The notes: generated by a model from the letters alone, not told the origin. Numbered from the stretch's first letter, positions 1 through 64,000 are shown. The stretch: 64,000 nt of DNA from Armatimonadota bacterium (GCA_016235455.1 JACRKZ010000018.1:66524-130523), one strand, 5' to 3'. A program made the numbers and translations.

Positions 1-236
1 CGGACGCGGTAGTGCACCAGCGCCTCCACCGGGCAGCGTGGACTCTGCCACATCGGCCCGGTGGTGAACAACGAGCGCTTGCGCCACTCAGCGCCGGTGG
101 CCGCGCCGTCGCGCGCGACGATGCGCCAGCCGTACTCGGTGGGATCCTGCTCGAATGTCGCCCGCATCAGTGGGTAGGCATCGGCTTGCACCGAGGCCGC
201 CAGCAGAGCTCCGGCAGTCACACCCGACAGCATCAT
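1..236 (-). CDS. Partial (runs off window) putative secreted protein, N-terminus only
   Basis: Hand translation from ATG at 236: MMLSGVTAGALLAASVQADAYPLMRATFEQDPTEYGWRIV...WQSPRCPVEALVHYRV, open to the window edge. Signal-peptide-like start (VQA|D). Not in the ORF track; start uncertain. Confidence 0.5.
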   Translation of the reverse strand, partial: MMLSGVTAGALLAASVQADAYPLMRATFEQDPTEYGWRIVARDGAATGAEWRKRSLFTTGPMWQSPRCPVEALVHYRV

Positions 237-320
237 CGTAGCCGCCAAGTTCCATCGAGGCGGCGGCGGCCCGCGACCATCGCGGGACCGCCACCCGATT
301 CGCAGATTGTACGTCTGCGA

Positions 321-1421
321 TTAGACCACTTCCAGGTCGTCGCGGTTGCCGAGCGCGGGAAATGGCGCATGCGGCTCGGCCTGGTACCAGTACGCCACCG
401 AGGCGATATCGTCCTGTAGCGGCAGGTATCGCCCTTCGGAGCGCCAGCCGATGGCCTGCATGGTGATGCGAATGTCGCTGCCGAAGCGGATCGGGTCCAT
501 GATGTGGAAGCGATACAGCCCGTGGCGATTGCCCACCTTGAAGTCGGTCTTGCCCCACGGATAGCCCAGGAAGGGTGCCGTGTAGTTCTCGCCAAAGCCC
601 CACGCACCGCCGAAGTAGTCCTCGGTGCCCGTTCCGCAGATGGTCGGATACTCGTCGTCGCCGTCGAGGAAGACCTTGAACTCGCCTTCGCCCCACCAAC
701 CTTCGCTGTTCTGCTGCCAGGCCATGTACACGCCGACATACTGGCCCTGGCCCTTCACGCCGTCGAGAATGACGTAGTCCTCGCCGTAGGCCAGCGGGTT
801 GGAGCGCCGGAACTGGGCGTGGAAGTAGGCCTCGTCGTGCGGCACCTCGACCAGCGCATAGTTGATGGTGTAGAAGAACCCGCCTTGGGCCTCCGGTGCG
901 CGGTTCTCGACGGTGATGCGGGCGTGCCGCCGGAACGGCATGGGGAAGTAGCAGTTCATGCCGCCGCTGGGGTTGACGTTGATCGGCATGCTCAACACTT
1001 TGGCGCGCTTGGCGAACCCGCAGCAGAACAGGTCGCCGATGGGCACCTCGACGCTGGGCTCGTCTTCATCGTCCCAATACATGCGCAGGATGAGGTCGCG
1101 GTAGCGCTTCTCCTCGACCGTGATTCAGATGTGTTGGATGACGCCGGGCCCGCTGACATCCATCAGCGTGGTGGTGCTGCCGGCGGGCAGCGTGATGCAC
1201 GGGCGCACTTTCCACTTCACGCCCAGGTCGCGCGCACAGGCGTTGGGTCCGTCCCACTGCTGGCCAATCTGGCGCACGGCGGGCTGCGGGTCCGCGCTGA
1301 GTTCGGCCATGCCGCCACAGCCGGGCTCGCCGTAGACGTTCTCTGCGGTGATCGACCGGGTCTTGGCCGCCGAGAGGCGACTGATGTTGCCCAGATGCGA
1401 ATGAAGGCCGGGGTCCGACAT
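321..1421 (-). pseudogene. DUF2961 / GH172-family glycoside hydrolase interrupted by one in-frame TGA (1125-1127)
   Basis: ORFs 1125..1421 and 321..1082 are in the same frame and join as ...GPGVIQHI*ITVEEKRYRDLILRMYWDDE... Family motifs: RSITAEN, NCYFPMPF, WWGEGE, GTGTEDYFGGAW, YRFHIMDPIRF, SVAYWYQ. The stop could also be a sequencing error. Confidence 0.8.
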
Positions 1422-1431
1422 GCTCAGCTCC

Positions 1432-3915
1432 TTACTTCTCGGGATTGGCCGGCGCCTTGCGCCGGTACGTGACCAGGGCCATGCCCGGCTTGTCGGGCAC
1501 GTCCAGCACCAGCCGAGCCAGCGCCTCGCCCGACGCCTCCTGGCGGCGGCCGGTGTCCACGTAGCTCAGCTCATAGGTTGCCGCCGGGTCCAGGCTGTGC
1601 AGCGCGACCTCCACCGACGGATGCGGGCTCGCCGCGCGGCGGAAACAGAAGACCGCGCCCTCGCCCAGGTCGGGCCGATCGAGCTGCCAGGCGCACCATT
1701 TGTCGGGCTCGACATTGACCGGCAGCAGGTTGTAGTGATCGCCCAGCCACAGCGGACGCAGCGCCTTGGTCTCGCCGATGCGGCGCTGCACCAAGGGCAG
1801 TTCCGCGGCCAGTGGCGGCCGGCAGACGCTCGCGCCCGTGGTGGCCACGCTGCGCCAGGTGTAGGCATCCCAGCCCCACACCCCGGCCGCATGGAGGGGC
1901 ACCCAGCGGCTCAGGCCCGCCGTCTGCGCCTGGTCCCAGGCCGGCATGGCCTTCCCGCCGCACTGGGTGTCGCTGCGCCACAGCGGGTAGCTGCGCCGGC
2001 ACGTTTCAAGGTCGATGCGCCGACCACCGCTGGCGCAGTTGTCGATCTGCAAGCCTGGATGCGCCGCGCGCAGCTCGTCCCACAGCGTGTACAGCCCCTC
2101 GATGTAGCGGATCTCGGTGATGCCCTGCCGCTCCGGCTTGTCTGCCGCCTGCCAGAAGCCCAGCGGGTCGATGTTGAAGTCGTTGCGGTACACCGTGATG
2201 CCCCAGTCGGCGATACAGCGGTTGAGGTGGTCGCGCAGCCAGGCCCGGGCCGCGGGGTCACCCAGGTTGTACAGCCCATCGCCGCCGCCCGCGCGCAGCA
2301 CGAACTCAGGATGCTCGCGACCGATAGCGCTCTGCGAATGTACGCGTTCGGGCTCGAACCACAAGACGAAGCCCATGCGGTTGGCCCGGGCCGCATCACC
2401 CAACGGCTTGAGCCCGCGGGGAAAGGCGTCGGGCTTGGGCGTCCAGGAACCGACGCCCGTCGGCCAGCCGCCGACAAACCAGCCGGCGTCGAGCCAGAAG
2501 CCCTCGACGCCGACCTGCGCCATGGCGTCGATCGCGGCGAGTTGGTTGGCCTCGGTGACCTCGTTGCCCTGGTTGAAGGCGAACCAGGTGTTCTCGCTCA
2601 ACGGCGGCAGCGCGGGCTTGCCTTCCCGATCGCGAGGCACGATGGCGCTCAGCATCGTGCGACGCAGCCGGTTGTGACCGCGCTGCGGGTCATCGCCCTG
2701 CCAGCCGGCCAGCAGCACGCTCGGCAGCCGCACGCTCTCGCCCGCGTGGAGCCGGTAGCGCGAGGTCTGTTGGCCGAGCGACATGCGCAGCCCGCGGCCG
2801 TCGTCGCGCGCCACCTTCAGTTCCCATTGGCCCGACCAGCCGATCGCGCCGATCAGGCCGCCGCCGGGCCAGCTCAGGTTGAAGAAGGGCAGCGCGCCGT
2901 TGGAGGAGCGGCCGCCACCAGGTGCCACCACAACGTCGGTGGCCGGCTTGAGCTCCGTATCGACCGGGAGGAAATCCGTCTCGGTGCAGGTGCTGCCGTT
3001 GGAGCGATGCAGCCAGACGTCGTTGGCGGCCGGCAGGCCCAGTGCCAGATCGAGCGAGCGCGGCAGCTCAATGAGCGGGCTGTCGGCGTTGCCCTCATTG
3101 CGCAGTGTGGTCTGCCATTCCACCGCGGCGGTCGCCTCGTGCCACAGGGCCGAGCATTCGATGGCCAGATGGCTGCCGGCATCGCGCCAGGTCACCTGAA
3201 GCCGGCCCGGCGCCGGCTCGGCGACGGTGCGTGTCCATTCGCGCACCACGGCCGGCTGGCCGTCGAGGCTCAGGCTGCACGGCGGCGCAACGGCGAAAGT
3301 CGGCGGCGCCTGCACGATGGGCAGGTCGTCGAGCCACAGCAGGCGGCCATCGGCCAACTCGACCTGGGCGTCGCACCAGTCCGACTGGTCCCAGCCCGGC
3401 CCGTCGCCGCCGTCGCCCACGCGTAGCGTGAACTCGCGCGCGCCGGTCAGGTCCACCGCCACGGCGACCGGCTCGCCGCCGCCGCGGCAGAGGTCCGAAT
3501 GCCACAGTTCCCGCCCACCGGCATCGACGGCGAAGGTGACGCTGCCGCGCGTACCGGCTGTATCGTAGTTGTTGTCAATCCCCACCTGCGCGGTGAACCG
3601 CTTGGCGGCGGACGGCAACCGCACCGCCAGTTCGCTGACCGAGTGCGTGCCCAGACCGCGGTCGAACGGCTTGGTGCCGATGCAGAGCGGTGTGTTCATC
3701 ACCGACTGCCGACGATGGAGCGTGCTGTAGTCCTGCCGGCGCACCTCGATGCCGATCGGCGCCGGCGCGGGCTCCGCAGCCAGGCCGCGGAAGGCGGCCT
3801 CATACCAACCGCGCATCCAGCCGCGTTCCGACGCTGTCGGTGCCAGTTCGTCGGCCAGGCAGCCGGCGGCCAGACACGTCGCGAGGAGCAGGACCACCCA
3901 GATTCCGTTGCCCAC
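1432..3915 (-). CDS. Secreted alpha-galactosidase, GH36-like, with N-terminal NPCBM/NEW2 domain
   Basis: Signal peptide. NPCBM motifs RGLGTHS, FTAQVGID, GDGGDG..DQSDW. GH36 motifs FWLDAGWF, LWFEPERV, YRNDFN, IDNCASGGRRIDLE. GTG start. Confidence 0.85.
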   Translation of the reverse strand: MGNGIWVVLLLATCLAAGCLADELAPTASERGWMRGWYEAAFRGLAAEPAPAPIGIEVRRQDYSTLHRRQSVMNTPLCIGTKPFDRGLGTHSVSELAVRLPSAAKRFTAQVGIDNNYDTAGTRGSVTFAVDAGGRELWHSDLCRGGGEPVAVAVDLTGAREFTLRVGDGGDGPGWDQSDWCDAQVELADGRLLWLDDLPIVQAPPTFAVAPPCSLSLDGQPAVVREWTRTVAEPAPGRLQVTWRDAGSHLAIECSALWHEATAAVEWQTTLRNEGNADSPLIELPRSLDLALGLPAANDVWLHRSNGSTCTETDFLPVDTELKPATDVVVAPGGGRSSNGALPFFNLSWPGGGLIGAIGWSGQWELKVARDDGRGLRMSLGQQTSRYRLHAGESVRLPSVLLAGWQGDDPQRGHNRLRRTMLSAIVPRDREGKPALPPLSENTWFAFNQGNEVTEANQLAAIDAMAQVGVEGFWLDAGWFVGGWPTGVGSWTPKPDAFPRGLKPLGDAARANRMGFVLWFEPERVHSQSAIGREHPEFVLRAGGGDGLYNLGDPAARAWLRDHLNRCIADWGITVYRNDFNIDPLGFWQAADKPERQGITEIRYIEGLYTLWDELRAAHPGLQIDNCASGGRRIDLETCRRSYPLWRSDTQCGGKAMPAWDQAQTAGLSRWVPLHAAGVWGWDAYTWRSVATTGASVCRPPLAAELPLVQRRIGETKALRPLWLGDHYNLLPVNVEPDKWCAWQLDRPDLGEGAVFCFRRAASPHPSVEVALHSLDPAATYELSYVDTGRRQEASGEALARLVLDVPDKPGMALVTYRRKAPANPEK

Positions 3916-4022
3916 CTGTCGTCTCCGCTGTCCGTTCGCGCACGGATTACGGATCGACGGCCCGGGTCCTCCTGCAATCGACGCGGACTTGGCCGAGGGC
4001 CAACGGCCCTACACCGGTGAGG

Positions 4023-5942
4023 TCATAGATCCAGCCGCACCGGACCCGGCAGGTCGAAGCGCACGGTCAACACCCGTGTCGCCGAGTCGTACTTCGCCTG
4101 TCCGCGTTGGCAGCTGACGAAGCGGTCCGTGACTGCCACGAGTTCGGCGGGTCCGCGCAACGCCGGATCGAAGGCAAGGTCCACCGGCCCGCGCGCGAAC
4201 GTCACAGGCGGGCCTACCGAGGCCAGCAGGTCGGCCGCGAACAGATGGCGCCCGCTCCGCCGGTCGACGCCACAGTCCAGCACGTTGGCGCTGCCCGCGA
4301 CGACCCGACACACCGGCGTCACGCCGGCCTGCCGGGCCAGCGCCGCCAGCGCCGGCTGCACCTTGAGGCAGAAGGCGCGGTTGGCCTCGGCGTGCGCCGC
4401 CTGTCGGTACCACACCACGCGGCCGCGGCCCACCGTCTGGTCCAGTCGTTCGCCCGTCAGCTCGCCGACCAGGCCGCCAAGGCCCGGCGTGGGCGCCAGG
4501 TGACGGTCGGCCTCCACGGCGTAGGCCAACGCACCCGGACCGAACGCCACGAGCGTGCCCCCGCCACGCACCCAGGCGACGATCCGCTCCAGCGCCGCGC
4601 GCGTGGTCACGGTCACACCGCTGTTGGGCACGACCAGCAGCCGCCGGCCGGCAAGGACACCATCGGCCACCATCAGGTCGTCGACCACATCGGGCGAGCC
4701 GAGCGCCCGGCCCCAGGACGGTGCCGCCGGGTCGGGCGACCAGTTGGTGTTGGTGGCGTCGTACAGCCGCACGGCGTCCATGTTCTGGCGGTCGGCGCGG
4801 TACCAGGACGTCACATAGGAGTGGAGCACGGCGGCCGGCGACGGTCGATAGTGCGTCTCGTAGCGGTCGAAGACCGGTGCGAGTTGGCCCCAGATGCGGG
4901 TGAACCAGTGGTCGGCACGGCACAACTCGCCCATGTGGGGCAGGATGACACTGCTGCTGCCTGCCGATAGCCCGTTGATCAGCGTGTTGAGCTGGGCGTA
5001 CTCACTGAGGTGCGGCGGACCAACCGGCTCGCACATCAGCGCCACGCCGTACTGGGCACAGGCGGTGGACGTATAGCGCAGGCTGAACAGAGTCTGCGCG
5101 TCGGTGTCGTCCAGCAGCGCCGGTCCGTGCGCGGCCATGCCCTTCACCGTGGGGCCGACATTGCCCGCGAAGACGCCCTGCGCGTAGCCGGCCTTCATGC
5201 CGCCCAGCGTCAGGCACAGCGGCCGGTCGGTGACGCCGCGCAACGCGCCAAAGGTGCGGTCGGTCACTTCCAGCAGCCAGGCGTTGTACCAGTGCAGCCA
5301 ATCCGACCAGGCGCGCCGTGTGTCGAGGCCGTCGGGGCCGGGCTGTGGACCGCGCGGCGGTTGCACTGCGTCGAACGTGTCCAGCATCTCACCCCAGGCC
5401 CGCGACAACGCCGCGGGCGTGGCATAGCGCTCGGCCAGCCAGCGCCGGAAGGCCGCCTTGGCGGGCCGGCTGTAGGCCAGATAGCCGCCCTGGTCGGACA
5501 CCGCGTAATGCGCCTCGCCGTAGCGGCTGATGGGCGACGGCACCGACACCGCGGCCACGTGCGCCAGGTCGGCCCGACCGCTCATGGCACGCGCCAGGCC
5601 CTGCGCGTAGCGATCGATGACACGCGCGTCGAACGTGGCCATCTGATAGCCCTCGGCGGCCAGATGGCCGTCGGGATCCTGATCGAGATCGTCGCGCGTC
5701 AGGCCGAGGCCCGCTTGCAGCACCTCGGCCGGTGGACGTGGCTCGAAGTGCATGGACAAGCAGCCCTCGCCGGCCAGCGCCTGCTGCTCGGCCACCGGGC
5801 GCCAATTGAGCGCGTAGCCCAGGTGCAGCGCATCGCGGATGGCCCTGGGCGGGATGGTGCCCTCATGTACCGAGATGACGCCGACGCGGGCCAACGGCGG
5901 CGGCGCGGAGATGGTGAGCAGGAGCAACAGGACAGGCGGCAT
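4023..5942 (-). CDS. Secreted GH42-like (beta-galactosidase-like) glycoside hydrolase
   Basis: Signal peptide; AFRRWLAERYATPAALSRAWG..FDAVQPP..WSDW block typical of GH42; C-terminal trimerisation-like segment RIVAWVRGGGTLV. Confidence 0.6.
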   Translation of the reverse strand: MPPVLLLLLTISAPPPLARVGVISVHEGTIPPRAIRDALHLGYALNWRPVAEQQALAGEGCLSMHFEPRPPAEVLQAGLGLTRDDLDQDPDGHLAAEGYQMATFDARVIDRYAQGLARAMSGRADLAHVAAVSVPSPISRYGEAHYAVSDQGGYLAYSRPAKAAFRRWLAERYATPAALSRAWGEMLDTFDAVQPPRGPQPGPDGLDTRRAWSDWLHWYNAWLLEVTDRTFGALRGVTDRPLCLTLGGMKAGYAQGVFAGNVGPTVKGMAAHGPALLDDTDAQTLFSLRYTSTACAQYGVALMCEPVGPPHLSEYAQLNTLINGLSAGSSSVILPHMGELCRADHWFTRIWGQLAPVFDRYETHYRPSPAAVLHSYVTSWYRADRQNMDAVRLYDATNTNWSPDPAAPSWGRALGSPDVVDDLMVADGVLAGRRLLVVPNSGVTVTTRAALERIVAWVRGGGTLVAFGPGALAYAVEADRHLAPTPGLGGLVGELTGERLDQTVGRGRVVWYRQAAHAEANRAFCLKVQPALAALARQAGVTPVCRVVAGSANVLDCGVDRRSGRHLFAADLLASVGPPVTFARGPVDLAFDPALRGPAELVAVTDRFVSCQRGQAKYDSATRVLTVRFDLPGPVRLDL

Positions 5943-6034
5943 GGCAGGGCTCCGCCCGGCTGTTCGCGGCGCGCCGCCCTGCTCCTGCGCCGGCCAGGCG
6001 GCCCCGCGATGCTTGGCCAGGCCTCGACGAGCAG

Positions 6035-6071
6035 AACGGCCAGCCCGCGCGTCTGGCGCAGGCTGGCCGTT
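6035..6071 (-). terminator. Stem-loop, possible intrinsic terminator or processing site after the prepilin-like gene
   Basis: AACGGCCAGCC (6035-6045) pairs with GGCTGGCCGTT (6061-6071), with an inner GCGC/GCGC stem. Only a weak U-tract follows. Confidence 0.5.
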
Positions 6072-6118
6072 TGATGCTCAGTCTCGAAGCCGGCTGGCGC
6101 CGAGGCGCCGAGACCGCC

Positions 6119-6724
6119 CTACCACTGGTTGACCGGCGCCACGTCGGCGCCCGACTTCTGCCACTTGGCGTGGCCGTCGCAGTAGATGTAGTTGTCGCCG
6201 TCCGTGTGGTAGTGCTGGGGAATCGACTGCGTCGTGATCCACGGCTGAGAACCAATCACGGTGTTCGAGGGATAGGCCGGCCAATCGCCGCTGATCTTCT
6301 CACCGTAGACAATGCGCGAGGCCGGCGCGTCGATGGCGGCCATCGCCAAGCCGCTGCTCCAACGGATGATGTTGGCGTTGCAGCCGTAGGTCACGGGATA
6401 AGCCACGCCAGCGGCGTTGGGTGCGCCCGAGGCCGACGGGCACTTGTAGACCTGGGTGCTCTTCAGGTACGGCGCGATGACTTCCCACCAAGCCGGGTTC
6501 CAGGCGCCATTCGTGCCCATGCCGGCGCCACCGGGATAGGTCTCATCGTAGTCCTGCACGTACTGCATCGTGGCGATGCCGATCTGCTTCTCGTTGTTGA
6601 GGCAACTCGACGTACGCGCCTTCTCGCGCGCCTTGGCGAAGACGGGGAACAGAATGGCCGCCAGGATGGCGATGATGGCGATGACCACCAACAGCTCGAT
6701 CAACGTGAACGCACGTCGCTTCAT
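6119..6724 (-). CDS. Prepilin-type N-terminal cleavage/methylation protein, DUF1559 and H-X9-DG motif
   Basis: [47 protein letters not shown]; C-terminal [16 protein letters not shown]; GGAG upstream of ATG 6724. Confidence 0.9.
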
Positions 6725-6811
6725 GAGGTTCTCCCACACCCCGCCAGAGCGGCGGAGGGTGCGTCAGAATCGCAGATCGCCGAACCCGAGTCAAGCCTCT
6801 CGCGCAATGTA

Positions 6812-6825
6812 AGATATCGTTGTCA
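6812..6825. promoter_or_regulatory. Candidate LacI-family/cre-like operator in divergent intergenic region
   Basis: Minus strand TGACAACGATATCT versus cre-type TGWAANCGNTNWCA (2 mismatches), in an AT-richer patch flanked by GCAATGT/ACATTGC. Confidence 0.35.
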
Positions 6826-6944
6826 TAACCGAACCGATTCGAGGCGACATTGCCTCGCGACGCGAGCTGGCGGGCGGTGACTGGACAGATCCGCGCAGGC
6901 CGGCAACAATGTTGGCGGCCGACCCAGGGCCGAGGAGCGTGGTG

Positions 6945-7397
6945 ATGAACGGAGCGTTGCTGCATCTGCTGCTGAGCCATCTGCCGGTCGTCGGCTGCCT
7001 GATCGCCTTTGTGGTACTGGCGGCCAACCGCCATCGGGACGACGCCTCGGCGACGCGGGTCGGCCTCGTGCTGGCGCTGGTCTCGGCGCTGGCGGCGGTG
7101 CCGGCCTTCCTGACCGGGCCACCGGCGGTGCAACTGGTGCGCGCGCTGGGCCCCGACGGGGATCCCTACATGGTCACCCACGCCAAGGCGGCGCTCGGTG
7201 GACTGTTGTGCCTGTTGGTGTTCGGCACTGTCGCCCTCGTCGCCCTGCGCACCACCGCCAAGAAGCCGCGGCTCAGCGCGACGCTGACCAAGGTGGCCAT
7301 CGTGCTGGGCTTCGTCTCGGTCATGGTCTCCGGCTACGTGGCCCAGACCGGCTATGACATCCGTCACACCGAGGTGCGCGCCGGCGCCGCCAAGTGA
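6945..7397 (+). CDS. DUF2231-like integral membrane protein (about 4 TM, conserved His)
   Basis: MNGALLHLLLSHLPVVG...THAKAA...GYDIRHTEVR; GAGGAG SD before ATG 6945. Confidence 0.65.
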   Translation: MNGALLHLLLSHLPVVGCLIAFVVLAANRHRDDASATRVGLVLALVSALAAVPAFLTGPPAVQLVRALGPDGDPYMVTHAKAALGGLLCLLVFGTVALVALRTTAKKPRLSATLTKVAIVLGFVSVMVSGYVAQTGYDIRHTEVRAGAAK

Positions 7398-7410
7398 CCC
7401 GCCGTGCGAT

Positions 7411-7476
7411 CTTGACGCATTGCTGACATCAAGACGGGCACCCTTGACCCGCCCTTGACCGGCACGCTTCGATACT
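7411..7476 (+). promoter_or_regulatory. Putative kdp promoter with phased direct repeats (OmpR/KdpE-type boxes)
   Basis: CTTGAC 7411, GCTGAC 7422, CTTGAC 7443, CTTGAC 7454 (spacings 11, 21, 11). -10-like GATACT at 7471-7476, 10 nt after the last CCCTTGACC. Confidence 0.55.
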
Positions 7477-7499
7477 GCCTCCAGAAGAGGAGGCAGGCG

Positions 7500-7580
7500 A
7501 TGGATGCGATCCTACTGCTGCTACTGGTTGGTTTCTACTGGCTCGGCTCACGCTACGTGTTGTGGGCCGAGGCCTTGTAG
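7500..7580 (+). CDS. Small hydrophobic peptide upstream of kdpF (KdpZ-like), 26 aa
   Basis: MDAILLLLLVGFYWLGSRYVLWAEAL*; strong GAGGAGG SD; below the ORF-track size cutoff. Confidence 0.7.
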   Translation: MDAILLLLLVGFYWLGSRYVLWAEAL

Positions 7581-7590
7581 GGAGCCGACC

Positions 7591-7680
7591 ATGTCACCTG
7601 ATTACTGGCTCGGCGGCGTGCTCTCGACCGCGCTCTGCTGCTACCTGCTCTACGCGCTCATCCACCCCGAGCGGTTCTGA
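7591..7680 (+). CDS. kdpF: K+-transporting ATPase subunit F, 29 aa
   Basis: [29 protein letters not shown]; YL.YAL..PE.F signature; GGAG SD; directly before kdpA. Confidence 0.92.
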
Positions 7681-7691
7681 GGAGACCGGCC

Positions 7692-9428
7692 ATGACGCTC
7701 CTCGGATGGGCGCAGATCGCCCTGTTCCTGGCGCTCCTGTACCTGGCCACACGGCCGCTCGGCCGGTACCTGGCGCGCGTGTTTGCCGGTGAGCGCAACG
7801 CCCTGGACCGCGTGCTCGGTCCGCTTGAGCGACTCATCTACCGACTGGCGGGCATCGACCCCCACGTGGAGATGCACCCGACGGCCTACGCTCTGGCGCT
7901 GCTGGCCTTCTCTCTGGTCGGCACGCTGCTGACCTACGTCCTCCTGCGCTGTCAGGGCTGGCTGCCGCTCAATCCCATGGGCTTCTCGACGGCCACGGCG
8001 CCGCGGGGCGCGACGGCCATGACACCCGACCTGGCCTTCAACACGGCCGTCTCGTTCGCCACGAACACCAACTGGCAGGCCTATGGCGGCGAATCGACGC
8101 TGTCCTATCTGTCGCAGATGCTGGCCTTGGCTTACCACAACTGGGTGTCGGCGGCCGCCGGAATGGCGGTGGCCGTGGCGCTTGTCCGCGGCTTCGCGCG
8201 CCGCGGTGCCGCGACGATCGGCAACTTCTGGTTCGACCTGGTGCGCGCCACGCTGTACGTGCTGTTGCCCCTCTGCGTGGTGTTCAGCCTGGTTCTGGTG
8301 TCCCAAGGCGTGGCGCAGAATCTGGCGCCCTACCCGACCGTCAGCACGCTCGACGGCGGGCGCCAGACGATCGCCATGGGCCCCGTGGCCAGCCAGGAGG
8401 CCATCAAGATGCTGGGCACCAACGGCGGCGGCTTCTTCAACGCCAACTCGGCACATCCGTTCGAGAACCCGACACCGCTGACCAACATGCTGTCCATGCT
8501 GAGCATCTTCCTGCTACCCGCCGCGCTGTTCGGCATGTTCGGCGCCATGGTCGGTGACGAACGCCAGGGCTGGGCGCTGTGGGCGGCGTCCGCCGTCATG
8601 TTCCTGGTCGGCGTGACGACGGTCTACGCCGCGGAGACCGCGGGCAGCCCGCTGGCTGTCAGGCACGGCGTGGCCGCGGGCCAAGGCAACATGGAGGGCA
8701 AGGAGCAGCGCTTCGGGCAGGCCCAGAGCGCGCTGTTCACCACGGTGACCACCGCCGCGTCGTGTGGCGCGGTCTGTGCCATGCACGACTCGCTCACGCC
8801 GCTGGCCACGCTGGTGCCGCTGGTTAACATGCAGACCGACGAGGTCATCTTCGGCGGCGTGGGCGCGGGATTGTATGGCCTGCTCATCTACGCCGTGCTG
8901 ACGGTCTTCATCGCGGGGCTCATGGTGGGCCGCACGCCCGAATACCTGGGCAAGCGCATCGAGGCGCGCGAGGTGAAGCTGGCCATGCTGTTTGTGCTGG
9001 TCTCCTCGGCGTCGATCCTGTGCCTCACGGCGCTGGCGGTGTCGTTGCCGGGCCCGTCGTCGGGCGTGCTCAATGGCGGCCCGCGCGGCTTTGGCGAGAT
9101 GCTCTACGCGTTCTCGTCGGCCACCGGCAACAACGGCTCGGCTCTGGCCGGCATCACGGCCAACACGCCGTTCTACAACGTGGCGCTAGGCCTGGCCATG
9201 CTGGTCGGCCGGTTCCTGATGATGCTGCCGGCGCTGGCGCTGGCCGGGTCACTGGCGGCCAAGAAGTACACGCCGCCGTCGGCCGGCACCTTCCCCACCA
9301 CCACAGGCCTGTTCGTCGCGTTGCTAGTTGGCGTCATCGTCATTGTGGCCGCGCTGACTTTCTTCCCGGCGCTCAGCCTCGGCCCGATCCTCGAGCACGG
9401 GCTGATGCACGCCGGCCGGCTCTTCTAG
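7692..9428 (+). CDS. kdpA: K+-transporting ATPase subunit A
   Basis: Filter motifs TNTNWQ, LGTNGGG, ASCGAV, GNNGSA; [13 protein letters not shown]. Confidence 0.98.
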
Positions 9429-9437
9429 GAGGCCCCC

Positions 9438-11546
9438 ATGAGCGCTTCCCGATCCACTTCGCGGCGCCGAGCCGCCAACTTCGATGCGCCGATGGTGCGC
9501 CGCGCCGCGGGCGACGCGCTGCGCAAGCTCCATCCGCGACTGCTGGCGCGCAACCCGGTCATGTTCGTCGTGGCCGTGGGCAGCGTGCTCACCACCGGCC
9601 TGTTGCTGCGTGACGCCATCGGCGGCGCCGGGGCGCGGGTGGTGTTGTTCGAGGGCCAGGTCACCCTCTGGCTGTGGTTCACCGTGCTCTTCGCCAACTT
9701 CGCCGAGGCCATGGCCGAGGGCCGGGGCAAAGCGCAGGCCGACAGCCTGCGCCGCACGCGACAGGAGACCAGCGCGCGCCGCGAGTTGCCCGGCGGCGGC
9801 CTGGAGACGGTCTCCGCCACCGCTCTGCGGAAGGGCGACATCGTGCGCATCGAGGCCGGCGAGATGATCCCTGGCGACGGCGACGCCATCGAGGGCGTGG
9901 CCACGGTCAACGAGGCGGCCATCACCGGCGAATCCGCGCCGGTCATCCGCGAGAGCGGCGGCGACCGCAGCGCCGTCACCGGTGGCACCACGGTGCTCTC
10001 CGACTGGCTGCGCATCCGTATCACCGCCAATCCCGGCGAGACCTTCGTCGACCGCATGATCGCGCTTGTCGAGGGCGCCGAACGACAGAAGACGCCCAAT
10101 GAGATCGCGCTCAACATCCTGCTGGCCGGCCTGACCATCGTCTTCCTGCTGGCCACGGTGACGCTGTTGCCCTACAGCCTGTATGCCGTGCAGGCCGGTG
10201 GCGGCTCCGCGCCGCCGACGGTGCCCATCCTCGTGGCGCTGCTGGTGTGCCTCATCCCGACCACCATTGGCGGCCTGCTCTCGGCCATCGGCATCGCCGG
10301 TATCGACCGCGTCATGCAGCACAACGTCCTGGCCACCAGCGGCCGAGCCGTCGAGGCCGCTGGCGATGTCGACACGCTGCTGCTCGACAAGACCGGCACG
10401 ATCACCTTGGGCAACCGCCAGGCGGTCGAGTTCCGGCCCGTGGCAGGCGTGGACGAGGCGACGCTGGCCGACGCCGCGCAGCTCAGCTCGCTGGCCGACG
10501 AGACGCCTGAGGGCCGCTCGATCGTGGTGTTGGCCAAGGAGTACGGGCTGCGCGAGCGGGAGCTGGCCAGCCACGAGGCGCGGTTCGTCGAGTTCACCGC
10601 GCAGACGCGCATGAGCGGCGTCGACTGGGGCCAGCGGCGCATCCGCAAAGGTGCCGCCGAGGCCGTCTACCGCTGGCTGCGCGAGCAGGGCATGGCGATA
10701 CCACACGACCTGGAAGCAAGCGCAACCAGCGTGGCCCAGGTTGGTGGCACGCCGCTGGTGGTGGCCGACAACACCAGCGGCGCGTTGGGCGTCATCTACC
10801 TCAAGGACATCGTCAAGGGCGGCATGCGAGAGCGCTTCGACCAGCTCCGCGCCATGGGCATCCGGACGATCATGATCACCGGCGACAACCCGCTGACCGC
10901 CGCGGCGATCGCCGGCGAGGCCGGGGTCGACGACTTCCTGGCCGAAGCCACGCCCGAGGCCAAGATGCAGCTCATCCGCCGTGAACAGGCCGGCGGGCGC
11001 ATGGTAGCCATGACCGGCGACGGCACCAACGACGCCCCGGCCCTGGCCGCCGCCGATGTCGGCGTGGCCATGAACACCGGCACTCAGGCCGCCAAAGAGG
11101 CCGGCAACATGGTCGACCTCGACTCCAACCCGACCAAGCTGATTGAGGTCGTGGAGATCGGCAAGCAGTTGCTGATGACCCGCGGCGCGCTCACCACATT
11201 CTCCATCGCCAACGATGTGGCCAAGTACTTCGCCATCCTGCCGGCGCTGTTCGGCGGGCTGTATGCGCTGGCCCGCGCGGGTCACGGCCCGCTGTGGGCG
11301 CTGAACATCATGGGCCTGCACTCGCCCGAGTCCGCCATCCTGGCCGCGGTCATCTTCAATGCGCTGATCATCGTGGCGCTCATCCCGCTGGCCCTGCGCG
11401 GCGTGACCTACCGGCCCATGGCCGCCGCCCAGCTTCTTCGGCGCAACCTGCTGGTCTACGGCCTCGGCGGCGTGTTGGCGCCGTTCCCCGGCATCTGGCT
11501 CATCGACCGACTGCTGGTGCTGCTGCACCTGGCGCCCAACGCCTGA
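9438..11546 (+). CDS. kdpB: K+-transporting ATPase subunit B (P-type ATPase)
   Basis: [15 protein letters not shown] phosphorylation motif, [24 protein letters not shown]. Confidence 0.98.
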
Positions 11547-11559
11547 AAGGATCCCACCC

Positions 11560-12141
11560 GTGAAGACGCATCTGCTGCCCGCGTTTCGGCTGACCATCGT
11601 GCTGGCACTCCTGACCGGCGTGGTCTACCCCTTGGCCATCACCGCCGCCGCGCGACTGGCCTTCCCCTATTCGGCCAACGGCTCCCTGCTGCGCGACGCC
11701 CGCGGCCGTGTCGTCGGCTCGGCGCTGCTGGGCCAGCGCTTTGGCTCCCCGCGCTACTTCCAGCCGCGGCCCTCGGCGGCGGGCGACGGCTACGATGCCG
11801 CCGCGTCGGCCGGCAGCAACCTCGGCCCCACCTCACGCAAGCTGGCCGACGCCATGGCCGAGCGCGTGGCGGCTTACCGGCAGCTCAACGGCCTGGCAGC
11901 GACCCAGCCCGTGCCCGCCGACGCCGTGACCGCTTCGGCCTCGGGCCTTGACCCGCACATCTCGCCGGCCAACGCCTACTTGCAAGTCGCGCGCGTGGCC
12001 AGGGAACGGGGGCTCAGCGTCGAACAGGTGGGCCGGCTCGTCGCGCGCCATACGCAGCCGCGGCAACTCGGCTTCCTCGGCGAGCCGCGCGTCAACGTGT
12101 TGCGCCTCAACCTTGACCTGGACGCGCCCGCGGTGAGGTAG
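11560..12141 (+). CDS. kdpC: K+-transporting ATPase subunit C
   Basis: ANGSL, YFQPRPSA, SNLGPTS, VTASASGLDPHIS, GEPRVNVLRLNL; GTG start. Confidence 0.97.
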   Translation: MKTHLLPAFRLTIVLALLTGVVYPLAITAAARLAFPYSANGSLLRDARGRVVGSALLGQRFGSPRYFQPRPSAAGDGYDAAASAGSNLGPTSRKLADAMAERVAAYRQLNGLAATQPVPADAVTASASGLDPHISPANAYLQVARVARERGLSVEQVGRLVARHTQPRQLGFLGEPRVNVLRLNLDLDAPAVR

Positions 12142-12146
12142 AGCCC

Positions 12147-14087
12147 ATGCGCGCAGACCATCGGCCCGATCCCGACGCCTTGCTGGCGGCGCTCTGCACC
12201 GCCGGCCGCGGCCGACTGAAGATCCTGCTCGGCGCCGCGCCCGGCGTGGGCAAGACGTTCGCCATGCTCCAGGCCGCCCACGAGCTGACCGAGCAGGGCG
12301 TGGATGTGGTGGCCGCCGTGGTGGAAACGCACGGGCGCGCCGAAACGCAGGCGCTCCTCGGCGGGCTGGAGGTGCTGCCGCGCGCGGCGGTCGACTACCA
12401 CGGCGCGCGCCTGTCCGAGATGGACCTGAACGCGGTGCTGGCTCGCGCGCCGCGCGTGGCGCTGGTCGACGAACTGGCCCACACCAATGCGCCCGGCTGC
12501 CGTCACCTCAAGCGCTACCTGGACGTAGAGGAACTGCTGGCCGCCGGCATCGACGTCATCACCACGGTCAACGTGCAACACGTTGAAAGCCTGAACGACG
12601 CCGTGGCGCAGATCACCGGCGTGCGAGTGCAGGAGACCGTGCCGGACCGGTTCTTCGCCCAGGCCGACGAACTGGAGGTCATCGACCTGCCCACCGACGA
12701 CCTGCTGCGCCGTCTGGAAGAGGGCAAGGTCTACCTGCCCGACACCGCCGCGCTGGCCGCGCGGCGGTTCTTCCGGCCGGGCAACCTGACCGCGCTGCGC
12801 GAACTGGCGCTGCGCCAGGCCGCCGACCGCGTGGGCGACCAGATGCGCTCGTACATGCAGGCCCACGCCATCGACGGGCCATGGCCCACACGCGAGCTAC
12901 TGCTGGTCTGTGTCAGCCCCAGCCCGCTGTCGCCGCGCCTGGTGCGCACCACCTGCCGCCTGGCCGGCGCGCGCCGTTGCCCGTGGATCGCGGTCTATGT
13001 CAAGGGCTCGCGCCACCTGCACCTGACCGAAGCCGATCGCGACCGCGTGGCGCAGACGCTGCGGTTGGCGGAGGAACTGGGCGGCGACGCGGTCAGCATC
13101 GCCGGCGAGAATGTCGCCGATGCGGTGGCCGACTACGCGGCGCGGCACAACGTCACCGAGATCGTCGTGGGCAAGTCACTGCGCGGCCGTTGGGCGGAGC
13201 TGATGGGCGGGTCGATCATCAACGACCTGATCCGCGCTATTGGCACGATCGACATCTATGTGGTGAACAGCGACACGCCGACGGGGGGCCGCGTGCCCGC
13301 CGCGCGGTCGGCCTCGCCGCCGGGCGCGCCAGCCCGAGCTTGGTGGGCCAGCATCGCGGCGGTGGCCGTGGCTGGGCTGGTGGGCGCCGCGCTGGGCCGC
13401 TCACTGGCCCTGCCCAACCTGTCGATGCTGTTCCTGGTGGCGGTGCTCTACAGCGCCACCACGTGGGGCCTGTGGCCCGCCATCTGCGCCGCCGTGCTCA
13501 GCCTCCTGGTGTACGACTTCTTCTTTGTCGAGCCGTTCTACCGCTTCACCGTCGCCAACCCGCAGGATGTGCTGGCGCTGTGCATCTATCTGCTCGTGGC
13601 AGTGTTCGCTAGCCGGCTCACCGCCAAGACCCGCGACCAGGCCGAGATCGCCGCGCGCCGCGAATCGCAGACGTCCGCCCTGTTGGCGCTCAGTCGCCGA
13701 GTGGCCGCCGCGGGCACGCGGGCCGAGGTGGCCGACGCCGTGGCGCGCGAGGCCGCCGACTGCTTCGGCTCGCCGGTGGCGCTGCTGCTGCCCGACGGCG
13801 CGGGCCTACGGCCAGACGCCAGTTGGCCCGCCGGCACCAGCCTGACCGACGCCGAACTGGCCGCGGCAAGCTACGCTTGGCAGCACCGCGAGCCGGCTGG
13901 CCAGGGCTCCGGCACCTTGACCGGTGTCGCCTGGTACTGCCTGCCGCTGCTGGTCGGAGACCGGTCGCTGGGCGTGCTGGCCACGCGCGTCAACGCCGGT
14001 CGACCGCTATCGCCGTCGCAACGTCGACTGCTGCAAGGCTTTGCCGACCTGGCCGGCGCGGCCATTGAGCGCGCCGGCGCGAGCTAG
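12147..14087 (+). CDS. kdpD: KdpD sensor lacking the histidine kinase domains (KdpD-N, USP, DUF4118 TMs, GAF only)
   Basis: LKILLGAAPGVGKT, LVDELAHTN, FFRPGNLTALRELAL, USP, four TMs, GAF ending AAIERAGAS*. No SHDLRTPL H-box or HATPase motifs. Confidence 0.9.
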   Translation: MRADHRPDPDALLAALCTAGRGRLKILLGAAPGVGKTFAMLQAAHELTEQGVDVVAAVVETHGRAETQALLGGLEVLPRAAVDYHGARLSEMDLNAVLARAPRVALVDELAHTNAPGCRHLKRYLDVEELLAAGIDVITTVNVQHVESLNDAVAQITGVRVQETVPDRFFAQADELEVIDLPTDDLLRRLEEGKVYLPDTAALAARRFFRPGNLTALRELALRQAADRVGDQMRSYMQAHAIDGPWPTRELLLVCVSPSPLSPRLVRTTCRLAGARRCPWIAVYVKGSRHLHLTEADRDRVAQTLRLAEELGGDAVSIAGENVADAVADYAARHNVTEIVVGKSLRGRWAELMGGSIINDLIRAIGTIDIYVVNSDTPTGGRVPAARSASPPGAPARAWWASIAAVAVAGLVGAALGRSLALPNLSMLFLVAVLYSATTWGLWPAICAAVLSLLVYDFFFVEPFYRFTVANPQDVLALCIYLLVAVFASRLTAKTRDQAEIAARRESQTSALLALSRRVAAAGTRAEVADAVAREAADCFGSPVALLLPDGAGLRPDASWPAGTSLTDAELAAASYAWQHREPAGQGSGTLTGVAWYCLPLLVGDRSLGVLATRVNAGRPLSPSQRRLLQGFADLAGAAIERAGAS

Positions 14088-16573
14088 ACGAGATTACCGG
14101 TGAACAGCACCTGCGGCGGCTCGTCGGCGGTCCACGGCAGGCGATAGGCGATGCCCGGCCAGACGTCGAAGAAGTTGTCCGCCAGCGGGGTCTCGCCGTT
14201 CAAGTCCAGGCACACGCCCCACACGAAGGTGTCGCTCTCGAAGACCGCGAAGCCGTCCTCGACCTTGACAGTCAGACCCGGCTGCGGCCAGCGGATGTCC
14301 TTGAAGTAGGGCATCAGCAGCCGGCTGCGGCTGACCAACTCACCGCCCACGCTGAGCTGGGCGAAGGCCATCGAGCCGTCCTGGTCGGGATCGCCAAACA
14401 GCCAGTCGGCCAACTGCACCGTGGCGATGCGCGTCGAGCAGAGCGGCTCCAGATCCACTGAGCGGGTGCGATCGACGATGCGCCCGCCGTCCAGGCCCAT
14501 GATGCCGAAGCGCAGATCGGCCTCAATGGGCTCGGCCGTCTCATTGACGCCGTAGACGTGCAGCGTGGACCCGTCGATGGCCACCACCGTGGCGACGGGC
14601 GCCATGGCGCGTCGCACCGACCAGAAGGCCGGCGTGCGGCGCAAGTAGTAGTCCACCGTGGTCCACGAGCGCACCGCTGGCCAGACGTCGTTGTACATCC
14701 AGAAGATGGCGCTGGAAGTGTGCGGCATGCGGCGGTGGAAGTTCTCGATGTACTCGCGCAGGCCTTCGCCCTGCACCAGCCCGGCCCAGTAGCAGTACTC
14801 CTCCAAGCTGAGCGCGGTCGGGTCTTTGCCCACCCACTGCTTGATCATCTCGTCGGGATAGCTGTTGGGTCCCCAGTAGGCCACCGAGTTGTCATGCTGC
14901 TCCCAGGCGAACGAGCCATGCCGCTCGGCGCCCGCGGGCAGGCAGGCGCGCAGCGTCGGCAGCGCCGTCGGCCCCAGAATGCCGCCCTCGTTGGGGAAGC
15001 GGCAGGCCATCTCGCGGTACTTGCGGAAGTCGGTGTCCGCGAAGCCGACGCTCCACGGGTGTTGGTCACCCACCAGATCGGCGTTGGGGTCCTGCAGATC
15101 GGGCGAATAGGGCGAACTCGGCTGATAGTAGCGGGTGCCATCCTCGTCGGCCAGCAACCGCGGGAGGACCAGGTGGAACAGCGCATAGTCGGGGTAGCTG
15201 ACGCCCTGCTCGTAGCCCCAGCCCCAGTTGCCCCACTCCATCTCGTTGTTGCCGCACCACACCACCAGGCTCGGGTGCCGGGCCAGCCGGCGGATCTGGT
15301 AGACCGCCTCGCGCTTGATGTCAGCCAGGAAGGCCTCATCGTTGGCCGGGTACTTGCCGCAAGCGAAGATGAACTCCTGCCAGACAAGGATGCCGCGCTC
15401 GTCGCAGATATCGTAGAAGTCGTCGTGCTCATAGAGCCCGCCGCCCCAGATGCGCAGGAAGTTAAAGTTGGACTCGATGGCGCGGTCGACCAGGGTGGCG
15501 TAACGTTCGCGGTCGAGGCGCGCGGGAATCAGGTCGGCCGGCACGAAGTTGCCGCCCTTGGCGAAGATGCGCCGACCATTGACCTCGAGGGTGAAGAACC
15601 GGCCGCCTTCGGGATCCTCGTCCTGATTGACGACCACGCGCCGAAAGCCGACCAGGCGCTCGTCGCTGGCCACTAACTCGTCGTCCACGTAGACCGAGGT
15701 CCGCACGGCGTAGCGCCGCTGCTCGCCCTGGCCGATCGGCCACCACAGCTCGGGCTCGAACACGTCGAGCCGCGCCTGTAGGCGAGCCTGGCCGCCCTGC
15801 AGCCTGGTCTCGCGGCTGGCCGAGACATTCAGCTCGGGCATCTCCACCTCGACGCGCACCTGATGGTCCGTGCCCGCGGGCGCGTCGACGGCCACGCGGC
15901 CGGTGACCCAGGCCTCGCTCAGGTCGGGCGTCAGGTCGGTCAGCACCGCAAACTGATCGACTCGCACCGGGCCCCAGATCTCCAGCGACACGTCGCCATG
16001 GATCCCCACATTGAGCAGGCGCGGTGACCAGTCCCAAGCGGCTTCGCTCTGGGTCTTGCGCAGCCAGTGCCGCTTGTGCAGCCGCACGGCCCGGCCGATG
16101 CCGTAGCCGTCCGACGGCTTGTCGCCCACATGCTGCAGGCCCGACTCAATCTCGACCACCAGCACGTTGACGCCCTCGACCAACACGCTGGTAACATCGC
16201 ACACACACGGATAGAAGGCGTTGGCGTGGCGCCCGACCTCGCGCCCGTTGAGGTAGATGACCGCCGCCAGATCGAGCCCGCCGAAGCGCAGCACGGCCCG
16301 CTGCCCAGCGGCCAGAGCGGGCGCCTCGAACGCGCGGCGATAGTGCCAGCGCGTCTCCTCCACCCACCGCGCGCCGAGCACGTTCAGGCCCTCATTGGGC
16401 TCGGCCAGCAAGCCGGCGTTCATCAGGTCCAGATGCACCTCGCCCGGCACCATGGCCGGCAAGGCGCAACGAAGGTCGGCGTCGGCGGCAAACATGCGGC
16501 TGACCGGACCACCGCGCTCTCCGTCATCGAAGCGAAGATGCCATGCACCGTTAAGGTCGATAGAGGAAATCAT
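14084..16573 (-). CDS. Beta-mannosidase, GH2
   Basis: WDWSPR, IFAKGGNFVPAD, LRIWGGG, CDERGILVWQEF, WCGNNE, WMYNDVWP. Confidence 0.9.
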   Translation of the reverse strand: MISSIDLNGAWHLRFDDGERGGPVSRMFAADADLRCALPAMVPGEVHLDLMNAGLLAEPNEGLNVLGARWVEETRWHYRRAFEAPALAAGQRAVLRFGGLDLAAVIYLNGREVGRHANAFYPCVCDVTSVLVEGVNVLVVEIESGLQHVGDKPSDGYGIGRAVRLHKRHWLRKTQSEAAWDWSPRLLNVGIHGDVSLEIWGPVRVDQFAVLTDLTPDLSEAWVTGRVAVDAPAGTDHQVRVEVEMPELNVSASRETRLQGGQARLQARLDVFEPELWWPIGQGEQRRYAVRTSVYVDDELVASDERLVGFRRVVVNQDEDPEGGRFFTLEVNGRRIFAKGGNFVPADLIPARLDRERYATLVDRAIESNFNFLRIWGGGLYEHDDFYDICDERGILVWQEFIFACGKYPANDEAFLADIKREAVYQIRRLARHPSLVVWCGNNEMEWGNWGWGYEQGVSYPDYALFHLVLPRLLADEDGTRYYQPSSPYSPDLQDPNADLVGDQHPWSVGFADTDFRKYREMACRFPNEGGILGPTALPTLRACLPAGAERHGSFAWEQHDNSVAYWGPNSYPDEMIKQWVGKDPTALSLEEYCYWAGLVQGEGLREYIENFHRRMPHTSSAIFWMYNDVWPAVRSWTTVDYYLRRTPAFWSVRRAMAPVATVVAIDGSTLHVYGVNETAEPIEADLRFGIMGLDGGRIVDRTRSVDLEPLCSTRIATVQLADWLFGDPDQDGSMAFAQLSVGGELVSRSRLLMPYFKDIRWPQPGLTVKVEDGFAVFESDTFVWGVCLDLNGETPLADNFFDVWPGIAYRLPWTADEPPQVLFTGNLV

Positions 16574-16899
16574 CCACTGATCTCGATTCGTGGGTCAGTT
16601 CACTTGGCCAGCATAGCATCGGCGGGCGCTCTGTGAATGGGCCGTTTGGTCGTCCTGTGACACCTGCGTCACATGGCCGACCGCGCCTGCTTCGGCTGTG
16701 GTCCGGCCTCGACCCATTGGGCGCGTGGCACGCTCGTTCGCCACAGGCCCGGCGGGTGGCCGGCACAACGCCGTGACATATGACACAGATCCGCGAGAAG
16801 GGCAAGGAGTGACTCCAGGCCCGAGCCGAGTCGAAGCAACCGCGGCGGCCGAGGCGCCCCACGGGCGACATGGTACGCTCGCGGTTGGAGGCACACCCC

Positions 16900-18093
16900 A
16901 TGCCGCATCATCCTGACCGCCGAGACTTCGTCGCGGGCATCGCCGCTGTCCCCCTGGCGGCGCGGGCGCAGACGGTGGACGCGCCACGCCGGGCGGTCAT
17001 CATCGGCCACACCGGTCGCGGCGACTGGGGCCACGGCCTGGACCGCATCTTTGAGGGCCGCGCTGGGCTGCGGCTCTGTGCGGTGGCCGACGCCGACCCG
17101 GCCGGCCGCGAGCGCGCTCGCCAGCGCACCGGGGCCGAACGCGCCTATGCCGACTACCGCGAGATGCTGCGCGCCGAACGGCCCGACCTGGTGTGCGTGG
17201 CGCCGCGCTGCGCCGACCAGCACGCCGCGATGTTGCTGGCCGCGCTGGAGGCCGGTGCTCATGTGTTCTGCGAGAAGCCCCTGGTGCGTTCGCCCGACGA
17301 GGCCGATGCCGTCCTGGCCGCCGCCCGAGCGCGGCAGCGGCGCATCGCGGTCGCCCACCAGATGCGCGTGCACCCAGCGGTAACGGCCCTGCACGCCGCG
17401 TTCGCGCGCGGCGAGTTCGGCGAGCTCGTGACCCTCACGGGCTGGGGCAAGCAGGACCAACGGGCCGGCGGCGAGGACCTGATGGTGCTGGGCGTGCATG
17501 TCTTCGACCTGATGCGACTGTTCGCCGGCGACCCGCTGTGGTGCACGGCCAGCGTGCTGGCTGGCGGCCGGGCCATCACACAGCGTGATGCGCGGCTCAC
17601 CAAGGACGACGTCGGCCTGGTCGCGGGTGATGAGGTCGAGGCGCAGTTCGCCTTCGCCGGCGGCGTGTGGGGCACGTTCACCAGCCGGGCCAGGCTGCGT
17701 GACCAGTCCGGCTGGTGGGGCCTCGAGCTGGTCGGTAGCCGGGGACGCGCGCGCATCCTGGCCGACATCCCACCGCGCGTGCGCGTGCTGTCCACCACCG
17801 GCTGGCAGGCGACACCGCGCGTGGACCAGTGGCAGCTGCCACCGGGCACCACCGACGAGCCGGCCGACGCTGGTGCCTTCGCACGGGCCAATGCGCGCGT
17901 GGTCGATGATTGGCTGGCCGCCATCGACCAGAACCGCGAGCCGGCCTGCTCCGGCGCGGCCGGCGCCCGAGCCGTGGAAATGGTCGCCGCCGTCTATCGC
18001 GCCGCGCTCACCGAACGTCGCGTCGCGCTCCCGCCGGCCGAACGCGGCCATCCGTTACGCCCAGATGAACCAAACGCTCAACTTGGCCGATGA
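16900..18093 (+). CDS. Gfo/Idh/MocA oxidoreductase with probable Tat signal
   Basis: DRRDFV twin-arginine motif, HVFCEKP, GEDLMVLGVHVFD; GGAGG before ATG 16900. Confidence 0.85.
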   Translation: MPHHPDRRDFVAGIAAVPLAARAQTVDAPRRAVIIGHTGRGDWGHGLDRIFEGRAGLRLCAVADADPAGRERARQRTGAERAYADYREMLRAERPDLVCVAPRCADQHAAMLLAALEAGAHVFCEKPLVRSPDEADAVLAAARARQRRIAVAHQMRVHPAVTALHAAFARGEFGELVTLTGWGKQDQRAGGEDLMVLGVHVFDLMRLFAGDPLWCTASVLAGGRAITQRDARLTKDDVGLVAGDEVEAQFAFAGGVWGTFTSRARLRDQSGWWGLELVGSRGRARILADIPPRVRVLSTTGWQATPRVDQWQLPPGTTDEPADAGAFARANARVVDDWLAAIDQNREPACSGAAGARAVEMVAAVYRAALTERRVALPPAERGHPLRPDEPNAQLGR

Positions 18094-18172
18094 CACGTTT
18101 GCTGAGCGCGCTGATACTGGCTGACAGGTCACATGGTCACCAGTTCCAGACGCCAGAGCGAGAACAGACGGC

Positions 18173-21100
18173 ATGACTCGGTCGCAGCGTAGGTGGGGCA
18201 TCTGGGCAGTCTTCGGCTCGGCGATCTTCCTGAACATGGTCGCGGCGGCGCACCTGCATTGGTCGCCCGGCGGCGTCAATCTGTCGTGGCCCGCCGCAGC
18301 GCTGAGCGCGGCTATGATGCTTCTTCTGGGTCACCGGCTGTGGGCCTCGGCGCGGATCGAACGCCAGGACGCTGAACTGCGCTGGTTCTACGAGAACCAG
18401 TTGGTCGGACAGGGCGGCACGGTGGGTGAGGACTACCTGTGGGCCCTGACCCAGCACACCGCCTCCTGCTTCGGCGCCGACTATGTCGTGGTTAGCGAGC
18501 TGCAGCCGGACGGCCGAACGCTGCGCACGGCGGCGGCCTGGGCCAAGGGAGGAGCGGCGCCAGCCGCGACCTATACGCTGGCCAACACGCCCTGCGAGCA
18601 GGTGCTCGCCAATGGCCTATGCGTCTACCCCACCGGTGTGCGGGAGACCTTCGCGGCCGCGCCGTTGCTGGCAGAGCTCGGCGTTGACTCCTTCATCGGC
18701 GTGCCGATCCTGGGCGATAGCAGCCAGCCGTTGGGCGTGCTCACCATCATGCACACGGCGCCGCTGCCGCCGCTCACCGGCCACATGGTCGCCCTGCTCG
18801 GCATATTCGCCTCGCGCGTGGCCGCGGAGATGCAGCAACTGCGCGCCGAGCGCGCGCTGCGGGCCAGCCAGCAGCTGTACCACGACCTGGTGGAGCAAGC
18901 CAGCGCCATCATCGTCCGCTGGGTGCCGGACGGCCGGTTGACGTTCGCCAACAACTTCGCCCTGCGCTTCTTCGGCTACGAGGCAGAGGAACTGCTCGGG
19001 CAGCCGCTGATCGGCACGATCATCCCGCCCGTCGATGAGGCCGGCACTGACCTGGAGCGCATGCTCGACGCCATCGCCGTCGACCCCGAGCGCTACGCCA
19101 CCAACCAGAACGAGAACATGCGCCGCGACGGCACGCGTGTCTGGGTCGCCTGGAGCAACGTGGCGGTCTACGACGAGGACGGCGACATCATCGAGTTCGT
19201 CTCGGTCGGCTTCGACATGACCGCGCTGCGACAGGCCGAAGCCGAGGTGCGCGCCAACGCCGAGCGCGTGCGGGCCACGCTGGACATGTCGCCGTTCGGC
19301 GCGATCGTGTTCGAACTCGATGGCGACGACAACCTGCGCGTGGTTGGCTACAGCCGCGCGGCGTCGCAGATCCTGGGTGCCGACCTGTCAGCGATGCGCG
19401 GTCTGACCCTGGAGGAGGCCTTCCCGCCACTGGCGGCCACCGACATTCCGGCGATCGGGCGGCGCCTGGCCAGCGAAGGTGGCACCTGGGTCGACCCGCA
19501 AGTGCCCTACGCGCACGGCAACGTGGCCGGCAGCTACCAGTGCTACGCCTATCAGACCGAGCCGCGGCACGTGGCGGTCATGTTCCACGAGACCTCCGAG
19601 CGCGACCTGATCCAGGCCAAGCTGTACCGCCGCAACCGTGAGGTCAACCTGCTCAACCGGATCATCTCCACCTCGAGCGCGGAGATGGACCCGTCGGCCG
19701 TGCTGCGCCTGGCCTGTGAGGAACTCGCCGACGTCCTCGACATGCCTTACGCGGCGGCCGCCATTGTCGATGAGCGCGAGCTGAACCTGCAGTTCCTCGC
19801 CGACTGCCGACCCGCGGGCGAGCCCTCGCTCGTCCGCCGCCTCCTGCCGCTGGCGGACATACCGACCCTGGCTGCGGCATGGTCGCGCGGCGAGCCCCTG
19901 TGCGCCTGGAACGCTGGGCAGATGGCGGCCACCATGGACCCGGCCGTGCTGGCGCTGCGTAGCGCCGAATGCTGTGTCGCGCTGCCGCTCATGGTCGAAG
20001 GCGAGGCCGTGGGCTGCCTGTTCCTCCTCGACATCGCGCCGCGCGAGCTGCCCGACGACGACATGGCGTTGGCCTGGGGCGTCGCTCAGCAACTCGCCTC
20101 GGCGCTGGCGCGCAGCCGACTGACCGCCTCGCGCCGCCACCTCGCCGTGGCCATCGAGCAGACCCCCGACAGCATCGTGGTCACCGACCCGCAGGGCTAC
20201 ATCCAGTACGTGAATCCGTCCTTCGAGACCATCACGGGCTACGGCGCGGCCGAGGTCATCGGCCGCTCCACGCGCATCCTCAAGAGCGGGCTGCACGATG
20301 AGTCACACTACCAGCATCTGTGGCAGACCATCACCGCCGGACGGGTGTGGGAAGGCCGACTGATCAACCGCAAGCGCGACGGCAACACCTTCACCGAGAG
20401 CGCGGTGATCGCCCCGGTGCGGGACGAGACCGGAGCCATCATCAACTACATCGCGGTCAAGCGCGACATGACCGACGAACTCGAGCGCGAGGAGCACTAC
20501 CGCCAGGCGCAGAAGATGGAGAGCATCGGCCGGCTGGCGGGGGGCATTGCGCACGACTTCAACAACATCCTCACGGCGATGATCGGCCATGCGGAATCGG
20601 CGGACGAGATGCTCGGCGCACGGCACCCAGCCCGCGAGGAGATCGCCGGCGTGCTCGCCGCCAGCCAGCGTGCGGCCAGTCTCACGCGCCAGCTGCTGGC
20701 CTTCGCGCGCCGACAGGTGGTGCAGCCCGTGGTCTTCGATCTGGGCGGCATGGCCAGCGGCCTGTCCAACATGCTGCGCCGGCTCATTGGCGAGGACATC
20801 GACCTGCGTGTGGCCGCATCCCCGGATGAGCTGCCCGTGCTGGCCGATGCCGGGCAGATGGAGCAGGTGCTGGTGAACCTGACGGTGAACGCGCGCGATG
20901 CCATGCCCAACGGCGGCAGCCTGGTGGTGCGCGCCAGCCGTGATGGCGACAGCGCCCGGCTCAGCGTGACCGATACCGGAACCGGCATCCCCGCGCACGT
21001 CCTGCCACGCATCTTCGACCCGTTCTTCACCACCAAGCCCGAGGGCCAAGGCACCGGCCTGGGCCTGGCCACCTGCTACGGTATCGTGCAGCAGGCCGGC

Positions 21101-21580
21101 GGCGAGATCACCTGCGACAGCGAGATCGGCCGCGGCACCACCTTCACCATCCGGCTGCCACTGGCCAACGGCGCCACGGCCGAAGCCCAAGGCGATGATG
21201 TCGAGCCCAGTCGCGGGACGGAGACCGTGCTGATGGTGGAGGACGAGCAATCGGTCCGCACCATCGCCAGCCGGCTCCTGCAGGGTCTCGGCTACACGGT
21301 CATCGAGGCCGCTTCCGGCATGGAGGCGCTCGATCTGGCGAGCCGCTACGAGGGGCCCATCCATCTGCTCATCTCCGACATGGTCATGCCCGAGATGAAC
21401 GGCCTGGCCCTGGCCAACGCGCTGGCCGAGAAGCGGCCCGACACCAAGCTGCTGCTGATCACCGGCTACATCGGCGACCAGGCCTTCCAGGACGCCGAGG
21501 CCTTCGCCGCGCGGCCGCACTTGCATAAGCCGTTCACGCGCGGCGAACTGGCGGAGAAGATCCGCGACGTGCTGGACTGA
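18173..21580 (+). CDS. Hybrid sensor histidine kinase (2 TM, GAF, PAS, PAS, GAF, PAS, HisKA, HATPase, REC)
   Basis: [43 protein letters not shown]; receiver VEDE...SDMVMP...KPF. Confidence 0.93.
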
Positions 21581-21590
21581 GACCAGGCAC

Positions 21591-21672
21591 GCCGGCGGCC
21601 GGGCGCGGTCAACCGGCTCAAGGGACCCCCACGCCGCTGCGCAAGGGCCCCTTGAACGTGGCCGCCGCCGGC
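21591..21672. terminator. Long imperfect inverted repeat between convergent genes
   Basis: GCCGGCGGC 21591 / GCCGCCGGC 21664-21672 and TCAAGGG 21618-21624 / CCCTTGA 21649-21655. Confidence 0.4.
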
Positions 21673-21690
21673 CAGCCGCGGTCTCGGCGG

Positions 21691-23304
21691 CTACAGACCT
21701 GCGTTCAGCAGGCGCGCGGCAGCGTCCTTCTGCGGCTTGGTCGGCTGCTCGCCCACGCCAAGGCGGTCGTAGACGAACGCCACGTCCGGCCTGGGCTGAC
21801 CATTGGCTACCGTGGCGACCGACCGCTTCGTCAGGCTGCGCACGGCGATGAGCCCGGCACGGTATTCGGCGGCCGGCGCCGCCAACGCCTGCACCTCCGG
21901 TGCGCCCAGGTTGACTTCGACGCCGGACAGGCAGGGCACAAAACTGGGCGTGCCCTCCCCGACCGCCGAAATCTGGGCATCGACCGCGCCCATCGCGCTC
22001 ACCGTCGAGATGTCGAACCCGTTGATGGCCGCGGGGAACAAGCCGGCCAGCGTGCTCACAGCGCCCAGGTCGACCCCTAGGATCTGGATCTCCATCGATG
22101 TGCGCGCGTTCTCGACTGTCGCCTTAGCCGCGATCACCAGCGCGTCGACCGAGTTCTCCGAGGAGACGAAGCGGATGAACGTCTGGAATCCTCGCGCGTA
22201 GCGCTCATTCAAGATCAGGCTGTTGGCCTGGCCGGGGCAGCCGTATTCCTGGAGAAAGCCGTAACGGCAGTAGCGCGCGCTGGACTTGGAGGAGACATCC
22301 ACCAGCCCCGCCGCGCCGGCCGCCAAAGCCAGGCTGGCGCTCACCTCGCTGAAGTAGGTCCTGTGGTTCGGCGGACCCACCAGCACCGCGGGCCAGGCGC
22401 CGATGCGGATGCGGTCTGGGTTGGCGGTCAGGCGCTCCAGGGCAGGAACGACTCCGTTCTCCCGCACATAGGGCGGCACATCGACCATCCACGGCACCAG
22501 CTGATCCCGAGCATCGGGCATTGGCTTGGTGCCACCCAGGATCTCCGTGGCGCGCTGCTTCTGTAGGGTGGTAGGCTTACGGTCCGGGCGGACGCCCAAC
22601 CGGTGGTAGATGGCTGCCACGGACAGCGCGTCGACCGTCAACGGGCAACGGCGCACGGCATCCCACGGCAACCCCGGCGAGGCCGTGGCCTCCTCGGCGC
22701 TCCAGCCCTTTGCCAGGCTGTTGAGCGCCCAGCAAGCGGTCTCTAGCGGGTCGTACTCCGTGGGCGACAGCTCGAACACGGCTCCGGGCTGAGCGGCCGG
22801 CGTCGCGTTGGCGGCATTCTCGACGCACCATTTGGTGGCCGTGCTGAACGCTTCGGCGAACGGCCGCACGCTGCTGGCGTTGAGCTGCGAGTTCCCCGCG
22901 GCCTGCACCGCCAAGGTGGCGTCGTTGGGCAGGCCGCGAGCGTCGGTCAGCACCTGGTTGCCCTTGCCCGCTACCTGCGCACTGGCCACAGCCGCACCGA
23001 TGCTGCCATGGCCGTCCTGCGTGGCAATGCCGGCGATCAGCCACCGCCCACACGCATAGTCCTGCTGCGTGACGTCGGTGAAGATCACCGGATGCGTCGA
23101 TGAGATCTCCAAGGTGTAGCGCGCCACGGCAGCGCTGACCTTGCCGATGTAGACCGCGTAGGCGGCGCTGACCGAGGACTCGATGTCCATCGACATCACC
23201 GCCACCCTGGTGTACGGGTAGTACCACCTGCCGTTCACCTTCGCGGGAACTACCGGAGGGATGTTTCCGGGAGTGAGTGGGCACTGCTGCATCATCTTCT
23301 CCAT
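21691..23304 (-). CDS. Hypothetical protein with internal tandem duplication
   Basis: 537-aa ORF filling the gap between real genes. Repeated block IYHRLGV..KPT..QKQRATEIL / VYDRLGV..PT..QKDAAARLL. Start may be a later Met after GGAG. Confidence 0.75.
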   Translation of the reverse strand: MEKMMQQCPLTPGNIPPVVPAKVNGRWYYPYTRVAVMSMDIESSVSAAYAVYIGKVSAAVARYTLEISSTHPVIFTDVTQQDYACGRWLIAGIATQDGHGSIGAAVASAQVAGKGNQVLTDARGLPNDATLAVQAAGNSQLNASSVRPFAEAFSTATKWCVENAANATPAAQPGAVFELSPTEYDPLETACWALNSLAKGWSAEEATASPGLPWDAVRRCPLTVDALSVAAIYHRLGVRPDRKPTTLQKQRATEILGGTKPMPDARDQLVPWMVDVPPYVRENGVVPALERLTANPDRIRIGAWPAVLVGPPNHRTYFSEVSASLALAAGAAGLVDVSSKSSARYCRYGFLQEYGCPGQANSLILNERYARGFQTFIRFVSSENSVDALVIAAKATVENARTSMEIQILGVDLGAVSTLAGLFPAAINGFDISTVSAMGAVDAQISAVGEGTPSFVPCLSGVEVNLGAPEVQALAAPAAEYRAGLIAVRSLTKRSVATVANGQPRPDVAFVYDRLGVGEQPTKPQKDAAARLLNAGL

Positions 23305-23451
23305 TCGAGTCGTGAATAACGTCAGGCACCCTATCTTCAGGATACGCCGTTACTCTTGAGACTCCTCCTTGGCAGCGCAGGATTCTCCGCGAACCGTGAG
23401 CCGGGCAGGACCCGCCGACCGGCCGCCGAACCGTCGCGGCGGAGCACTGAT

Positions 23452-24411
23452 ATGCTGCGTATCTCCCTCGTCTCCGCCGCGACGTACGGACAACACGAGC
23501 GCACCATCGGCTCGTTCCACGGCACCGCCTTCTCGACCGCCTTCAATGGCTGGGACGAAGCGGCCGCGCAGTCGTTTGGCGGCACCTTCGTGCGCGCTGG
23601 CCGACGACTGGAGGGCGCGCGCGTGGTAAAGGTCTGGGATCCTGACCGCGACGCCGCCGAACGGCTGGCCCGCTCCTGCCACATCGACCAGGTGGTCGAC
23701 TCACCCGAAGCCGCCGCGGAGGGTGTCGACGCGCTCATCGTCGTCGACGACGGCTCGCGCGAGCAGTGGAGGCTGGCCCTGCCGGCCTTGGCCAAGGGTC
23801 TGCCGGTGTTCATCGACAAGCCGCTGGCCGTACGCGCCGCCGAGGCGCGGGCGGTGCTCGACTTCGCCGCCGCGCACCAGGCGCCGGTCATGTCGGCCTC
23901 GTCGCTGCGCTACGTGCCCGACATCCAGGCGCTGCGGGCCGAGGCCGGCGCACTGGGCAACGTCTCGATGGCCACCACCATCTGCGGCAACGAATTGGTC
24001 TACTACGGAATCCACGCGCTGGAGATGGCCTACGAGGTGCTGGGCGACGCCATGCGCGGGCAGGCGCGGTCGGTGCTCAATGTCGGCCAGGACGGTCGGA
24101 ACATCTGCCGTGTGCGCTATGCCAGCGGGCTGGACCTGGTGCTGATGGTGGCCGAAGGCGAGTACATGCAGGCCAGCTACCAGCTGAGCGTGTTCGGCCG
24201 GTCGGGCTGGCGGACGGTGCAACCCGACCTGACCGACCTGTATTACTTCCTGCTCGAACGCTTCCTGGACCTCGTGCGCGGCGGCCAGCCGCCCGTGTCG
24301 ATCGACGAGATGCACGAGGTCATCGCCGTGCTCGAAGCCGGCAAGCGATCCCTGGCCATCGGCGCCGAGGTCGACGTGCGCGCTGTGTTGGCCGAGCGTC
24401 AGGCGCTGTGA
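23452..24411 (+). CDS. Gfo/Idh/MocA family oxidoreductase
   Basis: PVFIDKPLA, MSASSLRY, YYGIHALE; GGAG before ATG 23452. Confidence 0.85.
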   Translation: MLRISLVSAATYGQHERTIGSFHGTAFSTAFNGWDEAAAQSFGGTFVRAGRRLEGARVVKVWDPDRDAAERLARSCHIDQVVDSPEAAAEGVDALIVVDDGSREQWRLALPALAKGLPVFIDKPLAVRAAEARAVLDFAAAHQAPVMSASSLRYVPDIQALRAEAGALGNVSMATTICGNELVYYGIHALEMAYEVLGDAMRGQARSVLNVGQDGRNICRVRYASGLDLVLMVAEGEYMQASYQLSVFGRSGWRTVQPDLTDLYYFLLERFLDLVRGGQPPVSIDEMHEVIAVLEAGKRSLAIGAEVDVRAVLAERQAL

Positions 24412-24413
24412 TC

Positions 24414-25460
24414 TCAGGCGCGGGCCGCGATCGTCACCGGACGGCCACCGTGGGCGCTGTCGTAGACGGCCTCGCCGATGCGTAGCGCCTCGTAGCTGTC
24501 CCACAGGTCCGGCCCGCTGTGCTCGCGGCCCAGGCAGCGTAGCGCGAAGTGGCGGGTCTCGCCCAGGTAGCCATACTGCTCGCGACTGTTGTTCACGCCA
24601 GTCCAACTCGGGCGATAGTCGAGGCTGAATGGGCCAGTGCCGGGCACGGCGGTTGACCAGTCGGTCGCCGGCAGCCAGCGCACGGTGCGCATGTCCTCGA
24701 CCTGCACACACTGGCCCGCGCCGTACACCTCCAGCCGCTCCTGGATGTCGCGGAAGCCCTGGGTGTTCTCGTAGCAGTTCAGGTTGATCTGGCCCACGGC
24801 GCCGCTGCGGTAGCGCAGGTGGATCAGGTAGGCGCAGCGGCCTTCGCCGGCCTCGTGGAAGATCGCGCTGACCTCGGCCACCTCGCCGCCGACCCAGCGG
24901 GCCAGATCGAAGATGTGCACGCACTGGCCGATCAGGAACGCCCGGTGGTAGCTGTCGATGCCCCACAGCTCGGGATAGGGCCCCTGGCCGAACTTGATGG
25001 ACACCAGGTGCGTCGGCCCGAAATCCGGCCGCGCCTGGATCTCCTGGGTCACGCGGTAGACATGCGCGAAGCGTTTCATGAACCCGCACTGGCCCCAGAC
25101 ACCGCGCGCCGCGGCCAGTTCGGCCAACTCGCGAGCCTGTGCGCTGGTCACGGCCGAGGGCTTCTCCGTGTAGACCGGCAGTCCGCGCTCGAGCACCATG
25201 GGCGCCAACTCGTACTGCTGCGGCGCCGGGCCGATAACGAAGACACCATCCAGTTCCTCGCGGTCGAGCATCTCCTCGGCGTTCTGGTAGCAGCGCCGGG
25301 CGCCAAAGTTCCGCCCGGCACGCTCGGCGCGTTCGCCGACCACATCGCATACAGCCGCCAGGTCGATCTCCGGGATCGACGGCACGCAGGGCATGATGGA
25401 CGTAGAGGCAAAGCCGCCGCAGCCAATGAATGCCAGGCGTGCACGGTCACGTTCAGCCAT
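24414..25460 (-). CDS. Gfo/Idh/MocA family oxidoreductase
   Basis: FIGCGGFA Rossmann motif, VYTEKP, GFMKRF, HIFDL. Confidence 0.9.
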   Translation of the reverse strand: MAERDRARLAFIGCGGFASTSIMPCVPSIPEIDLAAVCDVVGERAERAGRNFGARRCYQNAEEMLDREELDGVFVIGPAPQQYELAPMVLERGLPVYTEKPSAVTSAQARELAELAAARGVWGQCGFMKRFAHVYRVTQEIQARPDFGPTHLVSIKFGQGPYPELWGIDSYHRAFLIGQCVHIFDLARWVGGEVAEVSAIFHEAGEGRCAYLIHLRYRSGAVGQINLNCYENTQGFRDIQERLEVYGAGQCVQVEDMRTVRWLPATDWSTAVPGTGPFSLDYRPSWTGVNNSREQYGYLGETRHFALRCLGREHSGPDLWDSYEALRIGEAVYDSAHGGRPVTIAARA

Positions 25461-25481
25461 CGGAGCTCTCCTTGGCCTGTC

Positions 25482-27101
25482 TCAGGCCTCATCCAGGAAC
25501 CGCCAGCCCCGCAGCGTCGCCTCGTCGAAGGGCAGGCCGAGCAGCAGCGCGCGGGCCGCGGCGATGGGCATGCAACCCGCGCGGATGAACCCGTCGTGGA
25601 ACTGCCGCGGGGTCTGGCCCTGGGCCAGCGCTTCGCGGTAGGCACGCCTCACTTGCAGCCCGCCCAGCAGGTAGGCCGCCTGGTACAGCGCGTCGTAGTC
25701 GCCGCCGAGCGAGCGCCGCACCTCGCCGCGCGCGTTGTCTGGCTCATGGCCGACCTCGTGGATGAGCATTTCGACGCACTGCTCGGCGCTGCGCAGGCCC
25801 AGGTGGAACTCGATCGAGAAGACGATACGCGCGGCGCGATGCAGCCGCCAGAACAGCATACCGACACGATTCTCCGGGCTTTGGGGGTAGCCGCGTTCGT
25901 ACAGCAGCATCTCCCAGTGCAGCGGCCACCCTTCCACCCAGAACGGGTTGTAGAACAGCCGGCGGTGGGTGTTGAGCCGGTCGCCCCAGTACGATTGCAT
26001 GAAGTGGCCGGGGATCAGCTCGTGCTGCACCGTGGCGCGGCAGAAGTGCCGGTTGTTGCCGCGCAGGCTCATCAGCTTGGCCTCGTGCGGCATCTCGCTG
26101 GTCGGGAATGAGATGATGATCTGCTCGCCGCCGAGGAAGAACGGGTTCACCTTCTGGCGCTCGGCGCTCATCATGCTCATTCGCCAACCATCGCGCGCCG
26201 TGTCGGGCACGGTCAGCAGGTCGTTGCCCTCCAGGTAGCCGATGGCCTCCACCGCCAGATCGCGCACCAGCGCCGGCTGCTGGCCCGGCGGCACATGGTC
26301 GTTCTTGACGCGCTCCAGCGCCGCGCGCCAGTCGTCGCCCAGCCCCATCTCAGCCGCCGCGGCGCGCAGTTCGCCCAGGCAGAAGTCCATCTGCGCGCGG
26401 CCCACGGCCACCAGTTCCTCAGGCTCATAGGGCACCCAGGTGGCGGCCAACTCCTCGACCAGGCCATGCCGGCCGATGGGATCGCCGACGATGACCGCCT
26501 CGTCATCAAGCCCGGCCAGCCGCTTCTGCTCGTCGATGAAGGAGCCCAGCGCCTTGACCAGGGCGGCCATCGGCGCGGCGCACCACCAGCTGTAGAGCGG
26601 GTCGTAGCCGGCATAGAACGTGTCGAAGTCGGCCAGGGCCGTCTTCACCCGCTCTACCGCCTTGACCGCGCGGCTACGCAGCACGGCGCTGACCTCGCCC
26701 GGCTCCGCGCTCTTGAGGCACGCCTCCGCCTGGCCGGCGGCCCGGGCCAGCACCTCCGCCGCGGCGCGGGGGTCGAGATCGTCCATGCGGCGGCGCTGGT
26801 CGTCGAGCTGCGCCAGCGGCATCAGGAACGGCGCCAGCGGGGCGATCTCGCGCTGTCGGGTCAAGTCACGCTCCAGGCGATGGGCGTGCAAGTCGAGCCA
26901 GTTGAGCGCCAAGAGGCGGTCGAGCTGGTCGTCGCGCGCGAGGTCGACCGCGGGCAGCGCGTCGAGCCGCTGCCGCCAGCTGGATAGCAGGCGTTGCCCG
27001 CGCAGCGCCTGCTCGGGTGAGCACTCCAGCGAGAACTGACGGCCGAGCCACCGGAAGTCGGCAGCCAGCGCGGTCAGCAGGTCGGCCATTCGGTCAGACA
27101 T
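25482..27101 (-). CDS. DUF885 family protein
   Basis: IVGDPIGR, NPFFLGGE, HELIPGH, EGWPLHWE, WRLHRAARI, YQAAYLLGG; ATG overlaps the upstream TGA, with GGAGGTG SD. Confidence 0.85.
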   Translation of the reverse strand: MSDRMADLLTALAADFRWLGRQFSLECSPEQALRGQRLLSSWRQRLDALPAVDLARDDQLDRLLALNWLDLHAHRLERDLTRQREIAPLAPFLMPLAQLDDQRRRMDDLDPRAAAEVLARAAGQAEACLKSAEPGEVSAVLRSRAVKAVERVKTALADFDTFYAGYDPLYSWWCAAPMAALVKALGSFIDEQKRLAGLDDEAVIVGDPIGRHGLVEELAATWVPYEPEELVAVGRAQMDFCLGELRAAAAEMGLGDDWRAALERVKNDHVPPGQQPALVRDLAVEAIGYLEGNDLLTVPDTARDGWRMSMMSAERQKVNPFFLGGEQIIISFPTSEMPHEAKLMSLRGNNRHFCRATVQHELIPGHFMQSYWGDRLNTHRRLFYNPFWVEGWPLHWEMLLYERGYPQSPENRVGMLFWRLHRAARIVFSIEFHLGLRSAEQCVEMLIHEVGHEPDNARGEVRRSLGGDYDALYQAAYLLGGLQVRRAYREALAQGQTPRQFHDGFIRAGCMPIAAARALLLGLPFDEATLRGWRFLDEA

Positions 27102-27862
27102 CACACCTCCCACGGTTCGGTCTTCGCCGCGCGTTCCGCCTCACGCAGTGCCGCCTGCGCGGCCTGAACATCGACGGTGGCTTGGATGGCATCCTCAGAG
27201 ACCTCGTCGTTCATCTCCACGGCGATGCGCCGCACCTCTTCTTCGGTCGGCCCGCCGCGCTTGTCGCGCCAGGCCATCTCCTCGGCGTAGGCTTGCTCAA
27301 ACTCCGCGACGAAGTTCTCGGCCACCGCGGGTTTGCGGCCATCCGGCCGCACGGCCTCGGCCCACAGTTCCACGATGCGCGGCACATCGGCGCCAACTTC
27401 GATGGCCCGGTCCTTGCCCGGCATGGGGTCCAGTTTGTCCACATGCGGCGAGTTGGTGGCGGTCAGCCCGCCGCCGTCGGCGTAGCGCGTGACCACATCC
27501 ACCCACACGCCCATGCCGGGATAGTCATAGACCACCGACCAGCTGGATTCGCCGGGGTTGACCAGCGCCTCGATGGTCAGGCCTGGCATGGCATCGACGG
27601 TATAGGCGCCAATCGGCTCGTGGCCAGCGGCCTGCAGGGCCTCGATCTGCCGAGCCACGGTCTGTGGCTCCGACCACTCGGGCTCGGGCTCCGCAGCGAG
27701 GTGGATCTCAGCCGGGTTCATGCCCTGACCCAGCTCCTCCAGCCCCTCGGCCAGCCCGCCGAGCGCTTTGAGCAGCTTCCAGCGCAGGAACAGCAGCCCC
27801 AGGACGACCAGCGCGACGAGCCCAATCACCAACAGCAGGAACACCTTGATGACATCGCCCAT
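27101..27862 (-). CDS. Hypothetical N-terminally membrane-anchored acidic protein
   Basis: MGDVIKVFLLLVIGLVALVVLGLLFLRWK TM segment; AGGAGG SD; coupled to DUF885. Confidence 0.75.
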   Translation of the reverse strand: MGDVIKVFLLLVIGLVALVVLGLLFLRWKLLKALGGLAEGLEELGQGMNPAEIHLAAEPEPEWSEPQTVARQIEALQAAGHEPIGAYTVDAMPGLTIEALVNPGESSWSVVYDYPGMGVWVDVVTRYADGGGLTATNSPHVDKLDPMPGKDRAIEVGADVPRIVELWAEAVRPDGRKPAVAENFVAEFEQAYAEEMAWRDKRGGPTEEEVRRIAVEMNDEVSEDAIQATVDVQAAQAALREAERAAKTEPWEV

Positions 27863-27968
27863 GACGGCCTCCTGCCCCGCGCCATACGATTCGGCGCATG
27901 GGATTCCTCCCTTCGGAAGGAGACCGCTCAGCCACGCCGAACCGACCCGGCCGAGAGGAGTCGACTCG

Positions 27969-29468
27969 ATGCCCCTGTTGCGGGCCGCCGACATTGAGAA
28001 GCACTACCCGGGGGTGCGCGCGCTGGCTGGCGTAACGTTTGAGGTCGAAGCGGGTGAAGTCCACGCGCTGATCGGCGAGAACGGTGCAGGCAAGTCGACG
28101 CTGATCAAAATCATCACCGGCGCGGTCACGCCCGATGCCGGCACGCTGTCGCTCGATGGCGAGCTTCTGGTCGACCACAACCCACAGACCGCCAAGGCAC
28201 GCGGTATCGCCGCCATCTACCAGCAGCCCGCCCTGTTCGGCACGCTCACCGTGGCCGAGAACCTCGCGTTGGGGTTGGAGGGTGCGGGCCTGTGGCGCCG
28301 CGTCGACTGGCGCGAGCGACGCCGCCGCGCGCAGGAGTTGCTGGACCGCGTCGGCGCGCGCATCGATCCCGACGCGCTGGCCGGCTCACTCTCGATGCCC
28401 GAGCAGCAGTTGGTCGAGATCGCCCGCGCCCTGGGCGCCAAGGCCCGCGTGCTCATCCTCGACGAGCCTACCGCCTGCCTGCCCGAGGGCGAGGTGGAGC
28501 GCCTCTTTGCCCTACTGGCCGAGCTCAAGGCGGCCGGCGTGGGGCTCATCTACATTTCCCACCGCCTCGACGAGCTGGCCCAGTTGGCCGACCGCGTCAC
28601 AGTGTTGCGCGACGGTCAGTATGTCACGACGCGGGCCATGAGCCAGGTGGACAAGCCCGAGCTCATCCGGCTCATGGTCGGGCGCGAGCTGAGCGGCGAG
28701 TCCAACGCGCCGGCGCGGCCCGCGGGCGCGCCGCTGCTGCAGCTCAGCGGCCTGGGCTGCGCGGTCAACGGCGTCCATGATGTCGATCTGACCATCCGCC
28801 GCGGCGAGATCCTTGGGCTGGCCGGCCTGGTCGGCTCGGGCCGCACGGAGTTGGCGCGCATCCTCTTCGGCCTGACGCCCGCCGATGCCGGCACGATGGC
28901 CTGGGACGGCCAGCCGGTGCGGCTCGAGACCCCAGCGCAAGCCATGGCCCAAGGCATCGCCTACGTGCCGGAGGACCGCCGCCGCCATGGCGTGGTGGGC
29001 CCGTTGTCGGTGACGGCCAACACGGCACTGACCGTGCTCGACCGGCTGGCCAAGGGCGGCCTGGTCGATGCCCGGCGCGAGGAGGATCTGGCCGTGGACC
29101 TGGGCCAGCGGCTGGACCTGCGCGCGGCCTCCATCCACACCACCGTGGGCACTCTGTCGGGCGGCAATCAGCAGAAGGTGGCGCTGGCGCGCTGGCTGGC
29201 CGCCGAGCCGGAGCTGTTCATCGTCGATGAGCCGACCCAGGGCATCGATGTCGGCGCCAAGAGCGAGATCCACCGCATACTGGGCGACCTGGCCGCGGCG
29301 GGCAAGGCGGTGCTGGTGGTGTCGTCCGACATGCCTGAAGTGCTGGCCGTCAGCGATCGCGTGGCAGTCATGCGCGAAGGCACCGTGGTCGGTACGCTGG
29401 CGCGCGGCGAAGCCACCCAGGAGCGCATTCTGGCGCTGGCGCTGGGCGGGGCGGAGGTGGTCGGATGA
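27969..29468 (+). CDS. Sugar ABC transporter ATP-binding protein (CUT2; RbsA/RhaT/LsrA-like)
   Basis: GENGAGKST, ILDEPT, YISHRL, LSGGNQQKV, DEPTQGIDVGAK; GAGGAG SD. Confidence 0.95.
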   Translation: MPLLRAADIEKHYPGVRALAGVTFEVEAGEVHALIGENGAGKSTLIKIITGAVTPDAGTLSLDGELLVDHNPQTAKARGIAAIYQQPALFGTLTVAENLALGLEGAGLWRRVDWRERRRRAQELLDRVGARIDPDALAGSLSMPEQQLVEIARALGAKARVLILDEPTACLPEGEVERLFALLAELKAAGVGLIYISHRLDELAQLADRVTVLRDGQYVTTRAMSQVDKPELIRLMVGRELSGESNAPARPAGAPLLQLSGLGCAVNGVHDVDLTIRRGEILGLAGLVGSGRTELARILFGLTPADAGTMAWDGQPVRLETPAQAMAQGIAYVPEDRRRHGVVGPLSVTANTALTVLDRLAKGGLVDARREEDLAVDLGQRLDLRAASIHTTVGTLSGGNQQKVALARWLAAEPELFIVDEPTQGIDVGAKSEIHRILGDLAAAGKAVLVVSSDMPEVLAVSDRVAVMREGTVVGTLARGEATQERILALALGGAEVVG

Positions 29469-30448
29469 AGTCTGCCGACCGACGAGTGCTGACCGTTGCG
29501 GGCGTGCTGGGAGTCCTGCTGCTCGGCCTGGCCGTGGCGGCGCCCGGCTTTTTCCAACTGGGTAATCTGCGCGACCTGATCGTCGACAACTCGCTGGTAC
29601 TGCTGCCGGCACTGGGCATGACCGCGGTCATCCTGTGCCACGAGATCGACCTGTCCGTCGGTTCGATCTTCGGTGTGTGTTGTGTGGTGGCGGGCGGACT
29701 GGCCCAGGCCGGCTTCCCCATGCCGGCACTGCTGCTGCTCATCCCGCTGCTCGGCGCGGCCTTTGGCGCACTCAACGCAGGGCTCGTGGTCGGCTTGGGC
29801 GTGCCGTCCATGATCGCCACGCTGGCCACCATGGTCGGCATTCGCGGCGCGCTCCAGTGGTTCACCCAGGGCGCCTGGGTCAATGACCTGCCCGCCGGCT
29901 TCCAGTGGTTCGGCCTCGGCCAGGCCGCCGGCCAGGCGTTGTTGGTTCTCGTGGCCGCGGCGCTCTGGCTGGCCTTGAGCTGGATGTTCGGGCAGGTGGC
30001 CGCCGGGCGCGCGCTGTACGCCGTCGGCGCCGATGCCGACGCGGCGAGGCTGGTCGGCATACGGCCCAAGGCGGTGGTCAGCGGCGCCTTCGTCTCGCTC
30101 GGTGCCCTGGCCGGCCTGGCGGCACTGCTGTCGTCGGCGCGCTTCACCTCCATTCAACCCAGCGCGGGCACGGGCATGGAGTTGCAGGTCATCGCCTGCG
30201 TGGTGGTTGGCGGCACGTCCATTCTCGGTGGCCGCGGCGGCCTGACCGGCACGCTGCTGGGCGTGGCACTGCTTGGCGTCATCGCCACCACGCTCATCTT
30301 CCTGCATGTCAACCCGGCCTGGGAGAAGGCCATCCAAGGCGCCATCATCCTCGTCGCCATGCTGGGCGCGCGCTCACACAGCGTCGACCGCCTGCCGGCG
30401 GAGCGACCGGTGGCCGGCCGCGTGCCTGGGAAGGTGGTGAGGCCATGA
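29465..30448 (+). CDS. Sugar ABC transporter permease
   Basis: IDLSVGS, GRALYAVG, ELQVIACVVVGGTSILGG; ATGA coupling. Confidence 0.93.
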   Translation: MKSADRRVLTVAGVLGVLLLGLAVAAPGFFQLGNLRDLIVDNSLVLLPALGMTAVILCHEIDLSVGSIFGVCCVVAGGLAQAGFPMPALLLLIPLLGAAFGALNAGLVVGLGVPSMIATLATMVGIRGALQWFTQGAWVNDLPAGFQWFGLGQAAGQALLVLVAAALWLALSWMFGQVAAGRALYAVGADADAARLVGIRPKAVVSGAFVSLGALAGLAALLSSARFTSIQPSAGTGMELQVIACVVVGGTSILGGRGGLTGTLLGVALLGVIATTLIFLHVNPAWEKAIQGAIILVAMLGARSHSVDRLPAERPVAGRVPGKVVRP

Positions 30449-32547
30449 CCGAACCCACCCGCCTCAGCACGCATCAGTCGACGCTGCGCCGCTGGTTCCC
30501 CAACCACGAGTGGGTGCTGCTCATCCTGCTGGCCGTGGAGGTGGCTCTGTTCTCGGCCACCGGGCGCAACTTCCTGACCGTCACCAACGCCTTTGAGCTG
30601 GTGCGCAGCGGCTGCGAGGTCGGCCTGCTGGCGCTGGGTATGACGCTGGTCATCATCACCGGCGGCATCGACCTGTCCGTGGGCTCGATGATGGGCATGG
30701 CGGCGATCACGCTGGGCTGGCTGAACAACGTCGCCGGGGTGCCCATCGTGCCGGCCATCGCCGTCGCCCTGGCCATGGGCGCGCTGGGCGGCTGGATGAA
30801 TGGCGCGCTCATCGCGCGGCTTGGCGTGCCGCCGCTGATCGTCACGCTGGGCACGTACTCGCTGTTCCGCGGGCTGGCCGAAGGGCTGACCAAGGGCATC
30901 ATCAACTACAGCAGCTTCTCCGACGCCTTCAAGGCGCTGGGCAACGGCTATTGGCTGGGCTGCGTGCCGCGTCAGTTGCCGCTGTTCCTGCTGGTGGCGG
31001 TCGGCGTGTGGCTGTTGCTGCACCGCAGCGTCTTTGGCCGACAGCTCTATGCGCTGGGCTGCAGCAAGGAAGGCGCGCTGCATGCCGGCGTGCCCGTCGG
31101 CCGCCGTGTGGTGACGACATACGTGCTCAGCGGCCTGCTGGCGGCGCTGGCGGCCGTGGTCTATGCCGCGCGGCTGGGCCAGGCCAAGGCGGACGCGGGC
31201 ACGGGCTTCGAGCTGATGGCCATCACCGCGGTGGTGCTGGGCGGCACGTCCATCGACGGCGGCAAGGGCACCATCCTAGGCACCATGCTGGGTCTGGCCG
31301 CCATCGTCATGTTGGAGAACGGCTTGCGCCTGGCCGGTCAGCAGGCCGAGGCGTCGCAGGTGATGATCGGCGTGCTGCTGCTGGTCGCCATTCTGGGCCA
31401 CCGTTTCGGCACGGGTGGCCGCGCGGGCGCCGTCGCAAGTACTTCACGGGATTCGTGCGAGGAGTTTGAGATGAAGAACTACCAGGTGGCCATCTTGAGC
31501 GTGGCCATGCTGCTGAGCGCGCTCATCGTGGCGGGCAGCAACAAGAAGGTGGCCGAGCAGATGAGCCTGCTGAGCGCCGCGCCGCCCGTCGCGGCGACGC
31601 AGCGGGCGGGCGCGCCACCACCGCCGCCGCCGGCCAAGAAGCTGACCATCGCCCTGATGCCCAAGAACAAGGGCGAGCCCTACTTCCTGAGCTGCAAGAA
31701 GGGCGCCGACGAAGCCGTGGCAGCGCTCGGCGGCCAGGTCGAGTTCCTGTGGGACGGCCCGGCCAACCCCGATCCCAGCAAGCAGAATGAGGTCATCGAC
31801 GCCTGGATCACCCGCGGCGTGGACGTCATCGCCGCCAGTGTGGAGAACAAGGAAGCCATCTCCACGGTGCTCAAGAAGGCCCGCGCCAAGGGCATCAAGG
31901 TCATCTGCTGGGACGCCGACGCCGTGGCCGACGCGCGTGACTTCATGGTCCAGCAGGCCACGCCCGAAGGCATCGGCACCGCGCTCATGGACGAGGCGGC
32001 GCGCGTCATGGGCAACAAGGGCACCTTCGCCATCGTCACCGCCTCACTCACCGCCGCCAACCAGAACGAGTGGATCGAGTACATCAAGAAGCGCCTGGCG
32101 GCCAAGTACCCCGACATCAAGCTGGCCACCATCGAGCCCAGCGAAGGCAAGCGCGACGTGGCCATGACGCGTACCTCGGCGCTGCTCAAGGCCAACCCCG
32201 ACGTGAAGCTGGTCATGGGCATCGCCGCGCCGGCCGTGCCGGGCGCCGCCGAGGCCGTGGTGCAGTCGGGCCGCAAGGACGTCAAGGTCATCGGCCTGTC
32301 GCTGCCCAGCCTGTGCCGCGAGTTCATCCACAAGGGTGTGGTGGATTGCATCGTGCTGTGGAACACGGTGGACCTGGGCTACCTGACGGTCCATGCCGCG
32401 CGCGCCCTGGCCCAGGGCGACATCAAGGCCGGCTCGACCACCATGGAAGCGGGCCGCCTGGGCAAGATCGAGATCGCCGGCGACCAGGTGTTGCTGGGCA
32501 AGCCGTTCGTGTTCAACAAGGACAACGTCGACCAGTTCGACTTCTAG
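30445..32547 (+). CDS. Sugar ABC permease fused to RhaS/LsrB-like substrate-binding domain
   Basis: Permease motifs GGIDLSVGS and ELMAITAVVLGG run without a stop into MPKNKGEPYF, WDADA, NQNEW, LWNTVDLGY; ATGA coupling at 30445. Confidence 0.9.
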   Translation: MTEPTRLSTHQSTLRRWFPNHEWVLLILLAVEVALFSATGRNFLTVTNAFELVRSGCEVGLLALGMTLVIITGGIDLSVGSMMGMAAITLGWLNNVAGVPIVPAIAVALAMGALGGWMNGALIARLGVPPLIVTLGTYSLFRGLAEGLTKGIINYSSFSDAFKALGNGYWLGCVPRQLPLFLLVAVGVWLLLHRSVFGRQLYALGCSKEGALHAGVPVGRRVVTTYVLSGLLAALAAVVYAARLGQAKADAGTGFELMAITAVVLGGTSIDGGKGTILGTMLGLAAIVMLENGLRLAGQQAEASQVMIGVLLLVAILGHRFGTGGRAGAVASTSRDSCEEFEMKNYQVAILSVAMLLSALIVAGSNKKVAEQMSLLSAAPPVAATQRAGAPPPPPPAKKLTIALMPKNKGEPYFLSCKKGADEAVAALGGQVEFLWDGPANPDPSKQNEVIDAWITRGVDVIAASVENKEAISTVLKKARAKGIKVICWDADAVADARDFMVQQATPEGIGTALMDEAARVMGNKGTFAIVTASLTAANQNEWIEYIKKRLAAKYPDIKLATIEPSEGKRDVAMTRTSALLKANPDVKLVMGIAAPAVPGAAEAVVQSGRKDVKVIGLSLPSLCREFIHKGVVDCIVLWNTVDLGYLTVHAARALAQGDIKAGSTTMEAGRLGKIEIAGDQVLLGKPFVFNKDNVDQFDF

Positions 32548-32593
32548 CGTCGCGGTCGGCTTCGCCTCTGACCGACCGGATGGCGACGCCGTT

Positions 32594-32641
32594 GGGAACG
32601 TCGGGCCTTCGACCCGATGCCACGCTGGAGCGTGGCGGTCC
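32594..32641. repeat. Pair of inverted REP-like palindromes
   Basis: GGGAAC-GTCGGG ccttcga CCCGAT followed by GCCACGCT gg AGCGTGGC-GGTCC. Confidence 0.45.
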
Positions 32642-32661
32642 GGTAGAGGTAGGCTAGAACC

Positions 32662-35600
32662 ATGGACTGGCGGTGGCTGGCGGCGGCGTTGATGGTACTG
32701 TCGGCCGCCAGGGCCGAGGAGGCCTGGCACGCCGATCTCCTGGCGGCCAATGCGTGGCAGCCTCAGCCCGGCTGGCAGGCCAACCCATCCGCCGCCGCCA
32801 CCGCCCAAGGCGCCGCCGATGGCCTGACGTTCCGGGTCCCCGAGCCCGGCCGGGCCATGAAGTGGGTCTACAGCGGCGCCGAACTGCTAGACCTCGAGCT
32901 GTTCCCCTACCTCGTCTTCACCTACACGGCGACCGGCGTCAGCCCGACCACCGACTACCTGCTGTGGGCTGCCGGCGACGGCGGCGGTGATGGCGTGCGG
33001 CTGCTGCGCGGCGCCGATATCGTCGCCGACGGTCGGGCGCACACGCTGGCCTTCAACCTGGCCGACCTGGGCCTGCGCGAGCCGATCACGCGGCTGGCGC
33101 TGGGCATGAGCGCCGACCCGGCGCGCGCCGCGTCCGTGCGCGTTGCTGGCCTGGCCCAACTCGAGGCACCTCCCGCGGGTGCCGAGCGCCGGCCCGCCGA
33201 CGCCGGGCCCGGCCAGAGCTGGCCATTGGCCCTGGCGCCGGTGGACGGTTGGGCGATGCAGCCCGGCTGGCTGGCCAATCCCGACGACGCCGCGCGCATC
33301 GAGGCGGCCGGCGACCGGCTGCGGCTGAGCGTGCCCACGGCAGCCCGCGGCGGCAAGTGGCGGCACCTGTTGCCCCAACCCATCACTCGCGCGCGGTTCG
33401 TGGCCCTGCGTTACCGCGCCTCGGGCATCGCGGCCGGTGGTGACTATGCCCTGCACGTCTCGTCCAGCGGCTCCGGCAAGGCGCTGGACGAGCAGGATGC
33501 AATAACGCGCGGCGCGCTGGTGTGTGATGGCGGATGGCATACAGCCATCGCACCCGTGACCGTGGCCGACATCCGCATGGTGGCCCTGCAAGTACAGGCC
33601 GCGCAGCCTGGCGCGTGGCTGGAAGTGGCCAGCATCGCCTTCAGCGAGCGCCGGCCCAAGCCCACCGGCGTTGAGGGCATCGAGCCGTCCGACGGCTGGG
33701 AAGCGGCGACGGTCAAGGCGACCTCGCTGCCCATCTCGCCCATGGCCGGCACGCCGACCAAGCGGCAGACGGCCTGCGGCGTGCCGTTCACCGTGGCCCT
33801 CAACCCGCCCGGGACGGGCGTGCGCGCGTTGGGCGACATCGATCAGCCCGTGTCGGGCAGCGGGCGAACGCTGTATCTGTTGATGAACACGCACCTGGCC
33901 GAGAGCGAGGAGCCGTCGCTGCGCTCCGCGGGCAGTGGCGTAGTGCGCCAGGTGGAGCGCTTCGTGGCGCGCATCGAGTATGCCGACGGCCTGGCCGACG
34001 AGCAGATGCCGTGGTCGGTCACCGCGCAGCGCTACCAGGTTGGCCAGGGCCTGTCGGTCGGCGCGCTCGACCTGGACCCGGCACGGCAACTCAAGCGCCT
34101 GGTGCTGCGCGACCGCTACCCGCGCGGCTCGTTCGCCTTGCTCGGCGCCTCGCTCTCGGCCCAGGCCGTGCCCGGCCAACCAGCGCCGGTGCCGCCGGTG
34201 CTGGTGCCCGCGGTCAAGCCGGCCGCGGCGCCGCGGCCGTCATTTCGTCGTACCGGCACGCGCGTCGTCATCGGCTCGGGCAGCCTGGAGCTGACTCTGG
34301 AGACCGTGCCCGGCCTGACCGTGGTCGGCGGCCGGCTGCCGCTGACGCCCAAGGTGCCGCTGCAACTGGCGCCCGGGCCGCTCTTCCGCATCGCCGTCGG
34401 TGCCGCGGAGCCGGTCGGGTCTGAGGGGTTCGTCACCCGGCGCATCGAGCAGCCGCGCGACAGCCTGCGGCTGGAACTGGTGCATGAGCGCACCGTGGTG
34501 CGGCTGGTCTTCGACATGCGCACGCCCGACGCGGTCGGCGTGAGCGCCGAGGTCGACGCGCCCGAGCCGGCGCGGTTGGTGCTGCCCGAACTGAGCGGGA
34601 TCGGCTTCGGCGGCGAGACCTGGTACTGGATGCCGCGGCGCGGCGCGGTGGTGAACCATTCGCCGATCAGCCTGGAGGAGGCTTATTCGGGCGCGATGCC
34701 GATGCAGATCATCGGCGCCTTCGACCCCGCCGCGGCGGCCGGCCTGTTCGTGCAGACCGACGACCGGTCCGGCGCCAAGCGCCGCTACCAGGTGGCCAAG
34801 GACGGTGCTGGCGTGCGCCTGGGCGTGGCCTGGGAAGGCGTGCGCGGCTCTGTGCCGCGTACGCTCATCGGTGGCCACTCGGGCGACTGGCATGTGCCAT
34901 TCGCGCGGTACCGAGCCTGGGCTGAGCGCTGGAACAAGCCGGCTGCACCGCGCAAGGCGTGGTTCAGGCAGGTCTTCTCGTTCCGCCAGCAGTTCATGCA
35001 CTTTGCCCTGCCTGAGCCCAGCGGCATGTTCGACGCCGCCACCAAGCAACTCCACCTGGCCGAGGTGCTGGCCGCGGATGCCAAGGCATTCGGCGGCTGC
35101 GACTACCTGCACCTGTTCGACTGGGGCTGGGATCCCAAGCGTGGCCGCTGTGGCGACTATCTACCGTGGGACCTGCTGGGCGGCGCCGCGCCGTTCGCCC
35201 AGCAGGTCAAGGCAGTGCAGGACGCCGGCACGCCCGTCGGGCTGTACATCGAAGGCATCCTGGTCGACCCGGAGTCACAACTCGGTGCGCAGCACGGCAA
35301 GGAGTGGCAGTTGCTCGGCCCCGAGGGCAAGCCGTACGGGTTCTTCGCGCCAAGCTTCAACATGTGCCCGCACGTTCCCGCCTGGCAGGACACGCTGGCC
35401 GCCACCTACGGTCGTGTGGCCAAGGAGACCGGTGCCCGCGGCTTCTACGTGGATGAGTATGGCTTCGCCGGCGCCGACCACGCCTGCTACAGCCCAGCGC
35501 ACAACCACCCCGCCGGCGCCTGGCCGACGCTCGGCGAGCAGGCCATGCTGACCAAGATCCGCGCCGCAGTTGGCCCCGACGCCGCGCTCTACACCGAGGA

Positions 35601-36195
35601 GAGCCCGGTCGACATCAACAACGCCCTGCAGGACGGCAGCTTCACCTACGCCATCAGCTCGGTCAACGACGAATGGTCGCCTACGCACCTCAACCTATAC
35701 CGCTTTGCCTTCCCGACCTTCAAGACGTTCGAGATCATTGTCTGCGACCAGCCCCTGGGCAGCAATCTGGAGGCCGTGCGCCGCATCGCCTTCAACGGTG
35801 AAGGCATCTGGCTGGAAGGCATCGCGAGCCGCTGGTTCTCGCCCGAGACGCGCGCCGAGATCGCCCGCTACCACGCCGTACTGCGGCGCGAGGCCGCCTG
35901 CTTCGCCGGCGACTGGCCGACACCGCTGGTGCCGACACTCTCGGGCGAGGTCTACGCCAACCGCTTCGACGACCGGGCCGGCGGCGGCGGGGTGAGTTGC
36001 TGGACGGTCTACAACACCGCCTACCGCACCGCACGCGGGACGCTGCTGGCCGTTGAGCACCGCGCGGGCGTCGTCTATCGTGACGAGCTGACCGGCCAGG
36101 AGATCAAACCCACGGTGCGCGGCGCCCAGGACCTGCTGAGCCTGGAACTCGGCCCGCGCGCGGTGACCATCGTCTCGCGCAAGCCGCGCGGCTAG
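32662..36195 (+). CDS. Large secreted putative glycoside hydrolase (DUF6259-like TIM barrel) with two N-terminal repeated modules
   Basis: Signal peptide; YLHLFDWGW, GLYIEG, GFYVDEYG, LYTEE; duplicated QPGW.ANP module. The family label is tentative. Confidence 0.6.
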   Translation: MDWRWLAAALMVLSAARAEEAWHADLLAANAWQPQPGWQANPSAAATAQGAADGLTFRVPEPGRAMKWVYSGAELLDLELFPYLVFTYTATGVSPTTDYLLWAAGDGGGDGVRLLRGADIVADGRAHTLAFNLADLGLREPITRLALGMSADPARAASVRVAGLAQLEAPPAGAERRPADAGPGQSWPLALAPVDGWAMQPGWLANPDDAARIEAAGDRLRLSVPTAARGGKWRHLLPQPITRARFVALRYRASGIAAGGDYALHVSSSGSGKALDEQDAITRGALVCDGGWHTAIAPVTVADIRMVALQVQAAQPGAWLEVASIAFSERRPKPTGVEGIEPSDGWEAATVKATSLPISPMAGTPTKRQTACGVPFTVALNPPGTGVRALGDIDQPVSGSGRTLYLLMNTHLAESEEPSLRSAGSGVVRQVERFVARIEYADGLADEQMPWSVTAQRYQVGQGLSVGALDLDPARQLKRLVLRDRYPRGSFALLGASLSAQAVPGQPAPVPPVLVPAVKPAAAPRPSFRRTGTRVVIGSGSLELTLETVPGLTVVGGRLPLTPKVPLQLAPGPLFRIAVGAAEPVGSEGFVTRRIEQPRDSLRLELVHERTVVRLVFDMRTPDAVGVSAEVDAPEPARLVLPELSGIGFGGETWYWMPRRGAVVNHSPISLEEAYSGAMPMQIIGAFDPAAAAGLFVQTDDRSGAKRRYQVAKDGAGVRLGVAWEGVRGSVPRTLIGGHSGDWHVPFARYRAWAERWNKPAAPRKAWFRQVFSFRQQFMHFALPEPSGMFDAATKQLHLAEVLAADAKAFGGCDYLHLFDWGWDPKRGRCGDYLPWDLLGGAAPFAQQVKAVQDAGTPVGLYIEGILVDPESQLGAQHGKEWQLLGPEGKPYGFFAPSFNMCPHVPAWQDTLAATYGRVAKETGARGFYVDEYGFAGADHACYSPAHNHPAGAWPTLGEQAMLTKIRAAVGPDAALYTEESPVDINNALQDGSFTYAISSVNDEWSPTHLNLYRFAFPTFKTFEIIVCDQPLGSNLEAVRRIAFNGEGIWLEGIASRWFSPETRAEIARYHAVLRREAACFAGDWPTPLVPTLSGEVYANRFDDRAGGGGVSCWTVYNTAYRTARGTLLAVEHRAGVVYRDELTGQEIKPTVRGAQDLLSLELGPRAVTIVSRKPRG

Positions 36196-36236
36196 CGATC
36201 GCCCGGCCGACTCACGCTCGCCACAGCGCCATCGGC

Positions 36237-36266
36237 TTGACGCCACGACCCACCGTGTGATATGAC
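36237..36266 (+). promoter_or_regulatory. Possible sigma70 promoter
   Basis: TTGACG 36237-36242, 18-nt spacer, TGn-TATGAC (weak -10). Confidence 0.3.
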
Positions 36267-36306
36267 CATTCTAGAAGGCTCGGCGACGAGACCGACGGAG
36301 TGGAAG

Positions 36307-39300
36307 ATGCGGCGATGGTTGGTGCTGCTGGGCGTGGTGGCATGTGGTGGCGTGTGGGGCCAGATGGTCACCGGCTCGGGCATGCCGGGCTACGGTGAGG
36401 CTCTGGGCCTGACGCGCGAGCAGATCGCGCGCGACGTCACGGCGCAGTTCATTCGGGCCAGTGCACCGGGCAACGTGCTGTGGCCGGGCGACCGCTATGC
36501 GGTGACCTTCCAGGTGGTCAACGCCGGGCGCGAGCCGGTGGCCGCCAAGGGCAGCCTGCAGTGCATTCCCTATGGCACCAAGGGCCAGTCGGGCGACATC
36601 TGGGTGCCGCGCGTCATTGGCCTGGGCGTGGCCACCAAGGTGCCTTGCGCCGTCGACCTGGCGCCCGGCGCGTTCGTCAATCTGACGCTGGCCGTGCCGG
36701 TACCCGAGCGGCTGGGCGCCTACGCCATGGTGCTCGACCTGCCGGGCCACGGGCGCCGCTTCGTCACCTCGTGCGTGCGCACCTTCCGCGCCGAGACCGC
36801 GCCGGTGGAGTTCCCGCAACTGTGTCTCGACGTGTCCGACACCGATGTCCTAACCCGCCTGGGCGCCTACCCCAACCGCGTCGGTATCGGCTACAAGCCA
36901 ACGACCGACAAGGACTTCGACGAGTGGTGGCAGCGCTCGGTGGTCAAGCCGCTCGAGGGCTATCGCCAGGCCAAGCTGCCGGTCACCGTGGAGATCGGCG
37001 GGGGCGCCTTCAATGCGCCCGAGCAGCCCATGGGCCGGCCGCGTCCGTGGCTCGACGACAAGGGCGTCATGCTGGACACCAAGTTCGACCTGGCCTGGCT
37101 GCCGAGCTACGACAACGACTTCCGCGCCTTCGTCGACAAGCTGGTCAGCGCGTATGGCTGGCCACGCGGGCCGATGAACGGCATCAAGCTGTGGAATGAG
37201 CCGTGGGAAGGCATCTCCATCTCCGGCTGGGGCGCCGACCTGCCGCGCTACCGTGAGATCTTCGGCGCGCTCTGCGAGGCCACCGACGCCGCGCGCAAGC
37301 GCGAGAAGCTCAACGTGCTCATCGGCGGTTGCGACAGCTCGTCGAACACGTTCGACAAGCTGTTTGGCGACGGCAGCGACGACTTCCTCAAGTACCTGGA
37401 CTTCGTCAGCATCCATTACCAGGGCATGTTCCCGCCGTCGACCGTCAAGGCCTGGGCCGACCGCAAGGGCCCCAACGGGCGCGTGAAGGTGTGGGACACC
37501 GAGAGCTGGGTGGCCAACGTCGACGACCGCGTGGCGGCGGTGATCGCCACCAACCTGTCCACCGGCCATGACCGCGCCGTGGGCATCTACGGCGGCAACA
37601 TCGCCACCGAGTGGCACTCCACCGGCGCGGAGATCCTGGCCGAGGGCGGCAAGCGGCAGCGCATCGATGTCGTCCACGCCTGGTCCGTCGCGGCGTCGGT
37701 GGGCGCGGCCAACCATTTCATCGGCGAGCGGCGGTTCAAGGGCCTGTTGTTCAAGAACGGGCTGCCTTGGGTCATGGCCTTCCACGGCTTGCCCAAGGGC
37801 GGCGCCGCCAATCCGGAGGACGGCACGGTTGTCGTGGTTGGGGACATTGGCGAGGAGTTCGGCAGCGACAGCGTCATGTTCCGCACGGCGCGCGGGCTGG
37901 CCGAGCTGAAGCACAAGGCCGAGCTACGGACCAGACTGGCCGAACTGCCGGCCGACGCGGCCAAGGAGCGCGCCGAACTTGAGACCGCGCTGGCCAAGGA
38001 CGAGCCGCTGACCGGCGGCAGCCTGAGCATCGCCGACGGCGGCGGCCGGTTCCGCCTGTACGACTTCTACGGCAACCCCGTGCCGGCGACGAACGGCCGC
38101 ATCACCGTGCCGCTCGACCATCGCGGCTTCTACCTGCGCGCCGACGGCAAGCCGGGCTCGTTCGAGGCCCTGCTGACGGCCATCAAGCTCGGCCGCACCG
38201 ACGGCATCGAGGCGCTGGCCACGGTCTGCCACGACCTGACCGAGCCCATCGTCAGCCGGCCGACACTCCGCCTGGAGCTGACCAATGTGCTGAACCGGCC
38301 ACTGCGCGGCAAGCTGGAGCTGACCGTCGCGGGCTTGGCCCTGGATTACCCGGCGCAGCTGGCTTTCGGCCGGCACGAGACGCTGTACGTGCCGGTCAAA
38401 GTCACCGGCGGCAGCGCCAACGCGGCCAACAGCTACCCGCTGAGCCTGCGCTTCCGCGCGGACGACGGCGCGGTCGCCGAGCATGACGAGGTGCTCCACG
38501 TCAACCACGTGTCGCGCGCGGTGATCGCGGTCGATGGCCAGCTCGACGACTGGGACCAGGCCTTGCCGCAGACCATCGCGCCGGACAACAACCGGCAGCC
38601 AACCTTGACCGAGGCTGCGTGGTTCCCGTTCCGCAACTTCGACACCAGCCTCAAAGGCGGCTTCGCCACCGGTTGGCTGGCCTACGACGACCACAACCTG
38701 TATTTCGCGGCGAAGGTGGCCGACAGCACGCCTGACGAGGGCATGCCGCGGTTCGAGACGCTGAACCCCGACGAGTACTTCTACCCCGAGGTCAGCTACT
38801 CCAAGGAGGCGGCCGGCGGCGAGGCCAGCGACTTCTCGGCACGCTGGACGGGCAAAGTACGCACCAAGGGCGCCGGCGACTATACGTTCACCACGCGCAG
38901 CGACGACGGCGTGCGGCTGTGGGTTGACGGCAAGCTGCTGGTCGACAACTGGACCGGGCATGGCCCGACCGACGACAAGGACACGCTCAAGCTGGCGGCC
39001 GACACCAGCTACGACCTCAAACTGGAGTACTTCCAGGGCGGCGGTGGCTGCACACTCAGCCTGTCGTGGGAGGGACCGGGCCTCGACAAGCAGATCATCC
39101 CCACCGAGCAGCTGCGCACCGCGACCGATATGCCGGGGCTGGATGTCGAGTTCTTCCGCGGCAACGACCTGAAGAACAGCGCCAGTCGCCGCGTGGATGC
39201 GGTGGTCGACTACCCGACCTTCTCGGGCAATCCCAACGCGCCGGACTTCGGCAAGCCGCGGATGGCGCTGAAGGAGTACCGCTGGCCGGCCGGCGTGCGG

Positions 39301-39852
39301 CGCTATTCGTATCGCAAGGATCCTGAGCTGCCCGCGGGCAACGCGCCGAACCACGACAACATCCAACTGGGGTTCAATGTGCTGCCGTCCGAGAGCAAGC
39401 CATGGTACTCGCATCCGGCAGGCACCATGCCCGGCTACATCGGCTACTACGACACCGACTACGAGTATGCGCTGAACCCCGTGGCCGAGCGCTATGGCGG
39501 CGGCACGGAGATCTGGCGGCTGCGCTACCCCGGCATGCCGGCCAAGCACTTCTACCCGCGCCAGGGCGCCTCACCGCTGGACGGCCCCGCCAAGGGCGGC
39601 AAACTGGTCATCCGTCGCGACGGCAACACGCGGCTGGTCGAGTGCAGCCTGCCCTGGACCGAGATCCCCGCGGTCAAGGCGGCGGTCGATGGCGGCCAGT
39701 TCGTCAAGTTCAGCTTCCGCGTGAACGACAACGCCGGTGGTGGCTGCATGGAGTTGGCGCGCCGCCGCAGCGTGGCCAAGCGCAATGGCTCGTTCCATGT
39801 TGACTGGGCCGAACACTGGGCCAACGAGGTCGAGTTCGGGTTCGGCAAATGA
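36307..39852 (+). CDS. Secreted clan GH-A (GH39-like) hydrolase with CBM9-like domain and inserted PA14 domain
   Basis: Signal peptide; KLWNEPW, DFVSIHY, VWDTESW; VDGQLDDW and AYDDHNLYFAAKVAD; FSARWTG..SDDGVRLWVDG. Confidence 0.75.
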   Translation: MRRWLVLLGVVACGGVWGQMVTGSGMPGYGEALGLTREQIARDVTAQFIRASAPGNVLWPGDRYAVTFQVVNAGREPVAAKGSLQCIPYGTKGQSGDIWVPRVIGLGVATKVPCAVDLAPGAFVNLTLAVPVPERLGAYAMVLDLPGHGRRFVTSCVRTFRAETAPVEFPQLCLDVSDTDVLTRLGAYPNRVGIGYKPTTDKDFDEWWQRSVVKPLEGYRQAKLPVTVEIGGGAFNAPEQPMGRPRPWLDDKGVMLDTKFDLAWLPSYDNDFRAFVDKLVSAYGWPRGPMNGIKLWNEPWEGISISGWGADLPRYREIFGALCEATDAARKREKLNVLIGGCDSSSNTFDKLFGDGSDDFLKYLDFVSIHYQGMFPPSTVKAWADRKGPNGRVKVWDTESWVANVDDRVAAVIATNLSTGHDRAVGIYGGNIATEWHSTGAEILAEGGKRQRIDVVHAWSVAASVGAANHFIGERRFKGLLFKNGLPWVMAFHGLPKGGAANPEDGTVVVVGDIGEEFGSDSVMFRTARGLAELKHKAELRTRLAELPADAAKERAELETALAKDEPLTGGSLSIADGGGRFRLYDFYGNPVPATNGRITVPLDHRGFYLRADGKPGSFEALLTAIKLGRTDGIEALATVCHDLTEPIVSRPTLRLELTNVLNRPLRGKLELTVAGLALDYPAQLAFGRHETLYVPVKVTGGSANAANSYPLSLRFRADDGAVAEHDEVLHVNHVSRAVIAVDGQLDDWDQALPQTIAPDNNRQPTLTEAAWFPFRNFDTSLKGGFATGWLAYDDHNLYFAAKVADSTPDEGMPRFETLNPDEYFYPEVSYSKEAAGGEASDFSARWTGKVRTKGAGDYTFTTRSDDGVRLWVDGKLLVDNWTGHGPTDDKDTLKLAADTSYDLKLEYFQGGGGCTLSLSWEGPGLDKQIIPTEQLRTATDMPGLDVEFFRGNDLKNSASRRVDAVVDYPTFSGNPNAPDFGKPRMALKEYRWPAGVRRYSYRKDPELPAGNAPNHDNIQLGFNVLPSESKPWYSHPAGTMPGYIGYYDTDYEYALNPVAERYGGGTEIWRLRYPGMPAKHFYPRQGASPLDGPAKGGKLVIRRDGNTRLVECSLPWTEIPAVKAAVDGGQFVKFSFRVNDNAGGGCMELARRRSVAKRNGSFHVDWAEHWANEVEFGFGK

Positions 39853-39867
39853 GGCGCGCTGCGAGCC

Positions 39868-39974
39868 CAGCCCCCCCTGTAGTCCCCCCGCGAGCGGGGG
39901 GACGTGCTTGGCGCCCGTCGCTGCGGCACAAGGCACTCCCTCCCCGCTCGCGGGGAGGGTCGGGGTGGGGGCTG
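39868..39974. repeat. Bipartite C/G-rich palindromic repeat element
   Basis: GTCCCCCCGC ga GCGGGGGGAC (39882-39903) and CCCTCCCCGC tc GCGGGGAGGG (39938-39959), inside outer CAGCCCCC/GGGGGCTG. Confidence 0.75.
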
Positions 39975-40003
39975 CTGGCCGACGGGCCACAGGCAGGTCT
40001 GAC

Positions 40004-41131
40004 ATGACCGCCGAGCCTATCTACCGCCGCATCGAATCCGACCTGCGCGCCGCGGTCGCCGCGCGCCGCTGGGCACCCGGCCAGATGCTGCCCAGCCGAC
40101 AGGCCTTGTGCCGCGAGTATGGCGTCGCGCTGGCCACGCTCCAGCGGGCGCTAGCCGGCCTGCTGGCCGACGGCACATTGCGCGCCGAGGACGGCCGAGG
40201 CACATTCGTGGCGACGGCCGCGCCCACGGCGCGGCCCCGCACGGCACGGCTGGGCATCGTGGCGGAGGCCGGCCAGCAGCCCAGCCCGCGCTCGGTGGTG
40301 ACCACCTGGGCGCCGCGGGTGGTGGAGAGCATCGAGCGCGCCGTGAGCCGCGCTGGCGGCGTCACCTCGGTCCACGGCTGGACCCACGGTGGCGACCTGT
40401 TCGTCGCCGTGCCCGCGGCCGTGCGTGACGCGCTGGCCAGCGGCGCCGACGCCGTGGCCGTGGTGGCCATCAACAACGAGATCGGCCTGGCCGAGGCCAT
40501 CGCCGGCGCCCTGCCCGACCGCGCCCTGCCACTGGTCATGATCACCCACGGCCGCATGGACGGGCCGCTGGCGCATGTGTTCTTCGACGGCTGGACCGGC
40601 GGGCACCTCGCCGCGGAGCATCTGGTCGCGCAGGGCTACCACCGGCTGGCGTTCCTGGCGCCGTACACCGCCGACTGGCTCCAGGTGCGCCTGGCCGGCG
40701 CCCAGAGCGCTGCCGCACGGCGCGAGCTGGTGCTGCGACTGGTCCCAGACGAGCCCGTGGCCTACGTTGGCCACCGCGCCGACCAGCGGCTCGGCGAGCA
40801 TTTGGCTACCGCGTTCCTGGCCGAGACGGTCCGCGCCGAACCCGGCCGCTGGGGCCTCATCGCGCCCAACGATGCCTGCGCCTATGGCGTACTGGCGGCC
40901 GCCCAAGCGCTCGGCCTGCGCGCGGGCCGCGACTTCGGCCTGGTCGGCTTTGACGACGATGTGGACTCGCGCCGGCTCGGCCTGACCACGCTGCGGCCGC
41001 CGGCCGACCAGCTCGGCGAGGAGGCATCGCGCCTGCTGCTGGCCCAACTCGACGGACAGCCGACGGCCCTCCAGGTCGGGCTTCGCCCCGATCTGGTCGT
41101 GCGCGGGAGCACCCAACGCGACGAGGAATGA
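40004..41131 (+). CDS. GntR-HTH / LacI-type effector domain transcriptional regulator
   Basis: PIYRRI...LPSRQALCREYGVA...GRGTFV; GHLAAEHLVAQGY, APNDACAYG, LVGFDD, LTTL, LVVRGST. Confidence 0.9.
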   Translation: MTAEPIYRRIESDLRAAVAARRWAPGQMLPSRQALCREYGVALATLQRALAGLLADGTLRAEDGRGTFVATAAPTARPRTARLGIVAEAGQQPSPRSVVTTWAPRVVESIERAVSRAGGVTSVHGWTHGGDLFVAVPAAVRDALASGADAVAVVAINNEIGLAEAIAGALPDRALPLVMITHGRMDGPLAHVFFDGWTGGHLAAEHLVAQGYHRLAFLAPYTADWLQVRLAGAQSAAARRELVLRLVPDEPVAYVGHRADQRLGEHLATAFLAETVRAEPGRWGLIAPNDACAYGVLAAAQALGLRAGRDFGLVGFDDDVDSRRLGLTTLRPPADQLGEEASRLLLAQLDGQPTALQVGLRPDLVVRGSTQRDEE

Positions 41132-43032
41132 CCATGCGCCTCTGGCTGTGCCTGTTGCTCTGCGGCGCCCCAGCGCTGGCCGATATGCCGCACGGGTATG
41201 TCACCGACTGGATCGGCAACACGTTCCCTGGCCTCGGCCCCAATGGCCAAGGCGAGTGGGTGCAGAACATGGTGCAGGGCTTCTGCGTCAGCCCGGACGG
41301 CACGGCCATTGCCGCCTCGGAGTGGGATGAAGCCGGGCGCTGCACCGGCCTCTATCGCGACGGCCACGCCAACCACCGGCTGCTTCAGCAGTACAACGGC
41401 AAGGGCGGCCACAAGGCCTGGGGCTGGGGCACCGCGGGTACTGCCGTCGCCGTCCTGGGCGATCGCATCTGGCTGGCCAACACCGAGGGCGAGTTGCTGC
41501 GCTTCAGCTGGAAGCCCGGCGACCCCGAGTCAGCGACCTACGTCGACCAGGCCACGGTGGGCAAGGCCGCCGCATTGGCCGCGCGCGGTGAGCTGCTGGT
41601 CGTACTGGGCGTGGACGGCATGGTGCAACTACGCCGAACGGCCGACAGCGTCGAGACGAGCCGCTTCAGCTTGCCTGGAGCCAGACATGTGGCCATCGCT
41701 CCGGACAACACGCTGTGGCTCATCGTCGGCACCAAGGTCGTGCACCGCGGGCTCCGTGGCGAAGTCTTGGCCAGCGGCGTCGACGAGCCTCAGCAACCTT
41801 CGCACCTGGCCTTCTGCCCGTCGGGCCGGCTGTTGGTCTGCGACGATGGGCCGCGTCAGCAGCTGCTCATCTACTACCTGACCCCCAAGGTCCGCCTGGT
41901 CGGCGCATTCGGCGATGAAGGCGGCCTGCGCGCCGGCACGCCCGGCCGCGTCACACCGACTAAGCTATGGGGCCTGCGCGGCGCCGGCGTCGACGCAGAG
42001 GGCAACGTCTATCTGGCCCTCTGCCAGAGGCACCAAGGCGGTGGCACCACGCTGCGCAGCTACACCGCGGCCGGCCGGTTGCGCTGGGAGGTGCAGTCGC
42101 TCGCCTTTGTCGACTGCTTCGACTTCGACCCGAAGTCGGACGGCAGGACGATCTACGGCACCGAGGAGATCATCGACTACGACCCCGCCGCCAAGCCCGG
42201 CGCCGGATGGAAGCTACGCTCGCTGACGCTCGACCCAAGCCGATACCCGGACGATCCCGGCGTCACCGGAGTGCGCGGCTCGACGGGCATCCTGCGCTGG
42301 GTCGAGGGTCGGCGCTTGCTGTATGTCATCGGCCAGATGGCTGGCGGCGTCGATGTCTACGCCTTCGAACCGCCGCCCAGCGATGTCAGCTACCATGTCG
42401 CGCGGCTCGGACCGAAGCGCGACGGCGGCTGGGCCTGGGACGTCGACGCGCGCGGCGATGTCTGGTGCGGCGATGCGCCGGGCAAGAGCATCCTTCGCTA
42501 CCGCTTCGCCGGCTGGCAGACCGATGGCAGACCCCGCTTCGCCGAGCCCGAGAGTTGGCCTCAGCCGGAGGGTTTCGACGAGGTCGGACGGGTAGTCTAC
42601 GTGCCCGATGCCGACACGCTGTACGTAGCGGGCTACACACCCGAGCGCCGCCGCAAGTCGTGGGGCCTGATTGGCAGCGTGCTGCGGCGCTACGACCGGT
42701 TCACAGCCGGTGGCCGCGCGGCACGCTGGACCGTCGATCTGCCCACCGACGACGAGCAACTCCACCCCAAATGCCTGGACGTGGCCGGTGACTTCGTGTT
42801 CACCGTGCAGGTCAAGCCGACCAACGGCCGGTCGGCGCTGGTCACGGTGCTGCGCACGACCGACGGTACCGTCTACGGCACGATGGCGCCCGGCCCCGAG
42901 GTCGGCGACAACAGCGGCTGGATCGACCAGACCCACGGTCTGCGGGCCCTGCGCCGAGCCGATGGCAGCTACCTGGTGCTCGTGGAAGAAGACTGGCGCG
43001 GCAAGAACCTGGTCTATCGGTTCGCGCCCTGA
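41128..43032 (+). CDS. Secreted beta-propeller (NHL/SMP-30-like) protein
   Basis: Signal peptide; repeated blade-like motifs (VAIAPDNTLW, LAFCPSGRLLVCD, GVDAEGNVY, DVDARGDVW); ATGA coupling to the regulator. Confidence 0.65.
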   Translation: MTMRLWLCLLLCGAPALADMPHGYVTDWIGNTFPGLGPNGQGEWVQNMVQGFCVSPDGTAIAASEWDEAGRCTGLYRDGHANHRLLQQYNGKGGHKAWGWGTAGTAVAVLGDRIWLANTEGELLRFSWKPGDPESATYVDQATVGKAAALAARGELLVVLGVDGMVQLRRTADSVETSRFSLPGARHVAIAPDNTLWLIVGTKVVHRGLRGEVLASGVDEPQQPSHLAFCPSGRLLVCDDGPRQQLLIYYLTPKVRLVGAFGDEGGLRAGTPGRVTPTKLWGLRGAGVDAEGNVYLALCQRHQGGGTTLRSYTAAGRLRWEVQSLAFVDCFDFDPKSDGRTIYGTEEIIDYDPAAKPGAGWKLRSLTLDPSRYPDDPGVTGVRGSTGILRWVEGRRLLYVIGQMAGGVDVYAFEPPPSDVSYHVARLGPKRDGGWAWDVDARGDVWCGDAPGKSILRYRFAGWQTDGRPRFAEPESWPQPEGFDEVGRVVYVPDADTLYVAGYTPERRRKSWGLIGSVLRRYDRFTAGGRAARWTVDLPTDDEQLHPKCLDVAGDFVFTVQVKPTNGRSALVTVLRTTDGTVYGTMAPGPEVGDNSGWIDQTHGLRALRRADGSYLVLVEEDWRGKNLVYRFAP

Positions 43033-43034
43033 CC

Positions 43035-43961
43035 CTACTGCGCCGCAGGCGCAGCCTTGAGCAGCCGGCCAAAGAAGGCGACCGTCTCCCGGATGAAGGT
43101 CTCGACATTGGCCTTCTGGCCAAAGCCGTGGCCTTCGCCGTCGAAGGCGTACAGCTTCACATCCCGGCCGGCCTGGCGCAAGGCAGCATCGAACCGCACC
43201 GCCTGATCGACGTTGACGATGGTGTCCGCCTTGCCGTGGAAGATGAGCATGGGCGAGGTCTTGGCGTCGATGTGGTAGATCGGCGACGCCTCGCGAATCA
43301 GCTCCGCAGCCTGGTCGCGCGGCTTGCCCTGCAGCAGGTTCTGCGTGACCACCTTGACCCAGCCGGCGTCCTTGCTGCCCTCGGGCGCGATATCCACCGC
43401 GAAGTCGGTCGGCCCCGAGATGTCCACCACGGCCTCGGGTCGGCTGCTGAACCCGGCCAGGTCGGCATCGCTGTTGTCGCGCGTATCCATCGTGCCGAGA
43501 CAGGCCACCAGATGCCCGCCGGCCGACCCGCCGAGCACACCGACATGCTTGGCATCGAGCTTGAACCGATCGGCATGGGCACGCACCCAGCGCACGGCGC
43601 GCTGGCAGTCGTCAAACGGCGCGGGCCAGGGGTTGGTCACGGGCCGGCCGGCCTCGGCCGGCTTGACCAGCCGATAGTCAATGCTGAAGCAGACGTAGCC
43701 TTGCGCGGCCAGACCCTTGGCCATGTCGCGGTAATCGGCCCGGCTGCCCGCTGCCCAGCCGCCGCCATGGATGAAGATGACCGCCGGCAACACTCGCTCG
43801 TCGTTCGGTCGAAAGCTGTCCAGCAACAGATCGGTATCGCCGGCGCGCCCGTAGACGATGTCCAACTCGGTCGTCAGCGGAGCCTGGGCTGCACAGCCGG
43901 TGCAGAGCAGGGCCAGCGAGAGCAGCAGAAGGAGCATTCGGCGCAAGAGCGGTCTCCGCAT
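43035..43961 (-). CDS. Alpha/beta hydrolase (acetyl/feruloyl esterase-like), probable lipoprotein
   Basis: HGGGW, IDYRL, GGSAGGH, HGKADTIV, GEGHGF; LLCTGC lipobox-like signal. Start uncertain (43961 or GTG ~43979). Confidence 0.85.
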   Translation of the reverse strand: MRRPLLRRMLLLLLSLALLCTGCAAQAPLTTELDIVYGRAGDTDLLLDSFRPNDERVLPAVIFIHGGGWAAGSRADYRDMAKGLAAQGYVCFSIDYRLVKPAEAGRPVTNPWPAPFDDCQRAVRWVRAHADRFKLDAKHVGVLGGSAGGHLVACLGTMDTRDNSDADLAGFSSRPEAVVDISGPTDFAVDIAPEGSKDAGWVKVVTQNLLQGKPRDQAAELIREASPIYHIDAKTSPMLIFHGKADTIVNVDQAVRFDAALRQAGRDVKLYAFDGEGHGFGQKANVETFIRETVAFFGRLLKAAPAAQ

Positions 43962-44017
43962 CCAACGTTCGTCCAACACCTCTCCGCTCCTGCCTCCGCC
44001 ATACGCGGTCACCAGGA

Positions 44018-44093
44018 GCCAACGGGTACTGGGTCGACTACGGACGGACGGAGGACACGCCGGCCGTCGTAGATCGAGCCTGTACCCGTTGGC
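44018..44093. other. Long intergenic stem-loop
   Basis: Perfect 12-bp outer stem GCCAACGGGTAC/GTACCCGTTGGC plus inner TCGA, CTACG/CGTAG and ACGG/CCGT pairs. Confidence 0.7.
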
Positions 44094-44129
44094 GCCGTCG
44101 CGGCGGACCAGCCGACCGACCGCGTTGTC

Positions 44130-44155
44130 GGGCGACCACAGAGGGTCGCCCCTAC
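44130..44155 (-). repeat. GTAG-family REP element overlapping the exbD stop codon
   Basis: Minus strand GTAG-GGGCGACC-CTCTGT-GGTCGCCC. Confidence 0.75.
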
Positions 44156-44658
44156 GGGGCGGTCGCCGGCGCCGCCGGCTGCGGCGGTGCTGGCGCGGCA
44201 GGAGCCGGCGCCGCCGACGGGGCGGCCGCCGTGGCCAGGCAGGTATTCGGCATGCCCGCGCTGAGCGCGGCATCCATCGCCGACACCAGGTACTGGCCGG
44301 TGGTCTCTTTGTCCATTTCGATGATGACCAACTGCTGCGGGCTCTTGGCCACGGACTTGAGCTGGGCGCTGAGCTGCGCGGGCGCCACGTTCTGTCCGTC
44401 CACCGAGAACTGGCCCTCGCGCGAGATGGCCACGCGGATACCGCCCAGGGCGTTGAGGTCCTCGACGTTGGAGGCCGAGGGCAGGTTGAGGTTCATGCCC
44501 TGGTCCTGGCGGTTGATGAACTGCGCGGTGACCATGAAGATGATGAGCAACACGAGCATCACGTCGGTCAGCGGCGTGATGTTGATCTCGGTGAAGTTGC
44601 CGTAGCGCGACGACCGTCGCCGGCCGCCACGGCGGGATCTGGTGCCTCCGATGGCCAT
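44152..44658 (-). CDS. exbD: Biopolymer transporter ExbD/TolR
   Basis: EINITPLTDVMLVLLIIFMVTA, LNLPSA; Pro/Ala-rich tail. Confidence 0.9.
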   Translation of the reverse strand: MAIGGTRSRRGGRRRSSRYGNFTEINITPLTDVMLVLLIIFMVTAQFINRQDQGMNLNLPSASNVEDLNALGGIRVAISREGQFSVDGQNVAPAQLSAQLKSVAKSPQQLVIIEMDKETTGQYLVSAMDAALSAGMPNTCLATAAAPSAAPAPAAPAPPQPAAPATAP

Positions 44659-44661
44659 GGT

Positions 44662-45276
44662 TCAGCTCCTCTTGGGCGCTTCCAGTAGCGAGCAGACCTC
44701 GTCGCCGGCCAGGTCCATCTCCAGCGAGAAGTGGTCCACGGCATTGTTGAGCACGTTGTAGGCGATGACCGAGACAATGGCCAGACCGAGGCCGACGGCG
44801 GTGGCCACCAGCGCCTCGGAGACGCCCTTGCCGACCACGCCGATGCCGGCGTTGTTCTGCAGGCCGATGGCCTGGAAGGCCTTCTGGATGCCGATGACCG
44901 TGCCGAACAGACCGATGAACGGCGCGGTGGCGCTGATCGTGCCGAGCACGTACAACCGCTTCTCCAGCAACGCCGACTGCAAGGCCTTCATGCGGTCCAG
45001 CGAGGCATGGAGTTCGGCGGGCGTGCTGTGCTCGACGGTCATCAGCGCGTGGCGCACGACTCGTACCACGGGTCCGCGGTAGGCACCTGTGGCTGTCGTC
45101 GCCTCTTCCAGCCCACCCCGCCGCAGCGCCGCGGTCACATCGTCCAGCAACGCCTCGCGGTTGCAGCGCGCGGACGCGAAGTACACCGCGCGGTCGATGA
45201 TGACCGCCACGGCGGCGATAGAGCAGAGAACCAGGGGCCAAATGGACACCCCGCCGTCGCGCAACAACTGGAACAT
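44662..45276 (-). CDS. exbB: ExbB/TolQ proton channel family protein
   Basis: LGTISATAPFIGLFGTVIGI, GVSEALVATAVGL; GGAGG SD before ATG 45276. Confidence 0.9.
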   Translation of the reverse strand: MFQLLRDGGVSIWPLVLCSIAAVAVIIDRAVYFASARCNREALLDDVTAALRRGGLEEATTATGAYRGPVVRVVRHALMTVEHSTPAELHASLDRMKALQSALLEKRLYVLGTISATAPFIGLFGTVIGIQKAFQAIGLQNNAGIGVVGKGVSEALVATAVGLGLAIVSVIAYNVLNNAVDHFSLEMDLAGDEVCSLLEAPKRS

Positions 45277-45352
45277 CGAGACCTCCGCGTACCTTCGGAT
45301 TGGACACCGAACGGCGTTCGAGGTTCCGTGGTGGGCGGCGGAGTCGACCGCG

Positions 45353-45691
45353 CTATCGACCTGCCGCGCGACGGCGCCGGAGCCGGCGGAGCGCCCACAC
45401 CAGCAGCAGCGTCGCTGGCACCAGGCTGAGCAAGCCGACATCGGCGGTCATCCAGCCCCATGCGTCCAGGATAACCAGCTCCCCGCGGATGGGCGTCGGC
45501 GCGGGCCGGTGGATGGCGCACCAGCCGCCACCCAGCAACCAGACGACAGCCACCGACGCGCAGCCGATCTCGTCGCGCCGGCCGACGAACTCGGGCCTGC
45601 GACGGGTGCCACAGTGGCCGCACACCGTGGCTCCGCCGTCCATCGACGCGCCGCAATGGCCGCAGGTTGTCGTCGTGTCCTCGCCTATCAC
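45353..45691 (-). CDS. Small zinc-ribbon membrane protein
   Basis: CGHCGA...CGHCG followed by two hydrophobic segments; 10 nt downstream of the DUF4132 gene. Confidence 0.65.
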   Translation of the reverse strand: MIGEDTTTTCGHCGASMDGGATVCGHCGTRRRPEFVGRRDEIGCASVAVVWLLGGGWCAIHRPAPTPIRGELVILDAWGWMTADVGLLSLVPATLLLVWALRRLRRRRAAGR

Positions 45692-45701
45692 GCCGCCCTG
45701 C

Positions 45702-48700
45702 TCAGCCGCGAATCGCCGACAGAATGCTCGGGTCCTTGATCTGCTCGTCGCGCGCCAGCATCAACACCTTGGAGAGCACCTCAGCCGTCTTCGGATCATC
45801 GTCGGCAAACGGCAGGAACAGCCGCCCGCGATGCTGGCTGTGCACTGGCACGATGAACAGCATCCCGCCGGGCATCTTGTGCGTCACGGCGCTGCCCAGA
45901 TGCACCGAGTACTTGCCGAAGTGGCCGTCGATGTAGACATGCCGGTCCTCGGCGCGCACGTTCTCGATGCCCATCAGCGCGCACAGCTCGCGCAGCAGCA
46001 TGGCACGCAGTTCCACGGTGCTGGCCGTGGCTTCGGGGTCGACCCCGCCGCGATGGGCTACGCTGACCACCAGGTCGAGATCGCGCATGGCCTCTGAGAA
46101 GATGATCGGCGGCACCTCGGCCAGCGGCACGGGCTGCCATTCGCCACGTTTGGCGAAGTGGACCGACTCCAGCGTCAGGCCCTCCACCTCGGCGGGCGTC
46201 CAGAACGGCTCGGCGAACTCGATCCACGCCGACAGCCCTGCCTCGTGCCAGGTGCGGCGCACACCGCCTTCGGGGTCATGCACCCACCCCCGCCCGCCGA
46301 GCAGTGCCAGTGCCTGGCGCGGCTGCACCTGATGCCCCGCGTAGCGCCGCGTGCCGCCGCTCTCCTCGCGTTCGGTCTGGGTCAGTGGGTAGAGCTCGCG
46401 GAAGATCTGTTTGAACGGCTGCACGCGCTGGGCGGCGAAGCACTCGTGCTGCCACTGGTGCCACTCGCCGCCGGCCAGCAGGTCCACCGGATGGGCCAGC
46501 CGCACCGGCTCGTCGTGGCCCAGCGGATGCAGCGCGCCGGCATGGTCGCGCAGGGCCCGACCGCCCTCCGCGGGATAGCCGGCAATACCCTCGCCCAGCC
46601 ACAGGAGGCCCGTCAGCGACGGCGCGAGCAGCGGGTGTTCCAGCAGGTCGCCAAGCTCGCGGCCTCGGAAGACGTCGCCGCGACACATCGACTGCTCCAG
46701 CGCGCCCTTCATGCGCGAGGCGGCGCGGTCCAGGCTCGTCTTGCGCGCCTTCAGCTCTGCCACGGCCGGGTCTTTGCCCACCGGGCCGGGGATCGACTTG
46801 AGTGCCTTGCCGGCTTTGGTGGCGGTCAGCTCCGGCCGGCCGTCGGCGCTTATGCTCAGCGCCACGCTAGTCTCGCCGACGGTGACCGTCACCGGCCCGG
46901 CCTTGAGGTCGGCCACGGCGCGGGCCTCCATGGCCCACTGCAGACGTAGCGGGTCGGGGTAGCCGGCGGTGCGGGCGAGGTTGTCCAGTGCCACGGCGCA
47001 AGCACGCTTCTCGCTCTCCTGGCGTTGCGCCCCGAACTGCCGGGCCGTGCGCTGGAACTCGGCGATGATCTCATAGCGGGCCAGGACCTCGGGCTCACGC
47101 GCGTCGCCCTCGGGCAAAGGCACCAGGCCCAGCGCCCGCAGCGAGTCCTGGTTGCGCTTGTCGGTGACGCGCGCGCGCAGGTCGTCCGCGGCGGCCCGAC
47201 CGAGCATGGCGTCGGCATACAGCTTGGCCCGCGCATGTCCGGTGCCCGACGAGCCAAACTTGGCCGCGTCGTAGAGGTGGCGGAAGCGCTGCTCGCCCAG
47301 CGTGGCGTGGACCTTGCCGAACCAGGCCACATCCACGGCGCCGTCGAGCAGGTCCTGGCTGGTCAGGGGTGTGTGCTCGGTGACCTTGGCCGCCCAGGCC
47401 GAGCGGATGTCCTCGGCCATCTCCCAGCGATTGTCCTTGGTATGGGCATAGAGCCACCACACGCCGGACTCGAACCCCTCCCAGCCAAGCGCAGCGCCCA
47501 CATGCGCGGCCCACTGGGGCGCCAGCAGTGCCGCGTCGCACAGGAGTTGGTCGGGCAGCCTGGCGGTGCGCAGTGCGTCAGCGGTGGCGTCGACGGTATC
47601 GGTCTCGGCTGGGAAGCAGCCGCGCAGCACGCCGCTGAGCACACCGCCCTTGCTCTCATCGCCCCAGGCAGCCCGCCGGAAGCCATCCTTGCCCAGGCTG
47701 GTCAGGATACGCAGTAGCGTGGCCGCGCCGCGGACCGTGCTGATCGACTTCACGTAGGCCGTCGCCGGCGTGGGCCGGTCACCCCGCGCCAACTCGATGT
47801 CGAGCAGGCGCGCACACGCGCGTTCCACCAGCGGCCTCAGACCCGGCGACCCGGCCAGGTCCAGGGTCAGGTTGCGCTGGGTGCAGGCGTGGAGCCACTG
47901 CGCATGGCCCTGGGCCGGGCCGACGAGGTAGTCAAGGATGTCAGCTTCGCCGATGGCGCCGGCGTCAAACGCCGCCAGGGCGTCGGCGAACTCCGGGCGG
48001 TCGCGGGGGACCTCCGCCGTCGGGTCATCGTCATCGTCGTCGCTCGCGACGCGGGCCACCTTGGCCAGCAGGCGGCTCACCTTGCCCGTGAGCCGGGCGG
48101 CGGCGCCGTGGCCGCCGGCGGCGATGGGCTGGCCCAGCCACACCTGCAGCTGGAACAGGCGCAAGCGCTGCTCGGGGCTCCAGGCCGCCTGGTCCAGTCG
48201 CCGGTGCGCGCCACAAGGCCCGACGAGCGGCCGCTTGAGCATGCGAATGGCCGGCTGACCCCAGCCCCAGAACTCGCGGTGCGGCCGTCTGGCGTCATCA
48301 GGGACGGTGTGCATGGCTGTCTCGGCCGCGTCCAGCAACCACTGTGACGTTGCCGCCGCAGGCGGCGGCGCGAGCGCCATGAGCCAGTTGAGGACCGGCA
48401 CCAGCCACCGGATCCAGTCGTTGTCACGTGGCGGTCGCTCACCGATGAGGCCAGCCAGCCAGGACTTCAACGGCTTCCAGGACGGCCCATCCACATAGGC
48501 CAGCTCCGCGCCGAGCCCGGCAATCCACCAGGCACGCGCCAGTTCCAGGCCGTCGGCGTCGCGCATGGCCGCGGGTCGCCGCGCATACCAGTCCAGCCAC
48601 ACGTCCATCAGCGGCAGCTTGTCGGCGGTCCGCTCGGCCGCGGGCAACGCGACCGGATCGCCATGGCTGGGATAAGCGGACGCCAGCGGCTCGGTGCGCG

Positions 48701-50687
48701 GCCCTTCCCAGGAGTCGAAAGTCACAGGTGTCTCGGCATGTTCGGCCAGCTTGGCCAGAAGGCCCTTGATCAGCGCATGGGCCGCCGGCGTGGCCAGCGT
48801 CGCCAGCACCCGTCGCGGCTCGACGCCCGGTGTCAGCGTCGCCGGGTCGTACAGCCCGAACCCGTTCTCCGGCCCCAGCACCACGGCACTGGCGCCCGCC
48901 AGGTGATCGATGTGAGCCTGCTCATCGGCGGTCAGCGTGTCGCGGCTCTCCCGGTACGCCGTCGCCACAGCGCGGCAGCGGTCGGCCTCACGCTGGGCGG
49001 TGGCCAGTTCGCGTAGCAGTTCGAGCCCCGCCAGCCGTTGCAGCGCATCCTTCGCGCCAGTCAGCCGCTCGGCGCTGGCCAAGGCGGCGGCATCGGCCTG
49101 GTTGAGCAGCAATTGCAGGCAGGCGCGCCGCAGGTCCGTCGCCTTGCGGGTCAGCAGTGCCTCGATCTGCTGAGCCTCCGACGGCTCGATCCTGGCGCCC
49201 TTGAGCTTGTCCAAGGCCTTCGAACGTACATCGGCGGAGGCGTCACCCAACATGTCCAGCAGGAAGGCGCGCACCTTCGGCCGCGATGTCTCGCCCTTCT
49301 TCACGTCATCCACCAGGTGCCGCCGCATGGATGGGTCGAACTGCGTGGCCAGCGGGATGATGCGTTCGATCGGTCGTTTGCCGCGGCACTCGATGAGGGG
49401 ATAGGCCGCATACGTGGAGATGGCCTCCACCTCCCACCAGGGGTAGACCAGCGCCGGCAGCGTCGTCTTCTTGGCCGGCAGGCGCGGCACCAGCGCTTCC
49501 AGCCGCTCGAACAGGTCGGTGGTCTCCAGCCCTTCGGTGTCGTGCATGAGCGCCTGCGCCGCCGAAACGGCAACACGCAGATCCTCGTCGCTCAGCGCGG
49601 GGATGAGCGACCGGTTGGCCACGTTGATGCCCAGCGTCTGCAGCAGCTTGGCGGCGACAAACCGCTTCTCCACGTGGTCGTCGACCAGGTATGTCTTGGC
49701 GCGCTCGATGGCTGCCACGGCATCGCTGAAGGCAAGCGTCCACAGCGCCAGATGGAAGTCGCCAGGGTCGTCGCCGGCCAAGGCGGCCTCGCGAGCGGAA
49801 TCATCTTCCTGGAAGGCCAGCGTGCGCCCGATGGCCTGCTCCACCTCCCGCTGGGCCAGCGCCTCGTAGCCAAAGCCGAACCACACATCGGCCGCGCGGA
49901 TGGTCGCCGAGAAGCGCGCCAGGCCGTGGTCCAAGATCAACCGCAACAGGCGCCGGAAGCACTCGGGATGCGCTTCGTCGATGCGTTCGAGGATCGATTG
50001 CCGCAGGCCTTCCTCGCGTTGCGCGGCGAGCAGCAGTCTTTCTACACACTCCCAGCCCTCGGGACGCGAGCAGGTGATCAGCGCGCGGATGACATGCTCG
50101 CCCATGACACCGATCTCGTGCTCGCCGTTGGCCGATTCGATGAGGATGCGCAGGACCTCCTCGCCTTCGGCACCGCCGGCATCGATGGCGCCCGCCAGGA
50201 CGAGGCCCACTGTCTGGTCGAGCACCTGCCCGCTGGCCAGGTGCGGACCCCAGGCGGCCAGCCAGGGTGCGCCGACGTTGTACTCCTCAGTGGCTGAGGC
50301 CAGCATGAACAGCCAGCGGAACCGCGCATTGGCGTAGAGCGTTGGCGCGGTGGGCGCACGGAAACTGCGCCTGATCCAGCCCGTCTCGTAGACGCCCCGG
50401 CCGATGAGCTGCCAGGCCTGCTCGACGGCGGGCACCATCTGGGGCCACAGCGCGGTGAACAAGGCCCGCCGGTCGCCGTCGGACAACTCGGTCAGCGCCT
50501 TCAGCGCCGCCTCGCGCTTCTTCCCGCTGCCGAACATCGCCAGCAGCGCTCGGTCCTGGCCGCCCAGCGCGTCGGCAATGTCGCGCGCGCCGCCCGGCAG
50601 CTTCTTGGCCAGCGTGGCACGCTCCTTGACCCATGCGGACCGCTTGAACTGCTCCAGTCGTGTCTTGGCTTCTTCGGGCGTCAACAT
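45702..50687 (-). CDS. Giant HEAT-repeat / DUF4132-type protein (copy A, 1661 aa)
   Basis: QREEGLRQSILE, HEAT-like repeats, [80 protein letters not shown]. Confidence 0.85.
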   Translation of the reverse strand: MLTPEEAKTRLEQFKRSAWVKERATLAKKLPGGARDIADALGGQDRALLAMFGSGKKREAALKALTELSDGDRRALFTALWPQMVPAVEQAWQLIGRGVYETGWIRRSFRAPTAPTLYANARFRWLFMLASATEEYNVGAPWLAAWGPHLASGQVLDQTVGLVLAGAIDAGGAEGEEVLRILIESANGEHEIGVMGEHVIRALITCSRPEGWECVERLLLAAQREEGLRQSILERIDEAHPECFRRLLRLILDHGLARFSATIRAADVWFGFGYEALAQREVEQAIGRTLAFQEDDSAREAALAGDDPGDFHLALWTLAFSDAVAAIERAKTYLVDDHVEKRFVAAKLLQTLGINVANRSLIPALSDEDLRVAVSAAQALMHDTEGLETTDLFERLEALVPRLPAKKTTLPALVYPWWEVEAISTYAAYPLIECRGKRPIERIIPLATQFDPSMRRHLVDDVKKGETSRPKVRAFLLDMLGDASADVRSKALDKLKGARIEPSEAQQIEALLTRKATDLRRACLQLLLNQADAAALASAERLTGAKDALQRLAGLELLRELATAQREADRCRAVATAYRESRDTLTADEQAHIDHLAGASAVVLGPENGFGLYDPATLTPGVEPRRVLATLATPAAHALIKGLLAKLAEHAETPVTFDSWEGPRTEPLASAYPSHGDPVALPAAERTADKLPLMDVWLDWYARRPAAMRDADGLELARAWWIAGLGAELAYVDGPSWKPLKSWLAGLIGERPPRDNDWIRWLVPVLNWLMALAPPPAAATSQWLLDAAETAMHTVPDDARRPHREFWGWGQPAIRMLKRPLVGPCGAHRRLDQAAWSPEQRLRLFQLQVWLGQPIAAGGHGAAARLTGKVSRLLAKVARVASDDDDDDPTAEVPRDRPEFADALAAFDAGAIGEADILDYLVGPAQGHAQWLHACTQRNLTLDLAGSPGLRPLVERACARLLDIELARGDRPTPATAYVKSISTVRGAATLLRILTSLGKDGFRRAAWGDESKGGVLSGVLRGCFPAETDTVDATADALRTARLPDQLLCDAALLAPQWAAHVGAALGWEGFESGVWWLYAHTKDNRWEMAEDIRSAWAAKVTEHTPLTSQDLLDGAVDVAWFGKVHATLGEQRFRHLYDAAKFGSSGTGHARAKLYADAMLGRAAADDLRARVTDKRNQDSLRALGLVPLPEGDAREPEVLARYEIIAEFQRTARQFGAQRQESEKRACAVALDNLARTAGYPDPLRLQWAMEARAVADLKAGPVTVTVGETSVALSISADGRPELTATKAGKALKSIPGPVGKDPAVAELKARKTSLDRAASRMKGALEQSMCRGDVFRGRELGDLLEHPLLAPSLTGLLWLGEGIAGYPAEGGRALRDHAGALHPLGHDEPVRLAHPVDLLAGGEWHQWQHECFAAQRVQPFKQIFRELYPLTQTEREESGGTRRYAGHQVQPRQALALLGGRGWVHDPEGGVRRTWHEAGLSAWIEFAEPFWTPAEVEGLTLESVHFAKRGEWQPVPLAEVPPIIFSEAMRDLDLVVSVAHRGGVDPEATASTVELRAMLLRELCALMGIENVRAEDRHVYIDGHFGKYSVHLGSAVTHKMPGGMLFIVPVHSQHRGRLFLPFADDDPKTAEVLSKVLMLARDEQIKDPSILSAIRG

Positions 50688-50689
50688 GG

Positions 50690-51118
50690 CTACGCTCCCG
50701 CGAGCATGACGAGGCGCACGAACAGAATGGTGCTGTCCGCGCGTACAAACACTTGATCATCGAGCCGGTGCTGCTGCGCACCGTCGATGAAGACCAGGTA
50801 GATCCCATCCTCGAAGCACTGCCAGGCCGTGCCAACCGCCTGTTCCTCGGTGACGCACTGCTCCAGGTCGCGGCCGCCGGAGTCCACCTTGCCACGTTCC
50901 GCGCCCTCGGCGATCTGCTGGGCGGTCAGCGCGCGATGCAGCCGACGCGCCTCGGCGCGAGTCTGGAAGGCGATGACCTCCCAGCGCACGATGACGGCGA
51001 TGAGGTCGCGTAGGCGCACGGCGCCGTCGCCGCGCCAGAACTCGGGCGGCAGCGGCACATCGAAGTCGGGGACCAGCGCCCGCCGGGCGCCCGGCAGCTT
51101 AGCCGATACGGTGGCCAT
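50690..51118 (-). CDS. Small DUF4132-associated protein, candidate ubiquitin-like (beta-grasp) fold
   Basis: 142 aa, ends [36 protein letters not shown]; 2 nt from the DUF4132 start. The fold is an inference. Confidence 0.75.
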
Positions 51119-51303
51119 GGCGTCACCTGTCGCCAACCATTGTAGCCCGCACCGCGCAACGTTCGCCACTGTATCGCGCCGTGCCCAGAGGGCCCGGCGA
51201 GCCGGCGCAAAACACAGTGGCACGCCGGCCTTGGACGAGGCAGACTGGCCTCAAAGTGGAACCGGGCACCGGACCAAGGAGCCCGGTCAGAGGGAGCCAT
51301 ACA

Positions 51304-51969
51304 ATGCGCAGACGCGCGGGTTTCACGCTCATCGAACTGCTGGTCGTGATCGCCATCATCGCGATCCTGGCCGCCATCCTGTTCCCTGTCTTCGCCAAGG
51401 CCCGTGAGAAGGGCCGCTCGGCCAGTTGCCTGTCCAATCTGCGGCAGATCTCCACCGGCGTGACCATGTACACGCAGGACTACGATGAGAACTACTGGGC
51501 CTACTACTACTTCGGCAACCAGCTGTGGTCGGTCTACATCGAGCCCTACCTGAAGAACCGCCAGGTGTTCATCTGCCCGTCGACCATCAACCAGCCCACC
51601 GTGGGCGCCATCGGCTCGGCCAAGCAGCAGTACAACTTCGGCGGCATGTTGGGCAGCTACGTGTGGAACGGCAATTTCTACGGCGCCAACAACCTCAACG
51701 GCATCCCTGATGCCTCGCTGGCCAACAAGCAGGAGCCGTCGCGCACCTTCTTGTTCGGTGACGGCATCTGGGTCGACAGTTGGCCCGACCCGGTGGCCGA
51801 GGCGTTCCCACCCGCGGGCTGGACGGTCAACGGAGTCAACACGCCGATGGGCCGCATCTGCGTCGACCGCCACTTGGGAGGGGTGAACGTCGCCTTCTGC
51901 GACGGGCACGTCAAGTGGAGCACGTACCAGGGGCTGTGGAACTTCTGGTACCACAGCACGGGCCCCTAA
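51304..51969 (+). CDS. Prepilin-type N-terminal cleavage/methylation protein, DUF1559 and H-X9-DG motif
   Basis: [36 protein letters not shown]; [17 protein letters not shown]; GGGAG SD. Confidence 0.9.
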
Positions 51970-54900
51970 AGCTCGAGCGACGTCGGGCCGCGTAGCATGG
52001 CCAGGAGCGCTGGGTCACAAATGTCCTGGTCCCTGGCCAGCAGGATCACCTTGGACAGCACCTCGGCGGTCCGCGGATCATCGTCGGCAAACGGCAGCCA
52101 GGGCGTGCCCCGACGCCCCTGCGCGGCCGGCACGATGGGCAACATGCCGCCGTCGCGGCGATGGGCGTGGGCACTGCCCAGGTGCACCGTGTAGGACCCA
52201 AGCTGCCCATCGACAAGCACAAGGGCGCCCTCGACGCGCACATTGGCCAAGCCCATGAGCGCGCTGGTCTCGCGCACCAGCGCGGCGCGCATGGCCATGG
52301 TGGACAGCGTCGCGTCGGGATTGGCCGGACCGCGGTGCGCCACGCTGACCACGAGATCCAGGTCGCGCATGGCTTCGCTGAAGACGCGCGGCGGGGCGTC
52401 GGCCAGCGGCACCTGGCGCCAGTCGCCGCGCCGAGCAAAGTGCACGCCGGCCAGAGTTAGGCCGTCGAGTTCCGCCGGCGAGAAGAACGGCTGCTCAAAC
52501 GTCACCACGGCCGACAGCAGCACGTCGTGCCAGGTGCGGCGGTATCCACCGTCGGGATCGCGCGCCCAGCCCCGTCCCACCAGCAGCGCTACGGCCTGCC
52601 TGGGCTGCAACTCGTGGCCCGCGTAACGGCGCGAAACCTCACCGTCCTCGCGCTCGCCCGCGGTGAGCGTGTAGAGCTCGCGGAAGACCTGCCGGAACGG
52701 CTGCACGCGCTGCGCCGCGAAGCACTCGCGCTGCCACAGGTGCCAGTCACCCGCAGCCAGCAGATCGGCCGGATGCGCGATCCGCACGACCTCCTCGTGT
52801 CCCAACGCCTGCAGGCCACCACCGTGGTCGCGGAGCACGCGGGCACCCTCGGCGAGGTAGCCCATCGCGTCGTCGCCGCGCCACACCAGCCGGCTGAGCG
52901 CCGGCGCCAGCATGGGATTCCCCAGTAACTCGCCCAGTTCGCCGCCGGTGAAGCCATCGCCGCGGCACATGGCTGCCTCGAGCGAGGTGCGCATCCGCTC
53001 CGCGGTGGCCAGCAACTCGGCCCGCCGCGCGCGCAGCGCCACCACCGCGGGCTCCTTGCCCAGCCGGGCCGGGATGCTGGCCAACGCCTTGCCGGCCTTG
53101 GCCGCGCCAAGCTCGGGCTGAGCGTCGTCGGTGAGGCTCAGCGTCACGGTGACGTCGCCCACAGACACGACCACGGGTCCCGCCTGGAGGTCGGCCACGG
53201 CGTGGTCTTCCATGGCCCAACGCAGTCGCACGGCATCGCTGTAGCCGGCGGTCCGCGCCAGATTGCCCAGCGCCACGGCAGCGGCCAGTCGCTCGCTGTC
53301 GCGGCGCTGGGGGCCGAACTGCCGCGCCGTACGCTCAAACGCGATGATCGTCTGGTAGCGCGCGAGCAGCTCCGCCGAGCGGTCCTGGCCGTCAGGCAGC
53401 GGCGCCAGGCCGAACGCGCGTAGCGCGTCCTGGCTGCGCCTGTCAGCCACGCGCGCCGAGAGCTCGGCCAGGCCGACGCGGCCCAGGATGGCGTCGGCGA
53501 ACAACCGCGCTCTGGGGCAGGGCTTGGCAGCCTTGTAGAGGAGATCGAAGCGCTTGGCGCCCAGCGTCTGGTGCATCTCGGCGAACCAGGCAACGTCCAC
53601 TGCGCCATCCTGGCGCTCGTCGGCCGAGAGCTCGGTGTGGCGAGACGGCGTGTCGGCCCAGGCCTCGACGGCCTCGGGCACGCGGCAGGGGCCCCACTGG
53701 CCCGCGTGCCCCAGGAGCCAGGCCACGCCGGACACGAAGCCCGGCCAGTCGAGCGCCGCGGCGATGTGCTCGGACCACTGCGGCGCCACGAGCGCCGCCT
53801 GGCACAGGACGCCTTCGGCCAGGCCGGCGGCGCGGATGCGCTCGGCGCACGCGGCCGGCGTCTCGGCGGCCGCAGGGCGTGTCTTGCGCAACAGGCTGGT
53901 CAGCGCCCCGCCGCGCGTGGCGCCGTAGTCAGTCAGGCCCCGCGGGCCCTCCTTGCCCAGCCCGGCCAGGAGACGCAGGGCGTTGCCCACGCCGACGATG
54001 ACGTCCATGGCATGCAACCGGGCCGAAACCGGGGTCGGCCTGTCACCGCGGGCCAGTTCAACGGTCAGCAGGCGCTCGGCAAGACGCTGCTCGGCTGCCT
54101 GGTACACCGCCTCCTTCGCCAGATAGGGCGACTCGAAGTCCGCGCCGAGAGCGGTCCAGGTCGATGCGCCACGCGGGTCATAGTGCAGCAGCCGCGCCAC
54201 GAGATCCGCATCGCCCACGGCACCGGTGGCCATGGCGCCGAGGAGCAGGTTCAGCGGCGCGTTGTAGCGCCAGGCGTCGTCCCTCGCAGGCTCAGTGGCG
54301 GTAAGCGCGGCGTGGCCGCCGCGGCCGCGCAGCAGCCGACTCAACAGGCCGGTGGGCTCGACTGGAGTCGACGTCGGCTCCAACGCCCACAGACTAAGCC
54401 GGTAGGCCCGGCCCAGGCGCTCGGCGTCCCATCCACCGGGGCACAACTCGTAGTGCAGTGCACACACCTGCATCGGCAGGCCGCGAGCGGACCGTGGCAG
54501 GACGGCCAGCGCTGCTTCGCTGGCCGCCAGCAGCAACTCGGCAGCGGACTCGGGCGGCGGCGGCACAAGGGCCAACAGCCAGCCGAGGATCTGGTGGCAC
54601 CACCACGACAGCAACTCAGGGAGGTCCGGCACATCGCGGCGGTGTGCGGGCACGCGCCACAGCCAGACGGCACGAGCCAGTTCCAGACCGTCGGTATCAC
54701 GCATGGCCGCGGGGCGTCGGTCGTACCAGTCGAGCCACATCGACATCAACGGGAAGCACTCGGGCGAACGCCGGTCGCGCGGCACCGTGACCAACGCTTG
54801 TCCGTAGGGGAAGGCCTCACTCAGGGGCATAGTCTGCTTCTGCCCGGATGCCTCGAAGGTGACGAGGGTGCCGGCGTGCTCGACCAGCAGCGACCGCAGG

Positions 54901-56852
54901 CTTGCGAGGAGCGCCGATGCCGCCGGACTGGCGATGTTGAGCTCCCGGCGCCGCGGCGCGAGCGGCTTGACCAGGTCGCCGGCTGTGTACAGACCATAGT
55001 TGTTGTCAGCCCCGTAGTCCGGCTCCGGAGTCGCGCCGAACCAGGCCAGGTGGGCCTGCTCGTCGGTGCTCGATTCGGCCTGAGCGGTCCCGTAGGCCCT
55101 GGCGGCTGCGCGGCAGGCCTCTTCCTCGCGGCCCGACGCAGCCAGTTCGCGCAGCAGTTCCAGACCGGCCAGCCGTTGCAGTGGCTCGTCGCCGGCCAGC
55201 AGACGTCGCGCGCTGGCCAGCGCCAGACCGTCATCCTGCCCAAGCAGCACCCGCAGCGCCGCGCTCCGCAGGTGGGCGTCGCGCTGAGCCAGCAGCGCCT
55301 CAACCGCCGGGGCTTCACTCGGCGCCAGCAGGGCCCCCAGAGCATTCACCGCCCCGATGCGCACCGACGACGACCGGTCGCGCAGCCGCTCGAACAGCCA
55401 GGCGCGCACCGCGGGGCGCTGCGCCTCGTCGCTGGTGAGCGCGCCGATCAACCGGCGTCGCGCCCCGGTGTCCATGCACTCGTAGCTGGCGATGAGCCGC
55501 TCGATGGGCCGGTCGCCGCGAGCGGCGAACAGCGCTGGCGTGAGGTCGCCGGCGCTCACGTCGATGGTCCACCAAGGGTAGAGCAGCGCCGGCAGCGTGG
55601 TCTTGCTGCGCGGCACGCGCGGCAGCAGCGCCGCCACGCGCTCAAACAGCTCCGGTCCGGCCAGGTCGACGCGGCGTTGTCCGTTGAGCCGGCTGAAGAA
55701 CTCACGAATCGTGCCGTCGGCGTGGTGCGTCACGAAGTGCGCCGCGGCCATGGCCACATGCACGTCGCCATCGGCCAGCGCCGGCACCAGCAGCCGCACG
55801 CACTCAGGCAGGCTGGCCAGGCGCAGGGTCATCACCGCCGCCAGCCGTTGCTCTGGCCGCGGCGCCGAGAGGAGGGCCACCGCCCGCCGGATGCCCTCGG
55901 GCGCGTCCAGATAGGCCTCCACCCACAGGGCCAGGTCCAGCTCGACCGCGTCCTCGCCGACCAGCGCCGCCTCGCGCGCACCGGCATCAGTCAAGTAGCG
56001 CCACAGGCGCTCCAGTGCGCTCTCGGCCTCGCGCTGGGTGAAGGCATCGTGCCCGTAGTGCAACCAGCGGTCCACGCGCTGCCGCACCGGCTTGAACCGA
56101 CACAGGCCGTGATCGATGACCGTACGCAGCACATGTGCGAAAGCCAACGGGTGGCCTTCGTCGACCCGGTCCAGGATGTCGCCGCGGTGCACCTCGTCGC
56201 GCTGGCAGGCCAGCAGCGCATGGGCCACGATCTGCCAGGCTTCGGGCCGCGCGCAGACAGACAGCGCCCGCACCACATGCAGGCCCATGCCGCCGATGGG
56301 ATGAGCGCCGGCAGCACACTCCGCGAGGGTGCGCAGCACCTGCTCGCCGTCCTCGCCGCCGACATCGATGCAAGCCGCCAACAGTGTGCCCAGCGCGTAC
56401 TCGTCGCCCAACCATACCGCCCAGGTGGCCAGCCAGGGAGCGTCGGCGTCGAACGGGCCCAGCCGCAGGGCCACTGCGGCCAACCAGTTCCACCGGGCCT
56501 CTTCGAACAGCTCGGGTCGGCCCGGCGCGCGGAACGAGCCGCGGTAGCCGCTCACCTCGTACACGCCTTGGCCGATCATCTGGTAAGCTTGCTCGACGGC
56601 CGGGTGCAGGTCCGGGAAGAGCGTCGCGAATAGCCGGCGCCGCAGCTCCCCGTCCAGCGCCGCCAGCGCCGCCACGTTGGCCGGCCCAACCGCGACCCGC
56701 TGCGCCACCGACAGGCCGGCTGCCGCGTAGAGCCGCCGGCAGACGTCGTGCGCCGGCCCAGGCAACCGCCGGGCTGCCGCGGCGACGGCCTGCGGTCGGC
56801 GAGGATCCGCCGCCGCGCGGAGTCTCTTGATCGCCTCTTGGTCAGAGAGCAT
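51966..56852 (-). CDS. Giant HEAT-repeat / DUF4132-type protein (copy B, diverged paralogue, ~1628 aa)
   Basis: Collinear with copy A from [11 protein letters not shown] (A: MLTPEEAKTRL) through [33 protein letters not shown] and [16 protein letters not shown]. Confidence 0.85.
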
Positions 56853-56998
56853 GTCGGTTCCCCCGTAGCCAACGTCGTTGCGCCACGGCATTCGGCGCCG
56901 CCCCGCCGTTCCCTGCTGTTACATAGCGCGCCGATCGAAGGACTTCCACCTGTCACGTCCAACCCTCCCGGCGACACTAAGCCGAGAGTGAGCTGAGC

Positions 56999-57991
56999 AT
57001 GACCGGTCTGGACCGTATCACCTGCGCTGTCAACCATCGCCAGGGCGACCGTTGCCCCATCTACCTGTGGGTCTTCGGGCAACCGGGCGTGTCCGAGGAG
57101 ATCAACGAGCGGTTCGGCTCGTTCGAGGCCTTCGCCGACCATCTCGACCTGGACATGATCCAGGCCTTCCCCGCCGGCGGGCCGTGCAACGGCAGCTACT
57201 TCCCACAGGACAAGGTGCAGAGCGACCCGACCTTCGGCAACGTGCTCGACATCGAGGATGCGCTGGAAGTGCGCTTTGGCGAGGTGCATGCCGAGAGCAT
57301 CTACGCGCCGCTGAAGCGCGCGGTGGAGGTGGACAAGGGCCGCAAGGGCCGGGCTGTGTGGGTGCAGACACCGGGCGTGTTCGAGGCCGCCAACGGCTGG
57401 CTGGGCCTGCAGAACCAGCTCATGGCGCTGGCGCTGACCCCGGAACTCGTGGGCCGGTTCTACCAGCGCATCGCCGACTGGTCGTGCGCCTATGTCGACC
57501 ACTGCGCCGAGTTGGGTGTCGACTGCATCCACATCTCCGACGACTGGGGCATGCAGAACGGGCTGCTGTTCCGGCCCGAGATCTGGCACCAGCACATCAG
57601 GCCCGCCACCAAGCGTATCGTCGACGCCGCCAAGGCGCACGGGCTGTGGGTGAGCCTTCATTCGGACGGTGATATCTCGTCGCTGCTACCGAACATCATC
57701 GAGCTGGGCTTCGACGTCTGCCACCCGCTCCAGGAGTCGGCCGGAGTCGACATCGCGCGGGTCAAGGCCGACTACGGTGACCGCCTGACCATGTACGGCG
57801 GCCTGGATGTGCAGGCCACGCTCGGTCGGCTGGACCGCGGCGGCGTGGCGGACGAGGTGCGGCGCGTCATGCGGCTGGTCAAGCAGGGCGGCGGCGCCAT
57901 CTTCTGCACCAGCCACATGGTCCAGCCTGGCACGCCCATCGACGATGTGCTGGCCGCCTACGACGTTGTGCACGAGGAGGCCACATACTGA
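56999..57991 (+). CDS. Uroporphyrinogen decarboxylase-family (URO-D/MtaA-like) protein
   Basis: DRCP, ISDDWGMQ, SLHSDG, HPLQ, GGLDVQ, TSHMVQPGTP. Confidence 0.88.
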   Translation: MTGLDRITCAVNHRQGDRCPIYLWVFGQPGVSEEINERFGSFEAFADHLDLDMIQAFPAGGPCNGSYFPQDKVQSDPTFGNVLDIEDALEVRFGEVHAESIYAPLKRAVEVDKGRKGRAVWVQTPGVFEAANGWLGLQNQLMALALTPELVGRFYQRIADWSCAYVDHCAELGVDCIHISDDWGMQNGLLFRPEIWHQHIRPATKRIVDAAKAHGLWVSLHSDGDISSLLPNIIELGFDVCHPLQESAGVDIARVKADYGDRLTMYGGLDVQATLGRLDRGGVADEVRRVMRLVKQGGGAIFCTSHMVQPGTPIDDVLAAYDVVHEEATY

Positions 57992-58134
57992 TGGGACAAC
58001 CCGCCTGGCTCTCGCCCCGACGCCTGCTGCCCGACCTGTTGGCGGCCGGTTGGCTGCTGGTGGTGGCCACGGCCTATCTCGGCCGGCACCTGCTGGACGC
58101 ATGGGCCCTGGCCATGGCGCGGCTGGCTGGTTGA
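57991..58134 (+). CDS. Small hydrophobic ORF, 47 aa (possible detached N-terminus of the downstream glycosyltransferase)
   Basis: MGQPAWLSPRRLLPDLLAAGWLLVVATAYLGRHLLDAWALAMARLAG*; TGATG coupling and GAGGAGG SD at 57974-57980; not in the ORF track. Confidence 0.6.
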   Translation: MGQPAWLSPRRLLPDLLAAGWLLVVATAYLGRHLLDAWALAMARLAG

Positions 58135-58155
58135 TGCTGTCGTGAAAGGGCAAGC

Positions 58156-58635
58156 ATGTCGCGCATAACCCCGTTCCTGTGGTTTGATGGCCAGGTCGAA
58201 GAGGCCGTCGAATACTACCTCTCCATCTTCCCGCGCGCCTCGTTGACCAGCATTAAGCGCAACGGGCCGGGCGGCCCGCATCCCGATGGCGCGGTGGTGG
58301 TGGCGCAGTTCCGGCTGTGCGACCAGCCGTTTGTCGCGCTCAACGGCGGGTCGCATTTCAGCTTCTCTCCGGCGCTGTCGCTGTTTGTCGAATGCGACTC
58401 CCAGGAGGAGTCAGACCGGCTGTTCGACGCACTGGCGGCGGAGGGCAAGACCTTGTCTTGCGGCTGGGTCACCGACAAACTCGGCGTGACCTGGCAGATC
58501 GTGCCACCGGGCATGCTCGAGCTAACGATGGGCGACGACGCGGAGCGCTCTGGCCGTGCCATGGCCGCGATGATGAACCAGATACGGCTCAACGTGGCCG
58601 AGGTGCGCGCGGCCTACGACGGAGACTCTGCTTGA
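58156..58635 (+). CDS. VOC family protein (PhnB / 3-demethylubiquinone-9 3-methyltransferase-like)
   Basis: ITPFLWFD, ALNGG, FSPALSLFVEC, CGWVTDKLGVTWQIVP. Confidence 0.92.
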   Translation: MSRITPFLWFDGQVEEAVEYYLSIFPRASLTSIKRNGPGGPHPDGAVVVAQFRLCDQPFVALNGGSHFSFSPALSLFVECDSQEESDRLFDALAAEGKTLSCGWVTDKLGVTWQIVPPGMLELTMGDDAERSGRAMAAMMNQIRLNVAEVRAAYDGDSA

Positions 58636-60770
58636 CGGGTGTCGCCATCGCCGCGCTCATCACGATGGCCGCGCACAACCTGGGCGCCGCGCTGCTGGCC
58701 GCAGCGCCAGGCGTCGCGCTCGGTGCGCCCGACCGGCGGCTGGTACTGCGCTGCGGCGTCGGGCTGGGCGCGCTGGCCTATGTCGTCCTGGCCATCGGCC
58801 TGGTCGGCGGCCTGAGCCCGGTGGTGGGCTGGCTGCTGGTCGGCCTCGCGCTGGCCGCGGGGCTGCCAGCGCTGCGGCGCGCGCGGCCGGCGCAGCCCGA
58901 CCCCGTCGCCATGACACTCATCGTGCACCATCCCGGCGCAGTCGACGGCGACGACACGTGGCCGCGCCTGGCCGACTGGCTGATCGGCGCGGCGCTGGCC
59001 ATCGTGGCGCTGTTCGCGCTGCTGACCGCGCTGGCGCCGCCGGCCGGTTACGACGAGTTGACCTACCATCTGGCGGCGCCGAAGATCTTCGCGCGCACGG
59101 GCTGGGTGACGATCCTGCCCTATGACCATCACACGGCCTTCGCCTTCACGCTGCAGATGCTCTACACCTTGGCGCTGCTCATCGGCAACGCGGCCGCGGC
59201 CAAGCTCATCGGGCTGACGCTGGCGGTGCTGAGCCTGGTCGCGCTCAACGTGGTGGCGCGTGAGTGGTTCGGCCGTCGCGTGGGCCGGCTGGCGCTGGTC
59301 ATCGTGGCCTTCACGCCATTGGTCATCACCCACGCGCCGCTGGCCTACACCGAGTTCGGGCTCATGTTCTGGACGCTGCTCGCGCTGCTGAGCTGCGGCC
59401 AGTACCTGAACCTGTCGGGCGATGCCGTGAGCACCGCGGGTCAGGGCCTGCGCGCCGCCGCCCGGCAGCCGCGGTGGCTGGTGCTCACCGGTGTCTTCGC
59501 GGGGCTGTGCTGTGGGGTCAAGGTCACCGCGGCACTGTTGGTCGTGGTGCTGGCCGGCGCCGTGCTCGTGCTGGGCCGACGCGATGGGCTGCGCACGCTA
59601 CGCCACGCGCTGGTGCTGCTGAGCGTGTGCGCACTGGTCGCCGCGCCGTGGCCGATCCGCTCGTATCTGGCCACTGGCAATCCCATCTTCCCCTTCGCGC
59701 ACGGTGCCTTCCCCAGCCCGCAATGGTCGATCGACCGCGCTCAGGCCTACGACACCGCCCAGAAGGAGTTCGGCCGCGCGTTGGATGAGCGCGCGCTGAC
59801 GCCCATCGAGCCCGCCGGCAGCCAGCGCAGCCTGGCTCGCCTGCTGACCGCGCCCTGGAACGCCACGTTCCACCCGACATGGTTCTTCGATGTGGGCCTG
59901 AACTTCGACGGCAAGGCGCGGCTGGGTCCGGCTTACCTGGCGCTGGGCCTGCCGTTCCTGGCGCTGTGGGTGCTGCTTCTGGGCCGACGGCGGCGCGGCA
60001 TCGGCCTGCCCGGCGTCAGCGAGGAGCGCGAGGAGACCGTCGAGGAGCGCTACAGCCCCGAGTTCGGACGCGACGTGGCAATGGCGAGGCCGACGGCCAT
60101 CGTGGAAACAACTACCGTTGACACGGCCCGGGCCCTGGGCCTGCTGCTGGCCATCGCGCTGGTCAACGGCCTGTTCTGGTTCGCCACCATGCAGTACTTG
60201 CGCTATCTGGCGCCGATGCTGGCCGTGTATGGCCTGCTGGCCGCCTGGGCGGCGGACAACCTGCTGCGGCTGCGCCTCTCGGCGGTGGCGGTCGTGCTGG
60301 TGCTGACCATGCAGGTGGCCGGCGGCGTGGCCTACAGCCTGACCAGCGGCTACTACCCATTGCGCGTGGCCCTGGGCAGTCTCGATCGCGACCGCTACGC
60401 CGCCGCCTCGGTGCACGCTTACGATGCCATGCAGTGGCTCAACGCACACCGGCCCAGCGGCAAGGTGGCCTTGTACGGCGAGCCGCGCGGGTACTGGCTC
60501 GATGTGGACTACCTGTGGGGCGAACGCAACCACCACACGCTCATCCCCGACAGCGCCCGCACCGACGGCGACACCTATCTGGACTTCCTGAGCCAGCGCC
60601 TCGGCGTCAGCCACATCCTGATCAATGGCGAAGTACTGCGCCTCGATCACACCGAGGGCAACGACGATGTGGCGCTGCTCACGCAAGGCGTGCGCCAGGG
60701 ACGGCTGCACGTGGCCTATGAGGATGCGCGGCGGCCGATCACCGTCTACGAGATCGGGCCGCGCCCGTAG
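58632..60770 (+). CDS. Polytopic membrane glycosyltransferase (GT-C; ArnT/PMT-like)
   Basis: YDELTYHLAAPK, GLCCGVK, APWPIRSYLATGNPIFPF, QYLRYLAP, many TMs; TTG start overlapping the VOC TGA, with GGAG SD. Confidence 0.8.
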   Translation: MTGVAIAALITMAAHNLGAALLAAAPGVALGAPDRRLVLRCGVGLGALAYVVLAIGLVGGLSPVVGWLLVGLALAAGLPALRRARPAQPDPVAMTLIVHHPGAVDGDDTWPRLADWLIGAALAIVALFALLTALAPPAGYDELTYHLAAPKIFARTGWVTILPYDHHTAFAFTLQMLYTLALLIGNAAAAKLIGLTLAVLSLVALNVVAREWFGRRVGRLALVIVAFTPLVITHAPLAYTEFGLMFWTLLALLSCGQYLNLSGDAVSTAGQGLRAAARQPRWLVLTGVFAGLCCGVKVTAALLVVVLAGAVLVLGRRDGLRTLRHALVLLSVCALVAAPWPIRSYLATGNPIFPFAHGAFPSPQWSIDRAQAYDTAQKEFGRALDERALTPIEPAGSQRSLARLLTAPWNATFHPTWFFDVGLNFDGKARLGPAYLALGLPFLALWVLLLGRRRRGIGLPGVSEEREETVEERYSPEFGRDVAMARPTAIVETTTVDTARALGLLLAIALVNGLFWFATMQYLRYLAPMLAVYGLLAAWAADNLLRLRLSAVAVVLVLTMQVAGGVAYSLTSGYYPLRVALGSLDRDRYAAASVHAYDAMQWLNAHRPSGKVALYGEPRGYWLDVDYLWGERNHHTLIPDSARTDGDTYLDFLSQRLGVSHILINGEVLRLDHTEGNDDVALLTQGVRQGRLHVAYEDARRPITVYEIGPRP

Positions 60771-61882
60771 AGCCGCGCGATTGCGAACCCGGCCTGTTCG
60801 AGCAGTGGTTTGGCCTCGGCCAGCGCCTCGGCCAGGCTCATCGGCCGGTTGGGCAAGGGCCAGGCGGCCAGCAGGCCGGCGGCCGTGATCTGTTCTGGCG
60901 TGAGCGCTACCGCGCCGCCCACGGCAACCACGGGCACGCCGATGCGCCGCGCGCGCTCGGCCACACCCGCCACGGTCTTGCCGTTGAGCGTCTGGCCATC
61001 GAGGCGGCCCTCGCCGGTGATGACCAAATCCGCCGCCTCGGCACGCTCCTCAAAGCCGACCGCATCGAGCACCAGGTCGATGCCTGACACCAACCGGGCC
61101 CCGCAGAAGGCCAGCAGCCCTGCGCCCAGCCCACCGGCCGCGCCAGCGCCCGGCACCTGCGCCACATCCAGGCCCAGATCACGGCGGACGACCTCGGCCC
61201 AGTGCGCCAGGGCAGCATCGAGCTCGGCGACCGCCGCGGGATCGGCGCCCTTTTGCGGACCGTAGACCGCACTCGCCCCGCGCGGACCGCAGAGCGGGTT
61301 GTCCACGTCGCAGGCCACGCGCAGGTCGATACTCGCCAGGCGCGCATCCAGCCCGGTCGCGTCGACACGCGCCAGACGCGCCAGCGCCGCACCACCGGGC
61401 GGCAGGTCGGCGCCGTGCTCGTCGAGCAACCGCACTCCCAGCGCTTGCGCCAGCCCGGCGCCGGCGTCGTTGGTGGCGCTGCCGCCGATACCCAGAAGGA
61501 TGCGCTCGGCGCCGGCATCGAGTGCCGCCCGCAGCAGCTCGCCGGTGCCCCGCGTCGTGGCCAGGCGGGCGTCTCGCCGCGCGGCAGGCACCAGCTCCAG
61601 ACCCGACGCCGACGCCATCTCGATCGCCGCCTGGCCCTGGTCGAGCAGGCCCCAGCTCGCATCCACCGGCTCACCCAGCGGGCCGGTGACCGTGGTGCAC
61701 CGCATCTGCCCGCCGTTGGCCGCGACCAGTGCGGCGACGGTGCCCTCGCCGCCATCGGCCAGCGGCACCAGGTCGCAGGTCGCGGCCGAGTCCGCCGCGC
61801 GCACACCACGGGCCAGGGCCTCGGCCACGGCGGCCGCGGGCAGGCAGTCCTTGTAGGAATCGGGGCAGATCAGGTAGCGCAT
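60746..61882 (-). CDS. glxK: Glycerate kinase (GarK/GlxK family)
   Basis: PDSYK, PLADGGEGT, IEMASASGL, GIGGSATNDAGAG, GAGAAGGLG, ITGEGRLDGQTLNGK. Confidence 0.93.
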   Translation of the reverse strand: MRYLICPDSYKDCLPAAAVAEALARGVRAADSAATCDLVPLADGGEGTVAALVAANGGQMRCTTVTGPLGEPVDASWGLLDQGQAAIEMASASGLELVPAARRDARLATTRGTGELLRAALDAGAERILLGIGGSATNDAGAGLAQALGVRLLDEHGADLPPGGAALARLARVDATGLDARLASIDLRVACDVDNPLCGPRGASAVYGPQKGADPAAVAELDAALAHWAEVVRRDLGLDVAQVPGAGAAGGLGAGLLAFCGARLVSGIDLVLDAVGFEERAEAADLVITGEGRLDGQTLNGKTVAGVAERARRIGVPVVAVGGAVALTPEQITAAGLLAAWPLPNRPMSLAEALAEAKPLLEQAGFAIARLYGRGPIS

Positions 61883-61953
61883 TGGCGGTCTCAGTCGGCT
61901 CTGTGAGCGGCGCCGGATACAGGACGATATCACTTTCGGCCCATGCTGGCCAC

Positions 61954-61980
61954 TTAAGGCAGACCCGCGGCGGCCGATAG
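61954..61980 (+). promoter_or_regulatory. Sigma28 (FliA/SigD)-type promoter of motAB
   Basis: TTAA(G)-N15-GCCGATAG versus consensus TAAA-N15-GCCGATAA, 83 nt upstream of the motA start. Confidence 0.7.
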
Positions 61981-62063
61981 GGTTCTAGGTCATATGCCCC
62001 GGCGACAGGCTTGGGCTGACCTGATAGCCGCGGGCCGACCTCCGCGGCAGGTGGTGTAGAGTC

Positions 62064-62840
62064 ATGGACATCGCAACTCCGCTTGGCCTGGTAGGGACCC
62101 TGATCCTGATCCTCGCGGCCATCATGATCGAAGGCGGCAACCCCGTTGCCTTCTTCAATATCCCGGCCTTGATGACGGTGGGTGGCGGCCTGACGTGCGC
62201 CCTGATGGTGGCCTACCCGCTGCCCGTCATTCTCGGCTCGGTCGGCATGGCCAAGCAGCTGCTGTTCATGCCCAAGGTGGATGTGGTCGGCACCATCAAC
62301 ACCCTGGTCGAGATGTGCACCCTCGTGCGCCGAGACGGCCTGCTGGCGCTCGACCAGATTGTCCGTCGAGTTGAGGACCCGTTCCTGGCCAAGGGCGTGC
62401 AGTTTGTTGTGGACGGCATGGAGCCCGAACTGACCAAGGAGATCCTGCACCTGGACCTGGAGCAGAAGAAGCACCGCCACCACCAGGCACGCGCCATCAT
62501 GGACCTGTGCGGCGGTGTGGCGCCGGGCTACGCCCTGATCGGCACGCTCGTCGGTCTGGTGTCCATGCTCTCCGAACTCGACCCGGCCACCGTCGGCTCC
62601 AAGATGGCCCTGGCTCTGATCTGTACGCTGTACGGCGTGGGTGTGTCCAATGCGGTGTTCATCCCCGCCAGCCGCAACCTGGAGTACAAGAGCGAGCAGG
62701 AGCTGCTCATCAACGAGATCATGGTGGAAGGTCTGCTCGGCATCCAGGCCGGCGAGAACCCGCGCCACCTGGAAGACCGACTGAAGGCATTCCTGCCCAT
62801 CAGCAAGCGTGCCGCAGCCGGCACCGGCGCCGCCGAGTAG
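62064..62840 (+). CDS. motA: Flagellar motor stator protein MotA
   Basis: MDIATPLG, RRDGLLAL, DPFLAKGVQFVVDG, APGYALIGTLVGLV, TLYG, GIQAGENPR. Confidence 0.92.
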   Translation: MDIATPLGLVGTLILILAAIMIEGGNPVAFFNIPALMTVGGGLTCALMVAYPLPVILGSVGMAKQLLFMPKVDVVGTINTLVEMCTLVRRDGLLALDQIVRRVEDPFLAKGVQFVVDGMEPELTKEILHLDLEQKKHRHHQARAIMDLCGGVAPGYALIGTLVGLVSMLSELDPATVGSKMALALICTLYGVGVSNAVFIPASRNLEYKSEQELLINEIMVEGLLGIQAGENPRHLEDRLKAFLPISKRAAAGTGAAE

Positions 62841-62853
62841 GCCCGAGACAGCC

Positions 62854-63924
62854 ATGTTCCTTCGTGATCGACATCGGCAACGGCGGAGCGCCCACGACGG
62901 CGCTCACCACGGCGGCGGCGGCACGTGGCTGGTCAGCTACGCCGACATGGTGACCCTGATCATGGCGTTCTTCATCGTCATGTACACCATGTCGCAGATC
63001 GACATCAACAAACTCAAGGCCCTGGTCGGCTCGCTGGATGCCGCCTTTGACCCCAAGCCCTCCGGCTTCAAGATGTCCAACAAGGACGAGAAGCGCAACA
63101 GCGGTGAGCAGAGCCTCGTGCCCGGCGGCGCCTCGCGCGTGGCCCGGGTGGCACCATCGAACGGCACCAAGCCGGCACCGACCAAGGGACCGGGCGACAA
63201 GAGCAAGTCGAGCCGGCCGCAGAAGAGCTTGGAGGAAGTGGCCAAGAGCGTGCAGGAAGTGGCCAAGAGCGCCGGTTTGTCGGCACAGGTCAAAGCCACC
63301 GTCACCTCGCGCGGCACCGTCATCAGCTTCGCCGAGACGGCCACCGGTCTGGCCAACGTGGTGCCCTTCGCCAGCGGCAGCGCCGAACTCACACCCGGGT
63401 TCCGCGGCTTCCTCGACAGCGTGGCGCCCATCCTGGCCGGGCTGACCAACAAGGTCGAGGTGCAGGGCCACACAGACAAGCGGCCGATCCGTACGCCGGC
63501 GTACCCGAGCAACTGGGAGTTGAGCGCGGCGCGGGCCGGCAGCGTGGTGCGTTACTTCGTGGGCTCCCATGGCCTGGGCGCGCACATGTTCGTGTGCAGC
63601 GGATTCGCCGACACCCTACCGGCCGACCCCAGCGACACCCCGGACGCCTGGGCCCACAATCGACGGATCGAGATCGTCGTCACGCGCAACCCGGCCGCGG
63701 TCTACGACTCGCTGACTCGCGACCAGGTGGCCAGCCAGGAAGTCGACATCACCCAGCCGCTCGGGCCGAAAATGTTCGATATCCCCATGCCGCTCGGCGG
63801 CCAGCCGGTGCCGGTGGAGCCCCTGGCGACCGCGCCGGATCCCGACGCCGTGACCAAGGCCGCTCATCCGGGCGCCGACCAGGCGGTTCACGAGCCCGCC
63901 GCCGAGCCGGTCAAGGCTCACTGA
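62854..63924 (+). CDS. motB: Flagellar motor stator protein MotB (OmpA-like peptidoglycan-binding domain)
   Basis: WLVSYADMVTLIMAFFIVMY, VQGHTD, SNWELSAARA, NRRIEI. Confidence 0.93.
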   Translation: MFLRDRHRQRRSAHDGAHHGGGGTWLVSYADMVTLIMAFFIVMYTMSQIDINKLKALVGSLDAAFDPKPSGFKMSNKDEKRNSGEQSLVPGGASRVARVAPSNGTKPAPTKGPGDKSKSSRPQKSLEEVAKSVQEVAKSAGLSAQVKATVTSRGTVISFAETATGLANVVPFASGSAELTPGFRGFLDSVAPILAGLTNKVEVQGHTDKRPIRTPAYPSNWELSAARAGSVVRYFVGSHGLGAHMFVCSGFADTLPADPSDTPDAWAHNRRIEIVVTRNPAAVYDSLTRDQVASQEVDITQPLGPKMFDIPMPLGGQPVPVEPLATAPDPDAVTKAAHPGADQAVHEPAAEPVKAH

Positions 63925-64000
63925 TCGCGGTCGGCCGCCCACTGGCGCCAGGCCTCGCCATCACGACCCGTGACCTTGGCCAACGTCTGCTCAAAGGCGT

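Follow-up and report, generated by a model that had tools for sequence, protein, structure and literature searches.

What does a protein of 142 amino acids do when its gene ends two nucleotides ahead of a gene for a giant of 1661? The locus that raises this question belongs to an Armatimonadota bacterium and lies in a stretch of 64,000 nucleotides, here called the window, that was analysed as a whole. DUF4132 proteins, to which the giant belongs, are widespread and include proteins of E. coli, and we know of none whose function has been established. The literature excerpts that name DUF4132 give no function, DUF5724 and DUF7737 do not occur among the literature matches listed, and publications on yehI, yehL, yehP and molR announce nothing functional by their titles. 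The original prediction held that the small protein is ubiquitin-like and acts as an adaptor or modifier for a large solenoid with a conserved, possibly catalytic C-terminus, perhaps in defence or stress response. Based on our computational observations, we propose that the small protein is an obligate, co-translated, non-covalent beta-grasp subunit of the DUF4132-DUF7737 module of the adjoining giant and that the two likely serve as a stress module, a reading to which we give a probability of roughly 0.55. The fold, the family, the pairing, the identity of the partner domain and the subfamily-specific contact residues come from the computation itself; binding, the course of the tail, the lack of covalent chemistry and the role in the cell are inferred.

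The two genes and their products

Direct reading of the sequence agrees with the arrangement first described: the stop codon of the small gene (TAG, 50692-50690) is followed by CC and then by the ATG of the giant gene at 50687, and the final codons of the small gene supply a Shine-Dalgarno-like GGGAG 7 nt ahead of that ATG (Table 1). The protein motifs quoted in the original prediction are likewise all present. A longer ORF of 177 aa, starting from a GTG at 51223, was considered for the small gene and rejected on codon-position GC and homologue starts. Over the 142-aa gene the GC fractions of codon positions 1/2/3 are 0.76/0.45/0.86, against 0.74/0.66/0.66 in the upstream extension (51119-51223), a difference that marks the shorter form as the real gene, and the homologues begin at the same ATG. 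The promoter of the operon presumably lies in the divergent intergenic stretch. Genome-wide, the small gene occurs once and DUF4132 genes twice.

Table 1. Features of the two-gene unit and its surroundings (positions counted from the first letter of the window).
Feature	Position	Strand	Basis
Giant gene (1661 aa)	45702..50687	minus	Pfam DUF5724, DUF4132, DUF7737
N-terminal helical-repeat region of giant, residues 1-1253, DUF5724/HEAT-like	46929..50687	minus	Pfam, PDB profile match, short partners
C-terminal module of giant, residues 1180-1661, predicted docking site of small protein	45705..47150	minus	AF2 model, complex model, contact conservation
DUF4132 of giant	46284-46811	minus	Pfam
DUF7737 of giant	45711-46013	minus	Pfam
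GGGAG, Shine-Dalgarno-like, for giant gene, within final codons of small gene	50695..50699	minus	direct sequence reading
Small gene (142 aa)	50690-51118	minus	GC3 0.86; relatives; AF2 model
Divergent intergenic stretch between small gene and DUF1559 pilin-like gene	51119..51303	.	frame plot, Pfam
DUF1559 pilin-like gene	51304-51969	plus	frame plot, Pfam
Paralogous DUF5724-DUF4132-DUF7737 gene (1641 aa, P0003), without a small gene of its own	51966..56891	minus	Pfam, frame plot

The giant, described at the outset as a HEAT/DUF4132 protein of 1661 aa, resolves in Pfam into DUF5724 (E 2e-209, 699 bits), DUF4132 (E 4e-44, 151 bits) and DUF7737 (E 1e-34, 119 bits), against curated cut-offs of 25, 27 and 27 bits; HEAT hits are weak. 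Residues 333-381 match HEAT-type alphaRep repeats in the PDB (E 5.6e-5), and such designed repeats are the only PDB sequences recovered with the whole giant, while the C-terminal module has no sequence relative there. In the AF2 model (pLDDT 86.6) this module comprises, in order, a small beta domain, DUF4132, an alpha/beta domain and DUF7737, the last built as a helix, four or five strands, a loop and two helices. A fold search with the module gave no clear match, YugN (2r5x_B, 2pww_A; Z 7.8) and ZipA (Z 6.5) both aligning to its residues 264-370; there was no match at E 0.001 in BFVD, and the ESM Atlas returned no usable hit for DUF7737. A biotin-protein-ligase match of the module (Foldseek E 0.12-0.4, TM 0.10-0.19) was discarded, being absent from the best 50 matches of a second structure search.

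The small protein is a stand-alone member of a large family without a name. A word index yielded 143 relatives and there are 1915 cluster representatives, of which the top 150 are all of 221 aa or less, most matches reaching the protein end; no fused longer forms were seen among proteins of 273-2000 aa, which is weak evidence. Neither Pfam nor NCBIfam has a model for the family, and the nearest clusters in the ESM Atlas are unnamed 'hypothetical protein' clusters. As had been anticipated, the AF2 model (pLDDT 76.9, pTM 0.68) is a beta-grasp with an insert: strands at residues 2-7, 16-21, 107-111, 114-116, 122-124 and 130-135 accompany a helix at 36-59 and a helical insert at about 60-90. The best match in a full search of PDB representatives was MOCS2A/MoaD (Z 8.0, 79 aa, rmsd 3.1), followed mostly by ubiquitin-like domains (Pyrococcus MoaD, SAMP1 and ISG15, each 6.3; ubiquitin, FAT10 and CysO, 5.7-6.0), all within the grey zone of the tool, which extends up to Z 8; Foldseek was weak and placed MoaD at E 0.47.

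These matches invite a reading in which the small protein is a sulfur (or acyl) carrier of the MoaD/ThiS type. The C-terminal Gly or Ala of the protein would be adenylated and thiocarboxylated by a housekeeping E1 of the MoeB/ThiF kind whose gene lies elsewhere, and the tail would bring sulfur into an active site of DUF4132-DUF7737. The fold speaks for it, with MOCS2A/MoaD at the head of the list and SAMP1, CysO and Pyrococcus MoaD further down. However, the Pfam ThiS and MoaD models do not match the protein, whose sole hit at E 0.1 or below is DUF6247 (E 0.019, under the cut-off), and a profile search of PDB sequences with the family retrieved no carrier protein and nothing meaningful.

Conserved pairing and the partner domain

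Is the neighbourhood of the two genes more than a local accident? Co-occurrence across genomes had been named as a check on the original prediction, and the pairing is conserved and tight: the giant lies directly downstream on the same strand in 78 of 80 loci with the small gene, and in 40 of these 78 the small-gene stop and the giant start are separated by -4 to +6 nt, gap sizes being taken by a crude first-start-codon rule. The two exceptions are a contig that ends 384 nt past the match and 372 nt past the small-gene stop (L001) and a locus without a giant (L045); within the 78, L022 retains only a truncated remnant. The idea of a short partner of 220 aa in L022 and L045 was abandoned, the L022 ORF being what is left of the N-terminus of a giant (39% identical to residues 1-221) and the L045 ORF unrelated. 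The small protein was matched in 18 genomes of a 151-genome sample of the phylum, and 18 of the 22 small-protein hits shared contig and strand with a DUF7737 located 2.5-5.2 kb downstream, two more being on broken contigs. In the same sample 15 of 35 DUF7737 places, P0003 included, have no detectable small partner, and therefore the module can exist without one; none was detected upstream of 10 divergent DUF4132-DUF7737 genes either, even at E < 1. The two-gene unit is present in at least seven phyla, judged by record titles, and in Deinococcus and Bacteroidota it is carried by plasmids or large secondary replicons. No third gene family recurs in the flanks of the related loci.

Divergent relatives of the small protein allow the partner to be delimited. 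These proteins of about 130 aa are followed, at 9 of 10 loci, by a DUF4132 and DUF7737 protein that has no DUF5724; seven such short partners are of 810-870 aa, with their genes at most 10 nt away from the small gene. Because the short partners hold only DUF4132 and DUF7737, the C-terminal DUF4132-DUF7737 module is the partner domain of the small protein, and the N-terminal region, which they lack, is not the conserved partner. We suggest that this HEAT-like solenoid of 1250 residues might act as a scaffold for a macromolecular ligand.

A predicted complex with the C-terminal module

Models of the small protein with the C-terminal module gave ipSAE values of 0.74, 0.74 and 0.75, the best of three controls reaching 0.00. 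Among solved complexes 116 of 157 attain this ipSAE mark, as do 2 of 215 mismatched pairs; these counts are a rough guide here, our own alignments having been used. At least 91% of contacts agree between runs, and the pLDDT of the partner is at least 73. Since sequence relatives of the C-terminal module are lacking in the PDB, such scores are unlikely to stem from a remembered complex. The insert loop and the last strand with its tail are placed on conserved motifs of the module, and the contact between the tail and conserved C-terminal motifs of the giant, which complex prediction had been expected to probe, is thus predicted by the model.

On this basis we picture a stable non-covalent complex of small protein and giant. 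The insert loop, which is family-specific and surrounds the invariant G76, would pack on the DUF4132 segment E1431-T1436, and the last beta-strand and tail, FVRLVMLAG[GA], would run along the DUF7737 segment F1624-LPF-ADDDP and the next helix, A1635-K1640. The residues of this interface with the best contacts, FLPF (1624-1627) and SK (1639-1640), are conserved (8/8 or 7/8 at each position) in each of the two subfamilies linked to a small protein; 10 DUF4132-DUF7737 proteins without one do not share this conservation. In the complex model the contacted segments adjoin residues that are invariant across all DUF4132-DUF7737 proteins; because of this adjacency the small protein may complete or gate a conserved site of the module, in a manner that could be likened to the MoaD tail in MoaE.

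The modelled geometry also lends itself to a different interpretation. An E2 enzyme holds the ubiquitin tail at its post-sheet loop and the following helix, and it is on the corresponding loop and helix of DUF7737 that the last strand and tail are modelled. The giant might then carry the activating and carrier functions of a self-contained ubiquitin-like transfer system, with an E2/UEV-like DUF7737, and the small protein might, after stress, become ligated to the giant itself or to other targets. The helix and strand order of DUF7737 and the GG or GA tail are in keeping with such a system, as are matches to Ubc7 (4jqu_A; Z 5.1, 92 aa, rmsd 3.7), 8tyz_C, a chain of a bacterial E1-E2-Ubl complex (Z 4.5), and UBE2G2 (Z 4.4), but these values sit below the structure tool's own noise guide and frataxin reaches the same 4.4. 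Moreover, there is no Cys among the invariant or nearly invariant columns of DUF7737. The long type has a single invariant Cys, C1416 in DUF4132, and at this position 7 of 8 short partners carry Leu, while the partnerless proteins have residues other than Cys. Pfam detected no nucleotide-binding family in the giant, genes for JAB or other deconjugating enzymes do not occur in the neighbourhood, and the PADLOC defence-system models gave no hit. We regard a transfer system of this kind as improbable.

The C-terminal tail and the question of covalent chemistry

The tail had been noted as AGA rather than GG, and the window protein does end in Gly-Ala; Ala is the last residue in 33 of 80 loci. The family nearly always stops just after L-[AST]-G-[GA], with GG in 44, GA in 33 and other ends in 3 of the 80 loci. 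Most of the family is of the GG form: among the top 150 representatives there are 113 with GG and 15 with GA, the remaining 22 being mostly fragments, and the divergent short-type relatives end in GG in 9 of 9 cases. Two Bacteroidota homologues end in LSGRLW and LAGSIW, three residues past the Gly. Judged from these sequences, a fixed C-terminus with a penultimate Gly and a last Gly or Ala is what would be expected of an activated ubiquitin-like or sulfur-carrier tail and would count against the non-covalent subunit that we prefer; a tail with a structural part only need not be so constrained as the L-[AST]-G-[GA] end.

The carrier reading gains from this free C-terminus with GG in most members, and from the predicted position of the tail on the most conserved polar motifs of the giant. 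Two ThiF-family genes score above the cut-off elsewhere in the genome, and therefore activation of the tail in trans is possible. Against it stand the terminal Ala of many members, the window protein included, and the two extended Bacteroidota forms; the flanks show no recurrent E1, rhodanese or desulfurase, and neither MoaE, ThiG nor another acceptor-enzyme fold occurs among the matches listed for the C-terminal module, which is weak evidence. In the window, as first reported, no ThiF/E1, E2, JAB, MoxR or VWA match was found in the 36 other ORFs scanned, and no E1, E2 or JAB gene occurs in the window or among 124 flank ORFs of 26 loci. The idea of a ubiquitin-like adaptor or modifier for the giant therefore divides: pairing, fold and modelled contact agree with it, while conjugation finds none of its enzymes in the window or these flanks. 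In the model that we favour, the small protein would not be ligated to targets.

A bolder variant would make DUF4132-DUF7737 a new ubiquitin-like-handling machine, in which a Cys-less, E2/UEV-like DUF7737 grips the GG/GA tail and the tail is used chemically, as thiocarboxylate, as adenylate or in transfer, after DNA damage, with no canonical E1, E2 or JAB nearby. We think this quite unlikely; if true, it would amount to a new branch of prokaryotic ubiquitin-like signalling in at least seven phyla, to judge from record titles, and a chemically active GG tail would mean a ubiquitin-like pathway in which no E1, E2 or deconjugating enzyme can be recognised.

A Deinococcus counterpart and a possible stress connection

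Deinococcus radiodurans encodes a 134-aa protein that matches the family profile (probability 99.9, E 1.8e-32), ends in LAGG and is encoded 2 nt ahead of a 1626-aa DUF4132 gene, whose C-terminal module is 51.5% identical to that of the window. From gene order and domain content this pair, taken from a plasmid-collection record, is probably DR_A0165/DR_A0166. In excerpts of the Deinococcus paper (bioRxiv 10.1101/2021.07.07.451423), DdrO depletion is reported to induce the drA0165-drA0166 operon strongly, DRA0166-V5 goes up after mitomycin C in an IrrE-dependent manner, and the genes are treated as being of unknown function, with no description of the small protein in those excerpts. A 17-bp palindrome, a candidate for the bound site, is located about 60 nt upstream of the gene for the 134-aa protein, at roughly 2058-2076 of the locus (L107). 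The operon, part of the DdrO/IrrE radiation-desiccation regulon, has the same two-gene architecture as the window pair, but no comparable regulatory box was found in the window. The lexA and recA promoters of the window's genome carry CGAAC-N4-GTTYG-like boxes, and LexA-box-like palindromes with at most two mismatches are absent from 51100-51320 and 56880-57010. An SOS-type site with one mismatch at 51333 was rejected, as it is explained by pilin gene codons for a conserved IELLVV motif. In an expression look-up, 0.04 of the sampled words were present in RNA runs.

The link of the two-gene unit to DNA damage comes from one distant organism, Deinococcus, and we envisage the unit as an accessory, patchily distributed stress module. 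The D. radiodurans locus bears on the carrier reading as well: the pair there is immediately preceded by YeeE/YedE and thioredoxin genes and followed by modA, thiS and a gene for thiazole synthase, an arrangement at a single locus; however, moeA and moeB are not differentially expressed in the excerpts of the same paper (bioRxiv 10.1101/2021.07.07.451423). With both sides weighed, a carrier function appears unlikely.

Defence was the other role put forward originally, and one may imagine an anti-phage module with the small protein as adaptor or trigger. Its distribution would suit such a module, being patchy (18 of 151 phylum genomes) and extending over several phyla and secondary replicons or plasmids, and the flanks differ from locus to locus, a few of them with mobile or defence-like neighbours, namely AAA_21 and RlaP (L012), an SMC-like ATPase (L043), a resolvase (L041) and RhuM (L042). 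Yet the 124 flank ORFs are mostly metabolic or housekeeping genes; in the window itself the neighbours are ExbB/ExbD, a hydrolase, the pilin-like gene and URO-D. NCBIfam and PADLOC searches gave no hits, the latter for four proteins (the 142-aa protein, the two giants and the zinc-ribbon protein encoded downstream), a tblastn search for phage homologues came back empty, BFVD had no match at E 0.001, and 13 of 13 plasmid records are typed as non-mobilizable. A defence role is accordingly a poor prospect, and of the two roles proposed it is stress that finds backing, only through the Deinococcus counterpart in the DdrO regulon.

Relation to known systems and implications

How does a non-covalent beta-grasp subunit compare with systems already described? 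In MoaD-MoaE and ThiS-ThiG, sulfur-carrier beta-grasp proteins dock a C-terminal GG tail into a partner enzyme. The window protein resembles them as a small stand-alone beta-grasp protein with a free small-residue C-terminus, encoded beside its partner, on whose most conserved residues the tail is predicted to lie. It differs in having no ThiS/MoaD profile match and no E1 gene in the neighbourhood, in a helical insert of about 30 residues that provides half of the predicted interface, in its last residue, Ala as in the other loci of the GA type, and in a partner that is a 1661-aa giant instead of MoaE or ThiG. Bacterial ubiquitin-like conjugation operons comprise the Bil/Bub-type E1-E2-Ubl-JAB sets and CBASS Cap2/Cap3; a bacterial beta-grasp, a Gly-rich free tail and a patchy distribution are shared with these, whereas E1, E2 and JAB are missing from the window and the related flanks, PADLOC gives no hit, the partner is a single giant, and tails are GA or extended in variants. 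YukD and TmoB are non-conjugated beta-grasp subunits, stoichiometric parts of larger machines. It is this mode, a ubiquitin-like fold serving as a non-covalent subunit, that we judge most likely for the small protein, although its family has a conserved G-[GA] terminus, an insert of its own and another partner family. E. coli MolR and YehI are DUF4132 proteins, and DUF4132 of the E. coli type associates with MoxR and VWA genes. The window has no such neighbours, and DUF5682 and VWA_CoxE occur upstream in only one of 26 loci (L041).

What are the implications? The small protein would be the first defined partner for the DUF4132 family, with predicted interface residues (FLPF, SK, the G76 loop and the tail) attached to it. 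The conserved core of the giant is now identified as its C-terminal part, and the unit would be tied to a published DNA-damage regulon in a genetically tractable organism.

Other features of the window

A zinc-ribbon protein is encoded downstream of the giant. An 'E1-E2_ATPase' hit in the window belongs to the P-type pump KdpB. The 1641-aa paralogue, overlooked in the original prediction, retains the contact signature in the form of WLPF and SK.

Conservation of the gene pair

The fold and family of the small protein, its pairing with the giant, the domain it partners and contact residues conserved by subfamily all point to a putative obligate two-protein unit. The original prediction had the 142-aa gene stopping 2 nt before the 1661-aa gene and supplying its SD from the last codons; the sequence bears this out, where GGGAG falls within the small gene's final codons and 7 nt ahead of the giant's ATG. 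The window has a G+C content of ~70%, and the small gene is coding-like by the GC of its codon positions. A longer, 177-aa form of the ORF was rejected, as its upstream extension is not coding-like (0.74/0.66/0.66). Since the pilin-like gene upstream points the other way, a divergent promoter region presumably belongs to the pair alone. Pfam assigns DUF5724 (E 2e-209), DUF4132 (4e-44), DUF7737 (1e-34) and weak HEAT signals to the giant, whose residues 333-381 find designed repeats of HEAT type as their match in the PDB. No match to ThiF, E2, JAB, MoxR or VWA was found among the 36 other window ORFs scanned, in line with the absence of E1, E2, JAB, MoxR and VWA genes noted at the outset; together with coordinates, coding signal and Pfam domains, this confirms the initial observation. 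A gene for a 112-aa zinc-ribbon protein begins 10 nt past the end of the giant gene, and genes for ExbB and ExbD come next; none of the three recurs beside the pair across 80 related loci.

Coordinates of the gene pair, its neighbours and related features at other loci
Feature	Locus	Position	Strand	Remarks
Small gene	window	50690-51118	-	142 aa; stop TAG; codon-position GC 0.76/0.45/0.86
Giant gene	window	45702-50687	-	1661 aa; ATG 2 bases past small-gene TAG
P0003, second giant	window	51966-56891	-	1641 aa; DUF5724-DUF4132-DUF7737, the same three domains as the 1661-aa giant
DUF1559 pilin-like gene	window	51304-51969	+	upstream of pair
Zinc-ribbon gene	window	45353-45691	-	downstream of giant
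ExbB gene	window	44662-45441	-	downstream of giant
ExbD gene	window	44152-44658	-	downstream of giant
Extended-tail homologue, Bacteroides finegoldii	L111	1414-1833		37-65 nt (both homologues) ahead of ~1690-aa DUF4132 giant
Extended-tail homologue, Chondrinema litorale	L112	1389-1814		as for L111
Partial relative, 123 aa	L096	7946-8317	-	ends ...RLYPLEEP
DUF5682 and VWA_CoxE genes	L041	147-6431		yeh-like set upstream of pair
Palindrome, 17 bp	L107	2058-2076		~60 nt upstream of D. radiodurans small gene
Arginyl-tRNA synthetase gene directly followed by partnerless DUF4132-DUF7737 gene	L100	4828-6546		partnerless gene ~900 aa, divergent
Same arrangement	L101	2350-4020		partnerless gene ~900 aa, divergent
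Same arrangement	L104	4694-4870		partnerless gene ~900 aa, divergent

How widely is the pair kept together? A scan of one genome per species gave 135 relatives of the small protein, from which 80 loci were kept, and the conserved pairing that had been proposed is upheld: 78 of them have the giant as the next gene downstream, on the same strand. At one exception (L001) the contig stops 384 nt past the match and 372 nt past the small gene's stop, and at the other (L045) an unrelated gene takes the giant's place; one of the 78 (L022) has a giant reduced to its first 221 residues. By a crude first-start-codon rule, the gap between the genes is -4 to +6 nt in 40/78. Record titles place the 80 loci in Planctomycetota, Verrucomicrobiota, Gemmatimonadota, Chloroflexota and Armatimonadota, and Deinococcota and Bacteroidota are known from records of plasmids and secondary replicons. 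When all ORFs of the 80 loci were compared with one another, no third recurring gene family emerged, the other large clusters being out-of-frame or antisense ORFs inside the giant, and the flanks are heterogeneous and mostly housekeeping (Pfam, 124 flank ORFs from 26 of 38 full-flank loci). At L041 the DUF5682 and VWA_CoxE genes are set apart from the small gene by genes for a serine recombinase and PRiA4_ORF3, as though a once larger cluster had been broken up by a mobile element.

Within the phylum, the small protein occurs at 22 places in 18 of 151 genomes and DUF7737 at 35 places in 30. At 18 of the 22, DUF7737 is encoded on the strand and contig of the small gene, 2.5-5.2 kb further downstream; the other four are two places on fragmented contigs and two partial matches in a genus without DUF7737. 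Ten of the weaker matches were fetched, and nine consist of a ~130-aa protein ending in GG, with a DUF4132 and DUF7737 protein lacking DUF5724 downstream. Of these nine partners, seven measure 810-870 aa and are no more than 10 nt away from the small gene; at the remaining two loci the arrangement appears to be interrupted. As such divergent small proteins pair with proteins devoid of DUF5724, the conserved partner, judged from sequence, is the C-terminal module of the giant (residues 1180-1661) and not its solenoid. In the partial relative at L096 the profile match is limited to the C-terminal half, and DUF7737 was not matched anywhere in its genome; this protein may thus be an offshoot of the beta-grasp family that has a different partner.

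DUF7737 is found without a detectable small partner at 15 of the 35 places, P0003 included. At ten fetched loci of this kind the small-protein profile matched no ORF even at E < 1, and the upstream genes are unrelated (arginyl-tRNA synthetase three times, PfkB kinase and a pilin-like gene once each). The L104 contig carries only the C-terminal end of the synthetase. The window's genome has one copy of the small gene and two DUF4132 genes, which are the two giants. What lies upstream of P0003 is a divergent URO-D gene, and P0003 therefore has no small gene before it. Since an alignment of C-terminal modules shows that P0003 keeps the WLPF and SK of the contact signature, the single small protein may serve it as well as the 1661-aa giant. 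The stops of P0003 and the convergent pilin-like gene overlap by 4 nt.

A predicted beta-grasp fold with a fixed tail

The small protein has no match above cut-off in Pfam and none in NCBIfam or PADLOC. A word-index search gave 143 relatives, mostly of 141-145 aa. Among 1.84 billion cluster representatives, 1915 matched the family profile with E up to 0.001, and 829 of them with E up to 1e-10. The best 150 of these 1915 are all at most 221 aa long, and most matches reach the protein's last residue; longer, fused forms were not found by the search, which is weak evidence. The AlphaFold model, built on 30 sequences (pLDDT 76.9), has two N-terminal strands, a long helix, a helical insert of lower confidence (~residues 60-90) and four C-terminal strands. 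Aligned to 48,161 PDB representatives, it retrieves mostly ubiquitin-like domains, headed by MOCS2A/MoaD (Z 8.0, 79 residues, rmsd 3.1) and followed by Pyrococcus MoaD, SAMP1, ISG15, ubiquitin, FAT10 and CysO. Foldseek by itself is weak (MoaD at E 0.47). We accept the predicted beta-grasp fold with an insert, as first proposed, with a Z near 8 that falls within the tool's grey zone.

The family ends in F-[VIL]-R-L-x-x-L-[AST]-G-[GA]-stop. GG closes 44 and GA 33 of the 80 genome loci (other endings, 3), and 113 and 15, respectively, of the best 150 of the 1915 representatives, where the remaining endings are mostly fragments and a few have 1-4 extra residues. All nine divergent relatives end in GG. 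The Bacteroidota homologues end in LSGRLW (B. finegoldii) and LAGSIW (C. litorale), three residues past the Gly, the last being Trp. Of the GG, GA and extended endings considered at the outset, the first two dominate in both sets. A sulfur carrier activated in trans would suit the resemblance to MoaD and the constant GG/GA ending, as well as the presence of ThiF genes in other parts of the window's genome, and we regard this as an unlikely reading.

A proposed model for the small protein as a subunit of the giant

We propose, with a probability of about 0.55, that the small protein is a non-covalent beta-grasp subunit, which would bind the giant and would complete or gate its conserved DUF4132-DUF7737 site. 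This most likely reading is favored because no activating, carrier or deconjugating enzyme accompanies the pair in the window or in the flanks scanned, and because the last residue is often Ala and the tail is extended in some clades.

Giant residues 1180-1661 (32-row alignment) folded with the small protein (30 rows) give ipSAE values of 0.74, 0.74 and 0.75, whereas none of three controls exceeded 0.00. The ipSAE mark was reached by 116/157 solved complexes and 2/215 mismatched pairs, counts that hold only roughly here because our own alignments were used. The runs have at least 91% of contacts in common, with a partner pLDDT of at least 73. As the C-terminal module has no sequence relative in the PDB, a remembered complex is unlikely. 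The score supports binding of the small protein to this module, without demonstrating it. The surest predicted contacts join the insert loop (G76-V78) to E1431-T1436 and the last strand (F133-L139) to L1625-P-F1627 and A1635-K1640; residues 132-142 all lie within the predicted interface. The interface was checked independently by aligning the C-terminal modules of eight long partners (with DUF5724), eight short partners (lacking it), ten partnerless proteins and P0003. F1624, L1625, P1626, F1627, S1639 and K1640 are kept in 8/8 or 7/8 of each partner-linked group and are not conserved in the partnerless proteins. Polar residues conserved in all groups (H1399, Q1423, Q1427, R1430, E1431, Y1433, E1439, R1448, E1532, R1535, D1538, Y1593, S1599, D1631, D1647 and D1652) are likely to form the functional core of the module.

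The model of the module alone is confident (pLDDT 86.6), and its segment 1618-1629, disordered in the monomer, is part of the predicted interface. Fold searches returned no clear match for the module, and the viral structure library nothing convincing; the middle alpha/beta domain resembles YugN (Z 7.8) and ZipA (Z 6.5). A likeness to biotin ligases, seen in weak Foldseek rows, was not upheld by further comparison. DUF7737 is modeled as a helix, four or five strands, a loop and two helices, and its weak matches include the E2 enzymes Ubc7 (Z 5.1) and UBE2G2 (Z 4.4) and one chain from a bacterial E1-E2-Ubl complex (Z 4.5). Frataxin scores equally, and the E2-like resemblance is a lead only. On this resemblance, DUF7737 could be the E2/UEV-like domain of a self-contained transfer system, a reading that we consider improbable. 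DUF7737 has no conserved Cys, and C1416 of DUF4132, which does not vary among long partners, is replaced by Leu in 7/8 short ones; this argues against a thioester mechanism.

Biological setting

What is new here is a beta-grasp partner protein of a known sort with an unprecedented partner. None of the copies of Pfam, NCBIfam and PADLOC that were searched contains a model for the small family, the passages mentioning DUF4132 returned by full-text search give no function for it, and DUF5724 and DUF7737 do not occur among the matches listed. The suggested defence role has gained no positive evidence (PADLOC is silent on the pair, and no phage record encoding the C-terminal module was found), and we give it little credence. 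The likelihoods of the four readings need not sum to one, as defence is a biological role and can overlap the mechanistic readings. The 13 plasmid records with relatives are all typed as non-mobilizable.

The 412-kb replicon of Deinococcus radiodurans encodes a 134-aa hypothetical protein ending in LAGG, whose gene stops 2 nt ahead of a 1626-aa DUF4132 gene and which matches the small-protein family profile with a probability of 99.9 (E 1.8e-32). By gene order and domain content, we infer that this pair is drA0165-drA0166. In passages of the work on this operon (bioRxiv 10.1101/2021.07.07.451423), where DRA0166 carries DUF4132 and the operon is named and the small protein is not described, expression is strongly up when DdrO is depleted, no induction is seen in irradiated irrE mutants, and tagged DRA0166 increases after mitomycin C in an IrrE-dependent manner; E. 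coli MolR is said there to have been described as a LexA regulon member. The palindrome TTATGCTATTTACATAA ahead of the D. radiodurans small gene is consistent with the DdrO control published for the operon. The genome to which the window belongs has CGAAC-N4-GTTYG-like boxes, up to three in the lexA promoter (L108) and one in the recA promoter (L109), which makes them candidate SOS boxes of this organism; no such site precedes either giant, and DNA-damage control is thus without support in this genome. D. radiodurans has YeeE/YedE and thioredoxin genes just upstream of the pair and, on the downstream side, modA, thiD, thiS and a gene for thiazole synthase.
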